DNA from: a virus
Reading direction: 5' to 3' (one strand)
DNA length: 41,135 nucleotides
UHGV virus genome: UHGV-0094207
Positions within the stretch are counted from its first letter, which is position 1; every line of letters begins with the position of its first letter. Shown here piece by piece: positions 1-41,135 of this stretch. The translations under genes and the position numbers were made by a program. The notes beneath the pieces are model-generated. The model made no database searches. It saw only the letters and a program-made list of their open reading frames with translations, and was not told the DNA's origin.

Positions 1-49
1 TACAGCGTGGTATTGCCCTCCACGCAGTTAACATGACGGGCGTTAGGGG

Positions 50-1363
50 TTAACTTACTGATTTTAATAATCCTCCCGTACTGCTCTCGTGGCTATGGGG
101 CATCAATGGGGCAAAATCTGCCAGCTTCTGATTGAGCATTGCGATCTGCTCTGCGCTGCTGTCAGCCATCCATGCACCGTAAACATTGAACACCATCTGC
201 GCGCTCGCATGCCCCATCTGACTGGCAATAAAACTCGGGTTTGCACCAGCAGATAATGACCAGCACGCATAAGTATGTCGTGACTGGTACGCCTTTCTGT
301 GTCTGATCCCCGCGCGCTTTAGTGCCGCTTCCCAGGAGTCGCCTACTGAATCGACCCGGTAGATAAATCCGACCTGCTTACTGCGTCTGACCACATGCGG
401 GTTAAAGACGAATGTACACTCATGGTTCACCGAACGGCCATACTCACGTAACTGAACTTCAATGTGATGTTGCCTGCCCAGCCTTGTCATTTCAGCCTGA
501 TTTTTCAGGATACTGATTGCGGGCTGGATAAGATGCACCACTCGATCTGTGCTTGCCTCGGTTTTCGGTAGAGTGAACTCACCAAGTTTCGTATAATTAC
601 GCCTGACGGTAATTGTTCCCGCCTTCAGATCGATATCTTCCCAGGCCAGGGAGACCAGTTCCCCGTGACGCATTCCTGTGTACACTGCTAATGACCACAG
701 GTTTTTAGTCTGCTGATGCCGGCATGCATCTATCAGGCGAATAAATTCATCACGAGAAAGAGGATCTGGTTCTGCCCTGGCTTTTTTCAGAGGCTTAATT
801 CCCTCGAATGGGTTCACCTCTAAGTAACCGTGATCCGCAGCAAACTGAAACATTCCGGCCATTGTCGTCATGTAATAGTTCACAGTAACAACGCTTCGCC
901 CTTTTGCCGGGAATTTGTTTTTCGTCGGATTCTGGTAACCAGTTAGCAAATCTTTCCTGAGATACAGCAATTCCTCTTTGGTTACTGCTGACACCAGGCG
1001 ATTACCTCCGAGCCTCGGCACCATATTCCTTGCGACAGACTCATAGCGATTGAATGCGTTCGCGCAGATTTCCATCCGTTTCAGATCCAGCCACTTTTCT
1101 TCAAGTTCTTTTACTGTAATGTCTTTTTTACTTACACCAAAAGCCTTGAGGTTAGGGGAGTCAGGAAACTGGGTTGCATAATCAAAGGTTCCTGTGCGGA
1201 TGGCAAAACATACTGATGTCCGCAGTTCCCCGGCTATCTTCCTGTTCTTAGAGGTGTCAGGGACACCGAGACTTTCCCTGACACGCTTACCTTTAAAATT
1301 AAACCAGATGCGTAATGTGCCACCGTGGTTTTCGACGCCTGTTGGATATGTGACTTTATCCAT
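50..1363 (-). CDS. int: Tyrosine-type phage integrase with N-terminal arm-binding domain
   Basis: 437 aa. N-terminal 'YPTGVENHGGTLRIWFNFKGKRVRESLG' arm-type domain; C-terminal region with 'TGMRHGEL', 'HTYA' and R/H/Y residues typical of tyrosine recombinases; sits at the prophage edge next to xis. Confidence 0.9.
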   Translation of the reverse strand: MDKVTYPTGVENHGGTLRIWFNFKGKRVRESLGVPDTSKNRKIAGELRTSVCFAIRTGTFDYATQFPDSPNLKAFGVSKKDITVKELEEKWLDLKRMEICANAFNRYESVARNMVPRLGGNRLVSAVTKEELLYLRKDLLTGYQNPTKNKFPAKGRSVVTVNYYMTTMAGMFQFAADHGYLEVNPFEGIKPLKKARAEPDPLSRDEFIRLIDACRHQQTKNLWSLAVYTGMRHGELVSLAWEDIDLKAGTITVRRNYTKLGEFTLPKTEASTDRVVHLIQPAISILKNQAEMTRLGRQHHIEVQLREYGRSVNHECTFVFNPHVVRRSKQVGFIYRVDSVGDSWEAALKRAGIRHRKAYQSRHTYACWSLSAGANPSFIASQMGHASAQMVFNVYGAWMADSSAEQIAMLNQKLADFAPLMPHSHESSTGGLLKSVS

Positions 1364-1421
1364 TGGTGTTACCTCCAGACGCCCAAGAGCGATACGAGCT
1401 TACCTTTTTCATGGCATCAAA

Positions 1422-1658
1422 TCACCCTGGCTGCTTGCTTTTCATTGAAGCGACCCAGGCATCTACAGCCTTTCTGTTATACATGCACTCACTGGAAGGT
1501 TTAGGATTCCCGTCAGGCGATACGTGGATATACTCCCTCCCGACCATCCAGCATTCTTTTCTTGCCCGTAGGATGGTACCGGGCTTGAGCCCGGTAACCG
1601 CGATAAGAACGCTTTCACAAACCCACTCGTTAGGGGCTAACTGGAAAATATTGCTCAT
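1422..1658 (-). CDS. xis: Excisionase-like small DNA-binding protein
   Basis: 78 aa, immediately upstream of int on the same strand; 'EW...TGLKPGTILRARKEC...GREY' resembles the winged-helix Xis architecture. Confidence 0.6.
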   Translation of the reverse strand: MSNIFQLAPNEWVCESVLIAVTGLKPGTILRARKECWMVGREYIHVSPDGNPKPSSECMYNRKAVDAWVASMKSKQPG

Positions 1659-1696
1659 GGTTATTTATCCATTACCCTGGCTGCACCCAGGGGAAA

Positions 1697-2269
1697 TTAA
1701 AGCTCGCTGCTGGTGGTCGGAATCAATTTCTGCCAGATCGCGGACACGTATTTTGCTTGATGTCGCGCATCGGACAGTGCGTTATGTGCAACCCCATCGA
1801 ATGGCATATCTCGCTTTGGATCGAAACCCACCACTCTGCCTAATGTGACGATGGTTCTGACGTCGTGATCGTTCCAAAATTGCCACGGGCAAACCTGGCC
1901 GGCGCGCTCATATGCGCCGCGCAATATAACGTTGTCGAAAGTAGCTCCATTGCCCCAAACTTTTAAATATTTTGGGTTATCAGAATGCCGATTAATGAAA
2001 TGGCTCAGTTCAGATAGGGCAGATGATATCGGCATCGCATCATCAACACAGATTGCTGAGCGTGCTTCTGAGCTTTGTCTTAACCACCACAGAATAGTGT
2101 CACCATCCGGCACCGCTCCCTGCTCCATAGCGCTTTCAAGGTTAACGGCGGTGTAAAACTCCTGACCCAGTTCACCGCTTTGCGGATCGAAAAACACGGC
2201 ACCAATGGAGACGATAGGGGCATTCGGTTTTTTGCCCATGGATTCGAGGTCGATCATTAAATTGTTCAC
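1697..2269 (-). CDS. DEDDh-type 3'-5' exonuclease (DnaQ-like)
   Basis: 190 aa. 'MIDLESMG' (Exo I D-x-E motif) and 'HNALSDARH' (Exo III H-x4-D motif). Confidence 0.65.
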   Translation of the reverse strand: MNNLMIDLESMGKKPNAPIVSIGAVFFDPQSGELGQEFYTAVNLESAMEQGAVPDGDTILWWLRQSSEARSAICVDDAMPISSALSELSHFINRHSDNPKYLKVWGNGATFDNVILRGAYERAGQVCPWQFWNDHDVRTIVTLGRVVGFDPKRDMPFDGVAHNALSDARHQAKYVSAIWQKLIPTTSSEL

Positions 2270-2270
2270 G

Positions 2271-2606
2271 TTAAATATTCTCCTGTTTTGGTGCTGCTTT
2301 AATCATTGCTGCCCAGCACAACTCAGCCCGGCGCGCTGCCTGTCGGCATCCACTCAATGCTTCGTATTCCTCCCACTCTTTTTCATCGCTGAAGTGTGGA
2401 TCTGGAACCGATTCGAAGCCGTTAATAATCATGTCCTCGGTCGGAACGATAGGCACCAGCACATAGCCATTCGGAATCACAGGAGAGTTGCCAGCTTTGC
2501 GGCGCTCACTATCCAGGTCTGTTTGCAACTGGATTACCCACCGGGCAAGCTCTCCTTTTTCACCACTTTCGCGCCGCATATCCTCCAAACGGTATTTATC
2601 AATCAT
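2271..2606 (-). CDS. Hypothetical early protein
   Basis: Start taken at the internal Met 'MIDKYRLEDM', which abuts the stop of the upstream gene; the longer ORF-track form (to 2732) overlaps that gene by about 130 nt. Confidence 0.4.
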   Translation of the reverse strand: MIDKYRLEDMRRESGEKGELARWVIQLQTDLDSERRKAGNSPVIPNGYVLVPIVPTEDMIINGFESVPDPHFSDEKEWEEYEALSGCRQAARRAELCWAAMIKAAPKQENI

Positions 2607-3144
2607 TACTGTTATCCTCGCAGCAGTAGTGCCGCCCCTCTGGGTCAGTAGATACATGCCCGCAGATATCGCATTCAATTCCCGGAAGCACTGATTCTGA
2701 CTGCTCTTTGATATGCAGTCGCGGTACACCATCTTTCGGCTCAGGCCATTCGCGCTGCTTGTTCATTGCCAGCTTTTCTACCATCGCCAGGGTAATCTGC
2801 TCATCAGTGATACCTGCACGACGTTGCGCATCCCATAACAGGAATTGGATGTCAGCCCATTCGCTAAGGTCGCCTGGATCCGCAGCAGCCTCGATCGCTT
2901 CTTTGGAAAGGTGCTTCAGCGAACCAACTGGACCGACATCGCCGAAAGTAGCCTGTGACCATACTGCATGCTCACGGCGTACCAGTTCGCGGACAATCAC
3001 TCCAGCAATCACCTTCACAGCATCAGCCATTGCGTAGCCGAGATTGCCGCCGTCGCTTTGTGCTGCTGCTTTGCTGAGTATTTCGCGTATCTGGTGCAGG
3101 CGATCGAGTGATACAGGACCGTGCGCCGGGTGGTTAGTTGTCAT
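2599..3144 (-). CDS. Hypothetical protein, possibly MazG/DUF550-like nucleotide pyrophosphohydrolase
   Basis: 181 aa; family assignment is from recollection of the DUF550 family only and is not verified. Confidence 0.35.
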   Translation of the reverse strand: MTTNHPAHGPVSLDRLHQIREILSKAAAQSDGGNLGYAMADAVKVIAGVIVRELVRREHAVWSQATFGDVGPVGSLKHLSKEAIEAAADPGDLSEWADIQFLLWDAQRRAGITDEQITLAMVEKLAMNKQREWPEPKDGVPRLHIKEQSESVLPGIECDICGHVSTDPEGRHYCCEDNSND

Positions 3145-3434
3145 GGTGTGCTCCAGTTATCTTCAATCGCCACGCCAAGTCGGTGTAGCCAGTCGGCCAG
3201 CTTCAGCATCGCTTCTCGTTCGCTTAATCTTTCTGGAAAGTCGGTAAGCTCGACCATCGGTTTAAACCGACCAAACGCATCGTTCTCAACAACAAGTTTT
3301 TGCTCAAGCGTGGTCTGCTTAACTTTGCTGTGATGCCGTAGCAGGTAAACTGACTTTGATTTTTTGGTTTCTGGGTCGTATTCGTAGGCAGTGAGTATCA
3401 TCTGGCTACCGCCGCGATTCGTTCCTCGCCACAT
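3141..3434 (-). CDS. Hypothetical early protein
   Basis: 97-aa ORF tightly packed in the minus-strand operon (4-nt overlap with the downstream gene). Confidence 0.35.
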   Translation of the reverse strand: MWRGTNRGGSQMILTAYEYDPETKKSKSVYLLRHHSKVKQTTLEQKLVVENDAFGRFKPMVELTDFPERLSEREAMLKLADWLHRLGVAIEDNWSTP

Positions 3435-3437
3435 ATC

Positions 3438-3896
3438 TCACTCCCCCTTCACGCCAATGCCAGCGGCGCGGTCAATGCGTTCAATTTCTGCCAGAATAAG
3501 AGCGCCAGCTTTTACCAGGTCGCGGCGTGCTCCTGATTGCTTCCACCAGTCAGGCGACCACGGCCAATGCGCTGGAGTGGAGAAACCTTGGTTGTGCGCA
3601 TGAATTGCGTAACAAGCCGCTGCATCTGCTAATTCGCTATTTTGATATGCGTTGTCATGTTCAGGAGTCCATCCTTCAACCGATTGTTGCCGCTGGCGTT
3701 CGGCTACCACATCCAGAATTGCGGGATTGAATGCGCGCGCCTCCAGTTCTGCTATGCGCTTCTCTGCGGCATCCAGTGCGCCAGTAATCACCTCAAACTC
3801 ATCCAAGCGAATGATTGGCGCGTAAACATCACCAGAGCCGCGCTTCAGTCTGATATCTGAAATAATCGCCTGAGCCTGCTTGTTGAGTGCTGTCAT
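3438..3896 (-). CDS. Hypothetical early protein
   Basis: 152-aa ORF in the operon; 4-nt overlap with the upstream gene. Confidence 0.4.
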   Translation of the reverse strand: MTALNKQAQAIISDIRLKRGSGDVYAPIIRLDEFEVITGALDAAEKRIAELEARAFNPAILDVVAERQRQQSVEGWTPEHDNAYQNSELADAAACYAIHAHNQGFSTPAHWPWSPDWWKQSGARRDLVKAGALILAEIERIDRAAGIGVKGE

Positions 3897-4468
3897 TGGG
3901 CTGCCTCCTGGCGAAGAATTTCAGCAAAGACTTTCAACTCGTAGATATCCCTGCGAATAGAATCCCGAACTGCACCAATAGCAAAAGTGTCAGGGTGCAT
4001 GCCGTCTAATTGCTGCTGTTTAACCTCAATCATGCGCTCCACACCCTGAGCCTGCACTTCAGCCTGGAAAGCTTGATATGCTGGAATCTGCAACACAGCC
4101 AGTGAGCGAATCATCTTCTGAACTTCTGACGGGCACTGTTCGTAATGGTCGTCGGTGATGAATACCGCCTCGTTGTGAATTTTGTCCACAGCGCTTAATT
4201 CCGCCGCCAGCTTCCTACACTTGCTCTCGGCGTTAGCGAGCTGTACTGCCATGTCTGTGAGCTTCAGTTCAAGATTGTGAATAGTCGCGTCTGCTGCCCG
4301 GAACTCGCGCTGGGATTCCGTTAAATTTGAGCATGCGTTCTGAATTGAGTAGGCAAAAATGGCAGTATCACGATCATCTGATTCTTCAGCTTTAACCTGC
4401 AACTGAACCGCCAGGCTGAAGAGATCAGCAATTTGATTTTCTGTCATACGGTTATTGATAGTTTGCAT
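3893..4468 (-). CDS. Hypothetical coiled-coil protein
   Basis: Start chosen at 'MQTINN' (AGGT about 9 nt upstream); the longest ORF-track form (to 4549) overlaps the ParB-like gene by about 100 nt. Confidence 0.4.
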   Translation of the reverse strand: MQTINNRMTENQIADLFSLAVQLQVKAEESDDRDTAIFAYSIQNACSNLTESQREFRAADATIHNLELKLTDMAVQLANAESKCRKLAAELSAVDKIHNEAVFITDDHYEQCPSEVQKMIRSLAVLQIPAYQAFQAEVQAQGVERMIEVKQQQLDGMHPDTFAIGAVRDSIRRDIYELKVFAEILRQEAAQ

Positions 4469-5492
4469 TGGTATGTACCTGCTGAAGTTTGTGTTGTTTA
4501 ACGAAGTGGGCCACTGCTTTTGACTGGCTGGCGATAATTTTTCTGTCACCTAGGTCGAGCGTGACGTTCTTACCGCGATAAATTATTGCCGAGCCGATTT
4601 CCTTACCGTCCAGCTTCACATACAGCAATTTCCCGATAATCTCTGTCGTAGGGATTGGCTGTGAAAGGCGATAGGTTTCGCGAGCTTCAGCAATGGTTTT
4701 ATGTTCGTCGATTATCGACAGGGCTTCAGCCAGTGCAGTGCCTTGCAAAGTGAACACGCCTTCATCGCTGATTGTCGCCATGGCCATCAGTTCGACGAAG
4801 CGGCGAGCACTTTTAATGTTGAGTTCAGGAGCGATAGAACTGCGCGTAACCTTTGTTTTCCCCTGGGCGGCGGCTACGGCTTTATCGTGCTGGAGAACTT
4901 CACCAGCCTGTTCACCAAACTCGCGAACGCGGTCAACAGCAACATCAACAGACACGGCACCAGATTTAACTTCCTGCTGAACGTCATAATTAGCGGTACT
5001 CAGAGTGAGCAACTTCTCAACGGTCGCTACAGACTTATTGACCAGCTTTGCAATCTCGCTGGTGGTCTGATTGAAAGCGTTATGAAGCTCCTGAATAACA
5101 GCAGCCTGTTCAATATCGGAAAGGGGGAGTTGGTTATTACTGGTCATGATGCGAGCCAGACGCTGCACATCGTTACCGTTAAACGGCATGATATGAATAC
5201 GGTCTACTGGCTTACCAGCTTCAGCACAACGCGCATAGCAACGGCGACGGCGGTGGCCTTCAACAACCCACACCCCACCTTCATCACGTGCGATAACCTC
5301 CAGCGGAGGAACGGTGCCACCGTTCATCAGATAGTTAAACAGGTCATCATCTGCCTGGCGAGTGCGTTCGTCGTCTTCACGCTTGTTGAAACCTTCACGC
5401 ACGTAGATATGTTCAAGGCTGATAAACATCCCGGTATCGGTGCGCTTGATGGTCCCATCACGTGACATTTGTTTGAATGAGTTAGCGGCCAT
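4452..5492 (-). CDS. ParB N-terminal-domain (ParB/Srx-like nuclease) protein with HTH
   Basis: 346 aa. 'VVEGHRRRR' arginine-rich ParB-type motif followed by an HTH-like segment 'LPLSDIEQAAVIQELHNAFNQTTSEIAKLVNKSVATVEKLL'; no ParA partner is present. Confidence 0.6.
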   Translation of the reverse strand: MAANSFKQMSRDGTIKRTDTGMFISLEHIYVREGFNKREDDERTRQADDDLFNYLMNGGTVPPLEVIARDEGGVWVVEGHRRRRCYARCAEAGKPVDRIHIMPFNGNDVQRLARIMTSNNQLPLSDIEQAAVIQELHNAFNQTTSEIAKLVNKSVATVEKLLTLSTANYDVQQEVKSGAVSVDVAVDRVREFGEQAGEVLQHDKAVAAAQGKTKVTRSSIAPELNIKSARRFVELMAMATISDEGVFTLQGTALAEALSIIDEHKTIAEARETYRLSQPIPTTEIIGKLLYVKLDGKEIGSAIIYRGKNVTLDLGDRKIIASQSKAVAHFVKQHKLQQVHTNANYQ

Positions 5493-6007
5493 TACGCAGT
5501 ACCTTCACGAAGTTGGTTAGCGAATAACAGAGCCTGATTACCAGCGTAAACAATGCTTTCTTCTTGCTCTTCTTTCCCTATGGTAATAGTGACATTTGCG
5601 TACTTTTCCACGCCAGTGGCTTGGATATCGCGAATAACTTGATCAGTTACTGGAGTTAACTCGCGTAATTCTCTCTGCGCCTCCAACATGTGCATATTGG
5701 TCGGCGATTTGGTATGACGTTCAACGATGCGGTCGCACTCTTTGGCCCAACAATTAACATCGTCGCGTAAAACGGTGTTCTCTATGGCCAGTGCTTTACG
5801 CTGTTCCATTGACTCGCACAGCGCGACACCCTGAACATCGTAGCGGTTCGCCAGTTCATTCATCAGCCACTGGGAAGCAGGTGGCAGGAGAGGGGCAGCT
5901 TTACGGGCTGCATCGATCAGTTGTTCTCTGGTCATACGTGGTTGTAACTCAGTGACGTTCTGTGTGGTCGTCATGGTTAGTTTCTCCGTGTTATATGCGC
6001 CCTGCAC
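5492..6007 (-). CDS. Hypothetical early protein
   Basis: 171-aa ORF in the operon; start uncertain (internal 'MTTTQN' is an alternative). Confidence 0.4.
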   Translation of the reverse strand: MQGAYNTEKLTMTTTQNVTELQPRMTREQLIDAARKAAPLLPPASQWLMNELANRYDVQGVALCESMEQRKALAIENTVLRDDVNCWAKECDRIVERHTKSPTNMHMLEAQRELRELTPVTDQVIRDIQATGVEKYANVTITIGKEEQEESIVYAGNQALLFANQLREGTA

Positions 6008-6033
6008 GGCGCTGAATTCTTTGGCCTTGATAC

Positions 6034-6291
6034 TTAAAAGAGGCCACCTTGGTCTTTAGGTTGGACACGTTTTCTTTTTGTGACTTCGGACTTTGAAACC
6101 TGCTTATCTGCCCAGGCTTTTGCGTGCCTCATCACATCGTCAAAAATCGCGCCTTTTTTACTGGCTTGTGACATACGCTTATATAAATCAAGTGCTTGCC
6201 ATGCCCCCCCCCCCTGAGCCACTGAAGAGGAAAAACCTTGTTTAATAAGGATTTCCCTTACGTTCTTCTCAATAAATTCGAGGTGGTTCAT
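6034..6291 (-). CDS. Hypothetical protein; first gene of the early-left operon; contains a G11 homopolymer
   Basis: Start placed at 'MNHLEF' because a GGAGG sits 5 nt upstream; the ORF track extends it to 6345. A run of 11 C on the plus strand (6204-6214) encodes 'QGGGA'. Confidence 0.45.
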   Translation of the reverse strand: MNHLEFIEKNVREILIKQGFSSSVAQGGGAWQALDLYKRMSQASKKGAIFDDVMRHAKAWADKQVSKSEVTKRKRVQPKDQGGLF

Positions 6292-6521
6292 TAGTCCTCC
6301 AGTGGAAAAATCCGCTGAATTTTGGTTGCACGAATCCCTCGCCAAAAGGCGAATAAAAGTTTGGGTTTCGTTTCAGTAAATGCCCCATGAAGAGGCACTT
6401 AGTGAAACGGGCGACTGCAATCGCCGGTTAGTTTCTCCACTCAATTGAAAGCGCGTTCCGCTGGTTTTGGATTTAACGAACTGGCACTTAATGACAAGTT
6501 ACAGAACGCGCTTTCAGTTGA

Positions 6522-6569
6522 GTAAAAAGGGCGGTACCAGGGACTTCAAAGGTTGGTACTGGTACCGCC
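6522..6569 (-). terminator. Candidate rho-independent terminator downstream of the tRNA
   Basis: Inverted repeat ggcggtaccag / ctggtaccgcc (11-bp stem, 18-nt loop) followed on the minus strand by CUUUUUAC. Confidence 0.5.
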
Positions 6570-6621
6570 AAGACTCCACACAGCTTTCTTACTTCCTGGT
6601 ACCACGCTGGCTACGTGATTC

Positions 6622-6699
<78 letters not shown>

Positions 6700-7540
6700 A
6701 CTGGAAGCGCACTCCACCTGTTTCACACCTGTCACCCATAACTGGTAAGTAAAGGAGTGCGCTTTCATGTTGTGTTCGCGGGGTCTACTTCCCTCCTGTC
6801 ACGGTTCTTTCCCCGCGTCATCATGTGTTCATTCGGTACATGAAACCCATTTGTCAGGATTCCACCGGCTCCCATCAGTTTTTAAAGACACTCAGATATC
6901 GTCTGGTCTGTGCCGTCTCTTCCGGCTGTCATCCGGGTTGAACTCGCCCTGAACGAGATTGAAGGGTTATAGCCCCTTACGGCATTCACGCCCTCTCACG
7001 TGTGTCGCGTATGCCACGCCAGCGCTAACGAGTTTTAACGACCTTTGCCGTTTGCATCATCTTGTCGCCGCTGTTATCGGTGCGGAACCGCCACTGTCCA
7101 GGACATTTAAAAGGACCGTCTCCAAGTGGTAACTCTTCCAGTCCCGGTAAGCACTCTGCGAAATACTTACCGTGACCGGCTGTTATTCCCTGAAAAAGGC
7201 TGGCGGTTACCGGACAAACGGGAAAACATCGGGCCGCCAGAACAGGGAGTTACTTGTTATTGCTTTGGCCTGCTTTTAACCACATCAGGCGCGGTGGTAG
7301 GTATCTTCGGGCGGGGTGCTAAGGGGGTGATTAGCCCTTGCCCTTAACACTCCTGCTGGTTTTGGTATTCCTGGCTTGGGTATCGCCACCAGCTATAGGA
7401 ATTTGACTACGAGTTGGGGTTAATCAGACCGCGTCTCTGTTACCCCTCCCGAAGACACCTGTCAGCGAATCATCCGGTTATTCATACGCCACCGGCGGCT
7501 ACTTCGTGGGCGTCCTGCCTGTTCGCTGCTGATGAATGGA

Positions 7541-7569
7541 ATCTAACTTAACTTAGCTTTTAGATCAAG
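7541..7569 (-). promoter_or_regulatory. Candidate pL promoter downstream of cI
   Basis: On the minus strand: TTGATC, 17-nt spacer, TAGATT; the spacer contains a CTTAG motif like those in the oR region. Confidence 0.35.
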
Positions 7570-7622
7570 AAAAAACACCAAACTATTCTTAGCTTGATGT
7601 TAAGAGGAAGGTTAGAGGTAGG

Positions 7623-8249
7623 TTAAAGCTCGTACTGAACGCCTTTGACAACTCCAATGATCAGGCAATTACCGTTTATTGAAATGTTTGGATAGCGTGG
7701 ATTTAAGGGAACCAAGAACTTTTGAGGCCCATCGATGACGAGTTTTTTTACAGTAGCCTCGTTTGTCCCATCAAGTCTGGCTACGACTATCTTTCCATTA
7801 AGTGGCTCTGCATCAGGGTCCACTATGACTGTTGCCCCTTCAGGGATTGTCGGAAGACCATTAGGGTTTGTCATCGAATCACCTTTGACCTCCAATGCAA
7901 ATGAGCTATCACCTATCCTGAGTGATGTTTCTACCCACTTATCTACTTCACTGAAAACTTCTGCTGCTTTACATTCTGTAAACTGTCCAGCCTGAACCCA
8001 AGATATCACCGGAATCCTTCGCATCTTGGTTATCAGATTTCCTTCGAATTCAGTGCCATAGAGTATGTAATCAATTGATGTGTTGAAATACTTTGCAAGT
8101 TTCGAAAGTGACTCACCGCCTGGCACATTAATGTCTTTTTCCCAATACCCAACCGCCACATCGCTAACACCACAGAACTTACCCAGTTCTTTCTGCGAAG
8201 TTTTGGTTACGCGCCTGAGAGCTTTGATGCGCTGACCGACAGTTTCCAT
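7623..8249 (-). CDS. cI: CI-like prophage repressor (HTH plus S24 LexA-like peptidase)
   Basis: 208 aa. N-terminal HTH 'QKELGKFCGVSDVAVGYWEK'; Ala-Gly cleavage site in 'WVQAGQF'; catalytic 'KGDSM' and 'VKKL'. Confidence 0.85.
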   Translation of the reverse strand: METVGQRIKALRRVTKTSQKELGKFCGVSDVAVGYWEKDINVPGGESLSKLAKYFNTSIDYILYGTEFEGNLITKMRRIPVISWVQAGQFTECKAAEVFSEVDKWVETSLRIGDSSFALEVKGDSMTNPNGLPTIPEGATVIVDPDAEPLNGKIVVARLDGTNEATVKKLVIDGPQKFLVPLNPRYPNISINGNCLIIGVVKGVQYEL

Positions 8250-8275
8250 TTGAACACCATAAAAAAATTAAAAGG

Positions 8276-8343
8276 CTAAGCAATCTTAGTTTTTATTGAC
8301 CAAAGTTAGATTGGTTATTAATATCTAATCAAACTTAGCTAAG
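8276..8343. promoter_or_regulatory. oR/pR region: three CTTAG-type palindromes and a sigma70-like pR
   Basis: Palindromes ctaagcaatcttag (8276-8289), ttagat-N11-atctaa (8306-8328) and cttagctaag (8334-8343). pR: TTGACC (8296-8301), 17-nt spacer, TAATAT (8319-8324), upstream of cro. Confidence 0.5.
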
Positions 8344-8351
8344 GGGGCATT

Positions 8352-8579
8352 ATGACAACCGATGACATTGAAAACTACTTCGGCAGTACTGAGAAAGTTG
8401 CCGAATTTTTTGGAATCACAAGCGAGGCCGTTTACCAGTGGCGTAATAGAACTGGTCGCCTAATCCCGAAAGGACGTGCAGCAGAAGCAGCCTATCGGAC
8501 TGGGGGAAAATTGGTTTTCCATCCCGACCTTTACGAAAAGCGTAGCGAAGCTTCAGTAAAACTCAAACCACAGGAATAA
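8352..8579 (+). CDS. cro: Cro-like HTH regulator
   Basis: 75 aa, divergent from cI across the operator region; HTH-like 'EKVAEFFGITSEAVYQWR'. Confidence 0.65.
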   Translation: MTTDDIENYFGSTEKVAEFFGITSEAVYQWRNRTGRLIPKGRAAEAAYRTGGKLVFHPDLYEKRSEASVKLKPQE

Positions 8580-8589
8580 GGGGGGAACC

Positions 8590-9141
8590 GTGGGTAACGA
8601 ACCTATTTGGAAAGTCGAACGTCAGCCTTCCTGGCTGGTGGTAGCGATTAAAAAAACCATTACCGATCTGCCAGGTGGATATGCTGAGGCGGCGGAATGG
8701 TTGGGAGTGACAGAGAACGCATTGTTTAACCGCCTTCGTGTTGACGGTGACCAGATCTTCCCGCTGGGCTGGGCAATGGTTTTACAACGTGCTGGTGGTT
8801 CAACTCATATCGCTGATGCCGTTGCGCGCCATTCTCAGGGCGTATTTGTACCGCTGGCAGATGTTGATGATCTGGATAACGCCGATATCAACCAGCGCTT
8901 GATGGAATCAATCGAATGGATAGGCCGTCATTCTAATTTTGTACGTAAAGCCACGGCTGATGGGGTGATTGACGCAGAGGAGCGCGCTCAGATTGAGGAA
9001 AACAGCTATCAGGTTATCGCGAAGTTCCAGGAGCACGTAGCGCTTCTTTATAGAGTTTTTTGTGTCGCTGAAAAGAGTGACGCCCGCGAGTGTGCAGCTC
9101 CGGGCGCCATGGCGAACAACTCTTCGAGTATGGAGAAATAA
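8590..9141 (+). CDS. CII-like phage regulatory protein
   Basis: 183 aa directly after cro; 'DLPGGYAEAAEWLGVTENALFNRL' HTH-like segment; family assignment from recollection only. Confidence 0.45.
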   Translation: MGNEPIWKVERQPSWLVVAIKKTITDLPGGYAEAAEWLGVTENALFNRLRVDGDQIFPLGWAMVLQRAGGSTHIADAVARHSQGVFVPLADVDDLDNADINQRLMESIEWIGRHSNFVRKATADGVIDAEERAQIEENSYQVIAKFQEHVALLYRVFCVAEKSDARECAAPGAMANNSSSMEK

Positions 9142-9313
9142 TCCGCATGAGCAGTTTAACGGCTTTTGACCGTCTACCGCAACTAAGGATGATCCCGGTT
9201 TCGGGTACTCCGTTGTTTCGGTATGAACGCAGATTATCAAACCGCTTGGTTCCGTGTAACCACAGTAGGGCGGTTTCAATTGTGGGGGTCTACAACCGGA
9301 GGGCAAAACGCCT

Positions 9314-9499
9314 GTGCGCGAACTTAACCGAAGGTTCAAAGACAACCGCGGAGTGCCAGTCCGTGTTATTCGCTGGGAGCCAGAAACACAGCGCGTTATC
9401 TATCTGCGTGATGGCTACCCGCACGAATGCTTCAGCCCACTTGAGCATTTCAGGCAAAAGTTCAGGGAGATAACGGACGACCATGAGCCAGATATTTGA
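9314..9499 (+). CDS. Hypothetical small basic protein
   Basis: 61 aa with GTG start; ends 17 nt into the O-like gene; weak support. Confidence 0.25.
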   Translation: MRELNRRFKDNRGVPVRVIRWEPETQRVIYLRDGYPHECFSPLEHFRQKFREITDDHEPDI

Positions 9500-10505
9500 A
9501 ATCGTTCAATCACTGTCGGGGCAAAGGAATTGCATCACCATTCCGGTCCCGTACCTAGATTATTTCTCCGGCGATCAGCAGGCGCATGCTTTGGGTGCTG
9601 TGCTAAACCAGCTTGTGTTCTGGTCCGGTAAATCAGACCTGAATGATGGCTGGTTTTACAAAGAACACAGTGAGCTGGCGGCAGAGATTCGCGGCGTGAG
9701 TGAAGATCAGGTGCAGCGTCTGGTAAACAAGATTTGTACCCGATGGTTACCAGGGGTTGTTGAGAAGGCCCAGCGACAGGTAAACGGCACTAAAAAGACG
9801 CATTACCGTATCAATGGCGAAGCTCTAATCAACGTTTTATTCCCGGTAACGCTGGATTCCGCAGAATCGCGGAACGGGAAACGTGAAGTCGCGGAACCCA
9901 TTCCGCAGAATCACGGAACCGAAAACGTAGAACCGCGGAACCCTAACCGCGAAGTCGCGGAACCTATTCTCTATACAGATCATTACTCAGATCACCACAA
10001 ACAGATCAGTAACCCTTCTTGTCCGGAAGCTTCGCAACCGGACGCTGAAAGTTCATCTCCTGTTGAACAGTTTCTTGCTAAACATCCTGAAGCAGTGACC
10101 TGGAATGTACCGAAGCGGCAGTGGGGCAGTCAGGATGATTTGACTTGTGCGGAATACCTATGGGTAAAAATCATCGCGATGTACGAGCAGGCCGCTGAAA
10201 GTGACGGTGAAGTAGTCCGACCTAAAGAGCCTAATTGGGCATCCTGGGCAAACGAAGTGCGCCTGATGGTGGCGCAGGACGGCAGAACGCATAAGCAAAT
10301 TTGCGCACTCTTCAAACGAGCTAATCAGGATTCCTTCTGGTGCAAAAACGTCCTCAGCCCTTCAAAACTTCGCGAAAAGTGGGACGAATTAAGTCTGAAG
10401 CTTTCCGTGTCCATGAAACAGCCTACAGGTGATTCACCAGTAGCACGGGCCAGTTATCAGACCGTTGATTACTCACTGCCAGAAAATTCGGGGTTCCGCT
10501 CATGA
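9483..10505 (+). CDS. Replication initiator (lambda O-like) containing the iteron origin
   Basis: 340 aa. N-terminal 'NQLVFWSGKSDLNDGWFYKEHSELAAEI' resembles the O-protein N-domain; a central repetitive linker 'REVAEPIPQNHGTENVEPRNPNREVAEPI' is encoded by the iterons. Confidence 0.65.
   Translation: MSQIFEIVQSLSGQRNCITIPVPYLDYFSGDQQAHALGAVLNQLVFWSGKSDLNDGWFYKEHSELAAEIRGVSEDQVQRLVNKICTRWLPGVVEKAQRQVNGTKKTHYRINGEALINVLFPVTLDSAESRNGKREVAEPIPQNHGTENVEPRNPNREVAEPILYTDHYSDHHKQISNPSCPEASQPDAESSSPVEQFLAKHPEAVTWNVPKRQWGSQDDLTCAEYLWVKIIAMYEQAAESDGEVVRPKEPNWASWANEVRLMVAQDGRTHKQICALFKRANQDSFWCKNVLSPSKLREKWDELSLKLSVSMKQPTGDSPVARASYQTVDYSLPENSGFRS
9856..9970. repeat. Candidate replication-origin iterons
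   Basis: Two 44-bp tandem copies (attccgcagaatc[g/a]cggaac...cgcggaaccc) plus a partial third; six CGCGGAAC-like cores in total. Confidence 0.6.
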
Positions 10506-11380
10506 TGCCAAATAAATATTGCCAGGCGCTGGCAGAACTGCGCAGTAAACCAGCTCACGAATTGAAAGAAGTTGGAGATCAGTGGAGGACACCGGATCTG
10601 CTTTTCTGGGGGATCAACGCGTTATTTGGCCCATTAGTCCTGGACTTGTTCGCTGACGACGACAACGCGAAGTGCCCGGCATGGTACACCGCCGAAGATA
10701 ACGCGCTGACACAGAACTGGTCTGAACGTCTGGATGAACTGGGCGGCGCGGCGTTTGCCAACCCTCCATATAGCCGCTCGCAGTATCACGACAAGCAGGC
10801 GATCACGGGTATGACACACATCATGAATCACACCATGGACATGCGTGAAAGAGGTGGTCGCTATATTTACCTGGTGAAGTCTGCCACAAGTGAAACATGG
10901 TGGCCGGAAGATGCCGATCACATCATGTTTATTCGTGGTCGTATTGGGTTCGATCTGCCTGTGTGGTTTGTACCTGCTGACGAAAAACAGAAACCCACCA
11001 GCGCGTTTTTTGCCGGTGCCATAGCTGTATTCGACAAGTCATGGCGTGGTGAGCGGTTCAGCTATATCAACCGCACAGAACTGGAGGCAAAAGGTCGGGC
11101 ATTTATGGCGCTGGCTCAATTCGCTGTTGGTAAAGAGCAAACCATTGCAGTGCGGACAGCCCAGGAACCTGTAATGCCATTAGAAACTGAGTCACGAATC
11201 TGGCCTCTAGAGGTTGGTCTGGTGTTTAACCAGGTGGAAGGCGTTGACGTATTGAGCGAGGCTCAGCAGAACAAGCTGAAAGCCAACATCAATCAACTCT
11301 GGCTGGAACGAACGGCCACCAGCGAAATCATTACTGTTGCTTCTGAACTTGTTCGCAATATGCGGGGAGAGATCGCGTGA
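10502..11380 (+). CDS. Phage Dam-type DNA N6-adenine methyltransferase
   Basis: 292 aa. 'DQWRTPDLLF' and the catalytic 'FANPPYS' (NPPY) motif. Confidence 0.7.
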   Translation: MMPNKYCQALAELRSKPAHELKEVGDQWRTPDLLFWGINALFGPLVLDLFADDDNAKCPAWYTAEDNALTQNWSERLDELGGAAFANPPYSRSQYHDKQAITGMTHIMNHTMDMRERGGRYIYLVKSATSETWWPEDADHIMFIRGRIGFDLPVWFVPADEKQKPTSAFFAGAIAVFDKSWRGERFSYINRTELEAKGRAFMALAQFAVGKEQTIAVRTAQEPVMPLETESRIWPLEVGLVFNQVEGVDVLSEAQQNKLKANINQLWLERTATSEIITVASELVRNMRGEIA

Positions 11381-11763
11381 AATTGGTCCTGCCTTTTCCT
11401 CCGAGCGTGAACTCTTACTGGCGCGCCCCTAACAAGGGGCCGCTGGCCGGTCGTCACCTCATTAGCGCTGATGGCCGCAAATACCAGAGCGCTGCCTGCA
11501 TGGCGATCATTGAACAATTACGACGTCTCCCGAAGCCATCGACTGAACTGGCAGCGGTAGAAATCACTCTGTACCCGCCGGATGCGCGCCGCCGGGATAT
11601 CGATAATTACAACAAAGCCCTGTTTGACGCGCTGACGCATGCGGGTGTCTGGGAAGACGACAGCCAGATTAAGCGCATGCTGGTGGAATGGGGACCCGTA
11701 GTGCCGAAAGGGCGGGTAGAGATAACGATCAGCAGATATGAACCGGCGGGTGCAGCCGCCTGA
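11377..11763 (+). CDS. rusA: RusA-family Holliday-junction resolvase
   Basis: 128 aa. 'PFPPSVNSYWR' and 'RRRDIDNYNKALFDALTHAGVWEDDSQI' match the RusA pattern. Confidence 0.85.
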   Translation: MKLVLPFPPSVNSYWRAPNKGPLAGRHLISADGRKYQSAACMAIIEQLRRLPKPSTELAAVEITLYPPDARRRDIDNYNKALFDALTHAGVWEDDSQIKRMLVEWGPVVPKGRVEITISRYEPAGAAA

Positions 11764-11776
11764 TATGGAGAAAAGT

Positions 11777-12463
11777 ATGAGCCAGTTAATCGTGAATGGT
11801 GTAGTAACAATGTCCAGCCGTGATATTGCGGATCTGGTTCAGAGTAAACACAGTGACGTGAAACGCTCGGCTGAGCGTCTTGTTGCTGCGGGAATTTTAA
11901 CCGCGCCATTGGCGCAGTTCGATTTTGAGCATAACGGTAATGTGTACCAGGAGTATCGTTTTAACAAACGCGACTCTCTGGTGATTGTTGCCAGATTATC
12001 ACCTGAATTTACCGCCGCGGTCGTCGATCGCTGGCAGGAACTGGAAGAAGGACAGAGTGTCAGTGTTCCGCGCTCATTACCGGAAGCGCTTCGCCTGGCT
12101 GCTGATTTAGCCGAGCAGAAAGAGCAACTGACCATCCAACTGGCAGCCGCGGCGCCAAAAGTGGAGTTTGTTGATCGTTATTGCTCTGCAAAAGGCTCCA
12201 TGTCATTCCGGCAGGTAGCCAAATTGCTTAACGCAAAAGAAACTGAGTTTCGTCTGTTCCTTATTGAACGCAATATCCTGTATCGCCTCGGCGGCACACT
12301 TACCCCCATGGCGCAGCACATTTCCGCGGGAAGATTTGAAGTTAAGACGGGAACATCGAGCACATCCAATCACGCATTCAGCCAGACGCGTTTCACTGCC
12401 AGGGGAGTACGCTGGATTGGTGGTTTGTGGGCTGAACATATTGCAGGGGGGCAGGCGGCGTGA
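11777..12463 (+). CDS. Rha-family phage regulatory protein, possible antirepressor C-terminal domain
   Basis: Start at 'MSQLIVNG' with GGAG 6 nt upstream; N-terminal 'SSRDIADLVQSKHSDVKRSAERL' is Rha-like. Confidence 0.55.
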   Translation: MSQLIVNGVVTMSSRDIADLVQSKHSDVKRSAERLVAAGILTAPLAQFDFEHNGNVYQEYRFNKRDSLVIVARLSPEFTAAVVDRWQELEEGQSVSVPRSLPEALRLAADLAEQKEQLTIQLAAAAPKVEFVDRYCSAKGSMSFRQVAKLLNAKETEFRLFLIERNILYRLGGTLTPMAQHISAGRFEVKTGTSSTSNHAFSQTRFTARGVRWIGGLWAEHIAGGQAA

Positions 12464-13455
12464 GGGCTTTGTTAACTCCTGAAGTCGCCCATCGCATGGG
12501 GATTGTGTTGTTTCGTCCCGGCGCGGAACTGATGCACCTCTTTATGCGCGGTCGCGTTCTGCTCGAGCCTGAACCAGAAGAAATGGCGTCATTCAGTACA
12601 GGAGCTGTTCCCGCCGCCATTCAGCCGCTGGCTGATGATCCGGTAATGCGGCAGGTCTTCGGGAATGAGCGGGTTATTCAGCGTGCCGGCGGGCTTCCTT
12701 CCCTTGAGCAATGGTTGAGTAATCGATTTGAATGCCAGTGGCCACATTCAACGTGGCACGACAAGAACTTCACAACAATGCGGCACCCACCAGGAAGTAT
12801 TCGCCTGTGCTGGCATTGCGATCACACTTTGTCGGGGCAGCATACCGAACAGCTTGCAGGTATAGCGGCAGGAAACCTGGTATCCTGGATTCTGGAAGTC
12901 ATTCTGCGTGATTCTGGTTTTCCCGAGTCGCATATCCTGACGCTTCCGGAACTGTGCTGGTGGATGGTCAGAAACGACCTGGCTGATGTTATGCCGGAAA
13001 GCGTTGCGCACAAGGGGCTACGCCTTCCGGATGAGAAGATCCGCTCGGTCATGAGGGAAAGCGACATTGTGCCTTCCGCTTCTGCAACCAGCCTCGTGCA
13101 GGAGAAGGCGAAGAAGATCCTCACGCTCTCTGTTGATCCGGAATCTCCAGAATCTTTCATGCTCAGGCCAAAGCGACGCCGCTGGATAAATGAGACGTAC
13201 ACCCGCTGGGTTAAAACACAACCCTGTGAGTGTTGCCGACGGCCAGCAGATGATCCGCACCATATCGTAGGGCATGGTATGGGTGGTACAGCAACAAAAG
13301 CCCATGACCTCTTCGTGATCCCTCTGTGCAGAGAGTGCCACGACGAGTTACACGCCGATGTACCGGCATTCGAGCAGAAGCATGGTACGCAGCTTGAGCT
13401 GCTACTGCGTTTTATGGATCGGGCGCTGGCGATCGGCGTAATTGCGAAAGCTTAA
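12460..13455 (+). CDS. DUF968/YdfU-like protein with C-terminal Cys/His cluster
   Basis: 331 aa. C-terminal 'CECCRRPADDPHHIVGHGMGG...PLCRECHDELH' metal-binding-like cluster; sits before Q as in other lambdoid prophages. Confidence 0.5.
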   Translation: MRALLTPEVAHRMGIVLFRPGAELMHLFMRGRVLLEPEPEEMASFSTGAVPAAIQPLADDPVMRQVFGNERVIQRAGGLPSLEQWLSNRFECQWPHSTWHDKNFTTMRHPPGSIRLCWHCDHTLSGQHTEQLAGIAAGNLVSWILEVILRDSGFPESHILTLPELCWWMVRNDLADVMPESVAHKGLRLPDEKIRSVMRESDIVPSASATSLVQEKAKKILTLSVDPESPESFMLRPKRRRWINETYTRWVKTQPCECCRRPADDPHHIVGHGMGGTATKAHDLFVIPLCRECHDELHADVPAFEQKHGTQLELLLRFMDRALAIGVIAKA

Positions 13456-14166
13456 GTGTATGGAGCGCAAAGAAGCATGAATCAACAAGACCTGAATTTT
13501 GTCAGAATAGAATTGCGCCGCGCGCTACCTGACCTCTCTGGGGGAACAAAAGGGCAGCTTGAGGCTTTCAGTGAACACCCACCAGCAGATAAAAATGCCA
13601 CCCCGCGCCGTGGAATTCATCTCGTCGAACTCGAAGGAGATAAGGGGCCACGCTTTGTTAACTCGCTTTCCGCGCCACTGTATGTGCTGGAAACACGCAG
13701 CCGCCGTAGGCCAATGCCGCCGATAAAAGATGCGGAATTTGAGTCAGCGCCGTGGCGTAGGGCAGTGTCCGCGCTTAGTGGATACCAGCAGGCCTGGTTG
13801 CGGTACTGTTACGGTTTTGACCTTAGCTATAAGCACCAGGTGATGATGTGTGAATACGTCTGGAAAACTTATCAGAAATGCCTGGGTGATAATTCCCTTC
13901 AGGAGCGCGTAGTAAAGAAACTGATTGGCCTGGTATGGCTGGCAGGGCAGGAAATTGCCGCAACCAGAAATAATGAAACCTATAAAGACTATGCTGGTGC
14001 AGCGTTGGCCCGCATGGTTAGCGTTGACCGTTCGACATGGTTGCGTGTCTATTCAGGGCACTGGGCTGGGTTAAAGGCCGCTTTTACCCAGCTTGATGAA
14101 TCTGCGCTGGCCATGGCTCTTGAATACTATGAGGAAGAAGACGCCCTCAAAGTGGCAGAAATGTGA
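13456..14166 (+). CDS. Late-gene antiterminator Q
   Basis: 236 aa in the canonical position before the lysis cassette; GTG start in the ORF track, ATG 'MNQQD' at 13477 is an alternative. Confidence 0.65.
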   Translation: MYGAQRSMNQQDLNFVRIELRRALPDLSGGTKGQLEAFSEHPPADKNATPRRGIHLVELEGDKGPRFVNSLSAPLYVLETRSRRRPMPPIKDAEFESAPWRRAVSALSGYQQAWLRYCYGFDLSYKHQVMMCEYVWKTYQKCLGDNSLQERVVKKLIGLVWLAGQEIAATRNNETYKDYAGAALARMVSVDRSTWLRVYSGHWAGLKAAFTQLDESALAMALEYYEEEDALKVAEM

Positions 14167-14260
14167 AGTAAATTTCACTATCTCCTTCAAACGCGCTTGC
14201 AAAATGCAACAAAATAAGCCATATTTGAAGCATATTTGATATGTTGCCAAAGTTCTATAA

Positions 14261-14287
14261 ACCCGCCTGTGAGCGGGTTTTTCTTTA
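14261..14287 (+). terminator. Rho-independent terminator (tR'-like)
   Basis: acccgcctgtgagcgggt hairpin followed by tttttcttt. Confidence 0.7.
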
Positions 14288-14367
14288 ACCTCTTTTGGCA
14301 CTCAATCTACGTCAAAATCAATATGTTATAATTCCGCTGGTCAAAACAAGCCACCGGAGGCAGTGCT

Positions 14368-14607
14368 ATGAAAATCACATCTGTACATTTCGAAATTCTG
14401 CGTCGAGCAGATGCACTTGGTCCACGTGAAACAATTCAATCTTCTGATCTTCCTCACATTCCAGCGAAAACGGTAGATTTTGCCATTTCAGATCTTGCTG
14501 ATTTGGGATTGGTAAATGCTGTTCAAAGTAAGTCTGATGAAGGTGGGTGGATAGCGATTGAAATCACGTCAAAGGGTGATCGCTATTTAAATGAACTAGA
14601 GGCTTAA
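14368..14607 (+). CDS. Hypothetical small protein (moron between Q and lysis genes)
   Basis: 79 aa; GGAGG before the ATG; visibly AT-richer than neighbours; bracketed by two terminators. Confidence 0.45.
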   Translation: MKITSVHFEILRRADALGPRETIQSSDLPHIPAKTVDFAISDLADLGLVNAVQSKSDEGGWIAIEITSKGDRYLNELEA

Positions 14608-14642
14608 TTCACTCTCTAGTAAAACGCGGGACATAATCTATA

Positions 14643-14671
14643 GGCTGCCATTTGGCGGCCTTTTCTATTTC
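14643..14671 (+). terminator. Rho-independent terminator
   Basis: ggctgcc-attt-ggcggcc hairpin (one G-U pair) followed by ttttctatttc. Confidence 0.5.
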
Positions 14672-14772
14672 AGGCTCTGGGAATCACCCTTACTTTCACC
14701 TTTGCATAAGAGCCCAGAAGCCTGATCCTCCTTTCATCACACAGCGCCATCCGAACTATCGGAGGTGAGGCT

Positions 14773-15051
14773 ATGACCAGAATGAGCACCATTTACAGCA
14801 GACTTTCATATGGAACAGGAACCACGCTGACCGGCTGCGGTGTATCAGCGAAGGCATACGCCGAAACAGCTAAAACAGCAAAAGAGGTGTCCTGGATGTT
14901 GGCCGACAGAATTGCAGGGTTAAGCCTGAGCGACTGGGCAATTATTGTCGGTATCGCATGCACCGTTATTACCTGTGCAGTGAACTGGTATTTCCGCTGG
15001 AAAGAACGGGAGGATCGTCGCAATGGCTATGCCACAAAAGCTGAAGAATAA
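14773..15051 (+). CDS. Holin with dual-start motif
   Basis: 92 aa. Starts 'MTRM' (two Met separated by a basic residue); hydrophobic 'WAIIVGIACTVITCAVNWYF' segment then a charged tail 'RWKEREDRR'. Confidence 0.65.
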   Translation: MTRMSTIYSRLSYGTGTTLTGCGVSAKAYAETAKTAKEVSWMLADRIAGLSLSDWAIIVGIACTVITCAVNWYFRWKEREDRRNGYATKAEE

Positions 15052-15571
15052 ACTGAGCGCAGCTGTCGTTGGGTTAATTCTTGCCGGGGCTTCCGCACCC
15101 GTAATTCTCGATCAGTTTCTGGATGAGAAAGAGGGTAACAGCACAACAGCGTACAAGGACGGCTCTGGTATATGGACCATTTGTCGTGGCGCAACGATGG
15201 TTGATGGTAAGCCAGTAGTTCAGGGCATGAAGCTGCCTGCTGAGAAATGCGCTCAGGTAAATGCTATTGAACGCGATAAAGCGCTGGCGTGGGTTGACCG
15301 AAATATCAAAGTACCACTGACGGAACCACAGAAAGCGGGTATCGCTTCTTTCTGCCCATATAACATCGGCCCCGGAAAATGTTTCCCGTCTACGTTCTAT
15401 AAGCGAATTAATGCTGGCGACCGTAAAGGAGCCTGTGAAGCGATCCGCTGGTGGATAAAAGACGGTGGCCGCGATTGTCGCCTGACCAAAGGGCAGAAGA
15501 ATGGTTGTTATGGGCAGGTAGAAAGGCGAGACCAGGAAAGCGCGCTGGCTTGCTGGGGGATAGACCAGTGA
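15023..15571 (+). CDS. SAR endolysin (T4-lysozyme-like)
   Basis: 182 aa. N-terminal signal-anchor-like 'LSAAVVGLILAGASAPVIL'; catalytic spacing 'EGNSTTAYKDGSGIWT'. Confidence 0.8.
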   Translation: MAMPQKLKNKLSAAVVGLILAGASAPVILDQFLDEKEGNSTTAYKDGSGIWTICRGATMVDGKPVVQGMKLPAEKCAQVNAIERDKALAWVDRNIKVPLTEPQKAGIASFCPYNIGPGKCFPSTFYKRINAGDRKGACEAIRWWIKDGGRDCRLTKGQKNGCYGQVERRDQESALACWGIDQ

Positions 15572-16092
15572 ACAGAAGCCTCGTTATTGTTGGGATGGCA
15601 GCAATCATCTTCATCGCGGTGCTCTGTGTACTACTGGCGCGCAGCAATGCAGCGTTGACCACGTCAGAGAGTGACAACCGGATACTGCGCAACGATAACG
15701 CACTGCAGGCAACGGTGATAACTACCCAGGCGTTCAACTTCAACCGGTTTAACCAGGTAGCGGAGAACGCCAGTCGCCTGAACTCGCTGATTGATGCCGG
15801 AACCGAAAAGACCGTTATCGAATACCGGGAGATTCTTCGCCGTGAAAAAACCTGTGATCTGCCTGTTCCTGCTAATGTCGCTGGTGGGCTGCTCAACTAC
15901 GCGAACCGTTTACGTGCCAGCGCAATGCACCCCGATACCGGGGACACTGACGCAGCCGATGATAGTACCGCTGCCGCCAGCTCAATAACCTATTGTCAGG
16001 CCGTTCTCTGGATTCAATCATTACTTGCAGAGATAGAGAAGGGTAACAACCAACTGGCAGGGATTAGGGATATTGAGGAAGGGAGACATTAG
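15568..16092 (+). CDS. Rz-like i-spanin
   Basis: GTG start overlapping the endolysin stop; N-terminal TM 'LVIVGMAAIIFIAVLCVLL' then a periplasmic coiled-coil region. Confidence 0.65.
   Translation: MNRSLVIVGMAAIIFIAVLCVLLARSNAALTTSESDNRILRNDNALQATVITTQAFNFNRFNQVAENASRLNSLIDAGTEKTVIEYREILRREKTCDLPVPANVAGGLLNYANRLRASAMHPDTGDTDAADDSTAAASSITYCQAVLWIQSLLAEIEKGNNQLAGIRDIEEGRH
15842..15988 (+). CDS. Rz1-like o-spanin lipoprotein embedded in Rz (+1 frame)
   Basis: 'KKPVICLFLLMSLVGC' signal peptide with lipobox; Pro-rich mature part; entirely inside the Rz gene. The ORF-track start is 15791. Confidence 0.55.
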   Translation: MKKPVICLFLLMSLVGCSTTRTVYVPAQCTPIPGTLTQPMIVPLPPAQ

Positions 16093-16128
16093 AAATAGGG
16101 CCACTTAAAGGTAGCCCAAACGATTCGA

Positions 16129-16386
16129 TTAAGATTTAGAAAGTAGGGCTACAACTCTTTTATGTAACTCTTCTGCATAACCTTCATTTACTGGGTTTTC
16201 AAACTCCACAGGCGGCGCTGATTTAAAAGCTTTATCGTAGCTATCGCCAAGCATACCAGGCTGTTTGGCAAGGGAGTTCCAAGCTGTGGATATCGTGGTA
16301 ATAGCAATTCTTGCTGCATGCTGATCTAAAAGTAGCTCTTCAATAGTTTTTTCGAGTTCATCAATGCGTTTCTGCAGATCTGTCAT
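16129..16386 (-). CDS. Hypothetical small coiled-coil protein, antisense to the late operon
   Basis: 85 aa on the opposite strand between Rz and the glycosyltransferase gene; visibly AT-rich. Confidence 0.45.
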   Translation of the reverse strand: MTDLQKRIDELEKTIEELLLDQHAARIAITTISTAWNSLAKQPGMLGDSYDKAFKSAPPVEFENPVNEGYAEELHKRVVALLSKS

Positions 16387-16494
16387 GAAATTACCTCTAA
16401 AGGGTTGTGTAAATGAGCTGCGATTATATCATTTTGGTGTCAGCAAAAGTGATGTCCAGATAGGAGTCCTGAACCATTTTATTTTGGAGAAATT

Positions 16495-17952
16495 ATGCAG
16501 GTCACTATCGATGGTGTTCCATACGCGCCTGTCTGCAATTCGGTGTCACGCATAGGAATAGCAATCACAACGCATAATCGCCCTGACGTATTGAAGCGGA
16601 CACTGGCGCAGCATCATCAATTTTTACCGTCCGGCGCGCTCGTGGTTGTCATAGATGATGGTTCAAAACCTGCCGCAGTCGTTCCCGACGGCGTGCAGCT
16701 GCTTCGCAATGAAACATCCCTCGGCATTGTGGCCTCGAAAAACCGAAGCCTCGAAGCGCTGGTGGACGCCGGATGTGAGCATCTCTTCCTGTGGGATGAT
16801 GACGCATGGCCGGTTGCCGATAACTGGCACCTGCCTTACATCGAATCACCTGAGTCACACCTGGCTTACCAGTTTCTCGATCTGGCTGGTCCACGAAAGA
16901 TAAACGATATGACCGTCCTGCACCAGGATGATAAGCATATCGCTTACACCGGGCAGCGCGGTGTGATGCTGTACTACCACCGCAGCGCCATTGAGAAGGT
17001 TGGCGGATTCGATCCGGTATACGGTCGAGGCATGTATGAGCATCCTGATTTGGCGCTTCGGATTTATAACGCTGGCTTAACGTCCTGGGCGTTTGCTGAT
17101 GTGGTTGGCTCTGAAAAGCTGATTCACTCAATGGATGAATACGAAGAGGGCGCGCGCAGCATACCGAGGCCTGAACGTGAAGCGCTCTATAAAAAGAACG
17201 CTGTAATTTACGGGCAGCGCCGGGATTCAGGATATACAGGCTATGCCGAATATCGATCTCAGCGCGACGTGGTAATCACAACGTTGCTTACCAGCCAGCC
17301 AGACCCGCAGCGCGGTACGAAAATGGCGGCCGTATCAGACATGCTGACCAGGTGGGCTGCCTCGCTTCGGAATTGTGGCCGTATTGCGCTGGTGGATGAG
17401 CTGCAGACGGCATCGGCAGACGTTGAGTTGTATCGCGTCCCTGACGTGAAGATGAATGTCTACTTCCGGCGCTGGCTGCATATCTGGCAGCACCTGCGCG
17501 ATCACCCTGAATACCGGTTCGTCTGGTGTACCGATGGTACCGATGTCGAAATGCTCCGCGCACCGTGGGAAGAAATGCAGCCCGGGAATGTTTACGTCGG
17601 TTCTGAACCGAAGATCTACGCCGACACCTGGGCGAAACAGAATCATCCTGAGCGTATCTATCAGGAATTCATTGAAGCGCACCGCGGCGATGTGATGCTT
17701 AATGCTGGTCTTCTGGGAGGCACCCGCGCTGATGTGATGGCGTTCGCTCATGGCATCATCCGTCTTTACTACCGGATCGAGAGTTATCGTTTCTGGAAGA
17801 AAGAACAGGCTGGCGCAGCGGTGGGTGACATGCTGGCGTTCGGTATCGTTGCGCAGTCATTCGCTGACAGGTTGGTCACCGGCCCTCTGGTACATACCGT
17901 TTTCAAAACTGATGGTATCGGTAAGGAGGCAGCATGGTGGAAACACAAGTGA
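16495..17952 (+). CDS. Two-domain glycosyltransferase (N-terminal GT2/GT-A domain plus a second GT-A-like C-terminal domain)
   Basis: 485 aa. N-terminal 'GIAITTHNRPDVLKRTL...VVVIDDGS...LWDDDAWP...GGFDPVYGRGMYEHPDLALR' are GT2 hallmarks; C-terminal half has 'RFVWCTDGTDVEM'. Confidence 0.6.
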   Translation: MQVTIDGVPYAPVCNSVSRIGIAITTHNRPDVLKRTLAQHHQFLPSGALVVVIDDGSKPAAVVPDGVQLLRNETSLGIVASKNRSLEALVDAGCEHLFLWDDDAWPVADNWHLPYIESPESHLAYQFLDLAGPRKINDMTVLHQDDKHIAYTGQRGVMLYYHRSAIEKVGGFDPVYGRGMYEHPDLALRIYNAGLTSWAFADVVGSEKLIHSMDEYEEGARSIPRPEREALYKKNAVIYGQRRDSGYTGYAEYRSQRDVVITTLLTSQPDPQRGTKMAAVSDMLTRWAASLRNCGRIALVDELQTASADVELYRVPDVKMNVYFRRWLHIWQHLRDHPEYRFVWCTDGTDVEMLRAPWEEMQPGNVYVGSEPKIYADTWAKQNHPERIYQEFIEAHRGDVMLNAGLLGGTRADVMAFAHGIIRLYYRIESYRFWKKEQAGAAVGDMLAFGIVAQSFADRLVTGPLVHTVFKTDGIGKEAAWWKHK

Positions 17953-18524
17953 AGTTTGTTGTGGTTGGCCATCATTCCCGTTACGCCTCAGCTGCATTGC
18001 TGGCTGGTGAACTTGGCGCGCACCTTCTTATCGATGAAGGGAATCACGGGGCTAACTGGAATCACCGGCGCGCTATCGAATGGGCTGCTGAGCAGCCTTG
18101 CCGGGTGGTGGTACTGGAAGACGACGCGCTGCCTGTACGTGGATTCAGAGACAAGCTTACGGGCTGGCTGGCTCGTTTCCCTGGCGACATGCTTAGTTTT
18201 TATCTGGGCACCGGGCGGCCACCGCAATACCAAATGCAGATAGCTGAACGCCTGATTAATGCGGATAAGGTGAGGTCTGACTTCATTATGCTGCAACGCC
18301 TGATACATGGCGTGTGCTACAGCATACCGCCTCAAAGCATCAGCCGTGTGCTGTCTCAATGGGACGGCAGTAAGCCTGCCGATTATGCCGTGGGCGATGC
18401 TTATGGTGGCGTTGTCGTCTATCCCTGTTGGTCGCTGGTGGACCACGCAGACGGCGAACCGGTTGAGCGTCACCCTGACTCAGCACCACGAACAGAACGC
18501 CGCCGGGCGTGGAGGTTAGCCTGA
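17934..18524 (+). CDS. Hypothetical protein, possible GT-A/GT25-like glycosyltransferase
   Basis: 196 aa; 'KFVVVGHHSRY...CRVVVLEDDALP' resembles the N-terminal strand and acidic motif of LPS-type glycosyltransferases; overlaps the upstream gene by 19 nt. Confidence 0.35.
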   Translation: MVETQVKFVVVGHHSRYASAALLAGELGAHLLIDEGNHGANWNHRRAIEWAAEQPCRVVVLEDDALPVRGFRDKLTGWLARFPGDMLSFYLGTGRPPQYQMQIAERLINADKVRSDFIMLQRLIHGVCYSIPPQSISRVLSQWDGSKPADYAVGDAYGGVVVYPCWSLVDHADGEPVERHPDSAPRTERRRAWRLA

Positions 18525-18874
18525 TGCCTGCGTTAATACCGAGAGCATGCCGCAAGCGTGGCTGCTCTGGCACAACCACTGAACGCTCAGGCTATTGTCC
18601 CAAGCACCTTAACGAAGGCTGGCAGCAGCATCAGCGAGGACAGAGCAGGCATCAGCGAGGTTATGGCAGCAAGTGGGACAGGCTGCGGCCAATCGTTCTC
18701 GACAGGGATAAACACCTTTGTCAGGAATGCCTGCGAAATGGAAGGTATACACCCGCTGAGACGGTGGACCACATCACCGCCAAAGCAAATGGGGGGACCG
18801 ATGACCTTTCCAACCTCGAAAGCCTCTGCAAGCCTTGCCACAGGGCGAAGACAGCAGTTGAAAGACTCAAATGA
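18524..18874 (+). CDS. HNH endonuclease (terminase-associated)
   Basis: Start ATG overlaps the upstream stop (TGATG). Cys/His pattern 'CRKRGC...CPKH...CQEC...VDHI...NLESLCKPCH'. Confidence 0.8.
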   Translation: MPALIPRACRKRGCSGTTTERSGYCPKHLNEGWQQHQRGQSRHQRGYGSKWDRLRPIVLDRDKHLCQECLRNGRYTPAETVDHITAKANGGTDDLSNLESLCKPCHRAKTAVERLK

Positions 18875-19031
18875 CATCAATTCTCATTTGAATCGACCGA
18901 GGGGGAGGGCGGGTTGAAAGTTCAGGAACGACGCGCCAAAGGACCGCCGCCTAACCTCTTTTCACATCGCCGCAGGTTAGAAAACTTTTTTATGGGGTCC
19001 CCCACTCGATGATTAATAGGAGTTTTCGATT

Positions 19032-19529
19032 ATGTCTGGACCACCGAAAACCCCGACCCATCTACGTTTGGTGAGGGGTAACCCATCAAAACGCCCGATT
19101 AATGAAAACGAACCAAAGCCAGCTGCAGGGGTACCCCCAACGCCGAAGCATTTCGACAAGCAGGGAAAATACTGGTTCAAGCGTATGGCTGAAGAGCTCG
19201 ATGCGCTTGGCGTCATGTCGCAGCTGGACGCGAGAGCGCTTGAGCTTTTGGTTGAGGTTTACACCGAGTACCGGCATCACTGCGATACTCTGGAGAGAGA
19301 AGGCTATACCTACGCCGTATATAGCGACGAAGAACCAGACGAAGGCAAAGAGCGAGAGATTCGCATGATCAAGGCTCACCCGGCGGCCATCATGAAAGCT
19401 GATGCCTGGAAACGTCTTCGCGCCATGCTCGGAGAGTTCGGTATGACGCCAGCCAGCCGCTCTAAAGTGAATGCAAAAGGTCCTGATGCGGTTGACCCGC
19501 TGACCGAGTTTATGAAAGCGAGGGATTAA
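19032..19529 (+). CDS. Terminase small subunit (P27-family type)
   Basis: 165 aa immediately upstream of the large terminase; 'TPTHLRLVRGNPSKRP...' N-terminus. Confidence 0.75.
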   Translation: MSGPPKTPTHLRLVRGNPSKRPINENEPKPAAGVPPTPKHFDKQGKYWFKRMAEELDALGVMSQLDARALELLVEVYTEYRHHCDTLEREGYTYAVYSDEEPDEGKEREIRMIKAHPAAIMKADAWKRLRAMLGEFGMTPASRSKVNAKGPDAVDPLTEFMKARD

Positions 19530-21265
19530 TGGCTAAGGTTGCAGAAGGCATCCGCTACGCCGAGAGGGTGGTGGCGGGGGAAATTATTGCCTGTGAGTAT
19601 GTGCGCCTTGCCTGTCAGCGTTTTCTTGACGATCTGGCCCACGGCGAAGAGCGCGGTATTTTCTTCAGTGAGCCGCGCGCGCAGCACATTCTGAATTTCT
19701 ATAATTTTGTCCCTCACGTCAAAGGCGCGCTGGCAGGCCAGCCTATTGAGCTGATGGACTGGCATGTTTTCATCCTGATTAATATTTTTGGTTTTGTTAT
19801 CCCGCTGGTTAACGAAGATACGGGGGAAAACGTCCTGCGTAACGACGGCAGCGGTCGACCGGTGATGGTTCGGCGTTTCCGTACAGCAGATGTTGAGGTG
19901 GCCCGTAAAAATGCCAAATCAACGCTTTGCTCCGGCGTAGGGCTGTATATGGCTGGTGCCGACGGCGAGGGAGGGGCGGAGGTTTATTCCGCTGCTACAA
20001 CCCGTGACCAGGCGAGAATTGTTTTTGAAGACGCGAAAAATATGGTCAAGAAGGCGAAAGCCACTCTTGGGCGGATCTTCGAATTCAACAAGCTCGCTAT
20101 CTACCAGGAGCAAACGGCCTCCAAATTCGAGCCATTATCATCAGATGCAAACAACCTCGACGGCCTGAACATCCACTGCGCCATCGTTGACGAGCTGCAT
20201 GCTCATAAAACGCGTGACGTCTGGGACGTTCTGGAGACGGCCACCGGCGCGCGCCTGCAATCTCTGCTTTTCGGTATCACCACCGCTGGTTTCAACAAAG
20301 AAGGTATCTGTTACGAATTGCGTGATTACGCCATCAAGGTCCTGCGCGGCCTGGTTAAAGACGATACGTTTTTTGCCATCATCTACACCTTAGATGAAGG
20401 TGACGATCCATTTGATGAAAAAGTCTGGCAGAAGGCCAATCCGGGGCTGGGTATCTGTAAGCGCTGGGATGACTTGCGGCGTCTGGCAAAAAAAGCGAAA
20501 GAGCAGGTTTCGGCCAGGATTAACTTTTTCACCAAGCACATGAATATCTGGGTTACGGCAGAGTCTGCCTGGATGGACATGATGAAATGGGAGAAATGCG
20601 AGTTTATCGCCCCGCAGCACGAACTTAAAACCTATCCCTCCTGGGTGGGCGTTGACCTTTCAAACAAAATTGATATCTGTGCGGCCGCTAAAGTCTGGCG
20701 CGCGCCAGGTGGCCACGTTCACGCGGATTTTAAATTCTGGCTTCCGGAAGGACGCCTTGAGAAATGTTCACGCCAGATGGCAGAGCTCTATCGTAAGTGG
20801 GCTGAGCTGGACAAGCTGATCCTTACCGACGGGGATGTAATCGACCATGCTCAGATTAAGGAAGAGCTGCAGGTGTGGGTTGCTGGCGAGAATCTGAAAG
20901 AAATTGGCTTCGATCCCTGGAGTGCTACGCAGTTCAGCCTTGCGCTGGCAGAAGAAGGGTTGCCACTGGTGGAGGTGCCGCAGACGGTTCGCAATTTCTC
21001 TGAGGCGATGAAAGAGGTCGAAGCACTGGTATATGGTGGCCGCTTCCATCACAGCGATCACCCGGTAATGAACTGGATGATGTCCAACGTAACCGTCAAA
21101 CCTGACAGGAACGAGAATATTTTCCCGAACAAGTCCACACCAGAGGCCAAGATTGATGGCCCGGCGGCATTGTTCACAGCAATGAGCCGCGTTCTGGTTA
21201 ACGGTGGCAACGACCAGCAGGATCTTTCCGGATTCTTCAATAATCCCATCATGGTAGGTTTCTGA
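19529..21265 (+). CDS. Terminase large subunit
   Basis: 578 aa with ATPase and nuclease regions, followed by the portal gene. Confidence 0.9.
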   Translation: MAKVAEGIRYAERVVAGEIIACEYVRLACQRFLDDLAHGEERGIFFSEPRAQHILNFYNFVPHVKGALAGQPIELMDWHVFILINIFGFVIPLVNEDTGENVLRNDGSGRPVMVRRFRTADVEVARKNAKSTLCSGVGLYMAGADGEGGAEVYSAATTRDQARIVFEDAKNMVKKAKATLGRIFEFNKLAIYQEQTASKFEPLSSDANNLDGLNIHCAIVDELHAHKTRDVWDVLETATGARLQSLLFGITTAGFNKEGICYELRDYAIKVLRGLVKDDTFFAIIYTLDEGDDPFDEKVWQKANPGLGICKRWDDLRRLAKKAKEQVSARINFFTKHMNIWVTAESAWMDMMKWEKCEFIAPQHELKTYPSWVGVDLSNKIDICAAAKVWRAPGGHVHADFKFWLPEGRLEKCSRQMAELYRKWAELDKLILTDGDVIDHAQIKEELQVWVAGENLKEIGFDPWSATQFSLALAEEGLPLVEVPQTVRNFSEAMKEVEALVYGGRFHHSDHPVMNWMMSNVTVKPDRNENIFPNKSTPEAKIDGPAALFTAMSRVLVNGGNDQQDLSGFFNNPIMVGF

Positions 21266-22569
21266 TGAAAAAAAACAAACAGCCTGGCAGGGTGAAAAGC
21301 GCTCTGCTTAACTGGCTCGGTGTGCCTATCAGCCTCACTACCGGCTCGTTCTGGGAGGAATGGTTTGGTACCAGCAGCAGCGGAAAGGTGGTAACGGCCG
21401 ATAAAGCCATTCAGCTATCGGCTGTGTGGGCATGCGTAAGGCTGTTAAGTGAGTCTATTTCAACCCTTCCGCTGAAAATATACATTCGACAGCCTGACGG
21501 TTCACGAAAAGCAGCAACCGATCACCCTGCCTATTCGATACTGTGCCGCCGTCCCAATTCAGAAATGACGCCATCACGCTTTATGTTGATGGTGGTCGCC
21601 AGTATCTGCCTGCGCGGGAACGCCTTCATTGAGAAGAAATTCATCGCAAATCGCCTGGTTTCGCTGGTGCCTTTGCTGCCGCAGAACATGGTGGTTAAAC
21701 GTCTCACTTCCGGGGCGCTGGAATACAAATACACTGAAAACGGTAGCGAGCGCGTCATTTCCGTCAAAAACATCATGCACATTCGCGGGTTCGGTCTGGA
21801 CGGTGTTTGCGGCATGATGCCGATGAAAACCGGACGGGATGTGATCGGTTCAGCAATGGCGGTTGAGGAGTCTGCTGCGAAGATATTTGAACAGGGGCTT
21901 CAGAGTTCAGGTTTTCTCTCCGCTGATAATGCGCTGAGTGACGAACAACGTGAAAGACTCCGTAGCTACATGGCTGCATTTACCGGTTCAAAAAACGCCG
22001 GGAAAATCATGGTACTTGAAGGCGGATTGAAGTATCAGGGCGTTACCATGAATCCGGAAGACGCCCAGATGCTGGAAAGCCGCTCTTTCAGTATTGAGGA
22101 AATCTGCCGCTGGTTTCGTGTACCTCCTTTCATGGTTGGCCACACCACGAAACAAAGCAGCTGGGCATCCAGCCTCGAGGGTATGAACCTGCAGTTCCTG
22201 ACTCATACTCTTCGACCGCTGCTGGTGAATATTGAGCAGGAAATTGGCCGGTGCTTACTCGACAGCGATGACGAAGTGTTTGCAGAATTCTCTGTTGAAG
22301 GTCTACTGCGAGCCGATAGTGCCGGTCGCGCGGCATACTATACCAGCGCGCTTCAGAATGGCTGGATGTCCCGTAATGACGTTCGTCGTCTTGAGAACAT
22401 GCCGCCAATTGAAGGGGGAGATATTTACACCGTTCAGCTCAACCTGACGCAACTGAAAAATCTCGAAAGCAGCAACCCTGCTGTTCAGGCCCTGGCCCTG
22501 CGAGAGCTGCATAACCACGTATTCCCCGATATTTCCTTTGAACAATCTCCGCTGAAACAGGCCGCTTAG
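21265..22569 (+). CDS. Portal protein (HK97-family type)
   Basis: 434 aa between terminase and protease; 'AVWACVRLLSESISTLPLKIY' portal-like N-terminal region. Confidence 0.85.
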   Translation: MKKNKQPGRVKSALLNWLGVPISLTTGSFWEEWFGTSSSGKVVTADKAIQLSAVWACVRLLSESISTLPLKIYIRQPDGSRKAATDHPAYSILCRRPNSEMTPSRFMLMVVASICLRGNAFIEKKFIANRLVSLVPLLPQNMVVKRLTSGALEYKYTENGSERVISVKNIMHIRGFGLDGVCGMMPMKTGRDVIGSAMAVEESAAKIFEQGLQSSGFLSADNALSDEQRERLRSYMAAFTGSKNAGKIMVLEGGLKYQGVTMNPEDAQMLESRSFSIEEICRWFRVPPFMVGHTTKQSSWASSLEGMNLQFLTHTLRPLLVNIEQEIGRCLLDSDDEVFAEFSVEGLLRADSAGRAAYYTSALQNGWMSRNDVRRLENMPPIEGGDIYTVQLNLTQLKNLESSNPAVQALALRELHNHVFPDISFEQSPLKQAA

Positions 22570-22582
22570 GAGCACTTTCCTG

Positions 22583-23431
22583 ATGAGCAAAAAACAACTT
22601 CCGGTAGCACCGGCGGGTCGCCCCTGCGCGCGCGTTACCTGTGAAACATTACCGTCTGCACTGGACCGCTGGGACGGCGGGATCAAAGCGGCGGCCACCG
22701 ACGATAACAGCATTTCTGTTTTTGATGTGATCGGACAGGACTATTGGGGCGAAGGGGTAACAGCTAAACGTATTGCCGGTGCGCTTCGGGCTATGAACGG
22801 CGCCGACGTCACGGTGAATATCAACTCACCGGGCGGCGATATGTTCGAAGGTCTGGCTATTTATAACCTGCTCCGCGAATACGAAGGCAGTGTAACGGTG
22901 AAGGTACTGGGCATTGCCGCCAGCGCCGCCTCGATAATTGCGATGGCCGGGGATGATATTCAGATTGGCCGGGGTGCCTTCCTGATGATCCACAACTGCT
23001 GGGTATACGCGATGGGAAACCGCCATGATTTTGCAGAACTGGCACAGTCACTGGAACCCTTCGATACCGCTATGGCTGACATCTACGCGGCGCGCTCCGG
23101 CCTTGATATGGCCGCCGTGCAGAAGCTGATGGACGCGGAAAGCTATATCGTTGGCAGTGATGCTGTGGCGAAGGGACTGGCAGATAGCTTGCTTTCTGCT
23201 GATGCGGTCAGCGACGGCGACGAATCGCCTGCAGCCGCGCTTCGCAAACTTGATGCATTGCTGGCCAAGACCAACACCCCGCGCTCTGAGCGCAGAAAAC
23301 TTATTAAAGCCTTATCCGGTGGCATGCCTGGCGCTGTCACCACCCACGAAGGTACGCCGGGCGCTGCCGAAGATATCAAACCTGAAACCATCAATTCACT
23401 TGAAAGCGCCCTGGCGGCGTTAGTCAAATAA
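22583..23431 (+). CDS. Prohead maturation protease (ClpP-like)
   Basis: 282 aa. 'INSPGGDMFEGLAIYNLL...AASAASIIAMAGD...LMIHNCW' ClpP-like motifs. Confidence 0.8.
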   Translation: MSKKQLPVAPAGRPCARVTCETLPSALDRWDGGIKAAATDDNSISVFDVIGQDYWGEGVTAKRIAGALRAMNGADVTVNINSPGGDMFEGLAIYNLLREYEGSVTVKVLGIAASAASIIAMAGDDIQIGRGAFLMIHNCWVYAMGNRHDFAELAQSLEPFDTAMADIYAARSGLDMAAVQKLMDAESYIVGSDAVAKGLADSLLSADAVSDGDESPAAALRKLDALLAKTNTPRSERRKLIKALSGGMPGAVTTHEGTPGAAEDIKPETINSLESALAALVK

Positions 23432-23440
23432 GGACCCTTT

Positions 23441-24652
23441 ATGTCTGAAGTAAACGATATTCTGAAAAAAGTCACCGCCAGCATTGAAGAGGCAACCGGC
23501 AAGTTCAACGCGAAAGCAGAAGAAGCAGTGAAGGAGGCGCAGAAGTCCGGCAAGCTTTCAGAAGAAACAAAGGCGGCCGTCGATAAAATGGCTTCTGAGT
23601 TCAACGCCCTGCGTGAGGCAGAAAAAACGTTGAAGGCAGCTATGGGAGAACTGGAGCAACATGTTGCCCAGATGCCGCTGGCAAACGCGAAGCATGTTGT
23701 GGAATCAATCGGCCAGCAGGTGATCTCTGCTGAAGCGCTGAAAACCTTTGCCTCCGGCGTGGAAGGTGGAAAACGTATCAGTATCCCGGTTAAGGCGGCA
23801 CTGACTTCTGCGGATGTGCTTGATGGTGTTGTCGAACCCCAGCGAATTCCTGGCATCGATACGGCACCAAAACAACGCCTGTTCATTCGCGATCTGATTG
23901 CTCCTGGCCGCACTTCCTCCCCGGCTATTTTCTGGGTGCAGCAGACGGGTTTTACCAATAACGCGAAAGTGGTTCCTGAGAATACGCAGAAACCCTACAG
24001 CGACATTGAGTTTACGCCGAAAATCACTGGCGTCAGCACCATCGCTCACCTGTTCAAAGCCTCCAAGCAGATCCTGGATGATTTCGCACAGCTGCAGTCA
24101 ACCGTTGATGCCGAAATGCGCTACGGACTGAAGTACGCGGAAGAGCAGGAAATTCTCTTCGGTGACGGCACCGGTGTGCATCTGCATGGCATCGTTCCTC
24201 AGGCGTCAGCGTTTAACCCGGCGTTTACTGTTGAACAGCAGAGCGGTATTGACGATCTGCGTCTGGCAATGCTGCAGGCACAGTTGGCGCGCTTCCCGGC
24301 ATCCGGCCACGTTCTTCACTTCATTGACTGGGCACGGATCGAGCTGACGAAAGATAGCCTGGGCCGCTACATCCTGGCTAACCCTGCAGCGCTGACTGGT
24401 CCGACGCTGTGGGGCTTGCCGGTTGTTGCCACGGAAGCGGCAGCCTTCCAGGGTAAATTCCTGACTGGTGCTTTCAACGCTGGCGCGCAAATCTTCGACC
24501 GCGAAGATGCGAACGTTGTTATCTCCACGGAGAACGCCGACGACTTCGAGAAAAACATGATCACCATCCGTTGCGAGGAACGTCTGGCGCTGGCCGTCAA
24601 ACGCCCTGAAGCATTTGTATACGGTGCATTCCGCACTGGCGCTGGTAGCTGA
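23441..24652 (+). CDS. Major capsid protein (HK97-fold)
   Basis: 403 aa after the protease; coiled-coil scaffold-like N-terminal delta domain. Confidence 0.85.
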   Translation: MSEVNDILKKVTASIEEATGKFNAKAEEAVKEAQKSGKLSEETKAAVDKMASEFNALREAEKTLKAAMGELEQHVAQMPLANAKHVVESIGQQVISAEALKTFASGVEGGKRISIPVKAALTSADVLDGVVEPQRIPGIDTAPKQRLFIRDLIAPGRTSSPAIFWVQQTGFTNNAKVVPENTQKPYSDIEFTPKITGVSTIAHLFKASKQILDDFAQLQSTVDAEMRYGLKYAEEQEILFGDGTGVHLHGIVPQASAFNPAFTVEQQSGIDDLRLAMLQAQLARFPASGHVLHFIDWARIELTKDSLGRYILANPAALTGPTLWGLPVVATEAAAFQGKFLTGAFNAGAQIFDREDANVVISTENADDFEKNMITIRCEERLALAVKRPEAFVYGAFRTGAGS

Positions 24653-24691
24653 TGAAATAGCGGCCTTCGGGCCGCTATTACAGGTGGGAAA

Positions 24692-24904
24692 ATGAAACTG
24701 ATTGCACTTAAACCGATTTATTTCGGCGGTACCGTCGTTACTGAGGGGCTTCCGCTGGAAACTCTGGAACAGCACGGTCGCGAGCTCATCAAAAAAGGCT
24801 ATGCGATGCTCGATGAATCAGAAAATCCTGCAGAGCAGGAACAGCAGCAGGAACAGCAGCAGGAACAGCCCGAAGTAAAAGCGGAAAAAAAGGCGAAAAA
24901 ATAA
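24692..24904 (+). CDS. Hypothetical small head-module protein with Q/E-rich repeat tail
   Basis: 70 aa; C-terminus '(QEQQ)x3...KAEKKAKK' encoded by a 12-bp tandem repeat. Confidence 0.4.
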   Translation: MKLIALKPIYFGGTVVTEGLPLETLEQHGRELIKKGYAMLDESENPAEQEQQQEQQQEQPEVKAEKKAKK

Positions 24905-25230
24905 TGGTCGATCTTGATGTGGTGAAACAGCACTGCCGCATTGATACCGATTTTTCCGGAGACGATGCCCTGCTGACTTTATACACCGGTGCGGCAGCCC
25001 GGTACGTCCAGACATGGACAAGGCGAACGCTCTATGAAAATCAAAGCTCCCCTGGCTACGCAGACGACCCGGACTCGATTCTTCTTAATGACGATGTGAA
25101 GGCGGCCATGTTACTGCTGATCGGACACTGGTACGCCAATCGTGAATCCGTCGTCATTGGTGAAACTGTGGCTCAGGTTCCTCTCGCTGTCGAAGCCCTT
25201 CTTCAGCCTTATAGGATTTATGGCCTATGA
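24904..25230 (+). CDS. Head-tail connector (gp6-like)
   Basis: 108 aa; size, position and 'CRIDTDFSGDDALLTLYTGAAARYV' pattern. Confidence 0.65.
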   Translation: MVDLDVVKQHCRIDTDFSGDDALLTLYTGAAARYVQTWTRRTLYENQSSPGYADDPDSILLNDDVKAAMLLLIGHWYANRESVVIGETVAQVPLAVEALLQPYRIYGL

Positions 25231-25571
25231 GTTCTTTACGTGCTGGCGAGCTTAATAAACGCATCAGATTAGAGAAGCTGGAAACTCAGCGAGGATCGCT
25301 TGGCGAGCCACTCCCGTCAATTACGGTGGATGTTGCGACTGTATGGGCAAAGGCAGAAAACGTATCTAACCGAAAAATCCGCACCCTTGACCAGCAGCAG
25401 GTAGTTGAAACCTGGCTGTTTACCATCAGATCCCGTAAGGATGTTCAAACCGACTGGAAAATCGTCTGGGGTGATGAGGTCTATACCGTGCGGGCTGCCG
25501 ACTGTAGCCAGTCCGATCGCACTGTCATTACAGCTGAGAGAGATAACCGCCATGATAGAGCAGGCAATTAA
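25227..25571 (+). CDS. Head closure / head-tail joining protein
   Basis: 114 aa; position and size in the module. Confidence 0.6.
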   Translation: MSSLRAGELNKRIRLEKLETQRGSLGEPLPSITVDVATVWAKAENVSNRKIRTLDQQQVVETWLFTIRSRKDVQTDWKIVWGDEVYTVRAADCSQSDRTVITAERDNRHDRAGN

Positions 25572-25935
25572 AACCGCCCTGGAACGCCTGTCTGGTATGT
25601 CGGTTTATCCGTTGCTGCTTCCTGATAGTGAGCAGAACGGTGTGACGTTCCAACGTATCTCTGATCCTGAAATTGAAACTGGCATGGTCCGTACAGGGCT
25701 TATCGCTGGCCGCTTCCAAATCTCGATGTACAAAGTGAATGACTACACCGGGCTGGTTCAGCTGGATAAAGCCGTCTGGGCTGAATGGAAAAAGATTACC
25801 CACGGCACACTTGAGGGCTATCCGGTTCAGTATGTTCAGCGCGGCAATATCCTGCAGGATAAAACCACGTTGACAAGTAACCAGGTCCAGTATCGGCTAA
25901 TCCGCGATTACGTACTTTATTTTTATGAGGAGTAA
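25552..25935 (+). CDS. Tail-completion / neck protein
   Basis: Start taken at 'MIEQAIKTAL' (20-nt overlap with the upstream gene); the ORF track extends it to 25405. Confidence 0.5.
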   Translation: MIEQAIKTALERLSGMSVYPLLLPDSEQNGVTFQRISDPEIETGMVRTGLIAGRFQISMYKVNDYTGLVQLDKAVWAEWKKITHGTLEGYPVQYVQRGNILQDKTTLTSNQVQYRLIRDYVLYFYEE

Positions 25936-25937
25936 TC

Positions 25938-26342
25938 ATGATCCGCATGGAAGTAAAAGGGCTTCAGGAACTCGAGCGTCAGCTACTTGCCCTTGGTGAA
26001 AAGGTTGGTACGCAGGTTTTGCGGGATGCCGGGAAAGCGGCTCTTGAGCCTGTTCTGGAGGATATGAAAGCGCATGCTGGATATGACGAATCGGCAAAAG
26101 ATGAGCACATGCGCGATTCTATAAAAATCCGCTCCTCTTCTTCGAAAGCTAAAGGAAATGCGGTTGTTTATCTCCGCGTTGGCCCGAGCAAAAAACACTT
26201 CATCAAAGCGCTGGCACAGGAGATGGGCACCGTGAAGCAGGTCGCCAGTCCCTTCATTCGTCCGGCGCTGGATTATCAGAAAGCGAAAGTTCTCCGCATC
26301 CTTGCGATAGAAATACGCGATCGCATTGAAAACCACCGGTAG
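25938..26342 (+). CDS. HK97 gp10-like tail component
   Basis: 134 aa; position before the major tail protein. Confidence 0.6.
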   Translation: MIRMEVKGLQELERQLLALGEKVGTQVLRDAGKAALEPVLEDMKAHAGYDESAKDEHMRDSIKIRSSSSKAKGNAVVYLRVGPSKKHFIKALAQEMGTVKQVASPFIRPALDYQKAKVLRILAIEIRDRIENHR

Positions 26343-26374
26343 CGCTCGCTGCCACCTTCAAAGAGAGAGAAATT

Positions 26375-26827
26375 ATGGCTGATAAAACTTCGCCAGAGTA
26401 CGCGATGCTGCCTGCTGGCACCGTCGTTATGTGGGGGGCTGCGGGCAGCAACGTAGCAACAATGAAACCACTCATTAACTGTAGAGCGCTGGGCGCTACA
26501 GGACAGACGGGCAGTTTTGTGGACTGCACTACGCTGATCGATACCAGTAAACAGTTTATCTCTGACCTGCCTGAAGGACCTGAAAAATCTCTGGGCTTTA
26601 TTGACGATCCAGCCAACCAGGACTTTGCTGATTTCCTCAACGCAGCAGAGAACCGGGAAACCGTACAGTTTTACGTTGAGTTGCCAAATGGTCGAACGGC
26701 GAACATGATTCTGGCCCTGTCTGGCTGGCAGATGAATGAAATTACTGCCCCGGCAAGTGAAGTCATTCAAATCACTGTTCAGGGAAAACAGAACAACATC
26801 ACCTGGGGTACCGCAGCTGGCAGCTGA
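26375..26827 (+). CDS. Major tail tube protein (lambda V-like)
   Basis: 150 aa followed by a strong terminator; position before the G/G-T chaperone pair. Confidence 0.7.
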   Translation: MADKTSPEYAMLPAGTVVMWGAAGSNVATMKPLINCRALGATGQTGSFVDCTTLIDTSKQFISDLPEGPEKSLGFIDDPANQDFADFLNAAENRETVQFYVELPNGRTANMILALSGWQMNEITAPASEVIQITVQGKQNNITWGTAAGS

Positions 26828-26845
26828 TTCCCGAAACCATTCATT

Positions 26846-26872
26846 AGCCGCCTTCTGGCGGCTTTTTATTAT
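26846..26872 (+). terminator. Rho-independent terminator after the major tail protein gene
   Basis: agccgccttctggcggct hairpin followed by ttttatt. Confidence 0.7.
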
Positions 26873-26891
26873 CTAATTCTCAGGAAAAACT

Positions 26892-27254
26892 ATGTCCGCC
26901 ATCGATGTCTCAGCATTGAAATCTGCTCTTCTGAAACCTAAAAGCGCCATTATTACTGCCGAAATCTTTGGCACGACCGTTTATCTTCGTCGCATGACGG
27001 CGGGTGAACTCATCGATCATGAAGAAGCGCTGCGTGACAGCCAGATTGCCGAAGATGCTCGTAAAGCCTCAGAACTCAGCGTGCAGTTGATTGTCGATTG
27101 TCTGGTTCAGCCCGACGGCAGTCCAATCTCAGTTGAAGACAAGCCCACCGCATCGGAGTTGCTGCAGGCACATGACAACGTGGCGCTGCTTGAAGCTATT
27201 GCCACCGTGAAAAAGCATGCCCTTGGTAAACTTGAGGATGCGGAAAAAAACTAA
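26892..27254 (+). CDS. Tail assembly chaperone G
   Basis: 120 aa immediately upstream of the tape-measure gene; ends in a slippery A-run. Confidence 0.7.
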   Translation: MSAIDVSALKSALLKPKSAIITAEIFGTTVYLRRMTAGELIDHEEALRDSQIAEDARKASELSVQLIVDCLVQPDGSPISVEDKPTASELLQAHDNVALLEAIATVKKHALGKLEDAEKN

Positions 27255-27493
27255 CCAACTCGCCCTGGCTTGAGCTGATTTTCTGGCTGGCTGACCGCTG
27301 GGGCGAGCCCGATCCATCAAAGATAGCTTCACTCCCGGTAGACACTCTCTACCACTGGCGCGCGTATTTCCTGCGTACTGGTGCCATCAGCCGTCCAGGC
27401 GAGGAGAGTGGGCCACCTCCTGAAAACCCGCCACCCGCTGCAGTCAGTAATGTTGACGATCAGTGCGCGGCCGTAATGAGAGCGTTAATGTAA
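26892..27493 (+). CDS. Tail assembly chaperone G-T fusion by programmed -1 frameshift
   Basis: Slippery heptamer A AAA AAC at 27245-27251 near the end of G; the -1 frame is open for 81 codons with no Met until near its end, and stops at TAA 27491-27493 overlapping the tape-measure ATG. Confidence 0.6.
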
Positions 27494-30400
27494 TGGCTGA
27501 CGTTGCCTCCCTTGCCGTCGGGCTGCATCTCAACGCAGCCAATTTTAAATCTCAGCTGATGGGTGCATACGGTGATGCTGAGAATTCCTCAAGGCGCTTC
27601 AATCGTAGCGCGCAGGAAGATGCAAAAAAGACCGATGAAGCCTATTCCCGAATGGGTAAAACCATCGCGGGAGTTGCCGGTCGTCTGGCGGGCTTTGCCG
27701 GTGCCGGGTTATCGCTCGGCGCGATCATCACGACTACGCGCGAATATGGACAGGCCCTGTCCGATCTGTCGGCTATCACTGGTGCCACCGGAGCCCAGTT
27801 AAAGACGCTTGATGAAGCTGCGCAGGAAATGGGGCGAAGCACTGAATACAGTGCGAGTCAGGCGGTGGAAGCCCTTAAGTTGATGGCATCCGCTAAGCCT
27901 GAACTTCTTCAGACCGCAGACGGGCTTACTGAGGCGACAAAGAGCGCGCTTACGCTTGCTCAGGCCGCAGGCTCAACTTTACCTGATGCAACCCGCACTC
28001 TTGCTCTTTCGCTTAACCAGTTCGGAGCGGGTGCTCAGGAGGCTGATCGCTACATCAACGTGCTGGCAGCCGGTGCCAAGTTCGGGGCTTCTGAAATTGC
28101 AGATACCGCCGCAGCTATCAAAAATGGAGGTGTGGCCGCTGCACAGGCAGGAGTCGGTTTTGAAACGCTGAATGCAGCAATTCAGGTTCTGGCCGAACGC
28201 GAAATCAAAGGCGGCGAAGCAGGCACGGCGCTTAGAAACGTGATCCTGGCGCTGGAGAAAGGTACCGACAAAACCCTGAAACCCTCGATTGTGGGGCTTA
28301 GCGGCGCGCTGGAGAATCTGTCGAAGAAAAACCTTTCCACTGCGCAGGCCGTGAAGCTCTTCGGCGTTGAGAACATCAACGCGGCTTCGGTGCTGGTGGA
28401 CAACCGCAGCAAACTTGATGCCCTGACACAGGCTCTCACCGGCACCCAGACGGCGCATGAGCAGGCCGCTATTCGCGTGAATAACCTGAATGGCGACATC
28501 ATGGGGCTGACCAGCGCCTTCGAAGGCATGATCATTAAAATTGGTCAAAGCAGTACCGGCCCACTGCGTTCAGGCATTCAGTCAGTAACCGATGGAATAA
28601 ACCTGCTCACCGATAATTTCAATGCTGTTGCAAGCGTAGCTTTGTACACATTGATCCCCGTTCTCTCGACAAAACTAACTGCAGGTCTTCGCGAAAACGT
28701 AAGCGCCTGGCAACAAAATCAGGCAGCCGTAAAAGCTGCGGCTGCTGCCCAGGCTGACGGTGCACGCAAAACGCTTGAAGCAACTGCCGCCACACTTAAG
28801 CGAAATGATGCCGAGTTTGGGTACTACCGCCAGATGGAGAAGATCGCCAGGCAACAAGGTCTGAACGTTAATTACCAGGGGGAGTTTAACCGGTTAATTC
28901 GAGAAGAAACCGAGCAAACGAATCTGGCAACCCGAGCGAAAATGCAGCTGGCTGCAGCAAATCGCCAGATCTCAGTATCTGCTCGGGCTGCCTCGGTTGC
29001 AGTTGGGCTTGCTCGTGGGGCTTTAGCTCTGGTTGGTGGGCCGTTCGGTGCTGCAATGCTGGCAGGTTCGGCGCTACTGTATTTTCATCAGCAGGCGAAG
29101 GACGCCCGGCAGTCAGCGATTAACCTTAAGGATGCTGTCATTGAGACTACTGCTGCGCTGATGCAGATGTCTGATAAACAGCTGGCCGTTAAGCAGATTG
29201 ACCTGCAGGACCAGTATGATAATCAGGTCACCCAGCGTAACCAGCTTATCAAGGAGATTCAGGACGCAGACAGCAGGCTTGATAGCCTCGGAGGTTTTGA
29301 CCCATTCCGACAGAAAAAAGGCGTAGAGGACAGTAAAAAACGAGCTGAAGCTGATCTCGAATCTGTGAATAAGGGGTTAGAAACAACACAGTCTAATCTT
29401 GAGAACGTCAGCAAGGCGCGCTTCTTGGTCCAGACAGGGATTGCAGATCAAGCCAAATCGCTCGCGAGTGACATCAAAACTATTACTGCGGAGACGGCTA
29501 AGGCCGGTGAGGGGGTTACTACTCCGTGGACCGGTGAAGATACTCAAAAGGCTAAGAAGGAAACTGTTAATCAGTACCTTCAGTTGCGCAGGGAAATCGA
29601 AGAAGCTCATGCAACCAGCCTTGGAAAAATTGATCTCCAGGAGAAAGCCAGTCAGGAAAAGCTAATCGCTGCGGCGCGTAAAAATGGGGCAAGCCAGCAG
29701 GACCTACAGCGTGCGCTGTTAATGAATGCTGATAATTACCAGAAGCAACGAGCTGAACTTGCCGAGCAGTACTCACCTGCGCGCTCGGCAATCAATCAGG
29801 AAAAGGAAGCCAGCCAGGATCTGAAATCGCTTCTTGATGCCCGCCTGCTCACTGAGAAGGAATACATGGCGGCGCGGGTGAAACTGTCACAGGAAACCTC
29901 CCGGCAAATTCTGCAGGCGCAGGCTGATGCTCTTTCGGCTCCGCGCATTGATCTTGGCGGTGATGTTGATCCGCTTGTTGCGATTCGCAATCAACTGGCG
30001 CAGCGACAATCGCTGTTGCAGGCGTATTACGCTGGTAATGCCATCAGTAAGAACCAGTACGAAATGCTGATGAAGCAAAGCAGTAAGGAATCTGCAGATG
30101 CACAGTATCAGACCGCGCTGGAATTATATCGCTCACAGAGTGACTTCAATAATCTGGCTATCGGCCTGGTTGAGGCTACTCGTGAGCGTACCACTAATGT
30201 CCTGACGGGGCTGCTGACTAAAACGCAGACCTTTAAAGAGGGCATGATCAACCTGTTCTCCACGCTCACTCAGTCGATAATTCAAAACCTCGTCGATATG
30301 GCAGCCCAGGCGTTGCTAACCAATACGATTCTGAGCTCCATCATGAGCGTAGGTTCGAGTGTATTTGGGGCTGTTGGTAGCAGCGCGGCAGCCAGTTCAG

Positions 30401-30822
30401 GAACAGCCATTGCCGACTATGGCAGCAACTTCCAGTTCAACGCTAAAGGCGGTGTTTATTCCTCATCAGATTTGAGCGCTTACAGCGGTCAGGTCGTCGA
30501 TAACCCTACATTCTTCGCTTTCGCAAAAGGTGCCGGGGTAATGGGGGAGGCTGGTCCAGAGGCAATCATGCCGCTAACCCGAGCCGCGGATGGGTCGCTT
30601 GGTGTGCGTGCTGTAAATAGTGGTGCAGCGGGAGGTGACACGGCACCGAAGGTTTATATCACCATCGATTCAAGCGGAAACACATCGACACAGGCACCTG
30701 CAGGGCTGGAACAATTCGGTTCTGATGTAGGCCGATACGTCGATCAGCGATACAAGCAGAATGTGATGCGTGATATCCGTCCTGGCGGCGACATCTGGAA
30801 CGCAATGAAAGGAACCCGATAA
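27493..30822 (+). CDS. Tail tape measure protein
   Basis: About 1,100 aa, largely coiled coil; start at the ATG coupled to the G-T stop (the ORF-track start 27463 is an in-frame upstream alternative). Confidence 0.85.
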   Translation: MADVASLAVGLHLNAANFKSQLMGAYGDAENSSRRFNRSAQEDAKKTDEAYSRMGKTIAGVAGRLAGFAGAGLSLGAIITTTREYGQALSDLSAITGATGAQLKTLDEAAQEMGRSTEYSASQAVEALKLMASAKPELLQTADGLTEATKSALTLAQAAGSTLPDATRTLALSLNQFGAGAQEADRYINVLAAGAKFGASEIADTAAAIKNGGVAAAQAGVGFETLNAAIQVLAEREIKGGEAGTALRNVILALEKGTDKTLKPSIVGLSGALENLSKKNLSTAQAVKLFGVENINAASVLVDNRSKLDALTQALTGTQTAHEQAAIRVNNLNGDIMGLTSAFEGMIIKIGQSSTGPLRSGIQSVTDGINLLTDNFNAVASVALYTLIPVLSTKLTAGLRENVSAWQQNQAAVKAAAAAQADGARKTLEATAATLKRNDAEFGYYRQMEKIARQQGLNVNYQGEFNRLIREETEQTNLATRAKMQLAAANRQISVSARAASVAVGLARGALALVGGPFGAAMLAGSALLYFHQQAKDARQSAINLKDAVIETTAALMQMSDKQLAVKQIDLQDQYDNQVTQRNQLIKEIQDADSRLDSLGGFDPFRQKKGVEDSKKRAEADLESVNKGLETTQSNLENVSKARFLVQTGIADQAKSLASDIKTITAETAKAGEGVTTPWTGEDTQKAKKETVNQYLQLRREIEEAHATSLGKIDLQEKASQEKLIAAARKNGASQQDLQRALLMNADNYQKQRAELAEQYSPARSAINQEKEASQDLKSLLDARLLTEKEYMAARVKLSQETSRQILQAQADALSAPRIDLGGDVDPLVAIRNQLAQRQSLLQAYYAGNAISKNQYEMLMKQSSKESADAQYQTALELYRSQSDFNNLAIGLVEATRERTTNVLTGLLTKTQTFKEGMINLFSTLTQSIIQNLVDMAAQALLTNTILSSIMSVGSSVFGAVGSSAAASSGTAIADYGSNFQFNAKGGVYSSSDLSAYSGQVVDNPTFFAFAKGAGVMGEAGPEAIMPLTRAADGSLGVRAVNSGAAGGDTAPKVYITIDSSGNTSTQAPAGLEQFGSDVGRYVDQRYKQNVMRDIRPGGDIWNAMKGTR

Positions 30823-30824
30823 GC

Positions 30825-31163
30825 ATGGCTATCGAAACTTTTACCTGGAGCCCCAGAGTCAGCCCGACGCAAACCGTCTCATTCAGAACGAGAAGCGCCA
30901 GGTTTGGGGATGGTTACGAGCAGATTTCTGGCGACGGACTCAATCCGCGCAGCCAGCAATGGGATCTGAATTTTGTTGGTACGGAAGAATATATTCAGGC
31001 GATCAAAACCTTTCTTGACAGGCATGGAGGAACAAAATCGTTCCAGTGGAAGCCGCCGCTTGAGCCGCTTGGTTTATATCGTTGCGCCGAGTATAAACCC
31101 ACTCCGATGGGAGGTGAGAACTATTCCCTTTCCGCAACTTTCCAGCAGGCATTTAAACCATGA
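30825..31163 (+). CDS. Minor tail protein M
   Basis: 112 aa; 'RFGDGYEQ...HGGTKSFQWKPP' parallels lambda gpM. Confidence 0.8.
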   Translation: MAIETFTWSPRVSPTQTVSFRTRSARFGDGYEQISGDGLNPRSQQWDLNFVGTEEYIQAIKTFLDRHGGTKSFQWKPPLEPLGLYRCAEYKPTPMGGENYSLSATFQQAFKP

Positions 31164-31915
31164 GTCTGAACGCTGATTATCAAAAGCTCGAGCCCGGCGA
31201 TGAAGTCAGGCTTTACGAGGTCGACGGAACGGCCTTTGGTACAGGGGAGGTGCTGCGATTTCACAGCTACAGCCTGGCACATACTGAAGCGGCAATTACT
31301 GCCGCCGGAGGTGATGAAAATAAACTGCCTGCAAAATCGATCTGGTGGCAGGGCGAGGAGTATAAAGCCTGGCCCTGCCAGATTGAGGGGATCGAGGCAT
31401 CTACCAATGGAAGCGGCGCGCAGCCAAAATTATCGGTAGCTAACCTTGATAGCTCCATAACGGCACTTTGTCTGGCTTATGACGATATGCTGCAGGCGAA
31501 GGTGACCATTCATGACACGCTGGGCAAATATCTTGATGCAAATAACTTTGTCGATGGCAACCCCACAGCAGATCCGACTCAGGAAAAGCTGAAGGTTTTC
31601 TACATCGATGCAAAGAGTGGTGAAACCAACGAAGTGGTTGAGTTCACACTCTCCAGCCCGATGGACCTGCAGGGATTAATGATCCCTACCCGGCAACTTC
31701 ATTCGCTATGCACCTGGTGCATTCGTAATAAATACCGCACCGGCGACGGCTGTGACTATGCCGGCACCCGCTATTTCGACAAAAACAACAACCCGGTAAG
31801 CGATCCGTCGTTGGATGAATGCAACGGCACGCTGACGGCCTGCAAACTCCGATTCGGCGAAAATAACGAGCTTTCGCATGGTGGTTTCCCCGGAACATCT
31901 TTGATCAGGAGCTGA
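31160..31915 (+). CDS. Minor tail protein L
   Basis: 251 aa; C-terminal Cys cluster 'CTWCIRNKYRTGDGCDYAG...CNGTLTACKLRFG' as in lambda gpL. Confidence 0.8.
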   Translation: MSLNADYQKLEPGDEVRLYEVDGTAFGTGEVLRFHSYSLAHTEAAITAAGGDENKLPAKSIWWQGEEYKAWPCQIEGIEASTNGSGAQPKLSVANLDSSITALCLAYDDMLQAKVTIHDTLGKYLDANNFVDGNPTADPTQEKLKVFYIDAKSGETNEVVEFTLSSPMDLQGLMIPTRQLHSLCTWCIRNKYRTGDGCDYAGTRYFDKNNNPVSDPSLDECNGTLTACKLRFGENNELSHGGFPGTSLIRS

Positions 31916-31916
31916 T

Positions 31917-32627
31917 ATGCGTCAGAAAACCATCGATGCGATTATGGCGCATGCTGCAGCAGAATATCCTCGTGAGTGTTGCGGCGTGGTGGCGCAGAAA
32001 AGCCGTGTTGAACGTTATTTTCCGTGCCGGAATCTTGCCGCGGCGCCGGAGGACAATTTTGTCCTTTGCCCCGAGGACTATGCAACTGCTGAGGACTGGG
32101 GAACGGTGATCGCCATCGCTCACAGTCACCCTGATGCCACGACGCAACCGAGCGAACTGGATAAAGCGCAATGCGATGCGACGCTTTTACCCTGGCATAT
32201 CGTGAGCTGGCCGGAGGGGGATTTACGTACCATCCAGCCGCGTGGAGAACTGCCGCTGCTGGAGCGTCCGTTTGTGCTTGGTCACTTCGACTGCTGGGGG
32301 CTGGTAATGAGCTATTTCCGGCAAACTCATGGTATCGAGCTCCATGATTACCGGGTGGATTATCCCTGGTGGGAAAACGACTATCCGGACAACTTCTATC
32401 AGGATTGCTGGTATGAGTGCGGATTCCGTGAATTCGACGGGCCACCGAAACCAGGGGATATGGTGATCATGCAGGTCCAGGCTGATAAGTGGAACCACGC
32501 GGGAATCCTGCTGGAGGGTAATATGTTGCTACACCACCTGTACGGTCATCTGAGTCAGCGCGTGCCGTATGGCGGTTACTGGCAAGAAAGAACGATGAAG
32601 ATTCTACGTTATAAATCTCTGTGCTAA
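31917..32627 (+). CDS. Tail assembly protein K (JAB/MPN plus NlpC/P60)
   Basis: 236 aa; 'ECCGVV...IAHSHPD' JAMM-like motif and 'HFDCWGLV' NlpC/P60-like Cys. Confidence 0.8.
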   Translation: MRQKTIDAIMAHAAAEYPRECCGVVAQKSRVERYFPCRNLAAAPEDNFVLCPEDYATAEDWGTVIAIAHSHPDATTQPSELDKAQCDATLLPWHIVSWPEGDLRTIQPRGELPLLERPFVLGHFDCWGLVMSYFRQTHGIELHDYRVDYPWWENDYPDNFYQDCWYECGFREFDGPPKPGDMVIMQVQADKWNHAGILLEGNMLLHHLYGHLSQRVPYGGYWQERTMKILRYKSLC

Positions 32628-32655
32628 CCTTTGCTCAAAACAAAGGAGCGAAACC

Positions 32656-33006
32656 ATGAAATTTGTATTAAGTCTATTGTTATTATCGACATTATTTAAT
32701 TCATACGCAGGAACTGTAGACGATTATCTTGAACGTCATTCTGAAATAAAATCAAATTCTGTTGCTGAAACTTATGTGAGCCATTACGCCTTTATGATTG
32801 CGATGATGGAAGCACAACAGAAGCATAATAGATCTGATAATGAGTTTATCACTGGATTACTTTCAAATAATGGTGATGTATATGCAAGATTAGCAGTTAG
32901 AAAACTTGCCAATGATTGTTTAACGCAAAGGGATATTGGTCAGTCCGGAGAGTTAAATAATAAAGAATGTAATATTGTGATTAGAGCAAATAAATCACAA
33001 CAATAG
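32656..33006 (+). CDS. Hypothetical secreted protein (AT-rich moron between K and I)
   Basis: 116 aa; signal peptide 'MKFVLSLLLLSTLFNSYAG'; strongly AT-rich relative to neighbours. Confidence 0.5.
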   Translation: MKFVLSLLLLSTLFNSYAGTVDDYLERHSEIKSNSVAETYVSHYAFMIAMMEAQQKHNRSDNEFITGLLSNNGDVYARLAVRKLANDCLTQRDIGQSGELNNKECNIVIRANKSQQ

Positions 33007-33010
33007 CCAA

Positions 33011-33619
33011 TTGAAAGTCGAGGGTACGATGCAAGAGGTAATGACGCGAATTGAACTAGGTGGAGAGCCGGGTAAGATCTTTGGAAAGATACACCATCGC
33101 CTTATCAATAAAGTATCAGAAGCTGGAACGGCCCTCGCTAAAACTATCCCCGGCTTTGAAAGTTATATGATTAGCAGTAAAAGCCGTGGGCTAACATTTG
33201 CCATCTTCAAAGGTAAAAAGAATATTGGAGTTGACGACCTTGGCTTTCCCGTTACAGGTGAAGTAATCAGAATTGTGCCTGTAATCATTGGGGGCAAAAA
33301 AGCCGGGGTGCTGCAAACAGTTTTAGGTGCCGTGTTGGTTGCCGCTGGTGCCGTGCTTAGCTTCACCCCATGGGCTGCAGCCTCACCATTTTTATATAAA
33401 TTTGGTGCTGCAATGATGCTAGGCGGAGTTGTACAGATGCTTTCTCCACAGCCATCTGGCATAGCCAGCAAACAAAGTGCAGATAACCGTGCATCCTACG
33501 CATTCGGTGGAGTTACGAACACCGCAGCTCAGGGTTACCCGGTCCCGCTTCTTTATGGTCGTCGGCGAATCGGCGGAGCGATTATTTCTGCCGGAATTTA
33601 TGTCGAAGATCAGCAGTAG
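33011..33619 (+). CDS. Tail assembly protein I
   Basis: 202 aa between K and J; 'MQEVMTR' at 33029 is an alternative start. Confidence 0.75.
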   Translation: MKVEGTMQEVMTRIELGGEPGKIFGKIHHRLINKVSEAGTALAKTIPGFESYMISSKSRGLTFAIFKGKKNIGVDDLGFPVTGEVIRIVPVIIGGKKAGVLQTVLGAVLVAAGAVLSFTPWAAASPFLYKFGAAMMLGGVVQMLSPQPSGIASKQSADNRASYAFGGVTNTAAQGYPVPLLYGRRRIGGAIISAGIYVEDQQ

Positions 33620-33637
33620 ATAACACACCTTTTTCAG

Positions 33638-33660
33638 GCCACCTTCGGGTGGCTTTTTTT
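33638..33660 (+). terminator. Terminator-like hairpin between I and J
   Basis: gccacc-ttcg-ggtggc hairpin followed by seven T, 11 nt before the J start. Confidence 0.6.
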
Positions 33661-33671
33661 ATGGGCGCAAT

Positions 33672-36600
33672 ATGGCTAAAGAAAAAGTGTTAAAGGGCCG
33701 CAAGGGCGGCAGCTCCAGTTCCAGAACCCCTACCGAACAGCCTGATGATCTGCAATCTGTAGCGAAAGCCAAAATCCTCGTTGCGCTTGGCGAAGGTGAA
33801 TTTGCAGGACAATTAACCGGCAAAGATATCTACCTGGACGGAACGGCGCTGGAGAACGCCGATGGCTCCCAAAACTTCAGCGGCGTGACGTGGGAGTTTC
33901 GCGCGGGAACGCAGGCGCAAAAGTATATTCAGGGTATTCCCGGTACCGAAAACGAAATCAGCGTGGGAACTGAGGTATCAAGCGCCACAGCCTGGACGCG
34001 AACGTTTACCAATACGCAGCTTTCGGCAGTTCGCCTGCGTCTGAAATGGCCATCGCTTTTCAAACAGGAGGACGACGGTGATCTGGTCGGTTACTCGGTC
34101 AATTATGCGATTGACCTGCAGACGGGCGGCGGCGCATGGCAGACGGTACTCAATACCAGCGTGACCGGAAAAACAACGTCTGGTTACGAGCGCAGCCACC
34201 GTATTGATTTACCGCAGGTTGGAAGCACCTGGACAATCCGCCTGCGTAAGATAACCTCTGACGCCAACAGCGCGAAGATCGGCGACACGATGACGCTGCA
34301 GAGCTTCACTGAGGTGATTGACGCCAAGTTACGCTATCCAAACACAGCGTTACTCTACATCGAATTCGATTCCAGCCAGTTTAACGGTTCTATCCCGCAG
34401 ATCTCCTGCGAGCCCCGCGGTCGTGTTATCCGCGTTCCAGATACCTACGACCCTGAAACCCGTATTTATAGCGGTACATGGACCGGTGCGTTTAAGTGGG
34501 CATGGACGGATAACCCTGCGTGGATTTTTTACGATCTGGTTGTTTCTGACCGGTTCGGCCTCGGTCACCGTTTGACTGCCGCTAACATCGATAAATGGAC
34601 GCTTTATCAGGTTGCCCAGTATTGTGATCAGATGGTGCTAGACGGCAAAGGGGGCAACGGTACCGAACCACGTTATACCTGCAACGTGTACATTCAGGAC
34701 CGAAACGACGCTTACACAGTCCTGCGTGATTTTGCTGCTATCTTCCGTGGCATGACCTACTGGGGCGGTGATCAGATTGTTGCGCTTGCCGATATGCCGA
34801 GAGATGTGGATTACGCTTACACCCGCGCTAACGTTATCGACGGACGCTTTACCTATTCCAGCAGCACGACAAAAACGCGGTATACCACGGCGCTGGTTTC
34901 CTGGTCTGATCCGGGTAACGCCTATGCAGATGCGATGGAGCCGGTGTTTGAGCAGCCTCTGGTGGCCCGGTACGGATTTAATCAGCTGGAAATGACAGCC
35001 ATCGGCTGTACCAGGCAATCAGAAGCGAACCGAAAGGGGCGCTGGGGTATTCTCACCAACAACAAGGATCGCGTTGTTTCGTTTGATGTTGGCCTGGACG
35101 GAAACATTCCGCAGCCGGGATACATCATCGCCGTGTCAGACGAGCTTCTGTCCGGCAAAGTTATGGGCGGCCGCATCAGTGCTGTTAACGGTCGCGTGAT
35201 TAAACTTGACCGCGTAGCTGATGCAGCAGCAGGCGATCGCCTTATTCTCAATCTTCCCTCCGGTGCGTCACAGAGCAGGACTATTCAGGCGGTTAACGGG
35301 GAATCAGTCACAGTCACCACGGCATACAGTGAGACACCACAGGCCGAAGCTGTATGGGTGGTTGAGTCAGATGAACTCTACGCCCAGCAGTATCGTGTTG
35401 TCAGTGTCTCCGATAACAATGATGGTACCTTCTCGATTACTGGCGCATGGCACGATCCGGATAAATATGCCCGTATTGATACCGGAGCCATCATTGACCA
35501 GCGGCCGGTGAGTGTGATCCCGCCGGGTAACCAGTCGCCGCCTGCGAACATCGTGATCAGCTCCTTTTCAGTGGTGCAGCAGAATATTAGCGTCGAAACG
35601 ATGCGCGTGAGCTGGGACCAGGCGCAGAACGCTATCGCCTATGAAGCGCAATGGCGCCGCAACGACGGGAACTGGGTTAACGTGCCGCGCAGCTCCACCA
35701 CGTCATTTGATGTATCGGGTATTTATGCCGGGCGCTACCTCGTGCGTGTGCGCGCTATTAATGCCTCTGAAATTTCCTCTGGCTGGGGCTACTCCGAAGA
35801 GAAAACGCTGACGGGCAAGGTGGGAAATCCGCCGAAACCTGTCGGCTTTGCGACAACGCCGATCAACTGGGGGATTCGCCTGAACTGGGGATTCCCGGCT
35901 AATACCGGGGACACGCTGAAAACGGAAATTCAGTACACCGCGAACAGTGATTTCTCAAATCCCCTTTTGTTGTCGGATGTGCCTTATCCGTCTGCCGAAT
36001 ACACCCAACTGGGTTTGAAGGCTGGTCAGGAGTTCTGGTACCGCGCGCAGCTGGTAGACAGAACGGGTAATGAATCAGGGTGGACCGACTGGGTTCGTGG
36101 TGAATCTAATGCGAATGCTGACGACTACCTGGGCGATATTGCTGATGACTTCCTGACATCTGCCGACGGTGACCGCCTGACCGGCGACATTGATACCAAT
36201 CTTGAAGCCGCATTGCAGAACGCGCTGGCCAACCATGCAACCGTGGAACACCAGTGGGCGCAGTACGGCGAGGTACGCGCGGATATTCTGGTGGTTAAAA
36301 CGACCATTGCGCAGGTCGATAAGGCCATGGCTGAAATGTCGACGCAGGTGCAGGCGCAGTTCAATGATGTGACTGCTGCGCTGGAAGATAAGCTCACCGC
36401 CGTGGTTGATGCGACCGGGGCATCTGCAATTTACACCCTTAAAACCGGAGTTCGAATAAACGGTGTGATGTATAACGCCGGGATGTCGATCGCGGTGCTG
36501 GCCGAAGCGGGTAAGCCAGTGGTCACTCGTGTCGGGTTTAACGCAAACCAGTTCGTCCTGATGAGTGGCAGCGGTGATACGCAATATTCACCCTTTGCTG

Positions 36601-36848
36601 TTGTTAATGGTCAGGTGTTTATCAGCGATGCGTTTATTCAGAATGGAAGTATAACAAGCGCCAAAATTGCTAACGCCGCAATCAACAATGCGAAAATCTC
36701 AGGTTCTATCTGGTCAGAAGGTTACAAAGTTGCAAATCAGGGGGGGTGGTGTCTTTCTAAAGCCGACAACAATCTTTCCTTTACGGGGCCGGAAGGTCGT
36801 GTGCTTGTGCAGATTGGTAAACTAACAGGAGTGGCTCCCAATGTCTGA
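33672..36848 (+). CDS. Host specificity / tail tip protein J
   Basis: 1,058 aa; 'RVIRVPDTYDPETRIYSGTWTGAFK' parallels the lambda gpJ segment 'RILQVPSNYNPQTRQYSGIWDGTFK'. Confidence 0.9.
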   Translation: MAKEKVLKGRKGGSSSSRTPTEQPDDLQSVAKAKILVALGEGEFAGQLTGKDIYLDGTALENADGSQNFSGVTWEFRAGTQAQKYIQGIPGTENEISVGTEVSSATAWTRTFTNTQLSAVRLRLKWPSLFKQEDDGDLVGYSVNYAIDLQTGGGAWQTVLNTSVTGKTTSGYERSHRIDLPQVGSTWTIRLRKITSDANSAKIGDTMTLQSFTEVIDAKLRYPNTALLYIEFDSSQFNGSIPQISCEPRGRVIRVPDTYDPETRIYSGTWTGAFKWAWTDNPAWIFYDLVVSDRFGLGHRLTAANIDKWTLYQVAQYCDQMVLDGKGGNGTEPRYTCNVYIQDRNDAYTVLRDFAAIFRGMTYWGGDQIVALADMPRDVDYAYTRANVIDGRFTYSSSTTKTRYTTALVSWSDPGNAYADAMEPVFEQPLVARYGFNQLEMTAIGCTRQSEANRKGRWGILTNNKDRVVSFDVGLDGNIPQPGYIIAVSDELLSGKVMGGRISAVNGRVIKLDRVADAAAGDRLILNLPSGASQSRTIQAVNGESVTVTTAYSETPQAEAVWVVESDELYAQQYRVVSVSDNNDGTFSITGAWHDPDKYARIDTGAIIDQRPVSVIPPGNQSPPANIVISSFSVVQQNISVETMRVSWDQAQNAIAYEAQWRRNDGNWVNVPRSSTTSFDVSGIYAGRYLVRVRAINASEISSGWGYSEEKTLTGKVGNPPKPVGFATTPINWGIRLNWGFPANTGDTLKTEIQYTANSDFSNPLLLSDVPYPSAEYTQLGLKAGQEFWYRAQLVDRTGNESGWTDWVRGESNANADDYLGDIADDFLTSADGDRLTGDIDTNLEAALQNALANHATVEHQWAQYGEVRADILVVKTTIAQVDKAMAEMSTQVQAQFNDVTAALEDKLTAVVDATGASAIYTLKTGVRINGVMYNAGMSIAVLAEAGKPVVTRVGFNANQFVLMSGSGDTQYSPFAVVNGQVFISDAFIQNGSITSAKIANAAINNAKISGSIWSEGYKVANQGGWCLSKADNNLSFTGPEGRVLVQIGKLTGVAPNV

Positions 36849-37158
36849 TTTTGGATTTGCCTCATGGGACACTAACGGCGTCCCGAATAACTATGGCATT
36901 AAACCTGTAACCGTGGTGGGTATCATCGATCTTGCTTTAGGTCAGAAAACGGGAAGCTACCAGTTCAGTCTGGAGCCTGGTTTAAAGGTTGGTTTTGCGG
37001 TTGGTACTCTGGAGGATAAAGGGACAATAAGTTATACAGACAAAAGAAGCATTATTGCATCTGGAAACACCATAACAATACAGCCTTCAGGTAGTGATGG
37101 GATTAATGATTACCCGGCAGTCAAAGTGCAGTTAATCGTTTTTGCGGAGACTGCGTAG
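36841..37158 (+). CDS. Hypothetical protein downstream of J
   Basis: 105 aa; 8-nt overlap with J; lower GC than J. Confidence 0.4.
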   Translation: MSDFGFASWDTNGVPNNYGIKPVTVVGIIDLALGQKTGSYQFSLEPGLKVGFAVGTLEDKGTISYTDKRSIIASGNTITIQPSGSDGINDYPAVKVQLIVFAETA

Positions 37159-37833
37159 ATGGCTAAATATGGCGCATTGATTTCATTACCTAACGGGAAC
37201 CCTTTTATCACGCCTGATTCCACACCAATGACGCTTTACCGGAAAGTCACTGTAAACTCAACTTTTGGAGGGGATTTTAACAGTGCTTCGGCGTCCGTGA
37301 CTGTCGACGGTCAGAAGGGAGGGATTGCATTTGCACGAACCAGCGCCCCGGCGAAGATATCAGCTTCAAAAAGTGGCAACACGTTCAGTGTTGATGCGTC
37401 TAATTACAGAGGTTCGGCTTTCGTGCTGGAGGCGTATTTTTTTGCTATATATCCGCTCACCCTTCCTGCCTGGGGTGTGGCTATATGGGATGCCGAAGGG
37501 ACACTGGTACTTACGAATGAGTCCCGGGTATTAAGCGACCTTACAACTATAGGCTCACCCGGCGCTGCAACGGGTGGGCTTAACATCGATACATACATGG
37601 CAGGCAAATGGGCCGTAAATCCGATGGGGCTGGGGTCTGTTCTTCTGCATGCTGGTTCAGCACCTGGCGGACAACCAATAATCCAGCCTGTGGATGTGGG
37701 AACGGGGTGCTTCAATGAAGGTGTAGGAACAAGAATAAAAGGACTTTCATCAACAACAGCAAGTGGTTCTTCAGTCGGAACGACGAATAGCGGGATTGTA
37801 ATAACGGCGATAAACACAGCCGCATATGATTAA
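37159..37833 (+). CDS. Hypothetical protein downstream of J
   Basis: 224 aa, Gly/Ser/Thr/Ala-rich; contiguous with the preceding ORF. Confidence 0.4.
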   Translation: MAKYGALISLPNGNPFITPDSTPMTLYRKVTVNSTFGGDFNSASASVTVDGQKGGIAFARTSAPAKISASKSGNTFSVDASNYRGSAFVLEAYFFAIYPLTLPAWGVAIWDAEGTLVLTNESRVLSDLTTIGSPGAATGGLNIDTYMAGKWAVNPMGLGSVLLHAGSAPGGQPIIQPVDVGTGCFNEGVGTRIKGLSSTTASGSSVGTTNSGIVITAINTAAYD

Positions 37834-37941
37834 ACCGATCGATTTAAACGATCAATTTAAGAATATTGATCTATTAAAACTATTTTTATTATTCAATGCC
37901 ATTGGTTATTTTTTGTTTAAATAATTAACTCTGGTGTCGAA

Positions 37942-38178
37942 ATGAAAAATATAATTATTCCAGTTATTGCCTGTCTGGTGCTTTCAGCATGTTCAGGACC
38001 TGTTCTGGAGAAACAGAAACCTGTTTGTCAGGCTGAGTTAGTGGTTGGTGGGCTGCCCCAGTCAGTGCAGATTTACGGTGTACGAAAAGTTGCAAATCAG
38101 ACTGAGTACAGAGCCGGTTATCCATTTAACTGGCGATGGGTGAATAAAAATAACTTCACCCGTTCGAATTGCTCTTAA
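37942..38178 (+). CDS. Small lipoprotein, candidate Cor-like superinfection-exclusion protein
   Basis: 78 aa; signal peptide with lipobox 'LVLSAC'; AT-rich upstream spacer; terminator directly after; position between J and the tail fibre. Confidence 0.4.
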   Translation: MKNIIIPVIACLVLSACSGPVLEKQKPVCQAELVVGGLPQSVQIYGVRKVANQTEYRAGYPFNWRWVNKNNFTRSNCS

Positions 38179-38196
38179 TGCCTTACCAAAAAACAA

Positions 38197-38217
38197 CCCG
38201 CTCCGGCGGGTTTTTTA
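38197..38217 (+). terminator. Rho-independent terminator
   Basis: cccgc-tccg-gcggg hairpin followed by tttttt. Confidence 0.7.
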
Positions 38218-38240
38218 TTATCTGAATTCAGGAGATATCC

Positions 38241-39335
38241 ATGTCAGCAGGAACCTTAACCCTGACGAATAACTCTGCTGCGGTCGCTGGCAGCGGGACC
38301 GCGTTTACCACCGAGGTGGCAGCCGGAGATTTTATTGTTGTTACTGTCGGTGGCATTCCCTACACGCTCCCGGTTAAATCTGTGGAAAGTGGTACAGCGT
38401 TGACGCTGGTCAGTAACTTTACCGGGCCAACACAATCTGGCGCGGCCTGGTCAGCTGTTCCTCGTGTGGCGCTGAATATGGTCACCGCGGCGCTGGTGGC
38501 GCAAAGTGCTGAAGCGCTGCGAGGCCTGAATTACGACAAACAGAACTGGCAGCAGGTTTACAGTGGTGCTGGCAGCATCACCGTGAAGTTACCGGATGGC
38601 ACTACATTCACCGGGCCGTCATGGAAATATCTTTCTGACAACCTCGCGGATAAAGTAGACAGCAAAGATCCCCAACTAGGTACTGTGAATGGGAAAACAG
38701 GCGGAACCATTTCCACCCCAGTTTATAGCGTTGGAGCTAGTGGGGTAGTAACTCAGGACTCAAGTTATGGTGAGTGGTCATTTCTTTATCCATCCACTTT
38801 AAAAAAGATGGCCTACGGATTTTGTGAGAATTTTGGTGATCTGGTTTTTGTAACTACCGTTGCAACAAATACCGGGACAGAAAAATATTTTGCTATGCGT
38901 CAGAACGGTAATTTCAATACACAAGGAAATATTACCTGCGTCTCGCTGACCCAGACTTCAGATGCCGATAAAAAAAACGACATAAAACCCATTGAAGACG
39001 CACTTGGTAAAGTGATGGCTCTAAACGGTGTAACCTTCAACTGGAAGGACAGCGGCCTGCCATCTTCCGGTGTGATTGCCCAGGAGCTTATAAAAGTCCT
39101 GCCGGAGGCTGTCGGATCAGTCTTTGAAGATCATGATCAGTATGAGTCTGTTGAAGAAATCAATGCGGGCGGCGAGACGACAATCACCCGTCATCTTGTT
39201 AAAAAACGAGATGACAGCAAGCGTAGCTATACGGTGGAATATTCTGGCGTCGTTGCACTCTGTCTTCAGGCAATAAAAGAATTGAATGAAAAAGTTGACA
39301 GTTTGCTGGAACAGTCATCTGCCGTTAAAAATTGA
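38241..39335 (+). CDS. Tail fibre protein with C-terminal S74-type intramolecular chaperone domain
   Basis: 364 aa; N-terminal 'MSAGTLTLTNNSAAVAGSGTAFTT' fibre-type start; C-terminal 'DIKPIEDALGKVMALNGVTFNWKD' chaperone-like segment; GC drops in the distal half. Confidence 0.65.
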   Translation: MSAGTLTLTNNSAAVAGSGTAFTTEVAAGDFIVVTVGGIPYTLPVKSVESGTALTLVSNFTGPTQSGAAWSAVPRVALNMVTAALVAQSAEALRGLNYDKQNWQQVYSGAGSITVKLPDGTTFTGPSWKYLSDNLADKVDSKDPQLGTVNGKTGGTISTPVYSVGASGVVTQDSSYGEWSFLYPSTLKKMAYGFCENFGDLVFVTTVATNTGTEKYFAMRQNGNFNTQGNITCVSLTQTSDADKKNDIKPIEDALGKVMALNGVTFNWKDSGLPSSGVIAQELIKVLPEAVGSVFEDHDQYESVEEINAGGETTITRHLVKKRDDSKRSYTVEYSGVVALCLQAIKELNEKVDSLLEQSSAVKN

Positions 39336-39463
39336 TAGTTGCCGCAACCACACCGTATGCAAGAGCATGATTGCGGCCGACTGGCGAACGTTCGATAGTG
39401 CGAGTATTGAATGATTGCCAGTCACGGCGGATTGTACTTAAGCAATATGACGGTTCAAGGCGT

Positions 39464-39706
39464 TTAATCTGAAACCAGCCACATATCAGCCTCTTCAAAC
39501 ATTTCCTGAACAGTACGGCTTATCTGCTCCTTCTCATGCTTGCTGGCGTCAGTGTTGATCGCTGGCAGTGTCATCATCGGTTTAACCCGGACATCAGCAT
39601 CGGGGAAGATCCGGTGAACCCTCCTGGTCAATTCGCCCAGAATGATATCTTTTGCACGGGGCAGACCATCAAAATTCCTTTTGTCATAAACGAGTTCCAC
39701 GAACAT
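39464..39706 (-). CDS. dinI: DinI-family DNA-damage-inducible protein
   Basis: 80 aa; 'GELTRRVHRIFPD' and 'EKEQISRTVQEMFEEADMWLVSD' align with DinI as recalled. Confidence 0.8.
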   Translation of the reverse strand: MFVELVYDKRNFDGLPRAKDIILGELTRRVHRIFPDADVRVKPMMTLPAINTDASKHEKEQISRTVQEMFEEADMWLVSD

Positions 39707-39721
39707 TGCTTATTGCCTCTT

Positions 39722-39770
39722 TACTGGATGGATATACAGTATTTATACTGTGTTTTTATGCGGTATTCAA
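39722..39770 (-). promoter_or_regulatory. SOS promoter with LexA box upstream of dinI
   Basis: On the minus strand: TTGAAT (39765-39770), 17 nt, TATAAA (39742-39747), then TACTGTATATCCATCCAGTA (39722-39741), i.e. CTGT-N8-CCAG. Confidence 0.55.
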
Positions 39771-39781
39771 GAGAGGGCGTG

Positions 39782-40024
39782 ATGATGCCACGACGCAGCG
39801 ATATTGAAATAGCCTGGTATGCTTCGATACAGCAGGAACCAAATGGCCGGAAGACCGTCACCACGCAACGGTTTGTCCAGGAACTGAGCAAGGTTAACTG
39901 GAACTGGACAATGAAGCAGGCCAACGAATGGATCGAGTGGTATGTGACAACCTTCCGCGATGTATCAACGCAGGAAGGGGAGAACCGTACCTTTCAGCTG
40001 TTCAATCCAAACGGAGGACTATAG
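39782..40024 (+). CDS. Hypothetical protein, first gene of the divergent SOS operon
   Basis: 81 aa; purine-rich RBS before 'MMPRRSD'; stop 2 nt before the UmuD'-like start. Confidence 0.45.
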   Translation: MMPRRSDIEIAWYASIQQEPNGRKTVTTQRFVQELSKVNWNWTMKQANEWIEWYVTTFRDVSTQEGENRTFQLFNPNGGL

Positions 40025-40026
40025 CC

Positions 40027-40416
40027 ATGGGCTTCCCTTCACCTGCCAGTGATTACGTTGAAACAAGGATCTCCCTCGATCAGCAGCTAATCAGCCAGTC
40101 CGCAGCGACTTATTTCATGCGGGCATCGCGTTCACATTTCAGGGAAGGGATAATCCAGGGGGCGCTGCTTGTTGTTGATGCGTCACTTTCTCCCTGTGAT
40201 GGCTCGCTGCTGATATGCGCGATAGACGGAGAATTCAGGATCAAGCGATATCGGACTCATCCTCAGCCCCACCTGGTTAATCTGGAGAACGGGAGAAGGG
40301 AGGCGCTGCCAGCAGATGATGACGGTTACAGTTCTGCACCCGCTATATTCGGGGTGATCACGTACATCATTAATGATGCCAGGAACGCGGAGTTTGATGA
40401 CTGCCCGGTGATGTAA
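40027..40416 (+). CDS. UmuD'-like S24-family protein lacking the N-terminal pro-segment
   Basis: Starts 'MGFPSPASDYVETRISLDQQLI', which matches UmuD directly after its Cys24-Gly25 cleavage site; conserved Lys in 'GEFRIKRY'; the Ser-region is altered ('ASRSHF'). Confidence 0.65.
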   Translation: MGFPSPASDYVETRISLDQQLISQSAATYFMRASRSHFREGIIQGALLVVDASLSPCDGSLLICAIDGEFRIKRYRTHPQPHLVNLENGRREALPADDDGYSSAPAIFGVITYIINDARNAEFDDCPVM

Positions 40417-41085
40417 TCATATTGGCTGTATTAGTTCGGAGCCCTGATGTTTCACATTCCCGACGGCACGCGTCACGGCATGCCATATAAATTTATCAGC
40501 CGGCACGGAACCGTCGGCTGCAATTTCCGCCGCTTCTTTCCCTCCAATGTCCTGCCTCATCCATTCTCGAGCAGCATCTGGTGACAGTACCAGTGGCCGC
40601 CTATCGTGAATATCTACCAGTCCTTTGTCTGCAGCAGCCGTCACTATCAGGAATCCTTCTGCTTCATCTCCACGTTCGAATGGTGTGCTGCCGATCGCCG
40701 CCATGAATATCGGCTGGCCATCGGCTCGATGAATGAAGTAGGGCTGCTTTTTGTCACCTTCCTTTTTCCATTCATACCAGCCATCAGCAAAGCAAATGGC
40801 ACGACCATGCTGCCAGAGTGGTTTGAACATTCTGCTGGTGGCCGCAGTTTCAGAGCGTGCGTTAATTAGCGGTGGTTTATCCCACCATCCGGGGGCGTAT
40901 CCCCAGATAACTGGATCAAGATGGAGTTTCTCGTCACGTTCGCTCAGAAGCAGAACTTTGGTGCCTGGCGCGACATTAAAACGTCCGATCGGTTCGGGAT
41001 CGTAAGGGATATCGCGTTCTGCTTCTTCAGTAAGCAGAGCGAGATAGTCTTCACGCGTCATTGATTGTGAAAAGCGTCCACACAT
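40417..41085 (-). CDS. yedK: SRAP-family protein (YedK-like abasic-site processing protein)
   Basis: 222 aa starting 'MCGRF' (catalytic Cys2 hallmark of SRAP/YedK); stop codon directly abuts the UmuD'-like stop. Confidence 0.8.
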   Translation of the reverse strand: MCGRFSQSMTREDYLALLTEEAERDIPYDPEPIGRFNVAPGTKVLLLSERDEKLHLDPVIWGYAPGWWDKPPLINARSETAATSRMFKPLWQHGRAICFADGWYEWKKEGDKKQPYFIHRADGQPIFMAAIGSTPFERGDEAEGFLIVTAAADKGLVDIHDRRPLVLSPDAAREWMRQDIGGKEAAEIAADGSVPADKFIWHAVTRAVGNVKHQGSELIQPI

Positions 41086-41135
41086 AGAAACCTCCCAATT
41101 TACAACATACAGAAAGTATAGAAGTTATAGGCAGC

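Follow-up and report, generated by a model that had tools for sequence, protein, structure and literature searches.

The stretch of DNA analysed here (the window) comprises 41,135 nt of the viral genome UHGV-0094207, and all of the features described below lie on its + strand. The major tail (tube) protein gene occupies positions 26375–26827 (Pfam Phage_TTP_13, 5.6e-72; phrog_158, major tail protein). Directly 3' of it, at 26892–27254, lies a gene, here called G, whose standard-decoding product is a tail assembly chaperone of 120 residues (Pfam Phage_TAC_14, phrog_25875, phrog_344). G matches PF16462 (Phage_TAC_14) with 109.3 bits, the gathering cut-off being 22.1, and an E-value of 1.4e-31 over positions 2–113 of the 113 in the model. 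The tape-measure protein gene follows at 27493–30822 (Pfam PhageMin_Tail; phrog_339, 1.2e-176). Genes for a head-tail adaptor, a head closure protein, a tail terminator and a Neck1-type protein are found 5' of the tube gene, and minor tail genes resembling lambda M, L and K are found 3' of the tape-measure gene. The G/T cassette described here is thus located between the tube gene and the tape-measure gene, the position expected for the G/G-T cassettes of tailed phages. A terminator-like hairpin, AGCCGCC-TTCT-GGCGGCT followed by a T-run, separates the tube gene from G (26846–26872); the annotation of Klebsiella phage phiKO2 lists a putative terminator at the equivalent place.

The 3' end of G reads GCG GAA AAA AAC TAA. 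As the original prediction had it, the slippery heptamer A AAA AAC (27245–27251) is in the X XXY YYZ phase relative to G, and the TAA that ends G (27252–27254) abuts it. In the -1 frame a TGA at 27233–27235 is followed by 85 sense codons (27236–27490) and a TAA at 27491–27493. The translation of this frame from the sequence begins KKLTNSPWLELIFWLADRWGEPDP... and is read as GCGKKLTNSPWLELIFWLADRWGEPDP...CAAVMRALM. The open frame and its translation had been predicted correctly, but the count of 81 codons had not: the frame runs for 82 codons from the first AAA at 27245 and for 80 past the shift junction. The latter part, which we call the T extension (CTA ACC AAC ... ATG TAA, 80 codons and the stop, 27251–27493), has no start of its own. 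Neither ATG, GTG nor TTG occurs in the -1 frame until the Met codons 6 and 1 before the stop, in line with the late Met described earlier, and the list of ORFs of at least 40 aa has no entry there. The T stop overlaps the tape-measure ATG (27493–27495) by one A, giving the TAATG junction that had been predicted.

An open frame and a heptamer could coincide by chance, in which case the 239-nt stretch between G and the tape-measure gene would be an untranslated spacer. When these 255 nt were shuffled, 4.6% of the shuffles had a stop-free frame of 85 codons, and in-phase X XXY YYZ heptamers are not rare, with 29 found in the 10,559 codons of the + strand ORFs of at least 100 aa in the window. On the other hand, of all runs of at least six A in the window, only the one at the site has a 0-frame stop no more than two codons away and a -1 frame open for 82 codons. 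Slippage at another in-phase heptamer, A AAA AAG at 24886–24892, would link a 70-aa ORF with the head-tail adaptor. This sequence lies in the lysine-rich tail of the small ORF, and in nearly all relatives synonymous AAA/AAG changes break it (GAA AAG AAG, GAC AAG AAG and similar). We regard it as incidental because it is not conserved, and it serves as an internal control for the site at the end of G. The window alone therefore gives only moderate evidence for a frameshift site; the comparative data are decisive.

The T extension behaves as a protein-coding sequence. The conceptual 200-residue G-T fusion aligns through residues 7–200 with positions 2–195 of the 195 in phrog_25875, annotated 'tail assembly chaperone' (E-value 1.4e-80), and there is no gap at the shift junction. 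The -1 part alone matches positions 116–195 of the same family (4e-31). It also matches phrog_14748, a family of 73 positions and of function not known, which looks like a collection of stand-alone calls of the same T stretch. In 55 loci, the T-only region has 31, 25 and 63 variable columns (of 78 each) at codon positions 1, 2 and 3 of the -1 frame, while the last 48 nt of G have 6, 5 and 16 at the corresponding positions of the G frame. The periodicity of the substitutions moves from one frame to the other, and hence the coding frame changes at the site. Both this periodicity and the 12 invariant columns of the T protein alignment point to purifying selection on the extension. An invariant core, S..L...F..A...G..DP..I..LP......W.A, is common to the T proteins, as is a C-terminal helix resembling CAAVMRALM; a variable proline-rich linker joins the two. 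The codon-periodic substitutions in the -1 frame, the conservation of the T protein sequence across 10 or more genera and the invariance of the heptamer make a fortuitous combination of frame and heptamer extremely improbable.

Searches for named relatives of T gave little beyond these families. Fourteen diverse T sequences matched no Pfam family at E-values up to 10, bar one chance match to a DUF, and a PDB sequence search with the G-T profile returned only unrelated proteins (best E-value 0.057). The proposed search of the -1 product against T domains was thus borne out by phrog_25875 and not by any T family of Pfam. A whole-database protein search with T alone yielded 18 clusters. Seventeen are short proteins of 57–96 aa without a Pfam domain, unnamed or called 'hypothetical protein' apart from one UniRef 'Phage tail protein'; the remaining one is a 114-aa PF16462 protein.

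Such short entries could be taken to mean that T is made alone, from a non-canonical start such as the CTG at 27274 and without any frameshift, since gene callers report ORFs of 57–79 aa in several genomes (the entries beginning MIFWLADRWG). However, the -1 frame of the window has no ATG, GTG or TTG before its last six codons, we saw by eye no Shine-Dalgarno-like sequence 5' of CTG 27274, and this codon lies in the loop of the hairpin described below, right after its first arm. What is more, the -1 frame stays open back through the heptamer in every relative, to 7–76 nt before the G stop, the match to phrog_25875 covers the fusion as a single unit, and an independent start leaves the invariance of the run of seven A and a C without a reason. 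In none of the relatives are G and T in one frame, nor does any have a canonical start for the conserved N-terminus of T. We consider separate initiation of T very improbable.

To place the site in a wider context we collected 117 related loci, from 6 phages, 80 IMG/VR genomes, 30 GTDB species genomes and 1 E. coli chromosome, with identities down to about 37%. Of these, 116 retain the A7C run (A8C in L115 and L116), and in 115 a stop, TAA or TGA, directly follows its C. The heptamer is found in Escherichia, Enterobacter, Klebsiella, Yersinia, Xenorhabdus, Photorhabdus, Serratia, Providencia, Erwinia, Pantoea and Arsenophonus. The one locus without the full run belongs to Klebsiella phage Kpn74, which has a run of six A; this record contains many indels and shredded ORFs, and its A6 most likely reflects sequencing errors. 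The in-frame G-T suggested for Kpn74 by one tblastn piece was rejected on the same grounds (the A6 run, the further indels and the shredded ORFs). The one clean exception to the stop is L090, a prophage of Erwinia typographi, in which heptamer and hairpin are kept and TTA replaces the stop. The GTAATG context of the T/tape-measure junction is kept in 86 of the 87 loci of the first set.

A gapless alignment of 55 distinct sequences of identical length gives a closer view of the site. Its columns 13–20, which hold the heptamer, are invariant in all 55. Synonymous sites just 5' of the heptamer vary (GCG/GCC/GCA/GCT; GAT/GAC/GAA/ACC), yet no sequence has GAG or AAG in place of the GAA AAA codons. 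The final C of the heptamer is likewise invariant, though a T there would alter the protein in neither frame (AAC to AAT; CTA to TTA). Judged by this alignment, the C is conserved beyond the need of either reading frame.

An invariant run of seven A (eight in L115 and L116) might also serve RNA polymerase. In transcriptional slippage the polymerase would add one A on the A7 template run, which would give the junction ...LEDAEKK/LTNSPW... and a predicted product in which LTNSPWLELIFWLADR is preceded by K-K. Slippage on A or T runs is an established route of recoding (PMC5009743), and since A_AAA_AAC performs very poorly as a ribosomal site in reporters tested in E. coli, there is scope for a second route. 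Several features of the locus argue against it. The hairpin lies 3' of the run, where it cannot act on a polymerase that has yet to transcribe it, and its distance of 7 nt is the canonical spacing of a ribosomal stimulator. The C that ends the run is invariant although its replacement by T is synonymous in both frames. In E. coli, a run of about nine or more is usually required for productive transcriptional slippage; a run of seven is short, and nowhere in the 117 loci is it lengthened beyond what the preceding codon contributes. Transcriptional slippage is in our judgement an unlikely source of the fusion.

The hairpin is formed by CUCGCCCUGGC (27259–27269) pairing with GCUGGGGCGAG (27297–27307), as indicated by folding and covariation, to give a stem of 11 bp with a loop of 27 nt (27259–27307). 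It starts 7 nt past the heptamer, within the 5–9 nt taken as the spacing of a stimulator. The fold of 27252–27311 has a minimum free energy (MFE) of -24.3 kcal/mol (z -2.1), only modestly better than that of shuffles, 11 of 200 of which fold equally well. The stem belongs to the MFE fold of 54 of the 55 distinct sequences, the outlier, from Arsenophonus, having a shifted stem. Standard pairs fill 88.9% of the stem cells, compared with 31–49% when the 3' partners are slid by 1–3 columns, although many of the 55 sequences are close relatives and the fold was taken from one member of the alignment, which inflates the contrast with the slid partners. Neither the covariation score nor the percentage paired was reached by any of 500 shuffles. 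The six core pairs (columns 29–34 with 70–75) hold in 54–55 of the 55 sequences.

Double-sided changes were found at 6 of the 11 stem pairs, in 31 cells. At columns 31/73, G-C is replaced by A-U in Erwinia, Serratia and Providencia; at 34/70, C-G becomes G-C in 16 Xenorhabdus and Photorhabdus sequences, with Trp-Gly changed to Leu-Gly in the protein; at 35/69, U.G becomes A-U in six sequences; and at 28/76, C-G becomes U-A in four. In Providencia, UGG is replaced by UAU opposite a change of CGC to AGA. Synonymous variation is low within the arms, where 51 of the 55 sequences use TCG for Ser and 50 use GGC for Gly (0.44 bits each), and the Ala and Pro codons just beyond them have a synonymous entropy of 1.8–1.9 bits. 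Because the arms code for conserved residues as well (S-P-W and R-W-G-E), part of their conservation is at the level of the protein. With this taken into account, the stem-loop is apparently a conserved RNA structure that helps the frameshift. The original prediction had named a lack of similarity to T domains and a lack of a downstream stimulatory structure as grounds for abandoning it; the extension falls within an annotated G-T family, and a covarying stem-loop is present.

Other candidate elements were considered and rejected. A pseudoknot has no support: no partner was found for it, and synonymous sites just 3' of the second arm show free variation (CCC/CCT, GAT/GAC and all four CCN codons). 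An alternative proposed by RNAalifold closes the upper stem via an invariant Ala codon and has no covariation. The Shine-Dalgarno-like GAGGA upstream (27234–27238) was discarded as a stimulator, as many relatives have GAAGA or GAAAC there (GAAGAC, GGAAACC) and the element is not conserved. No Rfam family matched 27100–27600 at E-values up to 1.

Together, these observations allow us to propose how the two proteins are made. Very probably, two tail assembly chaperones arise from a single start codon by programmed -1 ribosomal frameshifting. The majority of the ribosomes on G would terminate at TAA 27252–27254 and release the 120-residue G protein. A minority would slip back by one base on A AAA AAC, with AAA-AAC re-pairing as AAA-AAA, and would then read CUA ACC AAC UCG ... 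in the -1 frame as far as TAA 27491–27493. The predicted product is a 200-residue G-T fusion with LEDAEKN followed by LTNSPWLELIFWLADRWGEPDP... at the junction, for which the tryptic junction peptide would be NLTNSPWLELIFWLADR. The low frequency of slipping is probably set by two flanking features, the abutting 0-frame stop, which would act as a slow-to-decode codon in the A site, and the 11-bp stem-loop, which would be positioned at the entry channel for mRNA during decoding of the heptamer. If the two proteins work as in lambda, the tape-measure protein would be coated by G and by the G part of G-T, the T part would recruit the tube protein, and neither G nor G-T would be expected in the finished virion. 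We infer the slippage, its efficiency, its stimulation by hairpin and stop, and the roles of both proteins from the sequence comparisons and from this analogy.

The choice of heptamer bears on the expected yield. A_AAA_AAC is a proven natural -1 site in IS1 (PMC4066793). In E. coli reporters, however, frameshifting on it reached 0.16% when no stimulator was present, 0.19% with that of IS911 and 0.74% with that of IS3, where A_AAA_AAG gave 0.29%, 4.3% and 39%, respectively (PMC4066793 Table S3). As A_AAA_AAC is nearly inert in this setting, the yield of G-T could be very low, or another route could contribute. A low yield would fit the role of the fusion, because lambda needs about 30 G per G-T; frameshifting in G-T genes is widely conserved, and the ratio in lambda is 30:1 (PMC5009743).

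The reporters that barely responded to stimulators had no stop next to the heptamer, and slow A-site codons, including stops, promote frameshifting (PMC5009743). A stop abuts the heptamer in 115 of the 117 loci, with TAA and TGA interchangeable. These points could favour a single-tRNA 'shifty stop', in which AAC is in the P site and UAA in the A site and peptidyl-tRNA-Asn alone slips to AAA; the hairpin would then be irrelevant, or would serve mRNA stability or folding. On the other hand, L090 retains both heptamer and hairpin although TTA replaces its stop, selection acts on the hairpin independently of the protein, the hairpin is placed 7 nt from the heptamer, and the adjacent stop may simply mark the end of G. 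A shift by this single-tRNA route is possible, if doubtful. Tandem-tRNA slippage and slippage of peptidyl-tRNA-Asn alone cannot be told apart by sequence, the protein being the same either way.

We tentatively suggest, as an idea with somewhat less than an even chance of being right, that the near-inert A AAA AAC has been fixed together with the abutting stop and the covarying stem-loop at 7 nt as a composite cassette, in which the two elements would jointly raise an otherwise sub-1% site to the level that tail assembly needs. We found no description of such a composite frameshift cassette for G-T genes. If true, it would be a natural case from the Enterobacterales of a stop-assisted, hairpin-stimulated -1 shift on a 'eukaryote-type' heptamer.

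The expectation that automated annotation would miss G-T agrees with the public records. The closest phage records are those of Escherichia phages CharmingMan and Fostie (89–90% DNA identity). In both, and in an E. coli prophage annotated by PGAP, G and the tape-measure gene are annotated and the 239-nt gap between them is left empty. Public protein sets contain only truncated calls of T, named 'hypothetical protein' and beginning MIFWLADRWG. A rule requiring a Phage_TAC_14 gene, A AAA AAC with a stop, and a hairpin would mend more than 100 records.

The data support the G/G-T site as a real and ordinary instance of a well-known strategy, and the claim that this strategy is conserved here holds up in the end-to-end match to phrog_25875, the 116 of 117 loci, the annotation of phiKO2 and the gene order. 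The general picture of tail assembly is unchanged by it. The modest addition is the documented architecture of the cis-elements, with its 11-bp stem-loop, and the evidence that annotation pipelines miss G-T. The family also offers a compact natural test case in enterobacteria, in which a poor heptamer, an adjacent stop and a stem-loop would set a low ratio of products.

Several known systems share parts of this arrangement. The insA-insB' site of IS1 has the same heptamer, A AAA AAC, and is a natural low-efficiency -1 site in E. coli (PMC4066793). The IS1 product, however, is a transposase fusion and not a phage chaperone, and IS1 has no established stimulator on report, in contrast to the conserved hairpin of the window. 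The signals of dnaX and of the IS3/IS911 type likewise combine an A-rich heptamer, a short spacer and a stable stem-loop. Their heptamer is A AAA AAG; the C in the last position here lowers the efficiency more than 20-fold in reporters. An upstream Shine-Dalgarno-like stimulator of the dnaX type is not supported, as GAGGA is not conserved, and the 0-frame stop abuts the heptamer here, unlike in dnaX and IS3/IS911.

The likeness to lambda lies mainly in the organization. In both, the chaperone gene is flanked by the genes for the tube (V in lambda) and the tape measure (H in lambda) and is followed by a -1 extension without a start of its own. The heptamer of lambda is G GGA AAG and precedes the G stop by six codons, while that of the window is A AAA AAC and abuts the stop; the covarying stem-loop at 7 nt is a further difference from lambda. 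G belongs to Phage_TAC_14, a Pfam family other than that of lambda G, and T has 80 residues, compared with about 144 in lambda. The T part appears to bear a weak resemblance to lambda T. The two N-termini share a faint motif, LA.e.G.PD...W..fy, but BLASTP of T against lambda T gave an E-value of 2.7 and hhalign an E-value of 0.0058 with a probability of 6% over 36 columns, and the -1 extension gave no profile-level match to the lambda-type T domain (Pfam Phage_tail_T). The purpose would be the same in both phages, a low and fixed ratio of the long to the short product (PMC5009743).

The closest known counterparts are gp13 and gp14 of phiKO2, direct homologues that are about 46% identical over the fusion, and their equivalents in Yersinia phage PY54; both phages are linear-plasmid prophages. 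PY54 has a homologous ORF14, and the frame downstream of it is unannotated. At the site, the DNA of phiKO2 and of PY54 reads GCG GAA AAA AAC TAA, identical to the window. Also common to the two phages and the window are the beginning of T (SPWLELIFWLADRWGEPDP), the arms of the hairpin, the TAATG junction with the tape-measure gene and the terminator-like element before G. The manual annotation of phiKO2 lists Gp13 and a Gp14 in two pieces with a 'putative programmed frameshift from Gp13', and a frameshift in this chaperone family is thus already proposed there. Unlike phiKO2, the phage of the window belongs to a group resembling CharmingMan and Fostie, in which the frameshift is unannotated and the sequences of G and T have diverged from those of phiKO2.

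The C that closes the slippery heptamer (27251) is invariant in the 55 distinct relatives. Replacing it with T would leave the amino acid unchanged in both frames, AAC becoming AAT (Asn) in one and CTA becoming TTA (Leu) in the other. That it is invariant even though this change is silent implies selection acting on the nucleotide itself.

Two related loci depart from the common arrangement. In the Erwinia typographi prophage (L090, 1844-1880) the heptamer and the hairpin are retained, but TTA stands in place of the 0-frame stop, so that G extends 8 codons more; this locus is a natural variant that bears on whether the stop adjoining the heptamer matters. Klebsiella phage Kpn74 (OQ790078, locus L005) has A6 rather than A7 at 1530-1570. 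The same record contains additional single-base indels, along with numerous very short ORFs on either strand across the tail genes, and its anomalies look like uncorrected homopolymer sequencing errors.

The N-terminus of T (window 27266-27375) aligns to residues 6-42 of lambda T (531-641 of locus L118), with the shared motif LA.e.G.PD...W..fy. The hhalign comparison gave an E value of 0.0058 and a probability of only 6%, which hints at a distant common ancestry of the two proteins that Pfam does not capture. Among the database proteins matched by T alone, six public "hypothetical proteins" of 70-79 aa (P0003, P0004, P0010, P0011, P0016 and P0017), whose N-terminus is MIFWLADRWG or MILWLADRWG, are truncated T-frame calls; their apparent start is the Leu codon of ..ELIFW.., which is CTG 27274 in the window. 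Another, P0018, is a G-T protein with frameshift damage.

A second in-phase run, A AAA AAG, is present at 24886-24892, among the last codons of a 70-aa ORF (24692..24904; phrog_5463, unknown function). The -1 frame from this run continues directly into the head-tail adaptor gene, which begins at 24904, so a slip there would join the 70-aa ORF to the adaptor. In 80 related loci, however, the run is almost always interrupted by AAA/AAG or GAA/GAC changes, and for this reason it looks incidental as a frameshift site. The ORF itself, located between the capsid and adaptor genes, encodes an acidic repeat of variable length with units EQQQ, EQP or PE. Its relatives are between 56 and 133 aa long (loci L119-L198), and it has no counterpart in CharmingMan or Fostie, the closest phage records. 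Directly 3' of the major capsid stop codon is a GC-rich hairpin, GCGGCC-TTCG-GGCCGC (24661-24676), without a clear T-run.

Two further hairpins resemble terminators. One, GGCTGC-ATCTCAAC-GCAGCC (27521-27540), is located 28 nt into the tape-measure gene, has a weak T-run and is probably a chance match. The other, AGCCGCC-TTCT-GGCGGCT with a T-run (26846-26872), is found after the tube gene and before G, and may reduce how strongly G, T and the tape measure are expressed compared with the tube protein. In phiKO2 a putative terminator is annotated at the position matching this hairpin.

Follow-up and report, generated by a model that had tools for sequence, protein, structure and literature searches.

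The window, by which we mean the whole 41,135-nucleotide stretch of DNA that was analyzed, carries on its plus strand a small gene (32656–33006) between the tail-tip assembly gene K (31917–32627) and the tail assembly gene I (33029–33619), both on the same strand. This cargo gene, as we call it here, opens with ATG and encodes the 116-residue precursor of a predicted small exported protein that belongs to PHROG 13007, and its Shine-Dalgarno sequence, AAGGAG, was read from the plus strand at 32643–32648, 7 nt 5′ of the start codon. Both flanks were assigned by profile matches. K contains JAB/MPN (Prok-JAB; Pfam PF14464, E = 2e-20) and NlpC/P60 peptidase (PF00877, E = 1e-21) domains and matches phrog_30 at E = 8.7e-132, and gene I matches phrog_32, "tail assembly protein", at E = 1e-70. 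Alignment with homologues places the start of I at the ATG at 33029, behind a GAGGG motif, and not at the TTG at 33011 given in the list of open reading frames. Downstream of I lies the open reading frame of the central tail fiber/tip gene J (33672–36848, plus strand; 1058 aa), whose homologues bear the PF24801 FNIII-A_GpJ and PF09327 Phage_Tail_Tip domains, and a Q-like antiterminator gene of the prophage is found at 13456–14166.

The base composition of the cargo gene sets it apart from its neighbors. Its GC content is 0.316 and its GC3 0.214, against 0.543 and 0.595 for K and 0.539 and 0.588 for J, with gene I intermediate in GC3 (0.41). Across all 351-nt windows of the 41,135 bases the mean GC is 0.512 (sd 0.042), and the lowest value in the whole prophage is that of the cargo reading frame itself; a low GC3, within 0.17–0.35, recurs in every allele of the gene. 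Three antisense promoter-like motifs fall within the reading frame, as is common in AT-rich DNA. A 116-residue frame with its own ribosome-binding site, lying between K and I and lower in GC than either, had been claimed in a preliminary description of this DNA, and the exact coordinates, the phrog_30 and phrog_32 matches of the flanks and the windowed GC and GC3 values bear out each part of that claim.

The same description reported a signal peptide, and a heuristic analysis of the n-, h- and c-regions combined with the −3/−1 rule agrees with it. The predicted Sec signal peptide (MKFVLSLLLLSTLFNSYA, encoded by 32656–32709, plus strand), a substrate of signal peptidase I, consists of MK as n-region, the 12-residue hydrophobic core FVLSLLLLSTLF (maximum Kyte-Doolittle value 2.7) and NSYA as c-region, in which both −3 and −1 are small; cleavage is predicted before GTVDDY, between SYA and GT. 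Inspection of the cargo protein sequence revealed neither a lipobox cysteine nor a second hydrophobic segment, and residues 1–87 contain no cysteine at all. Across an alignment of 36 homologues the first ~18 residues differ in sequence but keep this layout (recognized in 35 by a motif script, and in the 36th, P0037, by eye), and the mature part is conserved. It opens with a (G/K)T(V/L)xD(Y/F) motif and contains exactly two cysteines in all 35 homologues parsed by the script, C88 and C105 in the window protein.

The predicted mature periplasmic protein (32710–33003, plus strand) has 98 residues, a mass of ~11.1 kDa and a pI of 5.9. AlphaFold2, run on the 36-sequence alignment, returned five concordant models out of five (pLDDT 84–88), with values of 95–98 over most mature residues and of 82–87 around residues 91–100 and at the C-terminus. 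The predicted fold is all-alpha: two short N-terminal helices (residues 21–27 and 29–32) precede a long helical hairpin (35–57 and 62–94) and a C-terminal helix (102–114). C88 is placed in the long hairpin helix and C105 in the C-terminal helix, and the two presumably form a stabilizing disulfide in the periplasm. Catalytic and cofactor motifs are lacking in the cargo protein, so its most likely mode of action is the binding of a partner; no metal-ligand motifs were seen in it beyond the two cysteines.

The assignment to PHROG 13007 is strong (E = 1.8e-32, with residues 3–113 aligned to positions 6–115 of the 116-position profile), and the other family members match the same profile at between 1e-19 and 9e-45, every clade included. 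PHROG 13007 is annotated as of unknown function. The window protein has no match in Pfam or NCBIfam, and searching Pfam with all 36 family members gave nothing credible. Likewise, the PADLOC-DB 2.0 defense models gave no match at E up to 10, BFVD contained no relative of the predicted protein, and a profile search of PDB sequences returned a chance match only (E = 0.29). No similarity to known virulence, stress or metal-binding families was detected, searches of deposited phages, plasmids and Rfam families gave no match to the region, and a literature search retrieved no publication on the PHROG 13007 family or on the K–I slot.

The K–I junction in related prophages

In lambda K overlaps I and no gene lies between them; this lack of a gene was the point of comparison in the preliminary description. 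The statement about lambda is correct, but lambda is the wrong baseline for this lineage, since 77 of the 79 close relatives scored carry cargo there. This figure comes from a census of 80 IMG/VR contigs with K at least about 96% identical (94–100%), 79 of which could be scored: the K–I interval is filled with 320–1500 nt of cargo in the 77 and reduced to a bare junction of ~40 nt in the other two. A filled K–I junction is thus the norm in the HK97-like lineage, and an insertion at this point is not in itself unusual. The slot is more striking than the gene, which taken alone is ordinary.

What fills the slot was classed with a heuristic signal-peptide, lipobox and transmembrane classifier, which scored one or more lipoproteins in 59 of the 77 filled loci and one or more exported or membrane proteins in 72. 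Cytoplasmic cargo alone was scored in four loci. Domains of toxin-antitoxin type occur in three of these four, two with SocA/Panacea pairs and the third with a Fic/Doc protein, and a separate locus combines a KilA-N protein with a lipoprotein. PHROG 13007 accounts for the cargo of five filled loci. Phages in which the 3′ end of K is ~90–93% identical at the DNA level also bear other genes in the slot: a lipoprotein of 137–148 residues in mEp390 (gp17) and Fostie, two lipoproteins in LMessi, and in HK106 (gp18) a 74-residue single-pass membrane protein of the HK022 gp20 type. The cargo of these phages and that of the window are alike in being envelope-targeted and of unknown function. However, the other proteins are lipoproteins or membrane proteins, whereas the window protein is a predicted soluble substrate of signal peptidase I, and a tblastn search of phages with the window protein found nothing, that is, no sequence kinship to other K–I cargo.

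Eighteen IMG/VR contigs, as well as genomes of Enterobacter, Kluyvera and E. coli, have homologues of the window's own clade at this position. The preliminary description had named a lack of homologues at this position in other prophages as evidence that would count against it; the order K–cargo–I–J was found in all 18 IMG/VR loci of this clade and in every genome context examined. Taking gene and slot together, we consider it very probable that the window carries an exchangeable, horizontally acquired, moron-type cargo gene in a K–I hot spot of an HK97-like lambdoid prophage from a host of the Enterobacter group, and that its product is a Sec-exported, soluble, all-alpha PHROG 13007 protein of ~11 kDa, probably locked by a disulfide.

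Selection, rarity and other settings of PHROG 13007

Pairwise comparison of the mature part gave dN/dS values of 0.04–0.10 at dS of 0.28–1.3, and the dS of the cargo gene is close to that of K in the same pairs (for example 0.28 against 0.35, and 0.67 against 0.63). Similar divergence of the two genes together with low dN/dS points to long travel with the tail module under purifying selection, and judged from these substitution patterns the cargo gene is a genuine, long-term resident and not a fresh insertion. The notion that the region is no gene, and its reading frame a product of chance in spacer DNA rich in AT or in a decaying remnant, could appeal to its extreme AT content and to the antisense promoter-like motifs inside it. 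The selection analysis, with dS reaching ~1.3, effectively refutes this notion, which also has to contend with full-length homologues in at least nine enterobacterial genera, a good Shine-Dalgarno sequence and a confident, consistent fold prediction; we attach practically no probability to it.

The family is nonetheless small. A single-sequence search of 5.8 billion proteins gave five clusters at 90% identity, a search of 1.8 billion proteins gave 15 representatives at 50% identity, and a profile search gave 39 clusters. Named members, each annotated as hypothetical, all come from Enterobacterales: Enterobacter, Kluyvera, Escherichia, Shigella, Salmonella, Citrobacter, Raoultella, Serratia, Pantoea and Kosakonia. 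None of 50,697 deposited phage records contains a member and the family is absent from the PLSDB plasmids. Among 5,426 complete E. coli genomes the window-type allele occurs once and P0040, a distant allele of the myovirus type described below, has no match, and a sub-clade alignment detected the myovirus-type clade in three of 185,579 GTDB species representatives. As far as these searches can tell, PHROG 13007 is a rare family restricted to Enterobacterales and carried mostly by prophages.

Members at 24–29% identity to the window protein are found in a different kind of phage, namely contractile-tail prophages of Raoultella, Citrobacter koseri, E. coli, Pantoea and Serratia. The gene order there runs from a PhiTE-type tube protein through the tape measure, a Dit-like protein, a Pam3 gp18-like protein and an E217 gp41-like protein to the family member, followed by a PF18352-type protein, the sheath initiator and baseplate J. 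If, as we assume, the E217 gp41-like protein is the baseplate hub and the PF18352-type protein the central spike, then by gene order these members occupy an analogous slot, just before the putative central-spike gene. They too are poorer in GC than their flanks (0.41–0.45, against 0.45–0.57), a small signal-peptide reading frame, often PHROG 3443, usually precedes them, and a strong terminator hairpin follows the family member in all three myovirus-type loci scanned. In the loci examined no NlpC/P60 gene neighbors the myovirus-borne relatives, and only two of these loci showed an SLT domain in the tape measure. The idea that the cargo protein pairs with the NlpC/P60 domain of K, as its immunity protein or inhibitor, was also considered and, with distant relatives that have no such neighbor, is unsupported.

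The family also occurs outside tail modules. On one metagenomic contig a member lies beside an Arc-like repressor, two antirepressor genes and a transposase, and Kosakonia and the related strain Enterobacter sp. EA-1 each have an orphan chromosomal copy. The Kosakonia orphan sits between a YjhX toxin gene and zinT, away from tail genes; in the EA-1 protein (P0048) the N-terminal part departs from the rest of the family in what looks like a frameshift. The presence of the family in a second tail type and outside tail modules altogether indicates an autonomous unit that works without K or I, and this autonomy, combined with the signal peptide, tells decisively against a role in the tail itself. 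Were the protein a tail-tip component, structural or for assembly, that is missing from lambda, its location between two tail-tip assembly genes and the co-divergence with K seen in the similar dS values would be accounted for. Tails, however, are assembled in the cytoplasm, from which a cleavable Sec signal peptide would export the protein, and relatives with a near-identical K carry unrelated cargo or, in two of 79, none; given also the spread of the family beyond this tail type, we regard a tail component as very improbable.

Junction hairpins and expression of the cargo gene

A predicted RNA hairpin (32622–32650, plus strand) covers the last codon and the stop of K (UGC UAA), and its 3′ arm includes the Shine-Dalgarno sequence of the cargo gene. 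Its minimum free energy is −8.3 kcal/mol (z = −3.1) and none of 200 shuffled sequences folds as well. The K stop (TGC TAA) is followed by CCTTT...AAAGG, and the foot of the hairpin pairs with the last K codon and the stop. Of 80 relatives, 48 have this motif after the K stop, and between them they carry at least four different cargo genes behind it. In mEp390, Fostie and LMessi the slot and its left junction, with the hairpin supplying the Shine-Dalgarno sequence, are the same as in the window; HK106 shares the slot but diverges from the K stop onward and has no CCTTT...AAAGG motif. The hairpin is kept across all cargo alleles, and in the most divergent of them, L019 (53% identity), the stem is longer, built from a different sequence and more stable in prediction (−20.4 kcal/mol). 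Extension of the stem by a different sequence suggests that the structure itself is under selection. The hairpin would seem to be a translational-coupling element, and it may in addition serve as a homologous flank for the exchange of cassettes.

On the right-hand side, the first terminator-like element 3′ of the cargo gene lies between I and J (33636–33662, plus strand) and comprises the hairpin GGCCACCTTCGGGTGGC (33636–33655) followed by T6. An identical I–J hairpin was present in every phage inspected, including mEp390, HK106 and the E. kobei prophage. In mEp390, Fostie, LMessi and HK106 a second copy of the same hairpin stands right after the cargo, before I, and most other K–I cassettes likewise have a terminator-like hairpin just before I as their right boundary. 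This pre-I copy is absent from the window and from the E. kobei and E. coli 21AR0133 copies, and the 22 nt that separate the cargo stop from the start of gene I in the window contain no hairpin. Allele L019 and the myovirus-borne relatives do have a terminator of their own. As for a promoter, a consensus scan at threshold, which a weak or non-sigma-70 promoter could escape, returned no sigma-70-like site on the plus strand between 32000 and the cargo ATG (~650 nt), and none was seen by eye in the 3′ end of K.

These observations bear on the term moron, which the preliminary description had applied to the gene. As set out by Juhala and Hendrix and restated by Cumby et al. (PMC3594210), a moron is an extra gene of foreign composition, equipped with a promoter and a terminator of its own, that is expressed while the prophage is repressed. 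The insertion is evident from the K/I overlap of lambda, from the two empty junctions among 79 relatives and from the unrelated cargo of the others, and the composition is that of the lowest 351-nt GC window in the 41 kb. The label stands on these two counts; it is less secure on promoter and terminator, as neither was found for the window copy, in which the first terminator-like hairpin comes only after gene I. With neither element found and a Q-like antiterminator in the prophage, the anatomy predicts expression with the late tail operon. The cargo gene would then be transcribed as part of the Q-antiterminated tail operon, and a ribosome terminating at the K stop would melt the hairpin that hides the cargo Shine-Dalgarno sequence and so permit translation of the cargo. 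We consider the case for late transcription combined with K-coupled translation to be evenly balanced. The arrangement suggests late-operon expression instead of, or besides, expression from the repressed prophage.

A protein made late could be a periplasmic helper of the lytic cycle, which might hide receptors or entry factors, sparing progeny from loss on debris or on cells already infected, or might tune lysis or restrain peptidoglycan hydrolases such as the NlpC/P60 domain of K. The embedding of the gene in a late operon with a Q-like antiterminator, the lack of a recognizable promoter and terminator in the window copy, the coupling of its Shine-Dalgarno hairpin to the K stop and its position next to a gene with a cell-wall peptidase domain are all what a late-lytic helper would predict. 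Against it, the myovirus-borne relatives have no NlpC/P60 neighbor and an SLT domain in two loci only, the terminators of the myovirus copies and of L019 make sense only for transcripts that are not antiterminated, orphan chromosomal copies cannot serve a lytic cycle, and most relatives manage with different cargo in the slot. We therefore judge such a role improbable.

Possible roles in the bacterial envelope

The preliminary description called this pattern typical of lysogenic-conversion or exclusion factors, a label that derives from position and export. Our preferred reading lies within it. We propose, tentatively and with less than even confidence, that the cargo protein acts in the periplasm against infection by other phages. 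The step blocked would be the crossing of the cell wall or the entry of DNA, that is, superinfection exclusion, and the target would be either an incoming tail-tip or ejection protein or a periplasmic or inner-membrane entry factor of the host. This functional assignment is the weakest link in our interpretation. It takes its cue from HK97 gp15, a precedent within an operon of similar type (PMC3594210), from the frequency with which the accessory loci of prophages encode phage resistance (PMC7067206), and from the census, in which the cargo of the slot is overwhelmingly envelope-targeted with occasional toxin-antitoxin modules.

Several of our results weaken the entry-exclusion reading. Proteins engaged in an arms race commonly show diversifying selection, of which the low dN/dS gives no hint; members of the family are found very seldom; and there is no similarity to known exclusion or defense proteins. 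Protection of the lysogen, the usual setting of exclusion, is unsupported by the anatomy of the window copy, in which no promoter or terminator of its own was found, and the signal peptide comes from heuristic prediction only. Moreover, a cargo allele 98% identical to that of the window is linked in E. kobei to a J of 1240–1276 residues, the C-terminal region of which is only ~27% similar to that of the window's 1058-residue J. The same allele thus travels with differing J C-termini and is unmatched to the receptor specificity of its own phage, which weighs against entry exclusion in general and weakens a receptor-matched model of the Cor/Llp kind in particular.

Two known exclusion proteins resemble the proposed action of the cargo protein in their logic, though not in ancestry. 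Spackle (Sp) of T4 is a helical protein that inhibits the tail lysozyme gp5 and blocks penetration of the cell wall by a superinfecting phage. Like the window protein, it is made as a small precursor (97 residues) with a Sec signal peptide, resides in the periplasm and has two cysteines in its mature part; homology between the two, by sequence or fold, was rejected. HK97 gp15, a YebO-like inner-membrane protein, is a moron inside the tail operon that acts in superinfection exclusion (PMC3594210). Both it and the window gene are extra genes of foreign composition inside the tail operon of an HK97-type phage, and the small envelope-located product of gp15 blocks DNA entry of other phages (PMC3594210). 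However, gp15 is encoded between the genes for the tail chaperone and the tape measure, not between K and I, its product is an inner-membrane protein whereas that of the window gene is predicted to be soluble and periplasmic, and it is described as prophage-expressed, with a promoter and a terminator of its own (PMC3594210), in contrast to the window copy with no recognizable promoter or terminator.

The analogy with exclusion lipoproteins is more distant. Llp of T5 is a receptor-blocking lipoprotein, exported for exclusion and encoded close to the genes for receptor binding or the tail tip. Cor (phi80, N15, HK022 and mEp167) is likewise an exported, receptor-blocking exclusion lipoprotein with its gene near those for receptor binding or the tail tip (PMC3594210). 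Both are outer-membrane lipoproteins matched to the receptor of their own phage (FhuA), whereas the window protein has no lipobox, and such a tie to the phage's own receptor-binding protein is not seen for the window allele, given its differing J partners. A bolder extension of the entry-exclusion reading, which we think doubtful, is that PHROG 13007 would be the first known case of an entry blocker that is soluble and periplasmic, a cassette traded between the tail-tip slots of unrelated siphovirus and myovirus prophages, and that the K–I junction, ~97% filled and mostly with uncharacterized lipoproteins, would form a large untapped reservoir of envelope-level exclusion factors with its hairpin and terminator boundaries as sites of exchange.

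Conversely, the protein might have nothing to do with phages and serve the fitness of the host as a lysogenic-conversion factor, for instance in envelope stress, metal handling, resistance to host defenses or colonization. There is a precedent in SodCI, the periplasmic superoxide dismutase whose gene lies within the tail-tip cluster of Gifsy-2, and the Kosakonia orphan, away from tail genes, implies a benefit independent of the phage late operon. The strong purifying selection without diversification that troubles the entry-exclusion reading would also fit a housekeeping-type interaction. Nevertheless, the absence of similarity to known virulence, stress or metal-binding families, of metal-ligand motifs beyond the two structural cysteines and of a recognizable promoter in the window copy all speak against a host-fitness factor, as does the rare and patchy distribution of the family, which is not fixed in any pathogen lineage. 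A role of this kind seems to us unlikely.

That lambdoid tail operons harbor accessory genes has been known since the sequencing of HK97 and HK022, and such genes have repeatedly proved to be exclusion or virulence factors, as with HK97 gp15, lambda lom and Gifsy-2 sodCI. The cargo gene is a newly noted, uncharacterized member of this known class, to which it adds a structurally unassignable family of periplasmic proteins. Its interest is modest and lies in the near-universal occupancy of the K–I junction, the conserved boundaries of the slot, the recurrence of the family in an unrelated tail type and a confident fold prediction that has no structural neighbors. The cargo genes of the slot offer an easily cloned panel for the study of superinfection exclusion at the level of the envelope in Enterobacter, E. 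coli and Klebsiella-type hosts, with relevance to host range in phage therapy.

Within this class, Gifsy-2 provides a parallel in the placing of exported cargo among the tail-tip assembly genes of a lambdoid prophage. The cargo of Gifsy-2 is not in the K–I junction: sodC, encoding SodCI, and ailT, encoding a Lom-like outer-membrane protein, lie between M and L. The Gifsy-2 cargo therefore differs from that of the window in its junction and also in orientation, since sodC is on the opposite strand and so forms its own transcription unit, whereas the window gene runs with the tail operon. SodCI bears no sequence relationship to the window protein, and its enzymatic function is known.

Exchangeable cargo between tail genes K and I

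The K–I interval (window 32628-33028) was compared with its counterparts in the IMG/VR loci L052-L131, in which K is at least 96% identical, and cargo is present between K and I in 77 of 79 contigs. The bulk of this cargo consists of lipoproteins from several unrelated families, including a YecR-like one, with the same contigs also presenting SocA/Panacea pairs (two loci) and, at a single locus each, a Fic/Doc protein, a KilA-N protein and an HK022 gp20-like membrane protein.

Between I and J the window has a terminator-like hairpin, GGCCACCTTCGGGTGGC (33636-33655), with a T-run behind it, and the identical hairpin and T-run mark the I–J junction in all of the HK97-like phages inspected. Phages with a lipoprotein or gp20-like protein as K–I cargo have a second copy of the hairpin immediately 5' of I. 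In the related locus L001 the hairpin occurs at about 3140-3220 and 3835-3860, and in L016 at 2018-2038 and about 2675-2700, while a motif count found two copies of a related motif in 26 of 48 relatives. The duplicated hairpins may act as recombination boundaries during cassette exchange.

Gene I itself (33029-33619) is intermediate in composition, with a GC3 of 0.41 compared with 0.58-0.60 in K, L and J, and the GC content of its first 300 nt is 0.40-0.47. Moreover, the identity of I to its relatives ranges from 64 to 100% and varies independently of that of K (94-100%). This combination of intermediate composition and independent divergence suggests that a mosaic joint may be located inside I or 3' of it instead of coinciding with the cargo stop codon. 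Within the AT-rich cargo ORF, three sigma-70-like promoter motifs are found on the minus strand (32691-32866). These antisense motifs probably reflect the spurious promoters that AT-rich acquired DNA usually contains, and the stretch that holds them would be a likely target of H-NS.

Other genomic settings of the PHROG 13007 family

In contractile-tail prophages (L009 4660-5004, L015 4672-5004, L021 4612-4959, L024 4111-4455 and L010 4423-4887), other small ORFs encoding signal peptides are located upstream of the PHROG 13007 member, and these often belong to PHROG 3443, whose proteins are about 115 aa long with a conserved Cys. Exported cargo therefore seems to have a second hot spot in these prophages, where the E217 gp41-like gene meets the PF18352-type spike gene.

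The family is also represented outside tail modules. In Kosakonia oryzendophytica and Enterobacter sp. EA-1 the member is a chromosomal orphan (L028/L029 5001-5360, L049 and L050), and tail genes are absent for 4-5 kb around it. The Kosakonia orphan is flanked by a YjhX-family toxin gene and zinT, and the N-terminal part of the EA-1 protein, P0048, looks frameshifted. A metagenomic member (L026 2440-2799) is neighbored by an Arc-like repressor, two antirepressor genes (Bro-N / P22 Ant-type) and a DDE transposase, a setting that is an immI-like region and not a tail module.

Prophage layout and further accessory genes

The whole window is a complete lambdoid prophage, with an integrase (50-1363), a CI-like repressor (7623-8249), a Q-like antiterminator (13456-14166) and a holin (14773). 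Directly 3' of J are two accessory-type genes (36841-37833), the first encoding a 105-aa match to phrog_557 (‘outer membrane protein’) and the second a 224-aa match to phrog_425 (‘membrane associated protein’, moron category); in relatives, DUF6453 and DUF8377 proteins are encoded at this position. From near 37600, GC drops to about 0.36 across the end of the phrog_425 gene and the spacer leading to the side tail-fibre gene (38241-39335). Close to the prophage's right end, a UmuD-like gene (phrog_811) adjoins a minus-strand phrog_1599 gene (39536-40416 and 40417-41085).

Follow-up and report, generated by a model that had tools for sequence, protein, structure and literature searches.

The window, as the whole analysed stretch of 41,135 nucleotides of the virus genome UHGV-0094207 is called here, encodes an integrase, a CI-like repressor, a Q antiterminator and HK97/N15-like tail genes and, judged by its genes, is a lambdoid prophage. 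Since none of the complete E. coli genomes matches its DNA, E. coli is not the source. The host is most probably Citrobacter; the genome locus closest to the cor gene of the window belongs to Citrobacter murliniae, and the region is found with 100% identity in an IMG/VR contig (L020). The early region further holds a gene for a phage-type DNA N6-adenine methyltransferase (10502-11380, + strand; Pfam PF05869 'Dam', E = 7e-45), and phi80 carries a dam pseudogene at a place comparable to that of this PF05869 gene. The features of the cor region are the following:

33672-36848 (+): J-like central tail fibre or tip attachment protein; Pfam FNIII-A_GpJ, Phage-tail_3 and Phage_Tail_Tip
36841-37158 (+): gp22-like small protein, first gene of the cor cassette; PHROG 557, E = 1e-21
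37159-37833 (+): gp23-like protein, second gene of the cor cassette; PHROG 425, E = 5e-54, full length
37834-37941 (+): AT-rich spacer, regulatory region of cor; 108 bp from the stop of the gp23-like gene (37833) to the ATG
37837-37840 and 37850-37853: GATC-1 and GATC-2, flanking half site A, 13 bp apart
37838-37852: OxyR-type half site A, ATCGATTTAAACGAT; 8/10 consensus positions of ATAGnTnnnAnCTAT
37868-37871: GATC-3, at the 5' edge of half site B
37869-37883: OxyR-type half site B, ATCTATTAAAACTAT; 8/10 consensus positions of ATAGnTnnnAnCTAT
37884-37889 (+): weak -35-like TTTTAT, predicted
37907-37912 (+): candidate -10 TATTTT, predicted; conserved TAnnnT
37942-38178 (+): cor, ATG start; 78-aa prelipoprotein with signal peptide 1-16 and a mature part of 62 aa
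38195-38222 (+): intrinsic terminator; 7-bp GC-rich stem, TCCG loop, T run
38241-39335 (+): side tail fibre with C-terminal Peptidase_S74 chaperone domain; Pfam PF13884, E = 4e-15

The translation of cor, MKNIIIPVIACLVLSACSGPVLEKQKPVCQAELVVGGLPQSVQIYGVRKVANQTEYRAGYPFNWRWVNKNNFTRSNCS, starts with M-K-N and features a short basic and hydrophobic leader, behind which the lipobox L-S-A-C occupies residues 14-17, so that the N-terminus reads MKNIIIPVIACLVLSAC, followed by the cleavage mark and SGP. According to the rule-based lipobox call, the lipidated residue is Cys17 (encoded at 37990-37992), and the +2 residue, Ser18 and not Asp, fits sorting to the outer membrane by a likewise rule-based reading. 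The original prediction of a 78-aa lipoprotein with the lipobox LSAC was correct in these respects. In an alignment of 45 Cor homologues, which are 52-94% identical, Cys17 is invariant, as are M1, C29, G36, Y45, Q53, A58, G59, P61, F62, W64, W66, F72 and C77, and every one of the conserved core residues of the family is present in the protein of the window. The two invariant cysteines besides Cys17 correspond to positions 13 and 61 of the 62 residues of mature Cor.

The Cor-family profile search which had been asked for along with the prediction gave a positive result. The equivalog model NF047972 of NCBIfam, 'phage exclusion lipoprotein Cor', was matched with a score of 136 bits at E = 3e-40, the cut-off being 31 bits, the match spanning residues 1-77 and profile positions 1-76 of 78, and PHROG 1119, 'Cor superinfection exclusion protein', with E = 1e-25. 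In a tblastn search against 50,697 phage records, 216 records were matched, 215 of them with at least 80% query coverage; the best matches were the annotated Cor proteins of mEp390, HK75, HK542, mEpX1, HK140, mEp213 and phi80 (54-58% identity), and T1-like phages showed approximately 32-39% identity. Together with both profiles, these identities support the proposed Cor-like identity. The nearest proteins in a large protein collection, from Citrobacter freundii, Citrobacter braakii and relatives, are 95% identical and carry the name 'phage exclusion lipoprotein Cor'. A cor of the phi80 type is carried by 49 complete E. coli genomes. The cor gene of the window is an ordinary representative of its family and belongs to a known cassette; near-identical Citrobacter proteins are already named in RefSeq. 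No Pfam family, Bor included, matches Cor at E <= 0.1, and a sequence search against the PDB yielded merely Tse1 amidases at E ~0.7-1, which is not significant. Besides, enterobacterial-type cor genes occur in records whose assigned hosts are unrelated (L013, a 1207-bp contig of the MAG 'Mucilaginibacter sp.', and the phage records 'Campylobacter phage A15b/A136' and 'Pseudomonas phage Motto'), probably as mis-binned or contaminating coliphage sequence. An unannotated cor homologue with 49% identity is further found in Aeromonas phage pAEv1818 (L102, NC_070759.1, 1801-2031), behind homologues of gp22 and gp23; in its spacer, the order of the three GATC is permuted (spacings 32 and 13), which places the pair beside the gene.

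The annotated gene order of both N15 and phi80 runs from J through gp22, gp23, about 110 bp of spacer, cor, terminator and tail fibre to UmuD-like/DinI, and the order J, gp22-like, gp23-like, cor, terminator and tail fibre of the window is the same. The location between J and the tail fibre, as in phages of this type, was hence rightly recognised, with the correction that cor does not directly follow J, since the two small genes at 36841-37158 and 37159-37833 separate them; the description was otherwise fully recovered. The last 282 aa of J show 72% identity to N15 gp21 and, over the full length, 75% to J of HK225. The gp22-like protein, a candidate receptor-binding accessory protein, shows 52% identity to gp22 of N15 and 48% to that of phi80, and the gp23-like protein, a candidate FhuA-binding protein, 53% and 47% identity to the respective gp23. 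Upstream of cor, homologues of gp23, and mostly of gp22 too, were found at 15 of the 17 genome loci and at each of the 80 viral loci, the exceptions being L014 and the truncated L016. A three-gene 'cor cassette' downstream of J was described for T1, HK022, N15, ES18 and phi80; according to this description, these five are all FhuA-dependent, and relatives with other receptors are devoid of it (PMC13164509). According to the conclusions of BASEL (PMC8594841) and of a preprint (10.64898/2026.04.02.716166), the locus downstream of gpJ carries the genes for the true receptor-binding proteins and for the cognate exclusion protein, and alleles more than 30% identical over their full length track the receptor. 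Because the genes of the window exceed this identity, the prophage is predicted to use FhuA as its receptor. Past cor, the tail fibre is itself a mosaic of an N15 gp25-like N-terminus (88% over 128 aa) and a different C-terminal part, which ends in the Peptidase_S74 intramolecular chaperone domain. It is followed by genes for a DinI-family protein (39464-39706, -), an S24-peptidase (UmuD-like; 39928-40416, +) and an SRAP protein (YedK-like; 40417-41085, -), an SOS-related accessory cluster comparable to what phi80 and N15 carry at this place, namely DinI and the UmuD-like gp26, respectively.

The Cor proteins of HK022, N15, phi80 and mEp167 inactivate FhuA, lower ferrichrome uptake and protect against FhuA-dependent phages and colicin M (PMC3594210). 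A published model places T1-type Cor at the periplasmic face of FhuA, in the manner of T5 Llp in PDB 8A60 (PMC13164509). From homology to Cor of phi80, N15, HK022, mEp167 and T1, and by analogy to T5 Llp, we infer that Cor of the window blocks FhuA as well; its gene directly follows the candidate FhuA-binding genes of the phage itself (gp22-like and gp23-like). By this homology and analogy, the mature protein of 62 residues would bind the TonB-dependent transporter FhuA from its periplasmic side and lock it in a state unusable by phage receptor-binding proteins, probably clamped by a Cys29-Cys77 disulfide. Lysogens would then pay with ferrichrome uptake for resistance to the phage itself, to other FhuA-dependent phages and to colicin M. 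With Cor of phi80, N15, HK022 and mEp167, the protein shares a length of 77-79 aa, the lipobox cysteine, two further invariant cysteines and the motif YRAGYPFNWRWV, and the gene shares its position and the type of terminator; it differs by an identity of only 52-58% and a host that is probably Citrobacter, and it is known here from its sequence. T1 Cor (Drexlerviridae) is homologous (32% identity) and encoded beside gp22/gp23 homologues and J, with the difference that T1 cor is transcribed convergently to J-gp22-gp23. T5 Llp, the product of an early lytic gene, requires a C11-C58 disulfide which ties its two ends, to be compared with the invariant cysteines at positions 13 and 61 of mature Cor; no sequence similarity to Cor of the window is detectable in Llp (PDB 8A60 chain B, 7QJF), and the structural score fails to separate Llp from generic SH3-like barrels.

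The AF2 model of Cor, with a mean pLDDT of 82.5 and values above 88 at residues 31-70, consists of one signal helix and a five-stranded beta unit. A Foldseek search of this model against the PDB yielded nothing below E = 0.001; the top matches, chromo/Tudor domains at E ~0.06, reflect a generic small barrel and were dismissed as being devoid of functional meaning. Among predicted viral structures (BFVD), the best match was a T1-like exclusion protein (E = 2e-5), followed at E ~0.02 by lipoproteins of Proteus phage Stubb, the Escherichia phages slur09 and DT571/2 and Providencia phage PSTCR5, all of which we take to be T5-like. The modelled fold agrees with the published view of Cor and Llp as a single structural family and is, taken alone, no proof of it.

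Upstream and downstream of the coding sequence, the locus has the traits of a separate unit. The GC content of the spacer amounts to 0.24-0.27 compared to 0.50-0.57 in the flanking genes (120-nt windows), in line with the AT-rich spacer that had been claimed, here delimited to 108 bp with 24-27% GC against 50-57% in the flanks. The claim of a strong terminator was likewise substantiated: 16 bases past the cor stop, the stem at 38195-38212 reads AACCCGC TCCG GCGGGTT and is followed by TTTTATT, with a folding energy of -13.5 kcal/mol for 38195-38222 (z = -2.9; 1 of 200 shuffles folds as well). Since an A run precedes the stem, the terminator could be bidirectional. A perfect hairpin with T run follows cor in 54 of 64 distinct related loci, most of the others having one mismatch, and it is kept even where Cor is only about 55% identical. 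The exchange of the unit becomes visible when positions 36841-38240 are compared with the related loci L040, L041, L054, L063, L065, L067 and L068. In L040, L041 and L054, identity to the window is 43-67% in the gp22-like gene and 59-64% in the gp23-like gene (5' half), and reaches 96-98% in the spacer, 91-93% in cor and 89-92% in the terminator. L063 and L065 are 88-92% and 82-94% identical in the gp22-like and gp23-like genes, and 73-74%, 79-80% and 76-85% in spacer, cor and terminator. One breakpoint lies in the 3' half of the gp23-like gene and one past the terminator. Judged by these identities, spacer, cor and terminator are one mosaic block with a history apart from that of the gp22-like and gp23-like genes. 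Inherited as one unit in this way, they do form the cassette of its own that had been proposed. Exclusion and receptor-binding genes are accordingly not strictly co-inherited. An own terminator, a deviant composition and independent inheritance, together with a promoter predicted from the conserved TAnnnT, are the behaviour expected of a moron-type unit.

Across about 95 related loci (Citrobacter, Enterobacter, Kosakonia, Phytobacter, phi80 and IMG/VR contigs), the spacer almost always measures 103-111 bp, with flanking proteins down to 40-55% identity, and nothing is annotated within it in the records of phi80 and N15. A 32-aa ORF (37826-37924) was rejected as a gene, as it matches no family and its frame appears, by eye, to be broken in other spacers. 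Half site B starts 16 bp past half site A, and this gap of 16 bp is constant across cor spacers. The spacer contains one trait of the Dam/OxyR type of switch, namely two GATC-bearing half sites close to ATAGnTnnnAnCTAT (8/10 each), the validated agn43 and gtr sites scoring 8-10 by the same consensus count. The pair is unique in the 41-kb window; random sequence of spacer composition would hold about 0.28 pairs per 41 kb. The 22 scored spacer variants, less than 85% identical to each other, all carry TAnnnT at one common position of the alignment, 28-33 nt ahead of the ATG, and in 18 of them the GATC sites are located exactly at -70, -57 and -39 from it, with no indel over about 75 nt. The -35 region is poor across the variants (TTTATT or TTTATA), and the phi80- and Enterobacter-type spacers feature an extended -10, TGnTATTGT. 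The mean information in a set of 18 non-redundant spacers, likewise less than 85% identical to each other, is 1.80 bits at the positions specified by OxyR, 0.98 at 'n' and 1.04 in the gap, part of this signal being forced by the selection pattern; T6 and A10 of site A and A10, C12, A14 and T15 of site B were unforced and are nearly invariant.

Other readings of the same letters were considered and dismissed. The conserved TTGATC was rejected as a sigma-70 -35 because 35 nt separate it from the invariant TAnnnT; a Fur box, FNR, IHF and an H-NS nucleation site fit worse than OxyR in spacing or consensus, as judged by eye, and the inverted repeat of the spacer, considered as a possible phage-regulator operator, has no other exact copy in the window. 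A separate observation concerns the minus strand, where an AATTATA block forms a perfect TATAAT 10 nt from GATC-3 in phi80 (L019, 5390-5500) and in Enterobacter-type spacers (L008, L009, L013). Its place recalls that of the agn43 promoter relative to the first GATC; neither a good -35 nor a conserved downstream gene was found for it in the phi80-type spacers.

The regulatory region of agn43, taken from the E. coli K-12 genome, and the gtr switch of P22 were compared directly with the spacer. In reverse orientation, the agn43 switch matches the spacer in 39 of 50 columns with one gap, i.e., 78% identity over 50 nt, a score of 27 which is reached by none of 2000 shuffles even with the three GATC fixed and which contrasts with a maximum of 15 in the rest of the window. 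In agn43, there is overlap between the GATC sites and the site bound by OxyR (PMC3764049). Half site A has the form of the GATC-II/III site of agn43 and of sites A and C of P22 gtr (TTGATCG-N7-CGATCAA). At site A, gtr reads TTGATCGgtaacaaCGATCAAT and the window ATCGATTTAAACGAT, with ATTGATCG-N6/7-CGATCAAT in related cor spacers; at site B, ATAGATAAAAACTAT in gtr corresponds to ATCTATTAAAACTAT, and site C of gtr, TTGATCGcttgtatCGATCAAA, has no counterpart in the window, which features two half sites compared to three. Common to switches of the agn43/gtr/opvAB type and the window are ATCG-N7-CGAT half sites with two GATC 13 bp apart, as holds for every GATC pair of gtr, and another half site at a distance of one to two helical turns. 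Differences concern the half-site gap, which is 16 bp in the window and 17 bp in agn43 and gtr, and the location, as the site of agn43 lies downstream of the start and that of the window upstream of the predicted promoter (approximately -81 to -36). The latter is the usual position for a LysR-type activator. Transcription of gtr is activated when OxyR occupies sites A-B, and OxyR binding is prevented by methylation (PMC2909390). The known Dam/OxyR loci gtr and opvAB both alter the cell surface, with opvAB trading phage resistance against virulence. Not every relative keeps the complete set of sites, as the N15 spacer is devoid of two of the three GATC (GATC-2 and GATC-3), whereas the window and phi80 retain all three. 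The 527-bp region upstream of cor in T1 contains no GATC, which indicates that the switch-like module accompanies temperate phages, T1 being lytic.

The module is not restricted to cor. A scan of IMG/VR for GATCGNTNNNNNCGATC-N14-GATCT listed at least 120 matches, and the following figures refer to the matches listed. At least 51 of these precede cor homologues, about a dozen GC-rich ones look like chance, and 38 non-redundant matches away from cor remained after thinning. Bases outside the search pattern (CGATCAAT ... ATTGATCTnnnnAnCnAT) are shared by 24 of these 38, one of which (L136) looks spurious; 11 of the 24 feature TAnnnT at +70/71 from GATC-1, and the start codon behind non-cor copies is often located about 101-107 nt from GATC-1, as it is for cor. 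Among the genes concerned are those for a Ner-like HTH_35 regulator, for a TonB_C-domain protein that is secreted (PF03544) and for several small membrane proteins. Such non-cor loci (within L104-L217) comprise L189 2533-2900, L214 779-1150 and L113 6379-6830 as well as L116 6792-7180, L117 9938-10340 and L141 9148-9450. Judged from these contigs, the module looks like a portable regulatory cassette for accessory genes of prophages.

By comparison of its sites, the spacer looks like a strongly conserved OxyR/Dam module of the agn43/gtr type, which suggests a phase-variable superinfection exclusion by cor. In this model, transcription of cor in the lysogen would start at the weak predicted promoter with its -10 at 37907-37912, the expected start being near 37919, and would be controlled by OxyR bound to unmethylated half sites; OxyR would be kept from binding once Dam has methylated the three GATC sites. 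The outcome would be heritable ON and OFF lineages for cor, as with agn43, gtr and opvAB. Biologically, such a switch would be sensible, as Cor disables a siderophore transporter and thereby carries a cost in ferrichrome uptake. A methylation-type switch in front of cor looks new, i.e., not described for cor earlier. No link of cor to OxyR, Dam or phase variation was found in the literature, the coverage of which is incomplete, so that this absence is no proof.

We consider it highly probable that the locus encodes a Cor-family superinfection-exclusion lipoprotein of an N15/phi80-like lambdoid prophage, including the block of FhuA and with the switch as a hypothetical element. A lysogenic-conversion lipoprotein with another role, e.g., serum resistance as for lambda Bor, and no exclusion activity could be imagined for a small outer-membrane lipoprotein in a moron-like unit; this reading is hardly tenable, as the Cor profiles match over the full length and no Pfam family, Bor among them, is hit at E <= 0.1. 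The target is a separate matter. Cor- and Llp-like proteins also occur in BtuB-dependent phages (PMC13164509), the identity to Cor of E. coli phages is only 52-58%, and since cor recombines independently of gp22/gp23, a match between exclusion and receptor-binding specificity is not guaranteed. A Cor-fold lipoprotein might therefore block another TonB-dependent transporter, such as BtuB or another siderophore receptor of Citrobacter. Nevertheless, such a target is improbable given that the equivalog-level NCBIfam model is passed about four-fold above its cut-off, that over their full length the gp22-like and gp23-like proteins are homologous (47-53%) to the counterparts in the FhuA phages N15 and phi80, and that the extended cassette was reported only with FhuA (PMC13164509).

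For the spacer, the main rival to the switch is that another protein, or none, binds it. It would then be an ordinary promoter or a recombination 'linker' without OxyR, and cor would be expressed constitutively or by late read-through, with no phase variation, a reading to which we give nearly an even chance. It is favoured by a promoter that is only predicted and has a weak -35, by a half-site gap of 16 instead of 17, by N15, which is reported to exclude despite the loss of GATC-2 and GATC-3, and by the silence of the literature on cor with OxyR or Dam; moreover, conserved boundaries are expected at mosaic joints. What speaks against it is that conservation is position-specific along the OxyR consensus (1.80 vs 0.98 bits), that the agn43 likeness of 78% was reached in 0/2000 shuffles with GATC fixed, that the GATC positions are fixed to the base in 18/22 diverged spacers, and that the module stands about 105 nt before unrelated genes, too. 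The competing proposal, according to which Cor exclusion in lambdoid prophages is phase-variable via competition of Dam and OxyR at a portable module of about 105 bp that also drives other accessory genes, is accordingly put forward as a tentative one, plausible without reaching an even chance.

As a Cor gene, the locus is a matter of routine annotation in a cassette already published, and its interest lies in the regulatory spacer and not in the Cor protein itself. If the switch proves true, lysogen populations would hedge phage resistance against siderophore uptake, and an epigenetic on/off switch would explain how cor can be carried cheaply by prophages. Should the module bind OxyR, a blocker of a phage receptor would join the short list of agn43, gtr and opvAB, and the module would also point to a reusable switch cassette among the accessory genes of prophages.

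Follow-up and report, generated by a model that had tools for sequence, protein, structure and literature searches.

A predicted LexA-controlled dinI-like/orf80-humD block with an adjoining SRAP gene at the end of a lambdoid Citrobacter prophage

Judged by its sequence, the gene block described here, which lies in a lambdoid Citrobacter prophage at its tail-fibre/attR end, is a recurrent cargo of enterobacterial prophages. It comprises a dinI-like gene, a small gene named orf80, a humD gene and a SRAP/YedK-like gene, and we consider it probable that the locus as a whole is best explained as a LexA-repressed divergent dinI-like/orf80-humD cargo block with a SRAP gene beside it. By supplying UmuD' in ready-made form together with a protein that modulates RecA and another that shields abasic sites, such a block may alter the mutation and survival of a lysogen under DNA-damaging antibiotics, with relevance, in Citrobacter, E. 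coli and Klebsiella, for mutagenesis as well as persistence. The features of the block already have precedents in P1, HK140 and E. coli; the copy studied here is one more set of catalogued parts, and orf80, the only uncharacterised one, is the part worth bench work.

Gene organization of the block

The window analysed is a stretch of 41,135 nucleotides (UHGV virus genome UHGV-0094207), in which the gene identities and their architecture were established directly (Table 1). A preliminary description of this DNA had proposed a four-gene layout, and this layout held, every element being found where it had been placed or a few bases away. The dinI-like gene and the orf80-humD operon diverge from a common 75-bp region. 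The ATG at 39785 is the more likely start of orf80 compared with 39782, and the start equivalent to 39785 is used by most orf80 homologues.

The prophage appears to be complete, from integrase to tail genes and with both att cores. Its CI repressor is of the self-cleaving HTH+S24 type, so prophage induction needs no antirepressor. A PADLOC search for defence systems gave no match for the four block proteins, and the region 3' of dinI (39336-39470), in which we looked for a structured RNA or a small ORF, was unremarkable (fold z-score of -1.16).

Table 1. Positions of the genes, predicted regulatory sites and attL core in the window
Feature	Position	Strand	Size and basis
dinI-like gene	39464-39706	-	80 aa, DinI family
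LexA box 1, TACTGGATGGATATACAGTA	39722-39741		20-mer palindrome match and position-weight matrix (PWM)
Degenerate LexA box 2, TACTGTGTTTTTATGCGGTA	39746-39765		PWM and boxes of relatives in the same position
Predicted sigma-70 promoter of orf80-humD, TTTACT-18-TATACT	39720-39749	+	consensus scan
Predicted dinI promoter, TTGAAT-17-TATAAA	39742-39770	-	inferred by eye
orf80	39782 (or likelier 39785)-40024	+	80 aa, or 79 aa from the ATG at 39785
humD	40027-40416	+	129 aa, NCBIfam NF051876
SRAP/YedK-like gene	40417-41085	-	222 aa, Pfam SRAP and NCBIfam PRK09951
attL core, TTAACTGCGTG	21-31	-	11-bp direct repeat, prophage boundary inside yecE

A candidate LexA operator overlaps two predicted promoters

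A near-consensus LexA box overlapping the dinI promoter and about 40 bp from the divergent gene pair had been noticed in the preliminary description. This box (box 1) reads CTGT-N8-CCAG on the minus strand, at a distance of 15 nt from the dinI ATG and of 40-43 nt from the start of orf80. Differing from the perfect 20-mer palindrome at 3 positions, it is the sole match at ≤3 mismatches in the 41-kb window, while such a match was found in 0 of 100 shuffles. The position-weight-matrix scan that had been suggested as a check, performed with a matrix built here, gave box 1 a score of 24.6 bits, among the higher scores of the E. coli boxes used for training, against a median best of 11.9 bits in shuffled windows; as a check of the matrix, the annotated LexA site of P1 was recovered at 23.9 bits. 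Box 1 has been retained in the relatives from Citrobacter and E. coli. With its palindromic 20 bp, CTG-N10-CAG motif, AT-rich centre and promoter overlap, it resembles an operator of the LexA regulon, and we infer LexA binding and damage induction at this site.

Box 1 in fact overlaps both of the predicted promoters, which face each other: it spans the -35 hexamer together with the spacer of the candidate orf80-humD promoter (9 of 12 consensus matches) and begins right after the -10 hexamer of the candidate dinI promoter. The latter is missing from the list of the promoter scan because the scan accepts a -10 hexamer only when its sixth base is a T. Both are weak consensus matches, and promoter-like sites are no more numerous in this region than in shuffles. 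Box 2 scores 12.8 bits, about chance for the window, its CAG half having decayed to CGG, and repression of orf80-humD would therefore depend on box 1 reaching across. The same position scores 20.2 bits in E. coli fEC.1 and 16.9 bits in C. braakii and C. portucalensis. Close relatives carry two boxes in tandem, the second of which has decayed here.

The idea that a single operator could control both divergent transcripts, also put forward earlier, gains plausibility by analogy with two phages. In P1 (AF234172), a LexA box likewise lies just upstream within a divergent pair, and the record annotates one site 'in the regulatory region of lxr and humD'. However, the divergent partner is lxr in P1 and dinI here, and P1 is devoid of orf80, its box being 20 nt from the humD ATG; P1 also lacks SRAP, with phd-doc after humD, and is a plasmid prophage whereas the present one is an integrated lambdoid prophage. 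In HK140 (NC_019710), gp26-gp28 correspond to dinI(-)/79-aa orf(+)/UmuD-like(+), in the same order and orientation and likewise between the tail fibre and att, with identities of 62% for DinI, 70% for HumD and 39% for the small orf. HK140 too has a LexA box between the divergent genes, a single one there compared with one good and one decayed here. Unlike the present block, HK140 contains no SRAP gene, and its attP directly overlaps the 3' end of humD.

In a lysogen, host LexA would occupy box 1, and with it the two face-to-face predicted promoters, and would repress the dinI-like gene and the translationally coupled orf80-humD on the opposite strand. DNA damage would then lead to RecA-stimulated self-cleavage of LexA and to the release of both transcripts.

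The DinI-like and HumD proteins

The DinI-like protein matches Pfam PF06183 at 1.6e-20 (73.6 bits versus a gathering score of 24.2) and PHROG 189, 'RecA filament binding protein DinI'. It aligns with E. coli DinI (1GHH), acidic C-terminal helix included, its C-terminal EEADMWLVSD being aligned to ESADDWFVSE. Against the DinI equivalog NCBIfam NF007893, it scores 39.3 bits, below the cut-off of 111. By its sequence, the protein is a paralogue of the prophage type and not the chromosomal DinI orthologue, and its predicted activity, given the sub-cut-off equivalog score, is possibly not the same as in the E. coli protein. The biochemical activities of all the block proteins are predicted ones; the DinI-like protein would bind to RecA filaments and thereby adjust the co-protease activity of these.

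LexA-boxed dinI homologues are found in the Salmonella prophages Gifsy-1, -2 and -3, where they are up-regulated by nalidixic acid and the box and the ATG are 19 bp apart (Merida-Floriano et al. 2021, PMC8072944), and the protein of the Gifsy-2 homologue accumulates after mitomycin C (Lemire et al. 2011, PMC3121763). The present gene is similarly a prophage dinI homologue, with the LexA box 15-19 nt from the ATG in both systems. In Gifsy, however, an antirepressor gene and irsA come after dinI and the locus is downstream of replication genes, whereas here dinI is the only gene of its predicted transcript and is situated at the tail end of a prophage whose repressor is self-cleaving.

The second protein with known relatives had been described as a UmuD'-like protein of 130 aa beginning right after the UmuD cleavage site. 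The family assignment stood, and the length had to be corrected to 129 aa. The protein matches the equivalog NCBIfam NF051876 with 223.5 bits (cut-off of 120) over positions 1-129 of 129, and the alignments proposed earlier as a check gave 70.5% identity to P1 HumD over the full length and 38% to residues 25-139 of UmuD. In the N-terminus, M-GFPSPA, Gly2 is aligned to Gly25 of UmuD (PDB 8gmt_B; K-12 UmuD), in agreement with the claimed starting point, and both the N-terminal arm and the Cys24-Gly25 cleavage site are missing, so that HumD would be made in a form that needs no RecA-mediated processing. The residue at the position of the catalytic Ser60 is a His by phmmer and a Ser by MAFFT, an ambiguity that is expected for a protein no longer cleaving itself. 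A longer ORF of 162 aa, from 39928, was rejected as the HumD coding sequence: it overlaps the conserved orf80 out of frame, the 129 positions of the HumD model are matched from 1 to 129, and the homologues all begin with MGF.SPA after a GGAGG Shine-Dalgarno. For humD itself, the Shine-Dalgarno GGAGGA is located inside the last orf80 codons, and a gap of 2 nt follows the orf80 stop.

The upstream region of humD holds a sequence match to the LexA box, and equivalent boxes precede the humD genes of P1 and N15. The absence of a umuC partner, stated in the preliminary description, was confirmed within the window, where the best hit of a tblastn search with two UmuC proteins had an E of 0.36; P1 similarly encodes a pre-processed UmuD' homologue of 129 aa and no umuC. 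A study by McLenigan et al. (1999, J Bacteriol 181:7005; in the references of PMC11541004) reports in its title that E. coli SOS mutagenesis is facilitated by the HumD of P1. By analogy with what this title reports, HumD could pair with host UmuC to give a Pol V-type translesion polymerase, and it would be left without a partner in a host lacking umuC.

orf80, the uncharacterised member of the block

The first gene of the predicted LexA-controlled operon is orf80, whose product is modelled with a winged-helix-like fold. Its family is restricted to Enterobacterales and almost always has a LexA box upstream (nearly every locus examined). Among 43 species-level loci, a gene starting with MGF.SPA comes after orf80, at -1 to +4 nt, in 30, and umuC does so in 2; orf80 is a conserved small gene genetically tied to pre-processed UmuD' proteins. 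The reverse dependence does not hold, since humD occurs without orf80 in 36 of the 80 close viral loci (~45%), at the same ribosome-binding site, as well as in P1 and N15. In other words, the winged-helix-like orf80 is an add-on that humD can do without. We tentatively suggest that it represents an uncharacterised SOS-regulon family (~79 aa) that could serve as a dedicated accessory factor or modulator of HumD/Pol V, and whose conserved tail, TF(Q/M)(L/V)(F/Y)NPNGG, might replace the UmuD arm missing from HumD.

Another explanation, which seems unlikely to us, would be that orf80 encodes a LexA-controlled phage regulator, for instance a transcription factor or small antirepressor comparable to GfoA/GftA of Gifsy or AntC of N15, that shares the humD promoter by chance and is not a translesion-synthesis factor. 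The small LexA-controlled proteins beside dinI in Gifsy are trans-acting antirepressors (PMC3121763), the modelled winged-helix-like fold would be typical of DNA-binding regulators, and humD can dispense with orf80, as seen above. However, the prophage CI is self-cleaving, and the recurrent position of orf80 ahead of MGF.SPA genes, with umuC at 2 loci, also argues against a regulator, as do apparently in-frame fusions of orf80 to HumD (P0152, P0187 and P0260) and to UmuC (P0167); in addition, profile, PHROG and PADLOC searches revealed no sequence similarity of orf80 to described regulator families.

These fusions, and the tight translational coupling of orf80 and humD, would also be in accordance with a UmuD/LexA-like gene split at its cleavage site, orf80 providing in trans the N-terminal part with the TFxLF arm motif and modulating HumD/Pol V, e.g. 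through clamp binding, stability or timing. TFPLF in UmuD is a clamp-binding motif. The C-terminus of orf80 is RTFQLFNPNGGL, followed after 2 nt by M-GFPSPA, and K-12 UmuD reads VTFPLFSDLVQC and then GFPSPA, with T, F, L and F equidistant from the boundary in both; the end-anchored orf80/UmuD score has a shuffle p of ~0.006 for a post hoc choice. The C-terminal motif is moreover the most conserved part of the orf80 family, and a winged helix followed by S24 is the domain order of LexA. On the other hand, the number of residues after TF.LF varies from 4 to 7 across the family, TFQL is modelled as a beta strand within a folded domain and not as a free arm, orf80 is optional, and the fused forms are rare, at least one of them (P0241) being visibly a frameshift artefact and none being found among the 150 closest homologues. 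A split gene likewise seems unlikely to us. The possibility of a DinI/ImpC-like third gene, as in an imp-type operon, was rejected, orf80 giving no DinI match. In databases, homologues of orf80 are found mislabelled as 'DNA polymerase V'.

The SRAP gene and the prophage boundary

The SRAP protein matches Pfam PF02586 at 1.6e-51 (175.3 bits versus 27.1) and NCBIfam PRK09951 with 466.4 bits (cut-off of 349). Its alignment with E. coli K-12 YedK (b1931; PDB 2ICU, 6KBS, 6NUA) is gap-free over all 222 residues, with 88% identity. Cys2, Asn75, Arg77, Glu105, His160 and Arg162 are kept at the same positions. A catalytic role of Cys2, the nucleophile, and of Asn75, Glu105 and His160 is reported from structural work on YedK (Wang et al. 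2019). The protein is predicted to shield abasic sites in single-stranded DNA, to which it would be cross-linked via Cys2.

Whether this gene is host or prophage DNA had been left as a question, which the mapping of the att sites settles in favour of the phage. An 11-bp direct repeat is common to the int/yecE junction and to the yecE'/SRAP-upstream junction; it is present as a single copy in the window, the attR core being ~230 nt beyond the SRAP start, in yecE and outside the window. Thus the SRAP gene lies between the att cores, and the whole int...SRAP segment is bracketed by the 5' 95 bp of yecE and the remainder of yecE. Arm-type repeats, TGCCCCATA, flank the att core on both arms, including the region upstream of SRAP. 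That SRAP is host DNA or the remnant of an older element merely adjoining the prophage is highly improbable and was rejected by this core and arm mapping: the prophage call behind the window does stop 50 nt past the SRAP start, many IMG/VR prophage calls end exactly at the humD stop, a boundary there is conceivable from the HK140 attP, and E. coli strain 1943 carries the same SRAP and upstream DNA beside yecD, behind an unrelated tail module and without dinI/humD, but no att core is found near the humD/SRAP junction, and E. coli fEC.1 has the four-gene block with an identical junction at another chromosomal site, icd.

At this junction, the humD TAA (40414-40416) is directly followed by TCA (40417-40419), the minus-strand stop of SRAP, with zero intergenic bases, which bears out the stop-to-stop abutment (TAATCA) described earlier, and no terminator is predicted between the two genes. 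Among the IMG/VR loci, SRAP is present in 18 of 80 and abuts humD exactly in 11 of these 18.

No LexA box was found upstream of SRAP, the best score being -1.7 bits in 320 nt, and the same is true of the E. coli 1943, fEC.1 and K-12 yedK loci. The SRAP gene would have its own LexA-independent promoter region, doubling as an integrase arm of attP. It also travels apart from the block, together with the att/int module, to which its linkage is at least as strong. The SOS cluster of the preliminary description, predicted to be under LexA control, therefore stands for dinI and orf80-humD, which have the LexA box, and SRAP fits an 'SOS module' by gene content only.

SRAP genes next to UmuD-family genes and SRAP genes in temperate phages have both been described (Aravind, Anand and Iyer 2013, PMC3765255), and the present gene illustrates the two associations. 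However, same-strand operon-like neighbourhoods were counted in that study, whereas here SRAP is convergent with humD and has no LexA box. As for the K-12 locus, the similarity reaches ~38 nt upstream of the start codon, although the DNA identity is just 76%. K-12 yedK is located between yedF and yedL, without dinI/humD and with the intG 'cryptic prophage PR-G' remnant at a distance of 2 kb, while here an apparently complete prophage has SRAP as its last gene.

Layout of the prophage and its SOS block

The window is a complete-looking lambdoid prophage, in which the CI-type repressor gene is followed downstream by CII, Dam and Q genes, and these in turn by the tail genes (tape-measure, L, K, I and J). 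The ORFs taken as terminase are so called from their position only. The 485-aa ORF that separates them from the Q antiterminator gene may be a moron; its sole match, to glycosyltransferase family 2, is weak and below the cut-off (E 5.8e-4). The SOS cargo block makes up the final 1.7 kb, and both the preliminary description of this block and its reading hold up.

Features of the prophage and of its SOS block
Feature	Position	Strand	Remarks
att core TTAACTGCGTG	21-31		only copy in the window
Integrase	50-1363	minus	
HTH+S24 CI-type repressor	7623-8249		
485-aa ORF	16495-17952		
ORFs taken as terminase	19032-21265		
Tail fibre with S74 chaperone domain	38241-39335		
DinI-family gene	39464-39706	minus	Pfam 1.6e-20
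LexA box 1 TACTGGATGGATATACAGTA	39722-39741		sole site with at most 3 mismatches from the perfect LexA palindrome in the 41-kb window
LexA box 2 TACTGTGTTTTTATGCGGTA	39746-39765		four bases beyond box 1; 12.8 bits
orf80, 80-aa ORF	39782-40024	plus	79 aa from the second ATG (39785), the start used by most homologues
HumD, 129-aa ORF	40027-40416	plus	2 bases past orf80; GGAGGA Shine-Dalgarno ahead
SRAP gene, 222 aa	40417-41085	minus	

The block adds one more example to kinds already known, namely HumD, prophage DinI, YedK-type SRAP and LexA operators common to divergent genes, and its parts are already catalogued in databases; we found no paper treating the exact dinI/orf80/humD/SRAP block. Its interest is modest and would grow only should orf80 turn out to be a genuine accessory of Pol V/HumD.

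A LexA operator between dinI and orf80-humD

The LexA box claimed for the divergent dinI and orf80-humD genes is indeed a near-palindrome, unique in the window, that overlaps both predicted promoters. No palindrome match of the same grade (3 mismatches or fewer) occurred in 100 shuffles. Scored with a position weight matrix (PWM) trained on twenty LexA boxes of E. coli, box 1 reached 24.6 bits, among the highest values of the training set, whereas the best score of a shuffled window had a median of 11.9; the PWM also recovered the annotated LexA site of the P1 record (23.9 bits), which provides an independent check. Box 1 lies 15 nt from the dinI ATG and begins immediately past a TTGAAT-17-TATAAA promoter read by eye on the minus-strand dinI side, and it covers the -35 hexamer and spacer of a plus-strand promoter predicted by scanning (TTTACT-18-TATACT). 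Since the -10 hexamers of the two predicted promoters overlap, a single LexA dimer bound to box 1 could plausibly block both.

The position of box 2 scores 20.2 bits in E. coli fEC.1, where it is a good box, and 16.9 bits in C. braakii and C. portucalensis, indicating that two tandem boxes were the ancestral arrangement in this lineage and that the orf80-proximal one is decaying in the window prophage. Phage HK140 has one shared LexA box. LexA-boxed dinI homologues are documented in Salmonella Gifsy prophages, where they were found to be up-regulated in response to nalidixic acid (PMC8072944); after mitomycin C treatment, DinI of the Gifsy-2 homologue built up (PMC3121763).

HumD is made in the processed form

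HumD, the UmuD'-like protein of the block, is covered over its full length by the HumD equivalog of NCBIfam (223.5 bits) and is 70.5% identical to P1 HumD and 66-70% to its N15, phiKO2 and HK140 homologues. It shares 38% identity with residues 25-139 of E. coli UmuD, Gly2 being aligned to Gly25, so that the protein starts at the post-cleavage residue as claimed; the announced absence of a umuC partner was also borne out, no UmuC homologue being found in the window. Across the HumD family, the Ser60 position is variable (S, T, A, E or Y) and Lys97 is frequently Arg, a pattern that fits proteins that would no longer cleave themselves.

A second, shorter class of proteins starting with MGFPSPA (104-107 aa) is encoded directly after orf80 in L016, L019, L027, L031, L046 and other loci, always behind orf80 and a LexA box. 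These proteins are devoid of the region around UmuD Ser60, and Lys97 is not conserved.

orf80, the uncharacterised part of the block

The sole uncharacterised part of the block is orf80, which had no match in Pfam, NCBIfam or PADLOC and was assigned to PHROG 3893. Its homologues carry the database name 'DNA polymerase V', a label that evidently arose by association. When 1.84 billion representative proteins were searched with a profile, no more than 177 relatives came up, nearly all being stand-alone proteins of 130 aa or less. The sample of species-level loci comprised 43 from Enterobacteriaceae and Erwiniaceae. In 42 of the 45 loci examined, orf80 is preceded at 9-40 nt by a strong LexA box, the exceptions being truncated. 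The adjacent gene begins with MGF.SPA, at -1 to +4 nt, in 30/43 loci, and is either 125-129 aa or 104-107 aa in size. The genes found upstream mostly encode tail-fibre, tail-assembly and Cor-like proteins, indicating a prophage context.

In two Pantoea loci (L044 3501-5002; L052 3501-3973), umuC itself comes next, translationally coupled to orf80 and with no umuD-like gene between. Apparent in-frame fusions join orf80 to HumD-like proteins (P0152, P0187, P0260) and, in one database protein (P0167), to the UmuC N-terminus. Among the other long forms, at least one (P0241) is a frameshift artefact.

With its conserved tail RTFQLFNPNGGL and the M-GFPSPA that comes next, orf80-humD resembles UmuD VTFPLFSDLVQC|GFPSPA at identical spacing (shuffle p ~0.006, for a comparison picked after the match was seen); that orf80-humD might be a split UmuD is a lead, not a result. 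orf80 is cleanly missing from 36 of the 80 closest viral loci (L064-L143, e.g. L102 2420-2510), where humD keeps its ribosome-binding site and starts 78 nt from dinI. This clean absence from otherwise near-identical modules makes orf80 a 242-nt presence/absence polymorphism and counts against an obligatory role, as does the lack of orf80 in P1 and N15. Our reading is that orf80 is an optional addition to humD, serving as an accessory or a regulator.

The DNA at 39797-39864, encoding about 25 N-terminal residues of orf80, is ~95% identical to short stretches labelled 'tail fiber assembly protein' in E. coli phages 2G7b, ev243, PhiR29 and Turner, and also matches PF02413-containing database proteins. 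It is probably a recombination scar or mosaic joint.

The SRAP gene lies inside the prophage

Whether the SRAP gene is host or prophage DNA was decided by mapping the att core and yecE junctions. In contigs with an identical SRAP protein, yecD and the first 95 bp of yecE are found ~230 bp beyond the SRAP start codon, and in contigs with an identical integrase the remainder of yecE directly follows int; the insertion site is thus yecE, 95 bp from its 5' end. The 11-bp core is repeated at both junctions (L003 9760-9770; L057 5333-5343), the window taking in attL on its left and ending ~180 nt short of the attR core. Arm repeats of the TGCCCCATA type are present to either side of the core, among other places immediately ahead of the SRAP gene. 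This makes SRAP the last prophage gene, with a promoter region that also serves as an attP arm.

The SRAP protein aligns gap-free with K-12 YedK (88% identity; 76% for DNA) and keeps Cys2, Asn75, Arg77, Glu105, His160 and Arg162. K-12 yedK (L061, 2009821-2010489) lies 2 kb from the intG remnant of 'cryptic prophage PR-G', and may thus itself be of prophage origin.

No LexA box precedes the SRAP gene in the window or in three other contexts. As claimed, the TAA stop of humD directly abuts the SRAP stop (TCA on the plus strand), and the convergent genes have no intergenic base. Since no terminator was predicted between the humD unit (39720-40416) and SRAP, SOS-induced humD transcripts should run antisense through SRAP and could cause transcriptional interference.

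Occurrence of the block in other genomes

The paper in which the family received its name (PMC3765255) had already pointed to SRAP genes beside UmuD-family genes and in temperate phages. Of 5426 complete E. coli genomes, 8 contain 80% or more of the 1.8-kb query. E. coli fEC.1 has dinI/orf80/humD/SRAP with an identical humD|SRAP junction, at the icd (e14) site and behind a different tail module. In this genome (L001 8423-9060), the PGAP annotation turns orf80-humD into a single 'frameshifted S24 family peptidase' pseudogene, with an additional fragment on the opposite strand; we regard this call and the 'DNA polymerase V' label as annotation artefacts of the pair.

HK140 has the order tail fibre, DinI (minus), 79-aa orf (plus), UmuD-like (plus), attP. 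E. coli strain 1943 has the SRAP gene and the same att arm without dinI or humD, and SRAP adjoins int in the phage PHB10 record. Among the 80 closest IMG/VR loci, dinI is divergent from humD in nearly all and SRAP is present in 18, abutting the humD stop exactly in 11. The four genes thus form a mosaic, with pieces that can be exchanged one by one and yet recur in company.

More than 20 IMG/VR prophage contigs (L064-L143) stop exactly 3 nt past the humD stop, which suggests that these phages, like HK140, have humD as their final gene ahead of attR, or that the boundary caller places its cut at this point.
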